The notes beneath the pieces were generated by a model. It did not search any database, was not told the DNA's origin, and saw nothing but the letters and a program-made list of their open reading frames with translations. DNA of 64,000 nt from Lytechinus pictus. Its lineage: Eukaryota. The first letter of the stretch is position 1, and each line of letters begins with the position of its first letter. The position numbers were made by a program, and so were the translations under genes. The stretch covers positions 4,094,001 through 4,158,000 of the forward strand of contig NC_087251.1 in assembly GCF_037042905.1 (NCBI RefSeq), written 5' to 3'. Shown here piece after piece: positions 1 through 64,000 of this stretch.

Positions 1-2209
1 GCTTACTGTGGGGGAATCTGAACTGTATGCTATATTCAGAGCAAAAGAAAAAAAAAAAAAGATAGAAAGAGGAAGAAAAGAAAAGAGAAGGAGAGAAGAA
101 TCAATCAATAACACAATCATTACTTCATTCATTTATGTATCATATTATAATCATCAAACAAGTGTCTAAAGTAAACAAGTGGAACGCGTCTGGCAGTCTC
201 GCCTACATTACGCAATTCGATATAGCAGCAGTGCTGCCTTTGAAAACAGCTAATAAATAATTATTCACAGAAGAAAACACTAATATGATAAGAAATTATT
301 ATGTCCATTGACCCAAAATTACCTTTGACCATGTGATCTAAGACATGTGCAAAACAATCATTCATACTTGATTACCCTTATGTCGATGTTTCATGAGCTA
401 GATCCATAAACTTTCTAAGTTATGATGCCAATTCAAAACATACTCCCTACACGGCCAGAGTTCATTGACCTTTAAATGACCTTTGATCTTGGCCATGTTC
501 CTGAAACATGCACAGAGTATTTAGGGATACATTGCTGCTCTTATGTCCAAGTTTCATGAACTAGATCCATAAACTTTTAAAGCTATGATGATAGTTCCAT
601 AAATACCCCTAACATTACCAAAGTTTGTTGACCCTAAATTACCTTTGACCTTGGTCATGTGACCTGAAACTCGCACAGGAAGTTCAAGGATACTTGATTG
701 CTCTTCTGTCCAAGTTTCATGAACTAGATCCATAAAATTTCAAAGTTAGGATGACAATTCCTCAAATACCCCCAACATGACCAAAGTTCATTGGCCCTAA
801 GTGACCTTTGACCTTAATCATGTGACCCTGAAACTCAGGCAGGATCTTCAGTGATATACTATTACCATTATGTCTATGTTTTATGAACTAGGTCCATATA
901 CTTTCTAAGTTATGACAACATTTCAAAAACTTAACCTTGGTTAAGATTTTGATATTGATTCCCTCAACATGGTCTAAGTTCATTAACTCTAAATGACCTT
1001 TGACCTTGGTCATGTGACCTGAAACAGAGGCAGCGTGTTCAGTAATCCTTGATTACCCTTATGTCCAAGTTTCATTAACTAGATCCATATACTTTCTAAG
1101 TTATGATGACATTTCAAAAACTTAACCTTGGTTAAGATTTCAATGTTGACGACGCCGCGGCCGCCGTCGTCGGAAAAGCGGCGCCTATAGTCTCGCTCTG
1201 CTATGCAGGCGAGACAAAAAGCATGATTTTTATAACGTTTCTTAAAATCAAAGAAGAAATATTATTTACCTTCATCTGTGAAGTACAGCCTCCATCCTTT
1301 ATAGGGGATAAGACTATTCTCTAATTCAGATTGGCGTGTACTTGAAACCGGGACAGTATTGTTTGAAACATTATTTCCGAAGCCACCACCTGCAAATCAA
1401 ATAAAACAAATTTACCGATCACATCCGATATCATAACTTAATCATTGTTGATAATATTAACATGAATCAGTTAGAGAGAAAATGTCCCTATAAAATGATT
1501 TGTACATGAATGTAAAACGATCTTACTGATTTACAGTGTTGATATTTCATTTAGTCATCTCAAGGCATGATACAAATCCAATCATCCTACCATTATGCAT
1601 CTTATTTAAAGTCTAAAGAAATTCTTGAAAATATTTTTCAGATGAAAACAGAAGGTATCAAGGTAGAAATGGCTTTAGGTGTAACATCTGTTTAAAAATT
1701 ATTTATTCTGCGTAACTTGGTGTTTAATTCTATATAGATATAGTAGCTTGCAGAATAATGATTGGGTATAATTTATGTTAGGTAGATCTGATGAATCCAA
1801 ATCCAATCTTCATCAAAAGACTGTAGTGCTCTGTCTTTTTCACGTTTCAGGCGATATCAAATCTATTGGAAACAATACTACACTCAGATGTCATCATACT
1901 TAGGTTTTGAAATTGTCACTCGGTATAATTTGTGTACAAACCTCTTCCTCTGTTATTCCATGATCCCCATCCACCTCCTCCTCTCCCTCTCCATCCACCT
2001 CTACCTCTATCACCTCCTCCTTGGCCTCTCCATCCTCTGCCTCCTCCCCCTCTTCCATTACTCTGGTATGTGCTGAAATAGTTTCCTCGAGTGTTCCCTC
2101 GTCCTCTCCAATAGGTGCCTCCTCGCCCCCCTCTTCCCCTTGCTCCCCCATCATCTCTGGTATCTCCTCCTCCCCTCCAGGTTGATGAGGACCCCTGACT
2201 CTGACTCAT
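1..2209 (-). CDS. MCM8: DNA helicase MCM8, first coding exons (2209-1942, 1389-1270, 29-<1); gene continues beyond the left edge
   Basis: Exons splice in frame with GT-AG boundaries (phase 1, phase 1). They give an RG/RGG-rich N-terminus followed by STRQSELENSLIPYKGWRLYFTDE|AYSSDSPT, matching the MCM8 N-terminal motif (human, from memory: QSTLDRFIPYKGWKLYFSEVYSDSSP). Confidence 0.9.
175..1220 (-). mobile_element. Helentron-associated non-autonomous element (HINE/DINE-1-like) with internal ~160-bp tandem repeats, in an MCM8 intron
   Basis: 13-bp subterminal inverted repeats GTCTCGCCTACAT (196-208) / ATGCAGGCGAGAC (1203-1215). Extra partial IR GTCTCGC (1190-1196) forms a terminal hairpin. Flanking A/T runs, a GAC/GCC microsatellite-like palindrome (1148-1171), and ~5 copies of an ACCTTTGACC...GTTTCATGAACTAG unit. 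Confidence 0.7.
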
Positions 2210-2639
2210 GCTGACTTTCAAATCATATCTTCAGGAGACATCAGCTTCTACAAATAAACAAATCAAAACACTGTTTAAAAGGGGAAGACCACCTGCTTGA
2301 TATTAAGTCAGTTTTAAATAAAAGCAGAGAGATGAGAGAAACATGAAGGTTTGAGAAAAATACATTGAAAAATGACTTCTTACTTCTTGCTTCCAATATT
2401 CAAATTTAGTGAACTTGTAAATAGCCAATGCACTCACTACGTTATATTTCTTTCTCTCCTCTCTCACATTATCAGTAACTGCTCCCTACCTGCTCCTTTT
2501 CACTTTCCAATATGGCAATTCTCATATACCTCCCATATTTCCCTTTATATTCTTTCTCTCTCTCCTCACATTCTCTCTCATCTATCCCCTTTTACTCCTT
2601 CTCTCGACCTCTCTGAAGAACAAATTTGATAACAATTAA

Positions 2640-3223
2640 AGGAGAATGAAACTCTTGGAGCAAGTTAGCTTTTGTGTAAGCAGAAAAATCAAAGAATAAG
2701 ATCAACAAAAGTTTGAGTAAAATAGGACTAGCAATAGAAGAGTTATGAGCATTTGAATGTCGAGATCACTAATGCTATGGAGATCCTCCCATTGGCAACG
2801 CAACCAAGATCTATGATATCACAGATGAACAACTCTCCCCTTTTGGACACTGAAAATATACCCCAAAACATCTATTTTTGCTCATTCTAATCATATGACA
2901 AACGATTCATCAATGATATAATGTTGTGAAACCTCTGTACTTGTCCTCTCATAAAGAGAACACCTCACCTTGTGATAGATTCTATAAAAGTGAGAATATA
3001 AGTGAAATAAGTACTAAAGCAATGAGGGAGTTGTACGTGTATGACATCACAGATCTTGGTCGCATTGCCAATGGGAGGATCTACATGGCATTAGTGATCT
3101 CAATATTCAAACGCTCATAACTTTCTTATTATTCATTCAATCTTCCTCAAACTTTCAACAATATGTTTCTTTGATTTTTCTCTTTGATATGGATTCAGCT
3201 GGTTTCAAGAGTTTCATTCTCCT
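2640..3223. mobile_element. Kolobok-type MITE (TTAA TSD, AGG...CCT termini)
   Basis: TTAA|AGGAGAATGAAACTCTTG ... CAAGAGTTTCATTCTCCT|TTAA; long imperfect internal palindrome. Confidence 0.85.
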
Positions 3224-5558
3224 TTAAACGTTTTTATTATTTAGACAGGCCAGGTGAAAATAACTATTTGTCGACTGTCCCCACCTGCTTTCTTTTAGTG
3301 GTCATCTCTCATTTTCATTTTTACACTTGATAGTTTCAATTAGCCACAGGAAAAATCAAGTACAAAATAATGAAAACCAGTCTCTTTTAATTTGCTTGAG
3401 AGACTTCTTCTTCATTAGAGTACATCCCTCTTGTAGAGTATTGTTGTACTTGTGCAAAAAAGAAGGTGTAGTCGCAGGAACATGTGTTAAGAAAAGTGCA
3501 GTGATGTACTACCGGTATACAATATAAAATTTGCTGTTTAGCCAAGGCACAAGTAAAAATCAAGAACATGATGAAACATAAGGGATTTTATCCTTGAGAA
3601 GCGCTCGTAATGTAACACGAGTGGGTTTGTCAGGATATCACATCTGTAAGGACTTGGTAATCAAACATGATATTACTATTTCATTTTTCCAAATATATTT
3701 AAATTGGAAAATAAAAGAGTGAGCAAATATTTTGATAAAAATAAAACCACAACAAAATTATTCATAACTGTTATAAAAGAAGAAGGCAATAAAAGTCATA
3801 ATTTGACGGTTTTGCCAAAATCATTACCAACCAACCAGGCTGTGATGTTTCTACTACAAGAAAACAAGGAGGCTCAAATACACATCTGACTTGGTTGAGG
3901 TACAGATGAGGAGTGATCTTTATTCACAAGTTACAAAGGTTTCTGACAATAGTTGGTTGAGTCATCATCGTTTCATATAGTTGGGCATAAATATCGTACA
4001 GTTGTAGTCACACTAGTCATAGTGCCATAGTCAGGGGCCTTAGGCCCATAATTTGAAGTTTTGGGGACAGAGCACCAAACTTTCCCTATGTCACTATTAG
4101 GTCAAAAGCTTCATTTTTTCCCACAGAACATGGTGTTGAAAATCGTATCTTCATGCAAAAATATGCTAATTTATGCAAATTAGCAGTAATTTATGCATGA
4201 ATCCATATGCCAATAGAAATCAATAAATAAAAGTTAATCAAAAAGATACCAAACTTTAGGAAAGTCTCTATCAGGTCAATAGCTTTCATTTTCCCCACAG
4301 ATCATAGTGTTAGAAATGGCATCTTCATGCAAAAATATGCTAATTTATGCAAATTAGCAGTAATTTATGCATGAAGCCAAATGCCAATAGGAATTAATTA
4401 ATAAAAGTAAATAAAGAGATACCAAACTTTAGGAAAGTCTCTTTCAGGTCAATAGCTTTAAATTTCCTTATTAAACATGATATCTAAAATTGTGTCTTCA
4501 TGCAAAAATATGTTAATTTATGTAAATTAGCAGTTAATTTATGCATGAATAGTAAAAATTAGTAAAAAGGAATTAAAGGAAACCAAACTTAAAGAAAATC
4601 TTTATCAGATCGATAGCTTTAATTTTCCATATCAAACGTGCTATTGAAAATCCCGTCTTCATGCAAAATATGCTAATTTATGTAAATTAGCAATTATTTT
4701 ATACATGAATGTATAAATTAGTCCCATTCCAATGGGTATTAACAGTGGAAAAGGGGCCAAACATTTGAAGTACCTCTATCAGCTCAAAAGCTTCAATTTT
4801 TACCAGCAAAACATGCTATTGAAAATCATGTTTCCATGCAAAAGTGTGTTATATTAAATTATGTAAATTAACAATAATTTATGTATATGAAGCTGTATTC
4901 CAATGACTAAGCAAATACAGTGAAAAGAGGCCGAAATTTGGAAGAAAACCTGCATCTTTTCCACAATATATGTATGCTATTGATAACAAAGTCATTTAAA
5001 ACATATGCTATTTTGCTAATTATGATATGCTAATTATTTCTGCTAATGGAAATAATTCTGCATAAAAAATATGCTGCTTATTGAAGCAAATTTGATGCAG
5101 ATTCATCTTACGGGAAAAAGAACCCTCTTTGAACGGGTGTCCATTTCAAAACTTCAAAACTTTGGAGACGCCCCACACCAAAGGCTTTGTATACGGAGGT
5201 ATATAGCCATGAACTATCTGTCAGTTAAAGTCTGATTTTCTCAATAGCTATAAAGTATATATGGATCACAGTTAAGCAAATTTTCAGTCGTTGGGAATCA
5301 AAATAGTGTCCAAAAATCTCTTTCAAGTTGTGTAATAATCACATCATGGGCAATGTATACGTGGGCATATTCTATAAATCTGCACATTATTACTATCTCC
5401 TTTCGATTAGAGACCTATCCTATATTGTAATTAATTTTGTTGGGATGTAAAGTAATGATTTTCAGTAAATATCAAAATCTGCAGCTCCACTGTGAGGAGG
5501 GATTGTAGACCAAGGTATAATTCAAGTAAGCAATGAGTCTGATCGAGACTATACTTCA

Positions 5559-6400
5559 ACCAGGGTTACACAAGAACCAAATTCTTCCTCAAAAGTTTGG
5601 ACTGATTCTTCCCGAATATGGCCTGATTGGGATGAATTCGGTGGATGTGCAACCTATTCGTCTCTGATTCAGCTCTGATCCGAGGTGCTGACTGCATTAG
5701 AGACGATAAGGTCTGGAATACGTCCCGTATCAGAGCAGAATCCCTGAGAATTTACTCGAATCAAAATTGACTGTCCCGCATAGAGCCGTATGCAAACCCG
5801 AACAGTGGCAACAATCGAGCAAAAGGTGGCCAGAATCGAGCCAAATTTAGCCCGAATCCTCTGATTTTCGCGACCTGAATAACGACCCGAATTGGAACGA
5901 TTATGCCGAATTCGCCGAGTACGCCACTGATTTTCCCGAAAATACGCCACATTCTTTCAAAATGGGCTATAATTGACCGATTCGGCAGCTATTCGGATGC
6001 CATGTTTCTATTTTCTGGCCAATTTGTCTCACTTGTCCATATTCTTCTCTGTATTCGAGTAATGATTCGTAAGATATGGGGAGGCAAGAGTCGGACCTTT
6101 ACTCTACAACTGATACGAATAGCTCTTAATCTGCCCAGAGTACCCCAAATGCCTCCCAAAATCCAACAGAATTCCATCGGAATACATCCCGAATGTGGCC
6201 CGAATGAAATTGGGGAGTATTTTGGAGGTATTCGGCTGATTTTGAACATTTTCATAACGAGCCGAATTCCTCCAAGAATGTTCCCTAATCCCTCCTGAAT
6301 TTTCCTGCATTCGGGAGGGGAGAACAGAGTGGTCCAGAATCCATCCTTATGTGTATTCGGATGGATTTGCAGCTTATTTGGTTTTGGTGTAACCCATGTT
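5559..6400. mobile_element. Harbinger-like foldback MITE rich in CCGAAT/ATTCGG, nested in the Academ-like element
   Basis: TIRs GGGTTACACAAGAACCAAA / TTTGGTTTTGGTGTAACCC; dense dispersed CCGAAT motif. Confidence 0.6.
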
Positions 6401-6529
6401 TTAAGTAGGCAATCCATTTCTAGACTACAAACCAGAATAGGATGCAACTGTGGTAAACACCCTGCAAAACATTCAGAGGATAACCAATGTACAGTCGCAA
6501 GAATACATCACGTCAGTCCTGGTTTAATA

Positions 6530-7112
6530 AGCTAGGTTTACACCAAAACCTAATTCTCCCGAATAAATTTGGACTGATTCAGATGGATTAGGGGAGTTCC
6601 CCCAAATAGAGAAGAATGGGTCCGGAATATGTCCCGATTCAGCACAGAATCGCCAAGAATTGACCAAATCAATTTTGGCCACCCCCAAAGAGCAGAATGC
6701 CCACACGAATAGTGGCAAGAATCGACCCAAGCATGTCCAGAATCCAGCCGACCCGATATCTCTGATTACAGCCGAACGATGGCCTGAATATGGACCCGAA
6801 TCAGAACGAATGTGCCGAGCTCGGACGGTTCGGGACAGTTATGCCCAGAATGATAAAAATAGGTCCGAATCTGCCCAGAAAACTCCAAATGCCTCCCCTA
6901 ATCCAACCGAATGTACCGAATACATCCCAAATGTTGCCCAAATGAAATTTGTTGTCACATTCGGGAGTATTCTGGAGGGTATTCGACTGGTTTTGAACAT
7001 TTTAAAATGAGCTGAATTCCTCAGCGAATGTTCCAAAATTTTCTCGCATTTACGAAGGCAAAACAGAATATTCCTTAAACCACCCGAATACGTGTATATG
7101 TGAAAGGGGTAT
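6530..7112. mobile_element. Second related CCGAAT-rich element nested in the Academ-like element
   Basis: Starts AGCTAGGTTTACACCAAAACC. Internally similar to 5560-6400 (e.g. CCAAATGCCTCCC..AATCCA, TTTTGAACATTT). The right end differs. Confidence 0.5.
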
Positions 7113-9807
7113 GCACAGGATTTATAATTTGCATAAATTTGCATTTTAAACATGATACCCTCCTCTTGTTGCATGGAAAGTCACCATAATGAATGAATTG
7201 TGTAACAGTGTCTCATATGCATAGTGTTGTGCTCGTCCCTCGGTTTAAAACCTCGAAATATGATAGTTAATGTGTTTTACACATATTTGCATAAATTTTG
7301 CATAAATTTGCATTAATTAACATTGAAAATTGATTCTCATTCGGGAAATGTACAGAAATCAATCTAGATTTGATGCCCCATCAAAATAAATCCTAAATAC
7401 CCCCCCCCCCCAAAAAAAAAAGGTGTCTAGAAAAGTTTAGGTCTATACTATACATACACAATAATTTACGGTGAATAGTGTGATTTTGTATAATTTTGCA
7501 TAAATTAGCACTGTGAAATAGGATTCCAGTCATTGATATCGAGACATTCTATCCAGAATTAATGCTTTTGGTACCAGTGACACATGTGGAAAAATAATTG
7601 TGATTTTGACAATTCTATATGTCGAGATATGATAAAATATGTGTTTTTGCATAAAATTTGCATAAATTAACCTTAGGAATTGATTCATACTCACCAATTA
7701 AAAAAAAAATCGACCTGTAGTTGAATATTTTGCAAAAGAAGACCAAAATACACAAAAATTTGGCATTTGAAAATTATTTTAGTGAAATATGGTGAATTAA
7801 GAGTTTTTTGCCTAAAATTTGCATAAATTAGCATTTTAAAATAGGGTGCCCTTCACCGATTTCGGGGCACCCTATCTAGAATTAATGCTTTTGATACCAG
7901 GGACCCACATGCAAAAAATGGCGCTTTTGTAAATTCTGTCCCCAAAATTTTGCTAAGGCCCCTGACTACCAGGTTAGTATTAGTAATAGTATACTATTGG
8001 GCTGTTCCATAAAATAATAAACTTTTTGGTCAAAATTTCAAAATACTGCAAACAGAACAAATTAGGTATAACTTGAAAGCTAAGACACCGAAAATGAATC
8101 TGAAAGAAATAATTTCAAACAATGTTTCGTTTTATTTTGGCAAGGCATTGAAGTTGCCATAGAAACAAGATACAATTTTACTTATATTAAAGCTCAAGTT
8201 TGCAACAAATTTTAAACCTCATATATGCTTTGAAATAATCACATCATGTCCAAGTTGTTATTATGTCAGGTTTTAAAAAAATAAGTTAGGTTTTTTCAAC
8301 TTCTTTTTTTTTACCAAATATTTTAAAAGCAGGCACTTTAAAATCTACGTCCGACCCCTTTTCACATACACTTTTTTTTTTACAAGCAAAACAAAATCAG
8401 ATAAATTTCCCCCAAGTCAGATGCAAAGCAAGCTTTTTATACACCAGAAGGTAGTTCACCACTACTCTACGATTTCAAGTTAAATGGGGGTTAGACGTAC
8501 AGTTTTTTTTTTGTCCGACCCCTTTGCATGTTGTTTTTACAAAGTTTCCTTGTACTGCTTATATGTTTTTTGCAAAATTTAAATATCATAACATCTTCTA
8601 CTCATATCAATCTTTCAAAATTAAATGATCTTCAAAGGGGGTTGGAGATGTATGGCAGTGTATCCTATTGCCGGACGCCTTTATTTCAGTGCTTTAAAAA
8701 TGACAACTAGAGGAAATACAATCAAGAAAAATTCGCACTTGCTATTCCAAATGTTATGAAAATTATGAATATATTATATTTACCAACCATTTTCTTTGCA
8801 TCACACTTGCCGCAAACAATGGATGATTTATTGTCTCTATGTCTCCATCTAAGCATCCTCAGACCAGGGTGCCCTTCATATTGATTTATGTTTGAGTGGA
8901 TGTACGGTGTGAGCCTGTGTCCGAGCGTATGATTGACATATTTGTAGAGGAGTGTACATGGGGGGGGGGGTTGTGTGTAGAATGTGAGGAAATGTGTGTG
9001 GTTCTTTTGAACACTGGGTAGTTGTTGTATGGTGATTGCGGTCACGACAGAAGGGTACTCTGGTGTGGGGGTTGCGGGGTGGAGGTACAGTGCCAGTTGT
9101 ATGTCTTTGACACCTGTTTGCCTGTTTCGGCCAGAGAGCATTGGATAATGTATCGTTCTCTGGTAGGACGGGTACACGGGTGTTAGAGATGTGTGACTGG
9201 TACTGTGCAAGTAGGTTGCACAATTGCATTGTCCTATTTCTCTCTGACTTCTCTTCTTTTCTTATCTTCTACTTTTTCTCTTCTATTCTCTATGATCTCA
9301 TTCTCCCCCTTTCCTTCTCTCTCTTTTCTTCTCGTACAGTTGTGCAATACATATTTTAACAGTTATGATTGTTTTCAAATGTATTATTTATGCCATTGTT
9401 TATTGTATTCATGTTTGTAACTTATGCCCGAAAGCAAATTTTGTGTATTCTTATGCATGACAATAAATTATCTTGAATCTTGAATCTCCTCCACGAAAAC
9501 AATTATTTTCATGCGTGACAAATTCCATGATTCCTGGTGCGCGCCGGACAGGTCAAGATATTCTTGATTACTAGGATGTAAGAAATTGGTGTGATTTTTT
9601 TCTTTATATATCATATCATGAGTAAATTCTAAGTTTTTGTTTGCTTTTTTTATATGGAATCTTAGCAGATGTTGGTAATAAATTTTTGTTTGATAACTAG
9701 AGTTTTTATTTATTTATTTTCTTTTTAACTGCAAAGTCTGCGTGCTCTATCCATGGCACTTTCCAATATTATGCTTGTTCGTATCGTGACGCTCAAAGTT
9801 CTATTGA

Positions 9808-9965
9808 TAATAATAATAATAATCCTTTTTTATATAGCGCTTAATACATCGGAACGACGTGTCTAAGCGCTTTACAGATATATTATTACCCCGGTGATCG
9901 GATTCAATCAGTCATTCCCGCACACAATGTGTGCACATCCTCCACTCCCTGGGGAGTATTCCAGT
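9808..9965 (-). mobile_element. 3' part of a SINE with an L2-like tail
   Basis: Minus strand reads CTGGAATACTCCCCAGGGAGTGGAG...TGTAAAGCGCTTAGA...AAGCGCTATATAAAA and ends in (ATT)n. Confidence 0.55.
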
Positions 9966-10647
9966 CTTTTGCGCTGTCGATCGTCGACGGCTAGCTCTAA
10001 TCAAGGTAAACCTCGTGCACGGGTACCTAGTTGAGAACTAGCCGTCGACGATCACCCACAATACACCACACCTCAACATTCGATCGAAGGAGCGGACGAG
10101 ACTGAAGTTCGGCAAATCAGGCCCATATTTCCGTCAGAAAATATATTGTTAATGCAAATTATGTTATATGATATTTTAAGCATTTTCTGTTATTTCAGAG
10201 ATAATTAAGGTGAAAGTTGGATTTTTTTTGCCCTGTTTTTTGCAATCTTGTTCTGTGTATTGCTCTGTGAAATTGAAGTTTGAACTGCGGAAGTCTTACG
10301 GTACAAAATTGTTTTTGTACGCAGTAATATGAGTGTCCGGTAATACAAATATACAATAGCCTATGTGACTATACCAGAGAACAAGTACTGTAAGTAACGG
10401 TGTATTAACCGCACCTTTTTCTCGGCGGGATATAAGCAAAAGTCGGGGGTGCGGTTTATCCACGGTGACGGGTCTGAGCCCGCCCGCGTAACCCCTCCCG
10501 AACATGTAAGAAGTCTGCCAGTTCACAACACATCGAGTGGCCGGGCATAGCCGCCCAGGGCAATGTCGTTTAGAGGGGTATGAGCCGCGGGTAATGGGAA
10601 GCGATTATTACGATCTTAATCAAATAGTGTCCATAACAAATGCACCC

Positions 10648-10726
10648 ACCTTCATGACACTAATTTCGACTTTATTCTCGATTCAAAGCAGCGAAGTTCC
10701 CTGGCTTAGTTCAAAGAGACGCCAAG
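10648..10726 (-). promoter_or_regulatory. Candidate MCM8 promoter / non-coding first exon with a CDE/E2F-CHR-like module
   Basis: Minus strand TTGGCG-TCTC-TTTGAA (10725-10710), a second TTTGAA (10687-10682), and a downstream donor AAG|GTGGGT at 10650/10649, all in a CpG-rich patch. Confidence 0.4.
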
Positions 10727-11961
10727 CATTCTCGATAATAATTTGTCACAGCTGAGCAAGAGCCGAGAGCTAGCTTGCGTTGTATTGTGGTTTTAGTGCG
10801 ACTTAACTATTCATTTTAAAGGTATAGTGTATGATTGGTTGATCTCAGACAAGGGCAATGAATCAATTTTGAAATTATTACATTCATTAAATACCTATAT
10901 TATTGCTCTATTTTATCACGGAAAAGAAACTTGCATAACTTTTATATTCTCATGATATTGAGGGGTGAAACATATATTATAACAATTATCGGTTAATCGA
11001 TATGCCTTGGAACTTTCTTGTTGACGCCCTCTCGGGTTAAAAAATAAATTGATATTAGAACACCGTTCGAATCATGCATATTCATTACGACTCATGCATA
11101 TTGATGAAATACGTCATGGCGCATGCGCAGTATCAAGAAATCCCCGTATCGACAAAGTGCAGTACTCTGTGTGTGTAGCTGAGTAGAAAGCAAACATCGA
11201 ACGGTGCGTGCAAGCTCAATGAGCCGATGCTAGGCGGCTAGCGACATGCTTGCGCTCTGCATTAGTTTCAGATATAATCCACTATTTGCGATAGCACACA
11301 CAGGATAAGAATACTATATTGAGCTATATCCATAAATGTATCGTACGCGTGAAAAAGGATTCAGACACGTTGATTATCTGACGTGAATGACGAAGCAAAG
11401 GATTGCCCAATACGGCTTACTTTCGGACTCTTATGTCATGAATCTGAAAGTACTCCAAGACTAAAAGAGATACGAGAATCCCAGAGATGGGCAAGGGCCG
11501 AGTTCCGAGTTTGATCTTTATTCATGTGGATTGTAGCTCTTTTATGCACCTTTCCCTTCATGTATAGCTTGGCGTGATACATATACGGGAACTCTGTATA
11601 CTGACTCCTTGGCCCTCCCCAAAGGAAAGGGGGAGGGAGGAGAGAGAAGAAAGAAAGAAGTGGATTGGTGAAAGAGAATCAGGAGAGCCATCATAAAGGG
11701 ATATGGATACAACATACCCTAATTTGATATTTTGGTGTTTTTTTATCTTTCCTGAATGTTTCAGTCAGTTTCAGATTATTTAGATCCACTCGCAAAGTAC
11801 AGAGGAGAAATTGGAAAAAAAAGTTAAACCAAAAATATTTAAAACTCTAAACAGACGGCCACCACCATTCTGTCTACAGCCAAGCATGAAGGGAAAGGGC
11901 GAAGAGAAAAACGATTACTTTCAGAGCAGGTTCTACGATATAAAACAGGGTTTGTTTAATA

Positions 11962-12157
11962 CGGGGTTAAATATAGGCCTATAGTAAAACATTACGAAGA
12001 TGCAATCATATAGGCCTATAGTAAAACATAACGAATATGCAACCCCAATGCGGGGTTAAATATAGGCCTATAGTAAAACATAACGAAGATGCAACCCCAA
12101 TGCGGGGTTAAATATAGGCCTATAGTAAAACATAACTGAAGATACAATCCCAATGCA
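11962..12157. repeat. Minisatellite, ~52-bp unit, ~4 copies
   Basis: GCGGGGTTAAATATAGGCCTATAGTAAAACATAACGAAGATGCAACCCCAAT repeated; one unit carries a deletion. Confidence 0.9.
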
Positions 12158-14233
12158 ACACTTGACTACTCTTCGTTTGTTTAGATTGAACTCGCGAGGT
12201 CAAAAGGTGAGCTGAGAAACCTGTTGATGCGAAGTACGTACGTGTAGTCTACATTGTGTAGACCGTGATAGCATGAATGTGACCAACGTACGCATCAAGT
12301 TGCTAATTTCTGTTATTTCTGTTGCCGAGGTTTTTACCTGACTGCTAAGAAAGCACGAATGCCTGTGAGCAAGCAACCAGGGGACCAACGGCTCAAGGTC
12401 GAACAAGCAGAGTAAAGGCGTCATGAGTCAAAAAATGAGGGGGGCAGACATGACGTCAGGGACAAGATTTCTGGGAAAACTCTTATTTTTGCATCCACAC
12501 AAGAAAGCTTGCATCGAGATATGGAAAAATGAGAAGTTGAGTATTGCGCGGTGCACGTGCTTCAGAGTTGTGATTTCCAGGGCCGACCAGCATGTAGAGT
12601 CTTACAACAGAACTTTACAAGGCACGCCGTGGGGCAAAGTGCAACAACGTATGTGAAAGAAGACTAAGCAAACCTGGAGAAGCAGCAAGGTGCAACATGT
12701 ACAAGGGAATTGTGCATGTACATTACGTCTGCTTTGAAATGTGTACATGGGTCGCCAAGTTTTTATGTAGTATGGGGAGGGGGTGGGGGTAGCCTATAAT
12801 GATATAGTAGGGCGCTTTATACTTTATACAATCATGGACCTATTAGGTCCATGCTATAATCAAACCATCAGCACGACCGGTGGATGGATGACTGAAAGAA
12901 TGGATGGATAGGCATATATAAATGGATCATCCAATTGATGTATTTTCCCAAGAAATGGATGGTCAAAGAGAAATGGATACAAATGATGCAGCAATAGATA
13001 GGGGCACCCCATGGGAGATCAACTTGCTACCCCTTCATAGACAGTAAACAAGTAGAAAGAATTGATAAAAAGATGAAATTTTATAGCAACAAATGAGAGG
13101 AAGAAAGGCCTCCGGGAAAGGCCTATACGCATACAGAGTGTGCACGAGCAGTTCAACCGTTGAAAAAATGTGAATGACTGCGACATGAGCAGGACAAAGA
13201 CATTACTTGCATCCGGGACTTGCATCTTGATTGGCATAACATTTTAGACTTATTTATCAATGGAATTGTAACTTCCATTTCCCTGCTATAACTATAGGAA
13301 AAACGAATGATAACTGTTGTTTTATAGACGTGGAAATTTATGCTTCATATTAGGACCAAAGAGATTCTGGCGTACGTGTCAATATTTCAAAACTCATGCG
13401 GGAAAATAATATAATCATTTTTTATGATTGAAAAAAAAGTGCCAAGTTCACACTGTCACGATTTTTTTTTTGGTGGCGGTGCTGAGGAAAATTTGACAAA
13501 GCAAAAGAAAAACATTAAAAAAGGTTCCAATACAAAATGTTGGTAATTTTCCTACATTTATCCAATTCGACACCTATACCAGAATTCCAGGGGGAGCTGC
13601 CTACATGGAAAATAATGCACGCCGCACCCCATTGTAAAATCTTGGGGGTGCTTTGCACCCCCGGTTCCAAGGGCCTTAATTATAATCGCGGAATAATTAA
13701 TCGTATCAGATCAGTCGAGGCGATCGTATTGATCGTATAAATAGTTGGAATGGTTCAACTATGTGGTGATGTGGCTTTTTTTGCAGGATTTTTTTGCATT
13801 TATTGGAATAATATACAAAACAAATTTACAATGCTTGAGACATGATCATAATACAAGTGACAATCGTATATGTAGTGACTGGAGAAATACAATATATAAA
13901 AAAATATATATATACTGAGTAAAATGCATAGGCAAACTATATACAGTAAGCAAATATGTACTTGAAGCATATAGCAGCCAAAATAAAAATGAAATTTCGA
14001 AACGAGACAAAAATAAAATTGTTATTTTGGGGCAAGCCCCATCTGGCGAGGTTTAATGGGTATACGCTTTTTCTGATCATGGACCCTGATGTACTTAATT
14101 TATGATGATGTAATTAATGCACATGTGCTGCCGATGAAAATATAATATTTTGCCTTTATGGGTTTTTTACAACTCCAGGGGGATCAATGAGAATACAGTA
14201 ATAGTTCTGAATACGCACTGAGAGAAGTGAAGG

Positions 14234-14772
14234 CCAGGGGGGGGGGGGCACTTCCATTGACGAGTGGATACCATGCGCGACCATGGGGTCTCGAAAAGCA
14301 CCCAAACACGTATTTTCCATATTCTCAAACTGCACCCCTTAACAAGTATTGGCGTCTCAAACCGACCCTTAACAAGTATTGGAAACAAAACGATACTCTT
14401 GGCAAGTATTCCCGAAATGAACCCCTAAACAAGTACAGCGATATTTTATTGTTATGTCGGGTCCGTCGGTCGTTGGTTTTACCTTTACACATCATTATTT
14501 TGGTTTAGTACGGCCCCATGCACCTTCCACAACTCGCGCAAGTCGGACTCTAAACACGTAGTGTTGGGGCAAAAAGGACATCCTTTATAAAACATTTTAA
14601 TTTTGTTTCATCATCCCCGAAAATATTACCCTAAACACGTAGCTTTCCTAGCAACATAGATACCCTTTTTTAAATATTTTTGTGTTTTTGACAAAAAGAC
14701 ATCCTTTTTACATTTTTTTGGGGTCGCGCATGGTATCCACTCGTCAATGTAAGTGCCCCCCCCCCCCCCCGG
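14234..14772. mobile_element. MITE with poly-G/poly-C TIRs and 8-bp TSD
   Basis: CC(A/G)G(n)CACTT(C/A)CATTGACGAGTGGATACCATGCGCGACC inverted at both ends; TSD AGTGAAGG (14226-14233, 14773-14780). Confidence 0.85.
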
Positions 14773-16251
14773 AGTGAAGGCAAAGCGGTCATGGAGCATG
14801 CAAGCAAACGAGTAATTATAATTCCTTGAATAGTCATACCATAATAAAGTTGGAGAGGATAATATTGAAATAAATAGAAAAATAACATTAAAAAATGCGA
14901 ACATAAGGAATACACACAACCCCCAACCCAAGGCTAGGAATTGTGTAAACATCGAAAAATAGAGAAAGATGTTAGGAACCTTGCTTGAACTATTGGCGTA
15001 AATAATAAACGTAAAATATATGAATTAAGGGGCCAGATATATGTGTCGGGCACAAATCATTTTTTATCGGTGATAGATTTTGACATAATATTCAGATATT
15101 AGTTCCCCTTCTCGCTTTCTTTTTGTATTGGCCGTGACAAATTTGGGAATCCATATAGCCCCAATCCTTCCCCATTATTTTGAACGCCACTGATTTCAAC
15201 TGGATATCGTCAAAAAATATTGATTGATTGATTTTATTTCGCAAGTCACCATAATATATATACAGTAGCATTAAAAACAACAGGCTTACACAGGATGACC
15301 CACGAAAGCTCTAAAGCTATTTTCCAGTGGGGAAATAGGCTTTACCTTGTAAATAAATATTACCTTGGAAATAAGCTTTACCTTGTAAATAAATATTTAC
15401 AAGGTAGTCAAACTGACAGCAGATGCAGCGTGTAAACACAGTATGAATTTCATTACATGATAATAATAAAATGATAATTACGTAATGTCATGGGTGGTGA
15501 AACAAGGATGGGACGTTTTGTAATTCGCTACGCAGGCATTTTATAGTAAAGCTGATGAAATACAGGGTTGAAAGTAAAATAATGAGAAAGACTGAAATGA
15601 AACGATCTATTCAAAATATAAATTCCATGAAAGAGAAGCGATTCAAACAGAGTATGATATTGCGTTTACATTCCCTTTGATTCATATTATTTTGATTCCC
15701 TTTAAACAATCTACTTCTTTCTTTATTTCTTCTCTCTCCTCCATGCCCCCCTTCCCTTTCTTGGGGCGGCGGGGATGGGGGGGGGGGTATCGGATATGAG
15801 AAAGCCTGCAGTTTAGGTGTTATGGCACACTCGGACAAGTTCAATTTAGTGGCCTAGTAGGTCCATTGGTAAATTGGTAAAGTCGTCGACTGCCAAGTGC
15901 CAACTTGCACTCACCACATGGTCTGATTTAATTTAGTCCATATCCATTCCGTCCATCAATATTTCGTCGAACAACTATTTGGTCCAGTATCCAATTCATT
16001 TTCATTCATTTTGCACAATAGCACGTTGTCCAATTAGACCAAATGGTATATGGACTGAATGGCTATTGGACCAACTGGTTACTAGACGATAGTGGATGAA
16101 CATAATTATGGTAGACTTTAATGATAGTAGGCGAGTTGGCAATTTGACGATTTGGCATCAGACGAAATGGAAGTAAACTGATCCATGGACTTATATAGTA
16201 TCACACCGGTATAGATAAAGAGGTACAACAGTGGAAACGATGCCCGACGGA

Positions 16252-17943
16252 CATGCGCATATCCAGGATTTTGCACCACGAGGGGGTCACTATTTTTGCG
16301 CCCCTGTGAACTTTTCGGAAAATTGCACCCCGACCCGACCACTCAGGCAATCAAAGTGCCTAAATGCATTTTGAATTGTCTTATTCCACAACCACGTGAA
16401 AAAGGCAATCGAAGACCATTTTTTTTTAATGTGTCCATAGTGTGTCCATGTAAAAAAAGATCAAAGTTGTATCCACTTCTTGAAAAGAATAAATGCGACC
16501 AGAAAGCATAGAATTTTTAAGCGTTTTGGGGTTTCAATTTAGTTCAACTTTTCATCAGAGTGGTAGACCATACTAAAATTATGTGCGGGAGCTGTAATTT
16601 CTTAACCGGGGCTAGATCCAGCTTTCGCCAATAGGGGAGGGGGATATTTTCATCTGTTTTCCGATCAAACATTCTACGCTTTTTGCAACCGTGAACATGA
16701 TATGTATATGAATTATTTAAACAATTATTATTGATACGAGCGCGAAACGTGAGCTGAATTTTTTTTATATTCTGACCTAAAATTTGAGGGGAAAAAAATC
16801 TATGAGCACTTTTGGCAATCAAGAACAGGATGAGTATCTATCAACATTTTATGCGATCACGAAGTGCGAACTGACAATTTTTGAATTCCCAATCCAACAC
16901 TGGACATCATAAGCACTTTTTATAACCATGAACAGGATGGGTATATAGCTAAATAATTAATGCGAGCGCTAAGCGCGAGGTTAAATTTTTTGATATTCTG
17001 ACCTCGTAAATTTGTGCGAGTGCGAAGCGCGAGCTTAAAAAGTGATTGATATTTTGACCTAAAATGTGGACATTCTAAGCACTTTTGGTAATCATGAACA
17101 GGATTGTCATCTAACTAAACATTGATGCGTCCGCAAAGAGCGAGATGAAATTTTTTTCATATTCTTACCTAAAATTTGGACATTTGAGTAAGCATTTTCG
17201 GTTATCATGAAAAGGATGATCAGTAACAAAACAGTTTATGCGAGCACGAAGCGCGAGCTGAATAAAAATCTATATATTTTGATACAAAGTCAGACATTCT
17301 AAGCACTTATCTTACCATGAACAGGATCGCCACCTTACTAAACAATTAATGCGAAGAGTAGGATGAATTTGTTTTTATATTCTGATCTAAAATTAGGACT
17401 TTCTAGGCACTTTTGGTAATCATGAACATGATTGGTAATTGATGGGAGCAAACATGAGTTTGGCACCCCCTCCCCTCCCTAGGTAAATTGAACCTGAATT
17501 TGATGCACCGAGACAAATATCAAATTGGCGTGTGGTGAATATCCATTCGGCACCCCCTAGGTTGAACATCAATTCGGCGCCCCTATATGTCAAACAGCAA
17601 CTCGACAACCGTATATAGGAAAAATAATTATTCGGCGCCCCATCCCCAAGGTTAAACATCATTTCGGTGCCCCTATGTCGAGCATCTATACGGCGCCCCG
17701 AGGTAAAACATTAATTCGCCCCGCCCCCCCCTAGGATGAAGATCAATTTGGCACATCCTAGGTCGAACATCAATTCGGCGCCCCTAAGCAAAACATAAAT
17801 TCGGCACCCGCTATATACATACTCTAGGTTGAACATCAATTCGGCGCATCCACCCCCCCCCCCCCATGTCAAACAGCAATTCGTCAACCCCTTTTCTTTC
17901 CTTCCCTTTTCTCCCTATTTTGGCGCCCCCGAATACGCGCATG
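16252..17943. mobile_element. hAT-like non-autonomous element with internal tandem repeat arrays
   Basis: Termini CATGCGCATATCC / GAATACGCGCATG. Internal GCGAGCGCGAAGCGCGAGC-core repeats (16730-17420) and ~30-bp AACATCAATTCGGCGCCCC repeats (17450-17890). No clear TSD. Confidence 0.5.
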
Positions 17944-18200
17944 GTAGAGCTACGGATATAGAGAAATAAGGACAAAGATGTAATGAAAATATAAAAACTC
18001 TTGAAATACTTTACGTTTTCTAGGCAAACAAGAATCCAAACTCCAAAGCGTATAATAACGTCCGGCTGAATAGACCTCCATTTGCATCCTGTTTGATATG
18101 CTTTCCTGTAAGTTCCATTGTGGGCAAAATAAAGGGCAAAAGTAAGTCTGCTTTCTTTGAGAGGGTGTAAATGATGATATATTCAAATACCAGCGAGTGC

Positions 18201-19187
18201 CATAGGTGACGGAATCATAGGCGACGGAACGTATTTTCATTTTTTTTTTTTTTTTTTTTTTTTGGGGGGGGGACAAAGCGAAAAAAGGCACTTATATGCA
18301 AAAAATTGCATTTTTTATGCAAACTTATATTTTCACCATGAGATTATCATCTGTGTTAAGTAGTTGTGCGTTTTGTAGTAATTAAATTGAGCAAAACCTT
18401 TTTAAAGTCTTTTCTGATTGATAAAATATCTATTTAGGCTTTATTTTTCCGGGAGCGAGCGTAGCAAGCAAGCAGTTTGAACATTTTCAAATCTGAAGTT
18501 GTGAAACTCGCCGCTTTTTGGTCAAATCGCGCAAATTATTGTTAAAAGAGCATTCTTGCGAGGTGTTAAGAGCGCAAATCGCGAGCTATAAATTCTAGAC
18601 ATTGCTTGTACTAACATGACTAATAAGACATGAAAATCAAACATTCCGAGCAATTTTGTTATGAAAAAGATGTGCATCTAATTGAAGAATGGACGCGAGC
18701 GCGATATTCCAACCAGAAAACTGGACATTCTAAGCACTTTTTTAACCCAAGAACTTAATTGTGTGTCTTAATAAATAATAATTCATGCGAAGCGGCGAGC
18801 CGAAAATTTGTAATATTTCAACCTGAAAACTGGATATTCTAAGCAGTTTGAAACCAAGAACATAATGTGTAACTTTGATGCGAGCGGAAAGCGCGAGCTG
18901 AAGATTTGTGACATTTAAACCTGAAAATTGAACATTATAAGCACAAGTTGTAACCAAAACAAAGTGAGTGCCTTCCTAAAAAATAAATGATGTGGGCGCG
19001 AAGCGCGAGCCAAAAATTTTGTGATTTCCAACCTAAAATGTATCGTTTGACTTCAAAAAGGGTATTTTATTTTGAAAAGGGACATTCATGTACATCATTT
19101 TGAAATAAGTGCACTCTCCATTTAAAAAAGGCATTTTTTATGTAGGGGGTTAAGTGCCCCTGCCGCCCCCCGGTTCCGCCGCCCCTG
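18201..19187. mobile_element. hAT-like non-autonomous element with GCGAGC-core repeats
   Basis: Left CATAGGCGACGGAAC (terminus duplicated at 18201 and 18216), right GTTCCGCCGCCCCTG; same internal repeat unit as the neighbouring element. Confidence 0.5.
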
Positions 19188-19790
19188 CTGCTAATATAGC
19201 CTCGGGTTATAATTTTTATCTAAGTTCAAACTGGTATTAACAAAAATATGTTGGTATGACTGCATTTTATAACGATGGTTTTCTTTAAAATATATATTTT
19301 TTACCATTTCGATCCATCACATTTTTGCATTTTTTTGTCCGTCGATATGCCCAGCGCTGAGAGGTCATGCCAAAACGTGATTTTGCATGAAGTACATTCT
19401 CTGAACCATCATCGGAACTTCGGAATCACACAGAGATGGAAGACCCCTTCCCCCAAATAGTTCCGCCTAGCTGTATGTCCTCGAATATATATATATATAT
19501 TTAATAAGACATCAGAAATGCGAAACACAAATTCACGAGTAATGCAGTTTTTGCAATAAAATTTGCAATTTTATTATATATATATCACCATGATAAGTAC
19601 GTAATCTTATTATCCGAGCACATGCAGCGGACCGAGGAGGAGTGGGTGGAGGGAGAGGCACCTAGGAGACGTCATACTTGTTCTTGTTCAGTATACTACC
19701 ATAACAAGTTGAAAAGAAAAATGCAAAGAGAAACTTGGAGGGGGATCGATGTTACATGGTTATAACATACAGACCTATACGCACCGGTAT

Positions 19791-20511
19791 CATAGGCGGA
19801 TCCAGGAGGCCGACGTTACGCCCCCCCCCCGATATTGGCGGCGCAAAGTAATATGAACGAAAGCAGAGGGGGGGGGCAAAATATAAGAGGAAGAATGAAT
19901 AAAAAAAGGTGAGGGGAATTCAGACTTGGGGAGGGGTGGGAGCCAATCATGTCACTACACATGTATAAAAACAATTTAGCCCGCGCTTTGTGTTCGCATT
20001 GCCTGTTCGATGGAACATCTATTCATCTATACCAATTCATTTATTGATTTATTCATTCAGTCATGGTTAAACAGGTTCACAAGTTCAGAGTTATTAGTAT
20101 ATAAAATTATAGTAACAAGTACAATGACAAGGTATAATTCATATCGAAATAGTATGAGACATAAAGAAATATTAACTGATCAATGTAATACAAAACACGG
20201 AAACATTGTTGAAGGGCTTATAGTAAAACGAACAAGGGAACTAAATAGGCCTTTACTTATTCAAATTTTTGAGCACCTTATCCGTCAGTGTGCATCTTGT
20301 TTAATGATCATATTGCTCAGATCAATATTCAGGACACAATACACAGTCCGAAAATAATACCTCACGCTCGCATTTTTTATAGGGTTTAGTACTGTTACGA
20401 CTATAGATTCCAACAAGAACTAGCTTTGAGCTGCCGATCGATCGGGAAAAATGTGGATGAAAATATTGTTCACCCCGGCCCCGTTATTAGTGAAAGCTGG
20501 ATCCGCCCCAG
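19791..20511. mobile_element. hAT-like MITE
   Basis: CATAGGCGGATCCAG ... CTGGATCCGCCCCAG inverted termini. Confidence 0.5.
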
Positions 20512-21539
20512 AATATATTGTTTAAAAAAAAAGGCATAGGCCACGCGGTATTTGTCATTTTTTAGTGATAAATACATTGAGGCAGTATATTGACAAATAA
20601 TCACTGGAAGAGAAAGAGCATCTTATAGGCCTATATAACGCACAAAGCAAAATAATGAAGAATGGCGGCAAAGCTAGTTCAATACAAAATGATTTCCTTT
20701 TCCTTTAAAAAAAATGTTACAACACGTTATAATAATGAACAAATCAAAATACAGAACCTGAAGAAATTGATAACAATTCAGTGAATCGGAATCGAAACAA
20801 AAATGCGTATGTAAATATAATTATAAAATAGAAATAAAAAACGGGGAAAAAATAAGAATAGCCCTTTCACAAGCAACCATAATTCTCCCTCCCTTCATAC
20901 CCTGGACAAGTAAAGAAAAAAAAATACAGCTAGAGAAACGAAGCAAAGATGAAAAGCAAGGAAAGGGAAGGAAGCCGTCTCTCGGTACCTGGTACTCTGC
21001 CCAGATATCAAGATGTACGTAGGACCTATTCTCCGCGATTTGAAAAACAACGTGCATAACATCACAATTATTATGATGGTCATTTAAAAAAGTTCCTTGG
21101 TTGTTTCCAAGTTATTTAATTTGCCGTCGAGGGACTGCGCGAATGCACACGCTCCTACAGGATATGAATGAAAAAGTCGCAAACAGACTCCGCCGTTCAA
21201 TCCGATACTGTACTGTATAGCCGGTATACAGATCGGCACGTGAGACAAGCGCAGAGGCGATGGATATGAATATTCATGAGCAGGTATTGATGTCATTTGG
21301 TCTCAAGGTGGCGCTCTTCATTTTTTATATCAATTTCAAAATCTGCATCAAAAGAAAGCTCACTTGGCAAAATTTCTCTTCTTTATATATTTTTTTGAGA
21401 ATAAAAACAGTTCTTTTGGCCAATGCAATACATTTTATGGACTCAGAACTTGTTTATGAGTATTTTGAAAAGCGAAGAGTGAAATCTAAAAGAAAGTTTT
21501 GAAATAAACCAATGTCACAATTTACCTTTAACCCCTCAA

Positions 21540-21905
21540 AGTCCCGTTTCGCGCGCGCCAGCTTATTTTTTCTTTCCTGTTCGCTTTTCATAAGATACCA
21601 TGTACACCGTGCACTACGTATGAGAGAGACGGCACGAAGCCGTAAAACAACTGGAAAAAATTCTAATTTCTTTGTTTCTTGAACCTTCCTGTAATCCCGT
21701 ATCCAAAATTCATGCTAAGCCATCGAATGCTAGACAAATTCTGAAAGTGATTGTGAGGTTGTGATGCAAGAAATGTGAAAGACAGACTTTCACAATTTGA
21801 TAAGATGTACTGGTACTCTGGTAGTGGTACCGTATCGAAGTTTGCAATGTACATGTACAAGAACGGCAGTGCTGTGTGTGTGTACACTGTGACTGTGAGG
21901 TGAGT
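21540..21905 (+). promoter_or_regulatory. Candidate promoter and non-coding first exon of the UVR/coiled-coil gene
   Basis: CpG-rich TTTCGCGCGCGCCA (E2F-like) and a consensus donor GAG|GTGAGT at 21899/21900. The ATG exon at 29795 is preceded by an acceptor, so an upstream exon is expected. Confidence 0.3.
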
Positions 21906-22075
21906 GAGTGTGTAAGTGGCCAATATTGTCGGGACCTTTCTTTCTTGCTAACATTTGTAGATGAATTGATAAAGAACAGCAGATTTCCGCATACCGGTAA
22001 TCTCTTTGAATACTTTGAAATCTTTAACTTAGCTTTTGTTTCTTCGTACCTCAAATATGCATGTAAATGTGAGAA

Positions 22076-22116
<41 letters not shown>

Positions 22117-22351
22117 TTGGGGTGCGGTTAATACACCGTTACTTACGGTATATCATAACCTTGTTCATTGAATGAGTGCTTGGCTGGGGCCTGGTCCTGT
22201 CATCACATGCTACTAAGTACTGGGAAAAAACAAAACATTGTTATTAAATCAAAGAAGATACGGCTCTCAAATGTGTCCGAATGTACGTCTGACCTTTATG
22301 GAATGCCCCTACATGCACACTAAGTTGTAGTTAGGCAATGATAGAGGAAGG

Positions 22352-23168
22352 CGGGGTAAGTTAAATTGTGACACTTTTTGCTTTTTGCATGTTAGAATTG
22401 ATATGATTAATAATCTTGTAGAAATAAGTACCTTGCCTTAAAATGTAATTCTTCTGAAATATTTTTCACCTATAAATATAACTTTCTACCCCCACACTGA
22501 AAGTCGATCATTGTCACCTTTAAAAAAAGATCGAGGTGTCAAATGGCTCAACTTGCCCATCTGTGGGGTAAGTTGAGCCACAAAAACTATACCGTACAAA
22601 ATGTATGGGGGAAGAACCAGCATTTTATTCAAAGTCTATTCACTTGCTAATTCTCTATAAATACTAACATCCTCTAAAAGGAAAAGAACAGTCATGTAAA
22701 TTTGCTCCTTTCTGCCTGCAAATCAATGGCTTTTAAAGTTTTTTTTATACATTACCATAACTAAGAATTCCATTGCTCAACTTGCCCCATGTTGGCTGGG
22801 TCAACTTACCCCAATCCAAACTAAGTTAATGCGATATTTTCACATCCACACATTTCTTATGCATCCATCATGTAAAATACTTTGACAAGAATGAGGATCC
22901 ATACCTAGACTAACAACGTTGTTCTTATGCATGTCTTTATATTTAAAGATGTGTGTGCAAAAAACACTTTAAATCTCTTTCACACCCTTTATTTTGACTT
23001 TTTGGGCTTAAATTTGTATTTTTCCCTCTAAAAAATACTTTTTGTTGTTAGGGGTTATGCAATGGGTCATCAATACATGACACCACCACAATGTCTGACT
23101 CATTCATTATTGGCCTGGCTGGGGGTGGTGGCTCAACTTGCCCCCCCCCCCTATGCTCAACTTACTGT
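22352..23168. mobile_element. MITE with repeated GGGGTAAGTTGAGCC / GGCTCAACTTGCCCC motifs
   Basis: The motif occurs in both orientations at both ends and internally. Confidence 0.5.
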
Positions 23169-23287
23169 GCCCGCCTTCCCTTGGCATATACGGCTAAGCA
23201 GAGCAGGCGTGCGAGCTCCCGGCCGGCTGGGACTAGCGGGCGGAGGCTAGCTGCTAGAGAGCGCAGAGCCAACGTTAGACTCTAACT

Positions 23288-23580
23288 TGTAGGATAGGGT
23301 GTCGGGTGTCTGCCGTCCGGACACATTATATTTTTAAAGCTTTCTTTTTTGTCTTTGGATTACACTACATGTATGAATTCAATAGTTGTAATCATCTTCT
23401 ATTTTGTTCTTTATAATATTTCCTAACATTTTGTAGGATGGGGGGTCGGGTGTCCGGACACTTTATATTTTTGAAGCCTTCTTTTTTGTCTTAGGATTAC
23501 ACTAAAAATATGAATTCAATGGAAGTAATCATCTTCTATTTTGTTCTCTATAATATTTCCTAATATTTTGTATGATGGGG
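23288..23580. repeat. Tandem duplication of ~140 bp
   Basis: Two copies of GTAGGAT..GTCGGGTGTC..CCGGACAC..GGATTACACTA..GTAATCATCTTCTATTTTGTTCT. Confidence 0.75.
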
Positions 23581-24209
23581 TGTCCAAACTTCGCGCACTT
23601 TTCAAAAATATTCATCAGGCTTAATTTTGTTCGCAAAATATTCATAATTTATACAAAACCAATTCAAGAAATAGTTACCACATTGACGGCAAGATCGTAA
23701 ACTATAAAATCATGGACGAAAATGTAAAGTAGGTCAAGGGGTTTCGCCGGTATCGCGATCTCAAAATTCTATTCTGATCGGCGAATGCGGGCTGTGCTGG
23801 AAAACCGTTTAGAAAAGTGTGACCTAACTTCGCGCACCAAAGCTTTTGTGGAGATTTAAACAAAAACTCAAGTTCAAAAAGTGAAAAATTAAATCAGATT
23901 GATGGCAAAATGCTATGGAATCGGTTAGTACCACATTTAACTCACATTTTTGATGATTTCTGCTTGCAAAATGGTGATATCGTGATGCTTGTGATTTCTT
24001 CAAAACGGGCGCTAGCGGTGACAAATTTGCCGATCTTTTGCCAATATTTTCATGAATACTGAACTCATCATAAAGAAACTTTCATTATACGGTAATTTTA
24101 GGTCGCTTTTCACGTTGATGATGTCAGATTTTAAGGATATTTGCTAGTTTTTTAGATAAGGACCGTCCGCGAAGTATGGACACGCGCGAAGTTTGGACAC
24201 ACTGCCATA
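23571..24209. mobile_element. MITE (TA-flanked, Tc1/mariner-like)
   Basis: TIR core GTGTCCAAACTTCGCGC / GCGCGAAGTTTGGACAC. Confidence 0.6.
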
Positions 24210-24340
24210 CTAAAAACTGATGAAACTTCGCTTGTAAATTTTTCCAAATGACTTTCTAAAATTGATCGTCCGTACCACACAACCTGTCATGCCTGTCCGG
24301 ACACACAACAACTGGGTATACGTTAGAGCTGAGGATCAAG

Positions 24341-24673
24341 TAACCCAGGGAGCTCCGGCCCGCACAGCGGGCCGGAGCCCAGGGGCTTACCGTGAAAATT
24401 GATTCATAACAAAAATGGCCGATCGAGACGGGGGTAGGAGAGATCTTTTCGTTTTTTTTAAGTTCCAGTCTGTGCCTCGAGGTTCGATGTCAGGAAACTG
24501 CCACTCGTTAGACCTTGTTCATGTTCATCCATATAATCATGGTAAGTGCATAATTTCTGTTTTCACAATTCATTTGGAGAAATATTTAGACCATAAATCA
24601 CGCTAGTCCCGGTCAGATACACGGTAAGCCCCTGGGCTCCGGCGCGCTGCGCGGGCCGGAGACCCCTGGGTTA
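24341..24673. mobile_element. GC-rich-TIR MITE with 9-bp TSD (Mutator-like TSD length)
   Basis: TAACCCAGGG..CTCCGGCCCGC / GCGGGCCGGAG..CCCTGGGTTA, TIR ~55 bp and itself palindromic; TSD AGGATCAAG (24332-24340, 24674-24682). Confidence 0.85.
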
Positions 24674-26642
24674 AGGATCAAGGAGCCACTAACCCAGCCA
24701 GGCCATGGAGCTCCAGCCCGCTGGGTTAACTTAAGGAGCAGCCAGAAATCCGAGCAAAACTGGATATCAATTTCTAAGAGACCACAGATACCATGAATAT
24801 CTTCAATCAATTTTCAGGTACCGGTACCGTAAATTAGTAAAATAGGTCAGTTACCATCTACTTACATAATATAGGCCTAATCGACTTCAGAATTCGAAAA
24901 CTGCGCCAGAAACTCTGCTCTTGCTTGGCTTGTGAAAATTAGTCTACCAAAAGGCACATTTTGTCGAACTTTGAGTCAATGCTGGGGGCCAAGAAATGAG
25001 ATGGGACGTGAGGCCGTGTAAATAAAAAAGGAAATAAAATCACCATTGCCTCGCATGTTGTGTGAGTGGGTCCCGACCATGGTGCAAAGGTGAGCAGTGG
25101 AAAATTGGAAATAAGACTAATTCGCTGATGAAAACCGAAACGTACATTACCCCGCGATCTCCATGTAGGATCTGTATACCTCCAGACCATAGACTCCATG
25201 CCATGGCCTTTCTAAATACTAACTGTTAGTGTTACCAGTAGATCTACAATTGTTGCTGATTGAATGACTCCTCAATCTTCTTCTCTCGGAGTTGGAGTTG
25301 GATAGTCTAGTGCCCAATGGATCTTCATCAACTCACCAGACGTTGATTTCATTCTTCACAAACCATGTGTATGTTATTGTTAGTTGTTACTAGTACTACA
25401 TGTATCTTTTTTACTTATTTTAGGGTGTAAAAAACACGAAAATAATGAAAAAGGCCTATTTCGCCAGGAAAACTATGTGTTTACGGTCCAATTTGCGAGG
25501 GTATAAAAAGATTAAATACTTGAATAAGGATGTACTTTTTGCCCCAATATGTGTATAAAAAACTTTTTAAAGCCAAAGGGTCCGATTTGAGCAAGGTGTG
25601 TTGGGTGGTACAAAACCCAGGGAAAGTAAAGCTAAGGTAAATAAGCCGACGTCCTTAACGGGCCGGGGCTTAACCTAACAGTTAAAGTAGAACTATATTG
25701 AAAATCGTAAAAATGGAGAATCATATATCAAATTAAGGGAGAAAATAAGGAGAACACGATGGTGTAAATCATTTATCATAGAGACCGATGGAACTCAGTT
25801 AATTGATAGTTTAAAGTTCTCTCTCTGAATGCTTCAAACACGCAGAATTACGTCCGCGAAATTGGGGATTTTTTATGACGTCACTTTCTGTACGAGAGGC
25901 GTGATTGGCTCTCCAACGTGAAGCTCCACTTGCATGCAAAACCTGTTGCGAGGGTACGTTTTCTCTACATTGTCACTGAATACTTCGATCCCGAAATGAA
26001 AGAAAACCCAGAAGTTTATCTAGATTTGGATTTTCAAATTGATGATTATGAAGATGAAGAGAATGATGATGAAGTTTCTAGCTCTAGAAAAGCAAAGTGA
26101 CGTGGATAGAGGTATACATTAGGGGAATTACGCCAGTGATTATGAGTCGGATAATTCAACTTGCATGCCGATTCGCTACCAACACATGCAGCTGATAGCT
26201 GCTCCGCGGGTCAAATCCATGAAAATGGATTCCATCACGACCACATCCAGACAGAGTCTCTTTCTTTTATCAACAACATAATGAGAATGAAAATAATGAT
26301 ATAACTGTACTTACAAACAAGTGAATATATCCGAACCTAGCTAGGCTGAAGGTAAATCAACTCAAGGAATAACAGCAGACGATATGCACCGACGATGAAT
26401 TTCACGTGGCTGGGAGATTGTCACTCGTTCTGTTAGATAAAATTTCTATCTCATTATTTTGACTAAATTACGAAACTCGGAGAATAAGTATTCTACATAA
26501 AAATTAAGTAACACCTGGTACTATATTTTTTGAATTACGATAAAACCTTTTTGAAGCAAAGAAAATGAGGTGAATTAAAATTAGATATAAAAGATCATCC
26601 GCCTAGCTCGCATTCGATTGTAAACAATCAGCAAGGCGAGCA

Positions 26643-26681
26643 CATAGAGTTGGATAAAGCTACGCTTTATCCAACTCTATG
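26643..26681. mobile_element. 39-bp hairpin micro-insertion with 8-bp TSD
   Basis: GGCGAGCA|CATAGAGTTGGATAAAGC-TAC-GCTTTATCCAACTCTATG|GGCGAGCA. Confidence 0.85.
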
Positions 26682-26692
26682 GGCGAGCAAGC

Positions 26693-26726
26693 CACTGAAC
26701 TGAAAATACGTATTTTCAGTTCAGTG
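26693..26726. mobile_element. 34-bp perfect-palindrome micro-insertion with 8-bp TSD
   Basis: GAGCAAGC|CACTGAACTGAAAATACGTATTTTCAGTTCAGTG|GAGCAAGC. Confidence 0.85.
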
Positions 26727-29700
26727 GAGCAAGCTGGCCATGTGCTTTTGATTGTTTGTTTACAATCGCATGCGGCTAAGGGGATGATCCTTTATATCTT
26801 ATTTTAATTTACCTCAATTTCTTTGCTTCAAAAATATTTTATCGTAATTCAAAAAATAGTACCAGGTGTTACTTAATTTTTATGTAAAATACTAATTCTC
26901 CGAGTTTCGTAATTTAGTCAAAATAATGAGATATACATTTTATCTAACAGAACGAGTGACAATCTATTCCAGCCACGTGAAATTCATCGTCGGTGCATAT
27001 CGTCTGCTGCTATTCCTTGAGTTGATTTACCTTCAGCCTAGGTTCGGATATATATTCACTTATTTGTAAGTACAGTTATTTTATTATTTTCCTTCTCATT
27101 ATGTTGTTGATAGAGGAAAGAGACTCTGTGTGGATGTGGTCATGCTACATGGAATTCATTTTCATGGATTTGACCCGCGGTGCAGCTAGCAGCTGCATGC
27201 GTTGGTAGCGAATCGGCTTGCAAGTTGAATTGTCCTACTCATCATCACCGCCGTAATTCCCTTAATTTACCACCATCCACGTCACTTTGTTTTTCTAGAG
27301 TTAGAAACTTTATCATCATTCTCTTCATCTGCATAATCATCAATTTGAAAATCCAAATCTAGATAAACTTCTGGGTTTTCTTTCATTTCATGATCGAAGT
27401 ATTCAGTGTCAGTGTGGAGAAAACGTACCCTCGCAACAGGTTTTGCATGCAAGTGGAGCTTGACGTGGGAGAGCCAATCACGCCTCTCGTACAGACAGTG
27501 ACGTCATCAAATTCGAGTCAATTCAGAGACCGATGCGAGGCATATTTCGGAGAGGCATTTTAGCGCTTTTTAATTGGCGATTTCCACCTTATGTATTATT
27601 TTCGTTATTTTTGAATGACCTAATGGTAATCCTCACATCATTACCTCTCCACTGATATATAATAAGGCCATATTCATAATCAATATATTTCTCCTTTAAG
27701 ATATTGTTGTACTAGTTTAGGGGTTCCATTCAGGGAATACTTGTCAAGGGTACCGTTCTGTTAAATTTGTTTCCAATACTTGTTAAGGGTATAGGCCCTA
27801 GGGTTTTACACGCCAATCCTTGTTAAGGGGTGAATTTTCAGAACATGGAAAATACTTGTATAGGGTGCTTTTTGAAACCCCAAGGTCATGCATGGAATCC
27901 ACTCTGACCACTCGTCAATGGAAGTGCCACCCTTTTTTCTCTCTATTTTCAGTATTGTATTTCTTGATTTCTTTCTGTGAATTGGAAAATGAATGGATCA
28001 CTTGTGATGTATCATTTATAAAGTTATGAAATTTATGAAGCCAGATTATGCTTGTATTCACTGGAAGAAGCGATAAAAGAATACTTTAAAATAAATGATG
28101 CAGTGGCCTGACAGCCAACATTAAACTTGAGAGGGGGGTGCTGCCCGGGTTTAAAGACCATGCAAGCAGCAATTGTCACATGTCGACATTATAAGTTAGA
28201 TTTGGTTATTCCCCCAAACTGCATGTCACTATAAATATATTCCAATTCATTTCTAGATTCGATCTACATGTATATGAATGTGTATAGTGAGTGATTGTAT
28301 TACCGACCAGCCTTGTATTACAGAACACACGCATCATGTGCATTAGAAAATAATTTCATATGCTCAAGACTGCAACATCCTTCCAAAGGGAACTTGAATA
28401 AAAAGATAATGAAAAATAGTCAAAAACACATTTTCAAAGTCTTTATAAAATATGGTAAAAATAGCTCATTTTTTTTTGTTTTCTCAACTTTTCCCATAGA
28501 AAACACACACTCGGTAATACAATACCTTTTTCAAGTGACCAAAATATTTTACATGCGAAGAGGGGTCCAATTGGAAGCTGAATCGTGAAAAAGAAATACG
28601 ATTAAGTACTGCAATTTTTTTTTACATATTTATATTTTGTAGGTATTTGTGTATTTATGGTGAAAGTTTGGTGAATTTTATGAGAATAATGTGGTTGATA
28701 TGATTGAATTCATGAAAAGTGTTCGCTGATACAATCCACTACCATATGTGACCTACCACCCCAAAACCACCAATAAGTTGCCAGGTAAGGTTCTCTGTAA
28801 ATAGCCATAATAGTAATTTAATCTCCAACAACAAAAATTAGAAAAAATAGCTTATCTGAAAGAGCAATTCTTCTTTTTCATACTGTGAAAGTTTGAAGTC
28901 GTGAAGTTGAATAAAAGAAAAGATACCAGAGTTTCTTGGACACTCCTCTTTCGGACTGCTTGGAAGTTTCACTAAGATTACACAGTTTGCATATATACAT
29001 GCTGTTTTATTGGATCAATTTTACATCAAAATTTTATTTTGATCAGGTTCCTGGTCAAAATACCCCTTCTTAAGCATGGAATGGGATGAAAAAAGTAATC
29101 TTTTGTAGTTTTATTTCTAACAATATCTAATTACAAAATTTGTTAGTTCAAAGACAAATGGCTGCCTTATTTTGTATAATTTACTCTACCGGCTAAAAAA
29201 CTGGCAAATGGGACTGATGACATCACCCACTAACTATTTATTTGTATTTTATTGTATGAAATATCAATTTTCTCATTGTCATGTGAAACAAAAGTTTTAT
29301 TACATCCTGAACACATGGAATTACCTTTTTTTTTCTTTTTGGCATTCTTCGGTTCAATCAGGAGGGTCTCTTTGTCAAAAGAAATAGTGAGTGACACATT
29401 CAACTCTCTACTTTTTATAAAGCCTTTAACCTTGAAAAATATGAGAAACTGTCATACCTTTCTTATTTTACATCTGGATCCCGTTTCATAAAGACTTGTT
29501 ATTATAACAAATGTACAATTTCTATTAACAAATTTACAATTAGCCAATCACAATGAAGGATTTCTGTAGCTTTTAACTGTTATTGAAAAAAGAATTAAAT
29601 TTAATTTGTGGTTCTTAACAGTTGCTGTTCTAAAAACGCTAAAATATCAACATTAATTTTGAAAAAAATGCCACACACAGATATGCACATTTTATTGAAA

Positions 29701-29809
29701 TAGCAGAAGGTAAATCAGATACTGACTTTGGTCAGGACTGTGAAACTTTGTTTTGGTCATTCAACGATAATTGTATTTCTTAATCTACATGTAGGTGTAT
29801 AGATTGACA

Positions 29810-32800
29810 ATGTCACTGTTTAGTGGAATGAAGATCAGTGGAGGGCAGGGAGAGACGAATAAAGATGATTCAAAACCAAGGAAGGAACAGAAAGAATGCA
29901 ATGAACAATCAATATCTGCCTTTGGATTTATAAGAGACACACAACGTAAGTACAAGTATTGAAGGGTTTAAAATTATGACAGAATTATGGGAGTAAGTTA
30001 TTACTGAATGATTATGAGAAAGTAATGATTAATTTCGAAGTTACCTTGAATATGTCAGAAAATGAGAAGTGTATTGCTCCTTTGTATTTGGTACTTATAG
30101 TCAGGAATTTTAAGGTGGTGGTTTGTTGTGGGCAGCCACCAACTGCCACTTATATTCTTTTGTTTTATGCCTCTGCAACAAAAGGTGGCATAATTAGGTA
30201 ATACCTTACTTATTTTATATTTTCAATGAAAATGACATATTTTTGATCTTCTTTCAAAAGATGTAGATAAAGTCGAAAAGATTGATATTGCAGCATTTAG
30301 CAAATGCATTTTTGTCAAATAGTTGAGCTTTTGGTTTCTTTCAGAGAGCTCATCAGATTCTGCTTTATCAAGCCCACCTGCAACATCAAAGGACAAAGCA
30401 ATATCGCAGACTCTGGCAGATGATCCTGATCCATGCCAAAAGACTCGTCCTAGCCATCCATCTCCTGATGTAGTTAATGAGATAGATCTGGACGTGGACT
30501 TTGAGCTGGATCCTCTTACACCATGTTTTGACCAGAGTAGAGGACGGGCATCGCAAGGGACAGATCTTGAAGGAATTGATTTCTCCAAAGACGTTGAGGC
30601 CCTTCTAGATGAATGTAATATCAATATGAAGTCGGATGACCCTGTATACAAGGAGGATACATTTCAGGATGATCCAAGAAAATTAGATTCAGATTTAGAG
30701 ATAAAACAGGATCACAGAGACCTTGATATGAAATCATCAAATGACACTCAAGGAATGAATGAGAAGGAATTAGATACTTATGATGACCACATCAAGTGTA
30801 GTGCTATTCCAGATGACTCCCATATATCAGCAGAGCATTCCTCAAGTAGCTCAGATGCAGTAGGTGCAAAGAACCCTGATGAAGGATCAAGTTCCCTTTA
30901 TAACATTGAATTGGATTTACAAGACACATTAGAGGTTCTTCTTGAATCCCATGCAGCAAGTGAACAACAGCTCAGGTGGGAAAAGAGGAAATCAGATCAA
31001 TAATATTTTTCTAGAACAGATTATCTGAATAATAGATAGGGCTATATTGCTATTCATTCACATTATTCATATTTTATGAGAAAAAAAGACATTAATCTGA
31101 ATTTTGAAATATTGACCTCTTTGGAAAGAAGACTAGTACCATAAGAGAATGTACACGTGAAAAGGAATTATGATTGCAAAAGAATGCAAGGTTACTTTTA
31201 TTTTTGTAGTGTGAAGATTTTGTGAATAATTGCTTTTTGAAGTGAAAATGTTGACATTTTTTACTTCTACATTCTGTTTAAATTCAAATTATTAAGTAAT
31301 TTTGTGTCAAGATTGTGGAAACTTTATATTCAACAAGTACTATAGAAATGGAATCTATTATTTTGTACTATTTGCAGACTCGCAGAGGAAGTATTAAGTG
31401 AAGAACTTAATAATCTGGGAAAGGAGAGACTATGGACAATGTACAGCATGATCAAGAAACAGAGTAGACTGGATGAACTACAGGCATTACAGTCTCAGGC
31501 AATCAATGATGAAAATTATGAACAGGGTTAGTGGCAGCTAGTGAAAGATGACTCATTGAAACAGATCTATAAAATCACAGTGTCTATTGTAACCTTCCAA
31601 GTCCTCAGCTGACATACAGTGTCACAGGGAATTATTTGTACGCAATACATACTAGAAAAGGAAAAGATGAACAATGCTGGAAATAACAAAATTCCCAACC
31701 TGGCTATCATAAAATCTAATGAATTAGATGACAGAGAAGGGTATAGCCTTTGTTATTCTTGTAGACCCAAATTGTGATCAGCCATACATGAATGATTATT
31801 AATCATAATGTGATCATTCATTTTGGTGAAACACATGATGCTTCATTGATCATGATTTATATGATGTCATTTGATATCCAATTCTTAAAGCACAAGTCCA
31901 CCCCAACAAAAAGTTGATTTGAACAAACAGAGAAAAAAATCCATCAAGCATAACACTGAAAATTTCATCAAAATCAGATGTAAAATAGGAAAACTATGAC
32001 AATTTTAAGTTTTGCTCAGTTAAAAAAAACAGATATATGCACATCCTGGCTGTATGCAAATGAGGGGAATGATGATGTCATTCACTATTTCTTTTGTATT
32101 TAATTATATCAAATATGAAATATTCTAATTTTCTCCTCATTGGAAGGTGAAACAAGTTTTCTTCCTCCATGAACATGGGAAATTACAATTGTTTTAACAT
32201 TTTATGGTTCAGTCTAGCTGGTCCTTATTGTCAAATCTGTAAAAATTTAAATATCGATAATTCAAACAATAAAATACAAAACAAATAGTGAGTAAGAGAC
32301 ATCATCAACTCTCTCATTTGCACGTCACTGAGTTGTGCATAAAACTGTTTTGTGAAAAATAAGCGAAACTTTGAAATGTCATTACTTTTTTATTTTACTT
32401 CCGATTTTGATGAAATTTTCAGCGCTATTCTTGTTTGATTTTTCTGAGGTGGACTTGTCCTTTCAGTATTTCAGTTGGTATAACTTATTTTGCAAATGAT
32501 TTAGACATATATTTGACTTTGACTAGGGGTCGTGTGGTCCAGTGGTTAGAGCATTGGACTCATAATCGCAAGGTTGTGAGTTCGAATCCCAACTCTGCCA
32601 TTGTCTCCACTTTGATAAAAAGGCCCAAGAGTGATATCTGTCGTCTATTACGTCAGCCACTATGACTGATTAACCTAGACGTAAAATGTTTCCAAGATAA
32701 TTGGTTATATACCAGCTTGGCGTTTACCAGCAAAAAATGCTGTCCTGCCGAGTTCCTACGGGAGTTTCCACAAACAGAAACAGAAACTTGCCCCATTTGC

Positions 32801-35800
32801 TTTTAAAAGGTGCAATTGCATTCGTTTTTCATATTTTTTTCATTAAATTGAATAAAACAAAACAGTATCAAAGGTTTGTTTATAAATGAAATATTTTTGT
32901 TGAATAATAGAATATGTATAAATCCCTCTTAATACTAACATTTCCAAGCCAAATTCAGACACTAATAGTGAACACCCCTTTGATCTTCCAGCTGAAATTA
33001 TGACCAAAGAATGCAGTTCTTTAGAGAAAGAACTGTGTAGCATCCCTCAAGTGACTTTAGACAATGTTGTGGATGATATCTTCAGTTCCAGACACACAAT
33101 CTATGAGAAGAAGAATAGACAGAGATCGGAGTGGATTCTAGCTATCAGAGATTTACAGAACCAACAAGAAGATATCATCAGCAAAATGAAGGAGGGGAGA
33201 AGAGGAGACCCTGAGGCAAACAAACTCAAACTAGATATGCAGAAGACAGAATTGGAATGTGCTATGGGGTAAGATGGAAGGTGATCATTATGAATTTCAA
33301 ATGAATAGTTGACTTTCATTCAGAGTGGAAGTGATGTTTGTCTTAAATCTCATAAGATAATATAACAAAGACTACAAACTCCATATTTATGTTTGTTCAA
33401 TCCATATCTGCTGAAATTAGAAAATGATCATCAAAATCTCATGAATGAAAGTATGTGTACTTTTCTCATGAACTCTGAGCCATATGATGTTCTTATGTTG
33501 GGTATCATTCTTTTGTATGTAGCCATGTTTTATTGGATAAGAACCATGTTGAAAGGAGAGAGGCCCAGCTGTGGAGCAGGATTGATGAGAAGACAGCTGA
33601 TCTCAGGGATACCAAGGACAAACTTTCTCTGCAGAAAACCACAGTGCAGGTCAGTATCTTACTAGCCAGTATGGTCTGTGCCTCAAAGCCTCCTTTCAAT
33701 CTGGCTTTTTGCATGATTCCTGCTCAGTATTTATTTTTCACTTTTAATTATCTATTGTGGATTAGGAAAGCCCCTGTGAAATTCTGCATGCAGCAGAATT
33801 GATGGACACAACTTTTTTGTAGGGTACCTAATGAAAAGGTCAGAATCATAATTTCTAGTGCTATTAACTTGTCAAGGAGGATCAACCTGATTATTATAAA
33901 CATTTGAAGATAGATTACAAGTAGAATGTTTGTCTTTCATTCTTGAGAAATACATGATTATATTGAAATTGCTATTGTTATGGTTTTTGTACTAATTTTA
34001 CCTGTATTAATATGATTGTCATCAGTATGGAGCCAATTTATACAAGCTGATGTGCTTCCGTTGACCCCTCCACATGTAAAATATCTTTTAATGTCAATGT
34101 TTTGTATATGTAATTTTTTATTTTGGGAAATAAAGTTGAATTTGAATTGATGCAACGTTATGATTTAGTATCATTATATATATATATTTTCAGATGTTTT
34201 AAGTTTCTTAATTTCATTATAGTTTTGTTTTCAGTTTCGATAAAGATATTTGCTGAATATTTCTTACAGGATGAAATAGCTGCATTAGAAGAACAACTAT
34301 GTAAGTTGAGATCAGAAGAAGAGAGAATACGCTGTGAGATTGATAAACAAGATGAAGCCATTGATGAAGTCAAGGGTGAATTCTCTAAAGAAATCATGAT
34401 TATAGAAGAAGAGAAAATCAATGTGCAGGATCGTGAAGATAGACTGACTAAGGATAGGATGGCTCTAGATGAAAATGTGAAGGTGCTCAGTGCTGAGGTG
34501 AATGCATTTGATGAAGCTCTGGCCAGGTATGTATGAAAAAGTTGTCTCCTCCTGTTTCTTGGTCTGCTTTCTTCCTTTGATTCATGGGATCCATTTAGTT
34601 TTCATGTCATCAGCAACGAACGTAGAGGGCAGCAACACACGGCAGTGTTGCTATTAGGAAGGTTCACTCGATAAGTGCACGCACAATTTGGTAGGCATGC
34701 CAACCAAACCATGAACCAACACAAGACACTCGGGGATTAATAGCAAAATGGAGGTAAACTAACAGATTATGACAAGACTAGATTCAAATAATAGAAACAC
34801 AAAAATATACAAACAATTGAATAATAATGTATCACATTTTGAAATCAAGAATATTACTAAATGATTGTCTTTTTTTTTTTAAATCTTCAGTAAACAGGAT
34901 TGAATTCTGCCATTAAATAAACCAATCTGCTGATTTCACCCCGATTTAACCCAGCTCATTTTGTGACTGCTATTAAGCTCCGCCCCTCAGCACACTTTTT
35001 TAGTAGATTGTAGAGTTGATTTTTTTTTATTTCCTCATCTTCACTCGGAAGTTTTTTACATCAAATATCATGCTAAAAATATGCAATATTTATTCCTATA
35101 TTTTTCCTAAAATATTATGTGGTGGTGATAACGATTTTATGACTTTTGCATATCAATATGATATTGAAACTGGCTTTGAAACAGAGGGTCGTGGGTTCAA
35201 ATCCAGCCATGGCGTAATTTCCTTCAGCAAGAAATTTATCCACATTGTGCTGCACTCAACCCAGGTGAGGTGAATGGGTACCCGGCAGGAATAATTCCTT
35301 GAATTCACTGAGGGCTGAAAGGCATCTCGAGCTAACGCTAAAGGGTAATGATAATAACAATGCGCCTCGGTATAGATTATTTCTAGATAGATGGCGCCAT
35401 ATAAATGCCTATTATTATTATTAATATGATAACAAACATACGTGAGGTTGAACATTTTTCATCTAAATTTCGCTGCACCACATTAATGCCCCTACCTAAT
35501 CCAGCGGCAGTGCCATCGCTGAGTGTAGTGCCATGGCTGACCGCGCTGGCGCCCCGGCCGGCCGGTCGGTGCGGAGGTAGGATACGTTTGGCTGGTATTT
35601 GCATGCATGCTAACACAAATTTGAATGAAATTATAGAATGAAAATAGTAGCTGTGACATAATACTTTCGCCTCTTGATAGATCACAAGTCAAGGCCCGTC
35701 AAAACATACATGGCTCGATACTGGACCAGCTAATTTTGGTCTGTTACTTAGGTCTAACTTTAGACTAGGAGTAGGACTTATCTGGGCTTGAGCTTGGCTG

Positions 35801-38800
35801 GTGGCCGTATTCGATATCTGAGTGCCTGATGGGTTGCAGAAAAGTTGGGTCCGATATGTGGATATCACATAATAATTTTATATTTTCAGACTCCGATCTA
35901 CACTGTAAGGGAAAATTAGGATTCTAACCTTGAACATATATTGTTGCTTAACTGCTCTAGTGCCACAGCAATGACAGATCAAGTCCATGTCTGGCTAAGT
36001 CGCGTCGAAATATCCTGCCAGTCATGCTAGTGTGGCCAGCATTCCCTTTGCGCAGTACGCGCACCCGTGTGTCTCAGGAAGTTTCAGAGCAGCCATGCCA
36101 GAAGATCAAGGTATTGGCTTTGGTGTTGGCTGGTGTATTTTTGGTAGGGGCAGCGAAATTTAGCAGAAAAACGGTAATACAATGTCATCAGACTATGCAT
36201 TTTTATTGATGTGCAAACTACAAAAATCATGGTTATTTTTGGTCTTACTTTTTTTTTTAAATATGTACAACTCCTAAAATAATATTTAACATACTTTCTA
36301 GGAGTTTTCATTAACCATAAAAAATAGTAAAATTGAACAAATGAAAATAAATCAACTCTACAATCTACAAAAAAAGTGCGCTGAGTGAGGGGCGGAGCTT
36401 AAGTGGTCACAAAATCTGTGCGGAGTGGACCTTCCTAAAAGCAAGACTGCTGTGTGTTGCTGCCCTCTACATTAATTGGTCATCAGTATAATAACTCCTG
36501 CTCTATCAGTTGTACCCATATGCAAAATCCTTTCAAATATGAGGAGATGGTAACAGTTTTACTCAATATTGTTCTCTGTCTTTCTAACTATAGTGCAAAT
36601 GGTTACAACACATTTCAAAATTTGTATAAACTAACAATTCTTGTATATCAATACCTTTTATCCAGGCTGTTTAATGGGGTACCATATTAACATTTGTGGT
36701 TTTTTTCAGAGAGGAAGATCTGATGTCAAGAATTGTATTATCTCAAAACACCATCAGTTCATTGAACCAGGATAAAGAGGAAGAAGACAATGGTTGCAGT
36801 ATACCCAACTGTTCTTTAGATCTTGAACCTACTTCTAACATTACAAGGTAAGCAAGGCAGCATATGCATTTACTTTAAATTCATATTATTGGGTATACGT
36901 TGGAAGTATACTCCAGAAATTCCTAACGAGATACTTCTTATTCATGTAAGCACTGACTTGTATGTGACAGAATCTTTAAATGAAACTATGATTTTACGGT
37001 GTCATTGTTGAATATGAGATTTTTCATTAAAATAACACTGTCAAACAATAAGATATTTCATCTCAAAGAGAACCATACATTATCTGTTAATGATCCACAG
37101 TTTACGAGAGAAAGTAATGAGTAATACAGAGGAGATGCAGGCAACAAGTGCCAAGATCTTGACTGATAAAGCCAAGCTAGCAACCTTGAAGAAGAAGGTC
37201 ACTGATACTGAAGATCACATTGTAACACTGCAGGAAGCAAAGCAATTTGCTGTATCAAGTAAGTATGTTACAAGCATGGACTTTCAGTCTGAAATATATT
37301 CAGATTTAAAAAGCTCATTTTGGTACTTAAATGGGTAAACAGATACGAGTTGTGGATTGAAAATATTAGTCTGAAAGTTTCATGTTGTGATTATCATTCA
37401 TAATAAAACTACTCCTATTTTGGTTTAGTAAAAAAAATATATAAACATGTTGATACACATGTGTTTCTTTTATACTGAGAAGTGTTTCTATTTCTTGTTA
37501 TGCTTACGAGAATAAAGAGAGTTAGCAATACCTATAATCTTAATCTTGGATATGAATGAATTATATTGTGCATGTAAAGAGAGAATGATTCTATTCAATG
37601 TTGTATTTTCAGTGAGAAAATTTGGGGAGGCTAAACATTTGACAGAAGAGATTAAGATCAAGATGGATGAGGGTCATTCACACCAGACTCAGGTTGAATC
37701 TGTCTCAGAAGAACTTAAGAATCAACAAACTACACTCAATAATCAGCAGGATCAAGTGGTTAAACTCAAAATAGAACTTGCCAAGGAAGAAAAGAAATGG
37801 GGTGAGTCGAAATGGCATAGTATTATTTTCCTAGTCAGCAGAAGAAGAAAGATTGAATTGATTTTGTGATCTTAAACTCCTAAATGATAATTGTTTGTCC
37901 AGAGATGCCAACTGTTCCCTTTTTACAACATTTAATCCTTTTTAGAATAAAAGTGCCTCAGGTTTAAGAAAAATACTTTAAAAAAATCATATTATGCACA
38001 TGTCTTTTGGAGAAAGTTGAAAGTACTATTTCTTTTCACTGAATATACCTTTTAATGGGTTGGCATCCATGTTTGTCTTATGTTTTCAGAAAGCTGCTCT
38101 TTGATATTATTTTTAATGTCTAGTTTGGAAATGTGTTAAATATATAGAACAATCTTGTTTGTCCTGTATCCATACAGTGTATATATATATTTCCTTTACT
38201 GAACATCTCAGTAGTGTGTTGTTTAACAGCCTGTAGCCTCTGTTTCATTGTAAAATCATAGATTGTCACTTGTCTTTATTGATTCCATTAATTGAATTTG
38301 AGGTTATTCTTATTTAAGATGATAATTTGCTTCTGGGCTTCTGATGATGTTAAGCATTGGGGATGTTCAAAACTCCTGGTAAGAAACATGGTATCTCCCA
38401 TTTATTTTACAGAGCTTCAGCTTTGTGAGAGGGCCAAGACGATGATGGCTACGATCAGCACAGTTCTTCAGGACACAGAAACCATGAAGTCTACCTTGTC
38501 TTGCCGTAAGCTTGAAATAGAGAAGCAATCCTGTACCTTGCTGATTGGATGGCTGAGCAGACGACATGATCTTCAGATTATACCTGAGGTTTTGGCTGTG
38601 TTAGAGGAGTTCAAGGATAAAGAAGGAATGGACATAGGAGATGAAGTGAAAGACAGTCACCAACCAAAGGTATGAGATTCTATTACTCATAAATAAATGC
38701 GTTTATATTTTCAGATGTAAAATGTTGATGTGATGTTAAGATTCCCTGACATTCGCTCTGCCTATGATTTCTTTACTCATTTGGAGAATCTGCTAAAACA

Positions 38801-39825
38801 TAAAATCCATCTTATCCAAGCCCTCAGATTATTCTGAAACCAAAACCATATTAATCCTGACATCTTTAAAGACAGGAATGCTTCTCTCAGGAACAAGGGC
38901 TAGTTACTCTTGTTTGAGTTGAGATTTTGTTTTTATTAAGGGAATGAAGATCTAAGAAGAGTTAATGACGATGACAATTGAATCATACCCAGTTAGGGAT
39001 ATTTCAGATGTATGATTTCATTATTTTGTGTGTGGAGTTACAACACATCTAACAATATTTGAATGACTTACGGTTGTTTAAAGAATTGTTAGATTTCTTC
39101 TTCTTCATGAAGTTTTAATTGTTTAATTTGTGAATAAATTAAATTCAGATTAATTGCTGCAACATTCAATGATCTTGTATTTTATTTTACAGACATTGGC
39201 AAGTGCAACTGAAAGCAAATTCAGTGAAGAACTACAAGAATTGGAAGAAAATCTACAGAAAGCAATAGAGGCAGAAGATTATGATATGGCTGATATCCTT
39301 TCTATGTATGATGATAATCATTAGTACTGCAGAAAATTTATGAGGAATCATATCAATATTTCTTAATAAGTAGTTCAGATTCTTCACAAAAGAGCATTTG
39401 CAGCCCTCCTAAATTAATTAAAATCACATTTAAAATTCACTAAATCACCAGAAGTAATTTTGATATGTGAGAGAGGTTCATTGTCAGTAAAATATGTTCC
39501 AATTTTGAGCTTCAAATATTACTCATAGAAAGATATATTTTGATAATTACAATCTCTTACACATACTTGATTAGTTCTGTAGACTATGACTCAATGTGCC
39601 TTTATGCACTTGTACATTATACATACTGTATATACTTTATTTAATAAAGTTAAGCAAGATTTGTGTTCAGTATATACACATTTTCCATAGACACCTAACC
39701 TGTGATGTGAGGCACATGTCTCAATGGTTGAAAATATTTCCTACGTTTATCCTTGACTAGTATTATCACAGCATATACAGGAGAGGATTGAGAGTCTTCA
39801 AAGTCAGCAAACAGATGCAAGGTGA
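29810..39825 (+). CDS. Uncharacterised ~824-aa coiled-coil protein with three UVR-like motifs and N-terminal AP-4-ear-binding-like motifs. Exons: 29810-29945, 30345-30975, 31378-31526, 32992-33268, 33523-33649, 34270-34526, 36710-36847, 37101-37258, 37613-37801, 38413-38669, 39193-39292, 39770-39825
   Basis: All 12 exons join in frame (2475 nt) with ten GT-AG introns and one AT-AC intron. Acidic low-complexity N-terminal region, heptad-rich body, and UVR-like motifs QAINDENYEQAEIM, FAVSMRKFGEAKHL, KAIEAEDYDMAEHIQERI. Confidence 0.85.
31889..32461. mobile_element. Kolobok-type ~600-bp MITE, family A, copy 1
   Basis: TTAA|AGCACAAGTCCACCCC ... GGTGGACTTGTCCT|TTCA; same family as 43653, 58147 and 61703. 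Confidence 0.85.
32526..32787 (+). mobile_element. tRNA-derived SINE (tRNA-Met-like head)
   Basis: A-box TGGTCCAGTGG, B-box GTTCGAATC and a CTCATAA loop, but broken stems. Followed by a ~190-bp body and a (CAGAAA)n tail. Confidence 0.75.
34614..36478. mobile_element. P-superfamily-like non-autonomous transposon in intron 6 of the UVR gene
   Basis: ~55-bp TIRs CAACGAACGTAGAGGGCAGCAACACAC / GTGTGTTGCTGCCCTCTACATTAATTG with 8-bp TSD GTCATCAG (34606-34613, 36479-36486). A second inner inverted pair lies at ~34958-35020 / ~36350-36416. Confidence 0.75.
35178..35422 (+). mobile_element. 5'-truncated tRNA-SINE nested in the P-like element
   Basis: B-box GGTTCAAATCC, core CACTCAACCCAGGTG..AATGGGTACC, L2-like tail GGCGCCATATAAATGCC(TAT)n. 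Confidence 0.7.
39293..39769 (+). other. U12-type (minor spliceosome) AT-AC intron, 477 nt
   Basis: 5'ss |ATATCCTTT, branch site TCCTTGAC (39750-39757), 3'ss CAC| 13 nt after the branch A. Splicing restores the UVR motif. Confidence 0.9.
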
Positions 39826-40889
39826 CAGCAGGATATTGTTTGATGGAGGTCTCTGGAATGAAATATCAACTTTAGACTCTTTCTATGTCCTTTAAAGATA
39901 GTAAATAACAATATTTGTCCTTGAAGCTTATTGTGATAAACTGACCATTTAATGGACTATTGATTTTGCCATTGGCTTTGCAACATTCTTGTCAGAAAGG
40001 AAAATAGTCCCCATTTCATTAGACAGAGAATTTAATTTGAATACTAATATCAACAAGAGCTATAGCACCATAATATGTGTCTGAACCAGGGAGGGTGTGT
40101 GTCGTAAGCTCAATGCATACTATGGGTCTGGGACCCAATTGCACCAAGATTCCATTGCAACAAAATTACAGAGTGTGCACCAACCTACAACTCGCTGCAA
40201 TGGCGGACCACTTTGTTGCAGTAAAATGGCACACTAAATCTCAGACATTTGAAATTTCAAATCTTTCTGCAGTTTTCTGTGATTTCTGTGCTCATTTCAG
40301 CCAATCAGATTTTTCCCAGACGATGGTGTCATGGCCAATTTGCTGCGCTGTTGTAGCGCAGACGATATATGCGCAAAAGAAGAGGGGCCATAAGATGGAG
40401 CGCGCTGCAGAGCTGTTGCAATGTTTGTGTTGGTCTGCAATGCAATTGCACTGATATGAGATTGCCATTGGTAACTTTGGTTTAGTTTGTTCCAGTTGGA
40501 TCCTAGTGCAATGGCCTGGTATTGTGTATGCTGGGCTTTATACATGCACAAAGTATGGTTTACTGCTGTAGATACTTCACATTGGATTGTACTTAATTGG
40601 AGTCAAGCCAGCCATGCAGACCTGCCATTTTTTTAACTTGAAACATTGTTCATAAACACAATCATCTTTAAAGCATAGTCATTATCGACGAAACTCTTCT
40701 ATACTGCTGGATTGTTATTAAATTACATGGAAGAAGGAAATAAGCAATGTTCCATTTAAGGTTTATGTGCAATGACGTGGTGCAATTTTCGTGTAAGAGC
40801 ACAGTAAGTTTTGTATAGAACATTTCCATGGTCCTGAGTGTAAACATTTATGATGCAGTATGTGTTTAAAAACTTTCAAATATTTCATA

Positions 40890-41539
40890 TGCCCGGTTGA
40901 CACTTGCTCGCATTGTGGTGCCTGCATTGCCCCGCATTGATGCGTGCCAGTGCGGGACACTTAATGGTACGACTTTGCTATATCAGTTCACACATTGTCC
41001 CGACACGTTCACAACATGTTTGCGCATAGTTCATGCAGTGTTCACGCACTGTCCCGACGTGCTTTCAGCAAATATTCTCGACACCCTATTCTGCGACGTA
41101 TCTAGCGCAAATTTGAATATTCCAGCGTTCTGGTGATCACGTGGTCTACACTCACAACTTTGCGCATATCATTTGTGAACTATGTGTAAAGTATGCTTAG
41201 CCTATGCGCAAAGTATGCGCGACCCTGTTGTGAACTGCGTGCCACTAACCCGGGGGGGGGGGGGTCTGCCTACTACTTTTTGCACCAGGAAATTTCTATT
41301 TCGATGCCACGCAGTGGTACGCAGTGGCATGACTAAGTTGCACATAGGTTGCGCATAATTCATGAACAATTCACAAATTTGTAATGCGTGCCAAAATTTT
41401 CAACATGTTGAAAATTTTGGCACGCATTTCATGCACTGCCATGCACCTATCCGCAAGCTTGCATGCATATTTCACACATTGGTACGCATCAGTGCGTGCC
41501 CATGCGGGAACCACAATGCGTGCAAGTATTAAACGAGCT
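40890..41539. mobile_element. Harbinger-like MITE
   Basis: ~60-bp imperfect TIRs (GCCCGGTTGACACTTGCTCGCATTGTGG / CCACAATGCGTGCAAGTATTAAACGAGC); ATA on both flanks. Confidence 0.65.
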
Positions 41540-43652
41540 ATACCATTTTATTTTAATTCATTGTATCATGAAGTTTTTTTACCAAAAACTCGATATAATG
41601 AAGTTTTTGGAACTTAGATTTCTTTTTCATTGCAATAGAAAATATTTGACCTTAAATTATTGTCATATATATCTCATTGACCCTTTTCATTCTGTTATAT
41701 GTATCTTTTGTTTAAAAAAAAGTATATGAAATACTTGTTATATTATTCCAGGTTACTATCAGATATCCATTATGAGATCAGTCTATCTGAGTATTAATAC
41801 TAGAAAACCTCTGAGCTATATCTATCTAATTGCCCATAAATAGAAGTTCATGAAGTTGATTCTATATGTCTAAACTAGATTTGATTAATGGAAGTTTCCA
41901 TATATTAACTATTAGAAATTAAAAGTGCATTGGTTTTAGGTTTAAAGGCCTATTGATCCATATGAAGAGCCTGGACACAAAGAGTCTATGGTATGTCAAT
42001 GTACAGCCCTCTCTATTTGTGGCACATAGAATAACTGGATTTATTGATCACGGTCAGGTGAGATCATCAGTCACCCAGGGATGTACAGTTTTAATGGGCA
42101 ATTTTTGTGAATTTGGGTCATACAAACCTTTACAATGGGAAAGCCATTGATTTTGTATTTTTATTGTAACATTTATATAGTCGATATTCCAATGAACCAT
42201 AATAATCTAGAATTCAGCAGCACATGGATCCAGTCAGAATTAAATTATGGTAGCCTTCCTTTCCCCCAATCTTCAACCCCTTTGATAAAGAGGGTTTTTA
42301 TGTGGGGGGGGGGGGGTATATCATTTGTACGAAGAAATGTCAGTTTAGTTGTAGGTTAGAATTTAGTAAGATAAAACTTTATTAACATTTAGTAAAAACA
42401 AAATGGCCTTGGTTTTTTTTCCTCACCAAAGCCTCACTCTTTTTTTTTATTATATGTACCTCAAAGTTATTTATGTCATGCACTGTTTATTCTTCTTATA
42501 TGGTAAAGTCATCTCACTCTCAAGGAGAAGAGTGTCTTGCTGGGACAACAATTTGCTTGCTCTTCTATAAAGTGTAACTTTATTTTCCTCTTCTGTTTAC
42601 AATTCTATGGTCGGAAATTTGTAATCCTTTTCTCATTACAGTTTAATGTTATATATCTGGGAAACATCTATGCAATAATAAAGATCTGAAATGTAAGGGT
42701 AATTGTTTGTTTCAAAATAAGATTAATTTTCTTTGATTTCTTACATCTTTAAGCTCGTTATCAACTGCCATGTTTTTTTAAGCCAATAATATTGCCATTA
42801 ATAATGTTTAATGATAGTTTACATGTAATTAAATAAGATCTAGAATAAATAAATGTTAGAATTGAACCTTGGGTAAGTATATTGTGATGTTTGAGATGTG
42901 CATGTCAACTCCAGCAATTCCAAAGCCAATGCATGTGTGCGTATGTATATGATTATTTATGTCTTGGGCTGACCTTTAACTTCACCATCTGAAAGATGTG
43001 ACCAGAGCTAGAACCTCTGCATCATCTAATAACTTTCCCATGCATCTTGGATTACAAGTGCACGCCACAACAACCAGCCAGATTCACCTACAGTAACTAA
43101 TCAATGTAATAAACAACAGTGAAATTTGAATTCATTAAATTAAAATTTTAAGCCTTTGGAAATGCTATTTTCATTGACAATGTGACATGCACAAATGCAG
43201 TGAGTGATTAAAATACAGTCGAATCTATCACCTGTGTAGAAAGACTACCCAATTATAAATACTACAAACTGTGTTTCCATTCAGTAGTATTCTCAATGAA
43301 TTACATGAACCTATTTAAAAAGACCATCTGCTCATAAAAAACACTTTTGTTCTATCGAAAGCTTAGTATTTATTAAAAGAAAAGTTCCACTGTATTACAC
43401 ATTTCAAAGAGAAAAAATTACAATAACAAGCACTCGATGTGATATATATTGCAATTATCATGAACATGTAATACATATCAACATGTATGAAACAAGGCAA
43501 CCACTCCCCACCCCCCCCCCCCAACAAAAAATTTCTAACTTATTCTTTTGTCTGATTTCAAAGCTTATCACTGTTTTATTTGGCTTTCCATATTAATTCC
43601 TTGACAGGTTTCAGAAGAAATGTTGGGTTTGATTGTCACAAACTGTTATTAA

Positions 43653-44252
43653 AGGACAAGTCCACCCCAACAAAAAGTCGATTTGAAAAAAGGGAGAAAA
43701 ATCCAATAAGCAAAACACTGAAAATTTCATCAAAATCGGATGTAAAATAAGAAAGTTATGACATTTTAAAGTTTCGCTTAATTTCACAAAACAGTTATAT
43801 GCACATCCTGGTCGGTGTGCAAATTGGCAGACTGATGACGTCACCCACTCACTATTTCTTTTGTATTTTATTACATGAATATGAAATATTCTAATTTTAT
43901 CCTCCTTGTCAAGTGAAACAAAGTTTTATTTCTCCCTGAACATGTGCAATTACCATTATTTTAACAGTTTATGGTTAAGATAAGTTGGTCCTCATTGTCA
44001 AATCTGTAAAAATTGAAATATTGTATTCAAACAATAAAAAACAAAAGAAATAGTGAGTGATGGACATCATTGACTCTCTCATTTGCATATCGCTGAGTTG
44101 CGCATTGAACTGTTTTCTAAAAAATAAGCGAATCTTTAAAATGTCATAACTTTCTTATTTTACATTCGATTTCAATGAAATTTGCAGCATTATGTTTGTT
44201 TGATTTTTCTCTTTCGATTCAAATCAACAATTTTCTGAGGTGGACTTGACCT
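43653..44252. mobile_element. Kolobok-type ~600-bp MITE, family A, copy 2
   Basis: TTAA|AGGACAAGTCCACCCC ... GGTGGACTTGACCT|TTAA. Confidence 0.9.
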
Positions 44253-47200
44253 TTAAGAAACTTGCAATCAAAGACATCTATTAAAAAAGTTTAGCACAAG
44301 TTTCACAACTGTAAAACAATAACACACCACACAAAAAGTTACTTTCAAAAATGTTTTAATAGCTCTAAATTGTAATCAATTTACTAATAAAAAAAAACAG
44401 GACTGAATACATAAGAATACATCTTCAAGATATGAGCTTAGCTGGCAGGATATCTGAATGGCATACTACATGAATCCACTTCAGATTCTCTTCATATCAT
44501 TCTATTGAATAATGCGAAATAGATAAAAGATATATTATATGTACAGGTAATATGCCAATGGTTCCCTCTGATTAGTAGGAATTTGCTGAAAAATACCAGT
44601 TACATCTATCCATTTAAAGGAATTCAATAGTACAGAAAGTCCATGTACAAGTAAGAATACAGTTTGGTATGTGTGCAGTAACCATATAATTGATATCTGA
44701 ATTCCCAGTACCAGTTTAAAGAGAAAAGATACTTCATATTTACTTAAAGTTGGCATTGCAAATAACACATGCTTTGTATGGATTGAGGTATTACAATGAT
44801 ATTCTCTGCACAATTTCATCTAAAAAGACACTGAAATAATGTTATTTACTCCCTTACCAATGAATTATTTTTTGGGATTCATTTCCTTTTAAAAAGTTAA
44901 ATGTTAATAAGTTAATCAATATAAGTAATATTGTAAGTCCATGATAAACTACATTATTTTTTTGTTGCATAGAATTAACATATTTTAAAAAGACTATGCT
45001 ATCACACAAGAATATAAAATACACTGGTTGAAAATGATTTTGATTATTCTGTTAAAATTTGATGAATTGGGCAGAAAACTTTATCTTTACTGTTTAATTC
45101 TTAGTCAAGGATTACAGTGAATAACTGAGCCAAACTACAAAATTGTAATCATTAGGATTCCTTTGCATGATGTTTGAGGAAATATCAATTTTCAAAATCG
45201 TGTAGATACAATATGGATTTTAAAGTTCATTGAAGATGGATGGATAAAACCAGAAGTTCAAGAAACACAATCATACATAGAACTGGCCTATCAACGATTT
45301 AAGAACTTATACTTTCATAATAGTTATTACAAAAAAATAAGATACGCTAAACTTGAATGTTTCTCATAATTCAGTCATGAATATTTGCATAAATTGTGAG
45401 ACAATCAATTGAATACTGGGAATATTTCATTCATATGTAAATTCAAACTTTGATAACCTTTGAAGAGGGATTGCTGTCGACCTGAAAAAATAATTTGAAT
45501 TAGTTTTGACAAGAGTACTATGATGCAAATAGAATACACAAAATACTACAGAATACATGTACTTTCAAACTTATTATATGAATTTCTTGAAGGAATAAAA
45601 TTAAGTACCACATTGAAATGCCAAGAAGCAGAATACAGTATAACTATGCAAGCACACAGAATACAATCAGCAGCACAGTTCATTTATATACAAAATGAAA
45701 TCAAAATATACCAATGACTCTTGTATGATTAAACACTTTGATTAAATATCAACAAAAAATATTAAACTATGATAAGTGATTAAGAAATATTCAAAGTAAA
45801 TGATTTTTAAGAAGCAAGAAAAAGAAACATGATAGAAACAGGTAACAGAAAGTGCAGTGCATAGATTTAGTTCTTATAAATAGGTGTTGGTGAAAATCAC
45901 ATACAGTGTATAAGTAACAACTGTACCTCTCATTGTAATAAACATTCAATGGACAAAGATATTGAGTAGATTGATGGCTTACAATAACTATTTAAAAAAG
46001 GACAATTTATACAACATTGACAAATAAATCTTGTAAGAATGTGAAGGCAACATAAATGTACTGATAGAAGAAATGTTTGGTAGTACAAAGCAGTAATCAA
46101 TATAAAATAATAGTACATAGTATTATGATAAAATGCCACAAATTCAAACAATGCCAAATACTGATATTGAATATAATTTACAGCATTAAACAGTACATTA
46201 CACACAAACAAAATTTGTGTGGGTTAAAAATGGTTTACTTAACTTATAATAACCACTTTACAGATAAGTATAAAATAAATAATGTTAAATAGCCAATCTA
46301 AGTCTATGTACCAAAACAATTATATCACAAAAACAGTTTCAAATATTTACATTTCCTTTTTTATTTCTTCTGAGAAGCTGTAGAGGGCATGTTAAGATGA
46401 AGTCAACTACTTGTGCAATGCAATTTCCTTCTTTTTTTCTTTCTCAAATTTTCAGGAAGACACTTTTTGGAAGGCACAGCTTACTCTGAGAAACAAGGTA
46501 TATCCAGATTTTGAAAAAAATCAAAAATTATTATGCAGTGACTATGTGATTTTAAAGCTACCAGGATTTCATTGCAGATGTTCCACTCAGTGAACACATG
46601 ATACAATAACAAAGGCCAAATCAACAACAGTTTACAAGTCTATGCACATCTCTATTGGCATGTTATACAAATAGCAGTGCATTCAGCCAAAAAGGACTGT
46701 TCAGTTAAACTAGTCAAAACAGAGGCAAAACTACATGTAAGCTTCATCCAGCCAGCGTTAAAACATTTCCATTTCAGGTTTAAGGTCATGGGTAAATGTT
46801 GATGCAAAATTTTGTTCGAAAGGCTTTGTAAGTCAGATACATTCTAATCACAACTACTGCCCCCTAAAAAAAGATGTCAAAGACATTACAAACAGCCAAT
46901 TAAATAGATTTGTCTTTTAAGCAAAAATACACAAACTTGATTTGACTGTCTAAGTCCATCTGATATTATCTTGATGCCCTTTCCTCTTTTGATATATATC
47001 CATAAAAACATGAAGTTTGTATTGGTAAAGCTTTGCCTATAAATAAACATGCTTCACATAGCCATAATTCTGCAGAGACAAAGTTGACACATGCAATAAC
47101 AAAACACCAAATACTCCAGAATGTATGATCATGAATAGGAAAATAAAGAGCTCTAAATGGAATCTTTCTGTAGTTGGTAAATAGAGGAATATAAATCAAG

Positions 47201-48843
47201 AACGGCAAACCACAAAAAATAGTTCATGCAACACAACACAGGAATAGATCACACACAGTGTCGTCATAATAATATCAAGATCATAACACAAGCATGAGTT
47301 GAAGTGAAAACCGCTTTCTTCAGAAATATACAGTATATGTACACAAAAGTATAATCACACATATCTGGCAAATAATAATCACCAACCCACTGTTCATAAG
47401 TATTAATCTCACATGGCAGGTTTTCTAAAATACAGTTCACATTACTCCAGCCTTACCTCTAAATATCATATCAGGCCAAACTGATAACAACTATGAAGAG
47501 ACACAATACAACACACAATAATAGTGTGAAGACTCTCTTTATACCACTTTAACTCTGACAATTTATGTTCTATTCACTGATAAGACAACCTTTGAAGCAT
47601 CAACTTAACCTGCCACAAGCAGAGTTCATATTATCAACCATTTACATAATCAAATCAACAGAGCAATAAGTGTGTATAATTTCATCAAGTTATTACTACT
47701 TTCTTTCTACTTGCCCATCTTACAACCCTAAATGTATATCTATGCTATCATTTTTCTTTCAAACAAAATAAACTTTACTTTTCAAAATCTATTAGAAAAC
47801 ATGTGGGAGATTCTAGAATCAACAAACAAAAATGTTACATGTTGATAAATTGATGTAATCACATGCAACTTACAAATTAACATCATGGCAAGCACAGATA
47901 GACAATGCAAAATAGTTTATCCAGAGACCAAATCATACACTTTTTTCAGTTGGGATGTATAAACGTGTATAAATAATACACATCATTCTTTTATTTTGCT
48001 CCTCCACATGCAAATCCTAAATATAAATATGAATCATAAATCACGCAATTTAATCAATTGATACAAGTATGGGATAAAACAGTTTGATATGAATGAGTCA
48101 ATGTTGCTTGTAAACTTCCTTGATCTAAACCAGCATGTAGCAAAAAAAATGGCCATGCACCTACACGTTCTGTTAAACATGGCATTCATTGAAGCTAGAC
48201 ATATCCACAAATATGTGGGTGAGATCATTTTCTGCAATCTCTTGCACAACCACAGCACTGCATACCATGTACATGCCCACATCATTCACTTTGCACAAAA
48301 GCAGTTTACTGTTGTTTAAATTTCTGTCATAACTTTGGTAATGTCAAATGAACAGGGCAAATAGATATTCATCAAATCAAGTATTTGTACACATATTTAG
48401 CAAACATGTGCTTTGTCAGTTTATCATTCTCGTATTGAAAATGAATACTCTCAAATAGTAACATTAATGAAACATTCAAAACACACATTGACTCACTGCT
48501 CCATCAACTCACCAGTTATTTGAATAGAATGTCCTATGAACAATCCATCGTGAAGCATTTTGATATCTATGCCAATGACTGTTACAGGAAGACCCTAAGA
48601 TCAGCCATGATCTGATGTGAATCCCTCATATATAGCCAATACTAAGCTTTAGGTATATTTTCAGATTAAGAGATGGATGTCCATTACTCTTCCCTAAGCT
48701 TCAACTCAAATAGTTGCTAGTGTGAAGTTTGGAATTGAGACTCAAAAACTTGTGTCTAATCTGGCTCTTGGTTTACAGGACTGACGAGTTCGGGCCAGAT
48801 GTCCCAGGATTCGACCAAAGGCAAAGTTTTCAGAGGTTGATCG

Positions 48844-55709
<6,866 letters not shown>

Positions 55710-57143
55710 TTTCAAAGCGTTCTTGGAAAAGATGAAGAAATATTCAATATAAGGTAAAGCATTAGCATTGTCAGCAGAAAGAAATACTCATGATACAAAA
55801 TCATATTAAAAAATTAGAGGAACAAATTCATTAGATTGATGTGTAACATGATTCTGATACTTCTACATGAAGGTGATTGTATCCAACACCTCAATTCATT
55901 TTTCCGAAAATTAATGTATTTTGTAAAGAGTATGGCTAATGGTTAGCATCCTGAAATGGAAATAATATGAAGCAAATGAACATAGAAACATTTTCTTAAA
56001 CCAACAATAAATCAATATCTAGAAAAAGTAATAAAAATTGAAATAAATGAATAACTACATTTTCTTTGTTTTCAAAGCAATATGCATAGACATGCTTTCA
56101 AGTGTGTAATGACTTGATGCAGATAGGTAAAATTACAATAACCATACACACCTAATGTGAAAATTATGGTGAATTGATAGAATACATGTAATAGGAATAA
56201 TTACCAGAGACAATGTACCTGCCTGTAAACATGTATCCTGAATTCCTGACAAAGATCTTACTCTAGTGGCAATCAGAATGTGGCATGAAAACTACATTGA
56301 TCTACCCATGGAAACTACTCCACCCAAAGTACACTAGCATGTATATTATGATTGATGAAGACTTACTCATTATGAGGCATGGTTTACCACCTTCAAGCAT
56401 ATTATGCATGACAGAGCAAGATTTAACTACAGATACATCTCATGTTACAACTGTGCAATATGCCAGTAAATTAGTCATGAATACATTATATATTGTGTGC
56501 CTGAAACTAGTATTTATTTGTTCAGCAGATAAGGATGTACTTTTGAAAATACTTGTATGACTGACCATGCATGAAATTAATAAGTCAGAGTGCACTGCAC
56601 AAATGAACTCATGCACTGTTCATACTTTGTTAGATCAGGGAAATGATCATACTTCCCTGGTTATGCTACAGTCTGTAATACACGTTTCAGAATACAAAAA
56701 TTTCCCTTTACCCTGGGAAATAGATGGGGCTATTAAAGGTGTGTGTGTGTGGGGGGGGGGGGGTAACCCAATCAATTTCCCTGGGTTTAGCTTAGTCCAC
56801 TTCAGTTTCAGTGTGGGGTTAAAAAAGACAGTCTGAACCCCCCCCAAAAAAAAAAAAAGCCTTCTTTTTTAAAGATAGTATGTAGTATGGGCTTAAAGAT
56901 AGTGTGCGGTTAAGGGACGTTCATATACAGGGTTAAATAAAAATTGTAGTCTGAAAGCAAAACCGACTCCAGTCCATACCAACCAATGACAACATACAAC
57001 ACTAGAATTGATCCGCCTGAAGTCGGTTTAGCATGTGTGACTGTGGCATTACATTGATACAAGATTTGTTATAAGCCAGCATGTTAAGAGGAAATTCTTA
57101 AACAAGTTAACTCATGATTAATCAGAATCAAAAATAAAAAAAC

Positions 57144-57609
57144 ACCGTGTTTACATGTGATCGTCTTTTGGTTCAGAACCAAAAGCCGATGCAGAATCAG
57201 CTGAACCAAAAGCTGATTCTGCATCGGCTTTTGGGTTTATCTTGCACCGCGTTTACATGCTGCATCCGCTCGCGGTTCAGAATCGGCTCACGTGTCAAAA
57301 ACCTGAAATGATCCGCACACCAACAATATACGTCATAATAAAGACAACGCTGGATCCGTGCGCTTTGAAGTACGTCATAATGGTAAAGTAAATGAAATTG
57401 CCGATGCAGAATCGGCTTTCTGTTTACACGTAGTAAAAAAGCCGATTCTGCATCGGCTCACGGTTCTGAACCTACTACTTTGGTGGTGCAAAATTGCCGA
57501 TTCTGAACCGAAAGCGGATGCAAGTTAATCGCGTTTACACGCAACAAAAAAGCTGATTCTGCATCGGCTTGTGGTTCAGAACCGCGAGCCGATCACATGT
57601 AAACACGGT
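57144..57609. mobile_element. Harbinger-like MITE with 3-bp TSD
   Basis: AAC|ACCGTGTTTACATGTGATCG ... CGATCACATGTAAACACGGT|AAC; internal repeated GCCGATGCAGAATCGGC palindromes. Confidence 0.85.
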
Positions 57610-58146
57610 AACTGTGTGCTGACATGTACATGCACAATGGACTAATGTAGATTGTAAAGTACAAGAATAAATGACCACTTGGAAGTTAATGGAATACCAT
57701 ACAGATAAATGTACATGACTTTCAACTGTTCAAGCACATGCACTTTCGGTTCATCATTTAAAACACAGTTCCAAAACAGAATGTTATTTTTTAATGACAA
57801 TTTTCCTGACAATGTTTGTTTCTTTTATCTGAGAAGTATAGTCTTATCAAAACAGCAAAGGTGTAAAGGGCAAAGCATTACAAAGCAGAAAGATGTGATA
57901 TACGTGTACTTCACTATTTTGGGGCCTGCTAGTGGGAAGGGCATTAGACTTTATAAACCAATGCAAAACAGAGAATGTCACACACAAAAATCACAGTAAA
58001 AGAAATGTAAGATTTAATTAGGAAAAAATGGTTACTAGATACATGTGATACCATATTTCTAAATACAAGCCTTCAGAGTTCAGACTGTATTTCTATTTTT
58101 ATTTCATAGTTCAATGTAAAAACACTTTTCCCAGGTGGGTATTTAA

Positions 58147-58722
58147 AGGTCAAGTCCACCTCATAAAAATGTTGATTTGAATCAATAGTGAAAAATCAGA
58201 CAAGCATACATGTAACACTGAAAATTTCATCAAAATTGGATCTAAAATAAGAAAGTTATGACATTTAGTTTCGCTTATTTTATGCACAATATAGTCACAT
58301 GCAAACGAGAGAATCGATGATGTCCCTCACTCACTCTTTCTTTTGTTTTTCATTGTTCAAATTATACATTATTTCAATTTTGCAGATTTGACAATAAAGA
58401 CCAACTTGACTGAACCATAAAATGTTAAGCAATGGTAATTCAACAAGTTCAGGGAGAAATAAAACTTTGTTTCATAGGACAATGAAAAGAAAATTAGAAT
58501 ATTTCTATAATAAAATACAAAAGAAATAGTGAGTGATATCATCAGTTCCCTCATTTGCATACCGACCGGGATGTGCATATAACTGTTTTGGGATATTAAG
58601 CGAAACTTTAAAATGTCCTAACTTTCTTATTTTACATCCGATTTGGATGAAATTTTCAGTGTTATGCTTGTTGGATTTCTCTTTTTATTGAAATCAAATT
58701 TTTGTTGGGGTGGACTTGTTCT
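58147..58722. mobile_element. Kolobok-type ~600-bp MITE, family A, copy 3 (opposite orientation)
   Basis: TTAA|AGGTCAAGTCCACCTC ... GGGGTGGACTTGTTCT|TTAA. Confidence 0.9.
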
Positions 58723-58726
58723 TTAA

Positions 58727-58907
58727 TAAAGCTGTTCAAAAGTTAAGTGCGACTTTAAGAACAACTGGTGAACCTTTCTCATGCGCTAAATAATCACCAA
58801 CAAACATTTAATGGTGAATATCACTTTTAATGTACCACAAGAAAGGATCACCGGTCGTTCTTAAAGTCACTCTTAACTTATGAACAGCTTCATGAAACGG
58901 CCCCCTG
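58727..58907. mobile_element. ~200-bp palindromic MITE whose left TIR is split by the Kolobok-type copy
   Basis: AAGCTGTTCAAAAGTTAAGTGCGACTTTAAGAAC / GTTCTTAAAGTCACTCTTAACTTATGAACAGCTT; left stub CCAGGTGGGTAT at 58131-58142. Confidence 0.7.
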
Positions 58908-61702
58908 GTCTCTTTTAGGAAGTCAAGTAAAAATAAAAAAATACCCCAGTTACCCACAAATAATAATGATAATAATAATAAAAATAATAATATGAGTAAT
59001 AGCAGATAGAAATCAACAGGTTAAAACCTGTTTAAAGATTTGGTAGGTTCTATAGTTGCATTATCATAAAACATTCCAATCTTACAAGAGTGTAACACAA
59101 ATGTATTCCTAAAGGATAATGACAGACACTGGCGAAAGATTCACCAAACCTGAGAGGCTTTTACATCATACATGTACACATATGTATCAATTTTTCATAA
59201 TCACATGTCATGCACAGATATCCAAGGACTGTTGGTAAATATTCACAATTTCACACCAACAGCTTTGAGAACTGATACACTGACCTGAATAATAATACCC
59301 TGAGAGGCCCAACTTGACCTTGACATAAAGGTGTTTACTTGCCAGGTAAGGAAGGGTTCATATGACACTGATTGTTTGGGGGTTAGAAAAATATATTGGA
59401 AGATTTATGTTTCAGTAACATGGAGGTGTTGCAAAACTCCTCAGAGGGCTTACAAGTCTATTTCATGTACCTTGCAAACACCCAAGTCATCCTACACTGT
59501 CTCTATACCTGTACTGTATAGTGAGTACATCAAGAAAAAAAAATAGCTAGATTTTGGACTACCAACAAGGTCCAACATGTGCATAAATTCGTGAAATCAT
59601 ACTAATACAAAAAATTAAATCACTACTACATGTATGTAAATCTTGATTAACTTGTTGGTAGATTACGACAGTAGGGACTAAGGCGAACTTTATTTTCTTT
59701 AAATAAAAATCATTTTGATTGGATTTTCTAAGTGCTGGAGTTCATTTATTGTTTACATGACGAGCAGGCAGGGCCCAGCACCTTGATATTTTCTAATGAT
59801 ATGTGTAGAAAAAGTCCAATAGATATTCAATAATATCAATATTATTTGCTTAATGATACATATGTTGTTTACCCAAATACAAACTTTGTCTTAATTTTTG
59901 TTTTGCTTTACTTTCTATGTACATAGGCCTATTATACAGATAATGGTAAGTCCATTGGTCAGTTTAAGACCCTGCTAAAAACATACTTTTTTAACAGATG
60001 ATTTTCCAGAATAACACAGTTATGGTCTCTCTATTGGAGGCACACACCAGCTTTGATATTCAGTATTGTTTCATAATTCTTCTTTTTAAAATGATTTTTG
60101 TATTATTAATATCACGCCCATTTCATTTTGTTGCCAAGTTTAATATTAGATAACAGCATGCTTAGAAATGTTTGTGGTTAAAAAATCATCTTTATTCTTT
60201 CTTTTTAATGAATTTACTGAATTGGAGGAGCGAGGAGGGGTTGATTTGTATTGATTTCACAGGGCCTTTTATCGTGTAGGCCCTACATGTATAGTACACA
60301 TGAACCTAGCAATGGATCAATTAATTTCTACATGAACTATAATCTGAAAAATAAATGCAAAAGGATACATTTTTTTAAACATATGCCTACATTCAACTGT
60401 ATAAAAACATTCATCAATTCTAGTTCTTTCTGATTGTAAATTGTTATATCAGAGTATCATGTGTTCTTACAACTGCACACAGACAAGAATTATCAAAATA
60501 GGTCACAGCAACATACTGAAATTCATATTAAAATTACGTACCTACTATTAAAGTTTGATCTTCTATTTAATATCAATTCTGTAACATTCATATATGACAA
60601 CCAAAATACAAGTCTGAGCAATGTGAGCATCCAAAGTTCTTCTACAAGTACATGTAGGTCTAAATGTAGTGTGCAATCATTTACTTGAACTCATATTCAA
60701 CGCTTTGTGGACTCTGCTTCCATGCAGAGCATAAATCCAATTATGAGAGCAAGCAGGACCACATACCTTCAAAATATTTCTCCTCCATCATAAAGATTCC
60801 ATGCAACATAACAATCAACAGGCAATCAACTGCATAAACTTTGCATGTACAAATTAAGGACACATCAATGAACCCATATAAAATGTAAACAAGAAGAGCT
60901 CTTTATGAAGGAAAACTGTGAAAATCAGAGTTTTTCATTATCGGCTCTCCAAAGAGCAAAAATCAAAGGAGACAATGGGTTATTTTCAGATCTGTTCCCA
61001 AGGCATCTCAAGAGTGTATCTTGATCATAGCCCTGGATTATGGAGATTCAATACACTTTATTGTGCAATGTGCTTTCATGAGCGTAAAACATGATTTCCC
61101 ATAGACTCATGTGATGAAATGGCACTAAAAATCCTTTCAATTAGAAATGATGATTTCAAAATTTTCAATTAATAGAGAGTCGAATGTTACTACCAGTGGA
61201 TAGGATATATATCTGACATTCCATATATTTCCAGTAAAGTTAGATGACATTTCTTACCAATTTCGGCAGAGGAAGTTCAGTTGTTACCCACCCTAAAATT
61301 AGAAACTTAGATGACCAATCATATTCATACACTTTTGTCAATCAGCTACATGTATATACAATTAAAAATTTGGGGAATTGGTTGGATGGAATGAATACAT
61401 ACATCTTTTGCCTTCCTGCTGTAAACAGGCTTGTGCGACTATGTGCACAGTTTAATTGTCATACATGCACATTAGTTATACCACTTTACCAGGGATATCG
61501 TAAGCCTGCTCCTGGCTGCTTACATACCTCTTTGGAAAGCTCAGAGATAAACTTTGTGTACCCAATGTATTTTGTTTTATCAACAAAACATACAGGTAAG
61601 TGAGCAATTGCATTTTTAAAAAAAATCGACTTGACCTTGTGTTATCAAGGTTAGATATGTAGGGTACATATGTGACATTCTGCATTCCCAATTTCTTCTT
61701 AA

Positions 61703-62305
61703 AGGTCAAGTCCACCTCAGAAAAATGTTGATTTGAATCAATAGAGAAAAATCAGACAAGCACAATGCTGAAAATTTCATCAAAATCGGATGTAAAATAA
61801 GAAAGTTATGACATTTCAAAGTTTCGCTTATTTTTAACAAAATAGTTATATGAACGAGCCAGTTACATCCAAATGAGAGAGTCGATGACGTCACTCACTC
61901 ACTATTTCTTTTGTTTTTTATTGTTTGAATTATACAATATTTCAATTTTTACGAATTTGATGATTAGGACCTCCTTGCCTAAAGAACAAAATGTTAAAAT
62001 AATGGAATTCCACGTGTTCAGGGAGGAATGAAACTTCATTTCACATGACAATGACAAGAAAATCAAAATATTTCATATTTCATATAATAAAATACAAAAG
62101 AAATAGTGAGTGAGTGATGTCATCGACTCTCTCATTTGGATGTAACTGGCTCGTTCATAAAACTATTTTGTTAAAAATAAGCGAATCTTTGAAATGTCAT
62201 AACTTTCTTATTTTACATCCGATTTTGATGAAATTTTCAGTGTTATGCTTGTTGAATTTTTCTCTTTTTATTCAAATCAAGTTTTTGTTGGGGTGGACTT
62301 GTCCT
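61703..62305. mobile_element. Kolobok-type ~600-bp MITE, family A, copy 4
   Basis: TTAA|AGGTCAAGTCCACCTC ... GGGGTGGACTTGTCCT|TTAA. Confidence 0.9.
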
Positions 62306-62669
62306 TTAAGGAGTCTTATTGTGCAGGTGCTAAAAGCACTTTCAAGTACATGCACAAAGAACACTAGCTGACTAGACCCTACCAATTCATTGTGAATGAG
62401 GTCACAAAGGCTCATGTGCTGTCAATCTAAATTTTGACACCATGACCCTTGATATCATACACACTATAATGATTCCATAATAAAACTGTATAGTATAATA
62501 TGCATTGAAATTATCTAGTAAAATGCAAGTACTGTCCTTGTTTTTAAATCTAGACTAATTTGATTTACTGGACTCTGAAAGATCTTTATTGTTGTTGGTA
62601 CCTGTCACTTACATGTATAATGTTATTTGTTGACATATATTTTATATACCGTAGTGTAGATGATGTTAA

Positions 62670-63269
62670 AGGGATGGTTCAGGCTGGAGATATCTATATC
62701 TCAATAAATAGAGTAAAATTCAGAGCAAAATGATGAAAATTTGATCAAAATCGGATAACAAATAGGAAGTTATTGAATTTTAAAGATTTGCATTATTCTG
62801 GTGTAACATTCGAGGCATGTCTTCATGAATATTCATTAGGTGGGCTGATGATGTCAAATCCCCACTTGTTTTGTATTTCATTATATGAAATTTGGTTTAT
62901 TCAAAAATTTTCTACTAAGAACAAAAACAATAGGATTGACAACTGATTATTAAAGTGCATTAGTTATTTGTTGCCGCAACTTATTTCATCATAATGGAGA
63001 CACATCATTTACACATGTATGAAAAAATGAAACATTTATGATTTCATGTAATAACATAAGAAAAAGGAAAGTGGGGATATGACATCATCAGCCCACCTAA
63101 TGAATATTCATGATGATGTGCAATTAACTGTTTTCACAAAATATTGATAAACTTTAAAATTCCATAACTTTGTTCTTTGTTATCCAATTTTGATGAAATT
63201 GTCAACATTTTGCTCTGTGAATTTTACTCTATTTATTTAGATATTATACATTCAGCCTGGACCATCCCT
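62670..63269. mobile_element. Kolobok-type ~600-bp MITE, family B
   Basis: TTAA|AGGGATGGTTCAGGCTG ... CAGCCTGGACCATCCCT|TTAA; internal palindrome. Confidence 0.88.
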
Positions 63270-64000
63270 TTAAGTTAAACCGTAGAGTGCTTTTCTAGAA
63301 CAAAATATAACATAGAACATGCCAATCCTGCAGTACTTACAAAATAAATATTTTAACATTAATGAAAAATAATAAAATAAATTACTCATAATTATACAAA
63401 CATACATTGTAAAAAATACAATGTACAAAATTGTACATGTATGGAGATATAACACCAATACAGCGTGGTTGAGGTTTTGCGGAAGAAGGACCTCCTAATT
63501 TGATAAAACTGTTTCCTTCGTGGTACTTTACGTGTACATGTATGTACTACTCTGGAAAAAATAATTATTCACTCATTTCACTGAGTTGCTTTATTGTCCT
63601 ACATGTAGTTGGTCCTTGCATGAACTGATCAATAGTTAGCCTGCCTTATTTTACATTGATTTCTATTTCATATTTTATTCACATATTTACCTGCAATTAA
63701 TGGCACTAGAAATTCAGTCAGATCCTTGAGAATATGAATTCCCCACATACAGATACATGAAATTGACAAACTTCCAATTTACTATGATGCCCCAAAACAC
63801 TTAGCCCATCCAAACCACTTTGCATTATATCGCTCAAATACAATGGTTTACAATGTGAAAGAAGAGAGATAGTCATAGACGATTTTGTTCACCACCAATA
63901 GAAACCATCCTGTATGAAATATAAATCAAAATGGAAAAGGTAAATGAATTGAGTATGATGTGTTTACAAACACCAACATAGAATAACATGTAAAGAAATG

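Follow-up and report, generated by a model that had tools for sequence, protein, structure and literature searches.

The gene described here, on the forward strand of the Lytechinus pictus genome, is almost certainly, as judged from sequence comparison, the sea-urchin orthologue of DISC1. The disordered tail at the start of its product carries two short motifs whose conservation indicates that they are very probably functional, and which resemble the two motifs by which tepsin binds the adaptor complex AP-4.

The gene has 12 exons and encodes 824 aa, from an ATG at 29810 to a stop codon that ends at 39825, as obtained from RNA-seq joints and exon joining. Positions are those of the window, that is, the whole stretch of 64,000 nucleotides that was analysed, and the 12 exons are the coding exons from 29795-29945 through the last; an extra non-coding 5' exon lies upstream (Table 1). 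An earlier note, made from the genomic letters, had arrived at 824 aa with a stop at 39825, and the RNA-joined exons agree with that model exactly. Spliced RNA supports 11/11 coding introns; each is spanned by one contig in X1, one in X15 and, from RNA runs X19 and X20, 1-18 raw reads. Joint 29945>30345 (GT..AG), for instance, is present in X1, X15, X19 (9 reads) and X20 (11 reads), and joint 39292>39770 (AT..AC) in X1, X15, X19 (6 reads) and X20 (9 reads). From stop to stop, the frame 29795-29962 (+) runs VYRLTMSLFSGMKI...SISAFGFIRDTQ, and the exon 1 product with SLFSGMKI and SAFGFI that the note had described is found both in this frame and in the spliced 824-aa model. The note had also staked its reading on exon 29795-29945 being the coding start. 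When the letters of the spliced transcript are read against the genomic sequence, an in-frame TGA stands seven codons 5' of ATG 29810, and so this exon does hold the coding start. It is not the first exon of the gene, because 10 reads of X19 give the joint 25369>29795, with 7 letters between, to an upstream non-coding exon that ends near 25368. The GC content of that exon (0.422) is the maximum of the window, and a search for a long ORF within 25000..25368 found none.

Table 1. Features of the L. pictus DISC1 gene, in positions of the window.
Feature	Position	Strand	Evidence and remarks
Non-coding 5' exon	25000..25368	+	X15 contig covers 25000-25368; spliced to 29795; 5' end at or before 25000
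First coding exon	29795..29945	+	ATG 29810; residues 1-45; phase 1 at end; RNA joint 29945>30345
Motif 1, SLFSGMKI (residues 2-9)	29813..29836	+	Fits tepsin beta4-ear motif except for I in the last place
Motif 2, SAFGFI (residues 36-41)	29915..29932	+	Counterpart of vertebrate DISC1 SSFSFI; near tepsin epsilon-ear motif; LIR core F-x-x-I
Exon 2, acidic serine-rich disordered linker (residues 46-255)	30345..30975	+	RNA joints; pLDDT below 50
Exon 3, helical body begins, first arm of UVR hairpin 1	31378..31526	+	RNA joints; Pfam UVR 15.5 bits
Exon 4, second arm of UVR hairpin 1, then a helix	32992..33268	+	RNA joints; 100% identical to P0001
Exon 5, coiled coil	33523..33649	+	RNA joints
Exon 6, coiled coil	34270..34526	+	RNA joints
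Exon 7, loop and helix	36710..36847	+	RNA joints
Exon 8, first arm of UVR hairpin 2, corresponding to CC3-UVR of DISC1	37101..37258	+	RNA joints; aligns to mouse DISC1 9rux
Exon 9, second arm of UVR hairpin 2; F628, E630, A631, K632 invariant	37613..37801	+	RNA joints; alignment A1
Exon 10, helices and linker	38413..38669	+	RNA joints
Exon 11, first arm of UVR hairpin 3	39193..39292	+	RNA joints; Pfam UVR 16.2 bits
U12-type AT-AC intron	39293..39769	+	Donor ATATCCTT; branch-site-like TCCTTGAC 12 nt before AC; joint 39292>39770
Last exon, second arm of UVR hairpin 3, stop 39823-39825, 3' UTR	39770..41070	+	X1 contig extends as far as 41070, the minimum end of the 3' UTR

The tail of the protein is of low complexity and rich in serine, and residues 46-235 are acidic, with 45 D+E against 17 K+R in 190 residues. 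Structural features were inferred from the AlphaFold2 model of P0002, the protein of a congener (93% identical), and then mapped onto L. pictus numbering. In this model pLDDT is below 50 at residues 3-219 and all is helix from 225, and the chain makes a tight hairpin turn in three places, 288-290, 613-615 and 788-790, which are L. pictus 300-302, 625-627 and 800-802. A conserved aromatic residue stands just after each turn (Y303, F628 and Y803 in L. pictus numbering); the one in the middle hairpin does not vary among 21 sequences (F616 in P0002, F628 in alignment A1) and Y803 is nearly invariant in A1. Composition and model agree with the acidic disordered linker and the helical body with three UVR-like hairpins that had been read from the genomic letters. 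Pfam UVR (PF02151) scores 23.0 bits on the C-terminal hairpin of P0002, above the cut-off of 21.5, and stays below that cut-off on L. pictus exons 3 (15.5 bits) and 11 (16.2 bits), both of which are cut by introns. The likeness to the UVR motif of UvrB and UvrC thus consists of helical hairpins with an acidic-aromatic turn, of which the congener's last passes the Pfam cut-off, whereas the sea-urchin hairpins sit within the long coiled coils of a eukaryotic scaffold and have no link to nucleotide excision repair.

The NCBI protein of this gene, P0001, is named 'disrupted in schizophrenia 1 protein-like'; its residues 1-806 are the same as in the RNA-based model, with 100% identity over exon 4, and the public model needs a corrected C-terminus. 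The best match in a phmmer search of the PDB was mouse DISC1 (9rux_A, E 1.5e-5), over the central UVR, and an exhaustive HMMER search gave 51 matches, among them vertebrate DISC1 of Latimeria, Protopterus and Strix. Alignment of an invertebrate-deuterostome profile (A1) to a vertebrate DISC1 profile (A4) with hhalign gave 99.94%, E 1.4e-36, over 461 columns that run from UVR1 to the C-terminal hairpin. The earlier note had recognised no vertebrate orthologue and had proposed a new tether; the NCBI name, the 9rux match and the profile alignment contradict the former, and the protein belongs to the known and much-studied DISC1 family. Sea-urchin and vertebrate proteins share a homologous core that starts at the first UVR hairpin and reaches the C-terminal one, an S-x-F-x-F-I motif within the disordered N-terminal region, and hairpin-turn aromatics that match Y371 and F598, which have been termed absolutely conserved in DISC1 (PMC13273187). 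They differ in that core identity is only about 20% by hhalign, the vertebrate-invariant basic KKLxKRPGY has no match in the sea-urchin protein, the sea-urchin C-terminal hairpin is still recognisable as a UVR motif, and the sea urchin keeps an N-terminal LFxGM. Mouse and human DISC1 form a homotetramer via UVR dimers and bind NDE1/NDEL1 at the C-terminal module, and the N-terminal third is usually called poorly conserved (PMC13273187). DISC1 homologues also occur in plants (PMC4046923), and UVR protein clusters in the Atlas are commonest in Streptophyta; the mention in the note of plant UVR/coiled-coil proteins with an N-terminal SLFxGM agrees with both as far as plant UVR proteins go.

Motif conservation was scored in 36 of the 51 HMMER matches, those of at least 500 aa (14 shorter matches and the 4429-aa P0017 were left out), using the patterns [LMF]F.G[ML].[LVIF] for motif 1 and [ST][SAVG]F.F[ILV] for motif 2. 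Motif 1 is present in 17/36 homologues, motif 2 in 22/36, both in 13/36 and either in 26/36, while 300 shuffles of each protein gave means of 0.10 and 0.11 and maxima of 2 and 1, respectively. Every match falls in the N-terminal portion of its protein, and in 13/13 proteins with both motifs, motif 1 comes first. Conservation in orthologues was one of the tests on which the note had said its reading could fall; both motifs are kept and are real, lie within the disordered tail, and stand in the order that it gave for tepsin. Carriers with a name are Diadema, Patiria, Apostichopus, Ptychodera, Saccoglossus, Branchiostoma, Antedon, Nematostella, Hydractinia, Sycon, Oscarella, Monosiga, Pigoraptor, Vitrella and Andalucia, and motif-bearing homologues span animals, a choanoflagellate, an alveolate and a jakobid.

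In alignment A1 the tail cannot be aligned outside the two motifs, and F4, G6 and M7 of motif 1 are invariant. The residue before LF, which the search pattern left free, is S in 12/17 instances of motif 1 and fits the [GS] of the earlier note, and the last place is L, I, V or F among the 17 homologous instances. For motif 2, 32 family instances have S between the two F in 20/32, L in 10/32 and a following N in 3/32; because the patterns fixed the F, G and hydrophobic places, such instance tables overstate conservation there. The vertebrate DISC1 invariants S212, F214, S215, F216 and I217 come from alignment and not from the pattern. Neither motif was found in 10/36 matches, including a jellyfish protein, one amphioxus model and several unnamed proteins, some of which may be truncated models or unrelated coiled coils. 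Motif 1 is absent from the tetrapod-type DISC1 sequences in the set, and the beta4 half of the proposed interaction, if real, is therefore not universal.

The epsilon-ear motif of tepsin is S[AV]F[SA]FLN. Set against this wording, SAFGFIR matches at S, A, F and F; where the motif calls for S/A, L and N, it has G, I and R, respectively. The beta4-ear motif of tepsin is LFxG[M/L]x[L/V] (PMC13335578), and SLFSGMKI, in the disordered tail, fits it with I in place of L/V. Both tepsin motifs also lie within an unstructured tail (PMC11064669), and the likeness is one of two short motifs in such a tail, one fitting the beta4 motif and the other near the epsilon-ear motif. The two proteins are not homologous, since tepsin has ENTH and VHS-like domains (PMC11064669) and the sea-urchin protein a UVR coiled coil; moreover, the motifs are C-terminal in tepsin and N-terminal in sea-urchin DISC1, and AP-4 binding is demonstrated for tepsin and hypothetical for DISC1. 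Recurrence of the motifs across DISC1 homologues beyond the shuffled level makes AP-4 binding a serious hypothesis, and we put AP-4 as the partner of both motifs close to an even chance, on its lower side. Within the limits of our literature search we found no work linking DISC1 to AP-4, and the main text of an Arabidopsis AP interactome preprint has 0 occurrences each of 'UVR' and 'DISC1'.

The note had asked whether orthologues persist in lineages that lack AP-4. An exon for the appendage of AP-4 epsilon (P0075 in L. pictus) and an AP-4 beta exon with a 98% match to L. variegatus AP-4 beta1 (P0077) are both present in the L. pictus genome, which thus encodes AP-4 epsilon and beta4. Tepsin is ancient, and AP-4 and tepsin were lost together from yeast, worms and flies (PMC3317806); the fly genome is also without a DISC1 homologue (PMC11352338). 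The list of AP-4 losses in PMC4022609 includes no taxon named above as a carrier of a homologue. The Atlas cluster nearest to the L. pictus protein is commonest in Mucoromycota, in which AP-4 is complete in Rhizophagus and absent from sampled Mucoromycotina (PMC4022609), and this UVR cluster could be a counter-example to co-occurrence with AP-4.

The main rival reading, which we consider unlikely, accepts the same DISC1 orthologue and takes the motifs as ATG8/LC3-interacting regions (LIRs), not AP-4 ear ligands, in a selective-autophagy receptor or scaffold of the kind proposed for human DISC1 in mitophagy; the tepsin likeness would then be the general similarity of small hydrophobic ligands. 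The human counterpart of motif 2, DISC1 210-FSFI-213, is reported to bind LC3 (PMC6351828), as judged from peptide ELISA and co-immunoprecipitation and from the loss of binding on mutation to four alanines, although this evidence comes from one laboratory and the human protein only, with binding reported for peptide 200-219 only. A LIR core is given there as [W/F/Y]-x-x-[L/I/V] with acidic or phosphorylatable residues upstream, and SAFGFI holds such a core, F38-G-F-I41, in the disordered tail, preceded by E32, S34 and S36. The tepsin beta4 motif overlaps a predicted LC3B site (PMC13335578), so that LFxGM-type peptides may fit ATG8 pockets too. A minimal LIR, however, leaves unexplained why vertebrates vary neither the second F nor the serine that stands two residues ahead of the first, as well as the strict LF-x-G-[ML] core of motif 1 and the constant motif order; LIR and ear binding are not mutually exclusive.

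Functional motifs of the same orthologue might instead bind another conserved partner, such as an appendage/GAE domain (AP-1 gamma or GGA) or a DISC1-specific client, with convergent likeness to AP-4 ligands, which we regard as more unlikely still. Short hydrophobic motifs arise repeatedly by convergence, and F-G-F-I also fits the bare F-x-x-hydrophobic core of gamma-ear ligands. Gamma-ear motifs come with acidic context, however, and there is none before F38. Motifs for known binders are said to lie in DISC1-N (PMC13273187), and our literature search, within its limits, found no AP-4 proteomic study listing DISC1; yet two distinct motifs each resemble one of tepsin's two AP-4 motifs, in the same order, and the loss of both DISC1 and AP-4 in flies would be a coincidence. 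That the likeness is a functionless product of chance or composition in a serine/phenylalanine-rich tail is very improbable: the tail is of low complexity, and random matches to short patterns do arise, unrelated genomic DNA (about 240,000 six-frame codons) giving 2 to pattern 1 and 8 to pattern 2, but shuffles predict about 0.1 where 17 and 22 homologues were found, and the motifs persist from animals to a jakobid while the surrounding tail fails to align.

Returning to AP-4 as the partner, the DISC1 core would assemble via UVR-UVR dimers into a tetrameric hub presenting four tails, as suggested by the mouse structure paper (PMC13273187). Each tail has SLFSGMKI at its extreme N-terminus and SAFGFI 33 residues later; the beta4 appendage would be the docking site of motif 1 and the epsilon appendage that of motif 2, in the manner of tepsin's two motifs. 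The multivalent hub might thereby be recruited to AP-4-coated trans-Golgi carriers and couple them to further clients of DISC1, among which the NDE1/NDEL1-dynein regulators are known from mammals. Motif 2 may double as an ATG8/LC3-binding LIR, as reported for human DISC1, in keeping with the part that AP-4 carriers play in delivering ATG9A. FTS-Hook-FHIP (FHF) is a possible functional analogy, and homology to DISC1 is not expected. FHF is a coiled-coil adaptor that joins AP-4 carriers to dynein (PMC7185972), and mammalian DISC1 binds NDE1, a dynein regulator (PMC13273187), but FHF binds the mu4 subunit via coiled coils (PMC7185972), not the ears via short motifs. We tentatively propose, with the balance tilted somewhat against it, that the ancestral DISC1 was an accessory protein of AP-4, in which a tetrameric UVR hub would grip the beta4 and epsilon appendages with its N-terminal LFxGM and SxFxF[IL] motifs, as tepsin does, and tie AP-4/ATG9A carriers to motor regulators and ATG8; this function would be conserved throughout eukaryotes, with some erosion in tetrapods, which would have lost motif 1 and kept only FSFI.

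For two decades DISC1 has been investigated as a scaffold linked to psychiatric risk, yet it has no agreed core cellular function. AP-4 deficiency causes severe childhood neurological disease, and known AP-4 accessory proteins are very few (PMC7185972, among other sources). If the AP-4 idea fails, the gene stays an ordinary, correctly identifiable DISC1 orthologue. If the motifs, kept from sea urchin to jakobid, are AP-4 ear ligands, the published LC3-binding FSFI of human DISC1 would have to be re-examined as a ligand of possibly two partners, AP-4 would acquire a partner in the form of a multivalent hub, and DISC1 would gain an ancient, testable role in trans-Golgi/ATG9A carrier traffic.

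RNA-supported joints were recovered for every intron of the gene proposed in the earlier note, from two contig sets (X1 and X15) and two raw-read RNA-seq runs aligned to the window (X19 and X20). A single contig in each of X1 and X15 carried every joint, as did 1-18 reads of X19 and X20, and the first mate lay on the minus strand in all reads, as is expected for RNA of the + strand in a stranded library. The joined exons form one open frame that begins with the ATG at 29810, runs for 824 codons and closes with a stop whose last base is 39825; it matches the proposed 824-aa model exactly. The window is AT-rich, with a GC content of about 0.28-0.42, and the assembly size is 812 Mb.

Splice joints and U12-type intron of the DISC1-like gene, in window coordinates; "cut" is the shift to the GT..AG borders
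Feature	Position	Strand	Evidence or remark
Joint	29945>30345	+	contigs and reads
Joint	30972>31375	+	cut +3
Joint	31525>32991	+	cut +1
Joint	33267>33522	+	cut +1
Joint	33646>34267	+	cut +3
Joint	34523>36707	+	cut +3
Joint	36845>37099	+	cut +2
Joint	37258>37613	+	contigs and reads
Joint	37800>38412	+	cut +1
Joint	38667>39191	+	cut +2
Joint	39292>39770	+	contigs and reads
U12-type AT-AC intron (last)	39293-39769	+	RNA joints; donor ATATCCTT; branch-like word TCCTTGAC 12 nt before acceptor

The first coding frame, at 29795-29962 (+), has the sequence VYRLTM-SLFSGMKI...SISAFGFIRDTQ and closes with a GTAAGT donor. It is preceded by another exon: 10 X19 reads link approximately 25368 to 29795, with seven extra letters between, and an X15 contig spans 25000-25368, where GC is the highest of the window and there is no long ORF. 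With the seven extra letters included, the reading frame has a TGA seven codons upstream of the ATG, and 29810 is therefore the coding start in the transcript joined to the upstream exon. Exon 29795-29945 thus holds the start, as the earlier note had assumed, though it is not the first exon. At 29846 the assembly has C and the RNA has A (18/18 X19 and 9/9 X20 reads), so that codon 13 encodes K instead of Q; K is also present in the L. variegatus protein. This position lies outside the motifs considered below, and the change reflects a polymorphism or a difference between strains.

The stretch that separates the 5' exon from the first coding exon contains two near-identical, inverted open frames of 73 aa, at 25879-26100 (+) and 27282-27503 (-), with an acidic ending ...EVYLDLDFQIDDY.DEENDD..., which probably represent a repeat in two copies. 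The introns at 31611-32812 and 34616-35817 showed very high depth of both RNA and contigs, with word depth up to approximately 24,000 and hundreds of reads, together with many loose ends like a tRNA end (GGGTCGTGGGTTCGAATC); the element is probably an abundant repeat derived from a tRNA. Neither ARAGORN nor Rfam detected a gene in 25000-43000.

The NCBI protein of L. pictus, P0001, equals the RNA-based model over residues 1-806 and then reads through the AT-AC intron, to end in ...DILSMYDDNH rather than ...EHIQERIESLQSQQTDAR. The last 56 residues of the RNA-based model are identical in P0002, the L. variegatus counterpart. The C-terminus of the public model is wrong because of the U12 intron. 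In an alignment of invertebrate deuterostomes (A1), the models from Diadema, Ptychodera and Saccoglossus break at the same column and continue with DIF.., HIL.. and DIL.., the encoding expected of a read-through ATATCCTT-type donor, and so the U12 intron seems to be conserved in ambulacrarian DISC1-like genes and to be mis-annotated in them systematically.

Family and homology searches were made with single exons, with P0001 (identical over residues 1-806) and with P0002 (identical over the last 56) as stand-ins for the 824-aa chain. Exon 4 retrieved P0001 (816 aa, 100% identical), which NCBI names 'disrupted in schizophrenia 1 protein-like [Lytechinus pictus]', and P0002 (812 aa, 92% identical). 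The best match among all PDB sequences was mouse DISC1 (chain 9rux_A, E 1.5e-5), with an alignment that spans the middle UVR hairpin. P0002 was searched exhaustively with HMMER against 1.84 billion representatives, which yielded 51 matches at E <=0.001, 27 at <=1e-10 and 9 at <=1e-30. Names were obtained for 30 of the 51, which include echinoderms, hemichordates, amphioxus, cnidarians, sponges, Monosiga, Pigoraptor, Vitrella and Andalucia; those named DISC1 were from Latimeria, Protopterus and Strix. When a profile of ten invertebrate-deuterostome sequences was compared with one of six vertebrate DISC1-type sequences, the two aligned over 461 columns, from the first to the C-terminal UVR hairpin, with 99.94% probability (E 1.4e-36). 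From the NCBI name and these sequence matches we conclude that the gene is the sea-urchin DISC1 orthologue; the view that it has no vertebrate orthologue was wrong. TSNAX adjoins DISC1 in vertebrates; the Translin-family gene nearest to the locus (G000:C7:10511826-10514095) is 6.4 Mb off on the same contig, and synteny lends no support.

The gene is an ordinary member of a known family, and that family, its UVR repeats and its wide distribution among eukaryotes are already known. A 2026 cryo-EM study (PMC13273187) shows that UVR dimers assemble the DISC1 core into a homotetramer; it states that homologues sharing this UVR dimer occur in Opisthokonta, Plantae and Excavates, and describes the N-terminal region as poorly conserved. 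Its text has 0 occurrences of AP-4 or adaptors. Literature searches for DISC1 with AP-4 or tepsin gave no connecting paper among the matches listed; a text search for the letters of the epsilon motif returned nothing relevant, and one for 'SF-rich' with DISC1 gave no match.

The anatomy described in the earlier note (two motifs, an acidic linker, a coiled coil and three UVR-like hairpins) was confirmed by composition, AlphaFold2 and Pfam. The product carries SLFSGMKI at residues 2-9 and SAFGFI at residues 36-41; the stretch at 46-235 is rich in acidic residues and serine, with 45 D+E, 17 K+R and 28 S in 190 residues. The structure was modelled from a 21-sequence alignment led by the congener P0002, a protein with 93% identity to P0001 and a correct C-terminus. 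In this model pLDDT is <50 over residues 3-219, everything from residue 225 is helix, and 337 residues have pLDDT >=90. Three tight hairpin turns are present at 288-290, 613-615 and 788-790 of P0002 (300-302, 625-627 and 800-802 of the window protein), each directly followed by an aromatic residue conserved in A1 (Y303, F628 and Y803). The C-terminal hairpin of P0002 passes Pfam UVR (23.0 bits against a cut-off of 21.5); window exons 3 and 11, each encoding half a hairpin, score 15.5 and 16.2 bits. Foldseek of the model against the PDB (library to 2026-04-08, which may lack 9rux) gave 0 matches at E <=0.001, and its top rows were unrelated long helical proteins. In the part of the acidic linker encoded at 30345-30700, within exon 2, the stretches D-[LM]-D-[VL]-D-F-E-L-D-P-L and D-L-E-G-I-D-F-S are common to sea urchins and occur in relaxed forms in starfish and amphioxus (A1); these may be further short linear motifs.

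Conservation of the two N-terminal motifs was counted in the 36 of the 51 HMMER matches that have at least 500 residues, leaving out 14 shorter fragments and the 4429-aa P0017. Motif 1, as [LMF]F.G[ML].[LVIF], is present in 17 of the 36 and motif 2, as [ST][SAVG]F.F[ILV], in 22; 13 have both and 26 have either. When the same proteins were shuffled 300 times, an average of 0.10 and 0.11 proteins matched, and at most 2 and 1; in a crude background of approximately 240,000 codons, taken in six frames from unrelated DNA of the same genome, there were 2 and 8 matches, 0 of them in a coding-like context; resemblance by chance is effectively excluded. All matches lie in the N-terminal part, motif 1 precedes motif 2 in all 13 proteins with both, and motif 1 is at the extreme N-terminus in most animal sequences. 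F4, G6 and M7 of motif 1 are invariant in A1, and S stands ahead of LF in 12 of the 17 instances, a place which the search pattern left free. In the vertebrate alignment S212, F214, S215, F216 and I217 of motif 2 are invariant, in a region that otherwise aligns poorly. Motif 1 is absent from the tetrapod-type sequences of the set; the coelacanth N-terminus is still MFAGM. Neither motif was matched in P0007, P0013, P0019, P0020, P0021, P0026, P0028, P0035, P0041 and P0044, of which P0007 begins within the first UVR, P0044 carries SKFSFI, outside the motif 2 pattern, and P0041 falls in a cluster with bacterial-type names. Conservation in orthologues, which the earlier note had proposed as a check, is thus borne out, and the comparison gives strong support to the motifs being functional.

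Tepsin binds AP-4 through two motifs in an unstructured tail, one per appendage (PMC11064669, PMC6627992), and the beta4 motif is LFxG[M/L]x[L/V] (PMC13335578). Motif 1 fits the latter, with I replacing L/V. Motif 2 agrees exactly at four of the seven places of the epsilon motif, with I for L as a conservative fifth, and the family consensus S-[AS]-F-[SG]-F-[IL] covers its six core places, only the final N being missing. The epsilon motif itself is S[AV]F[SA]FLN, as the earlier note also gave it. The same genome encodes AP-4 epsilon, with an appendage exon (L. pictus protein P0075, appendage at about residues 895-1129), and an AP-4 beta exon 98% identical to L. variegatus AP-4 beta1 (P0077), which was found via Adaptin_N; Pfam B2-adapt-app_C detected the AP-1/2 beta appendage only. 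Pfam ENTH placed only two genes above its cut-off, and 40 kb around each of three weak candidates for tepsin held no motif-bearing coding exon. A complex prediction for the beta4 appendage (P0077 760-882) with residues 1-50, made without alignments or controls, gave no verdict (score 0.01, mark 0.34) and was counted neither way. The hinge of P0077 has a motif-2-like GSFSFL at residues 670-675, which is probably incidental since neither the S. purpuratus nor the Diadema protein retains it (0/2).

The strongest rival reading takes motif 2 to be an LC3-interacting region. PMC6351828 reports direct binding of LC3 by 210-FSFI-213 of human DISC1, with both binding and mitophagy activity lost in an AAAA mutant; a predicted LC3B site also overlaps tepsin's beta4 motif (PMC13335578). 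The LC3 reading has experimental support in one species, an advantage over the AP-4 reading. A bare LC3-interacting region, however, leaves unexplained the conserved second phenylalanine and the conserved serine of motif 2, as well as the LF-x-G-M core of motif 1 and the fixed order of the motifs. Both readings can be true, and binding of the motifs to some other partner is a possibility.

Losses of AP-4 are recorded in most fungi, some kinetoplastids, diplomonads and red algae, and among fungi a complete AP-4 is found only in Rhizophagus and none in the sampled Mucoromycotina (PMC4022609). AP-4 and tepsin were lost together in yeast, worms and flies (PMC3317806), and a DISC1 homologue is absent from the fly genome (PMC11352338). 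None of the named carriers of a DISC1 homologue belongs to a listed AP-4 loss lineage. The ESM Atlas cluster nearest to the query consists of UVR-domain proteins commonest in 'Mucoromycota', while other clusters are commonest in Streptophyta and one is a chordate 'DISC1 scaffold protein' cluster. Members from Glomeromycotina in the fungal cluster would support the AP-4 idea, and Mucor-like members would count against it.

The AP-4 idea of the earlier note survives all the checks run; it is a hypothesis, and for one of the two motifs a competing reading has been published. Given the fit of motifs 1 and 2 to tepsin's two motifs, the single most likely mechanism is taken to be that each DISC1 tail docks bivalently on the AP-4 appendages, at a confidence slightly short of even. 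A tetrameric DISC1 hub could then present four motif-bearing tails. NDE1 is a known client of mammalian DISC1 (PMC13273187), and such a hub could tie AP-4 carriers to DISC1 clients of this kind.
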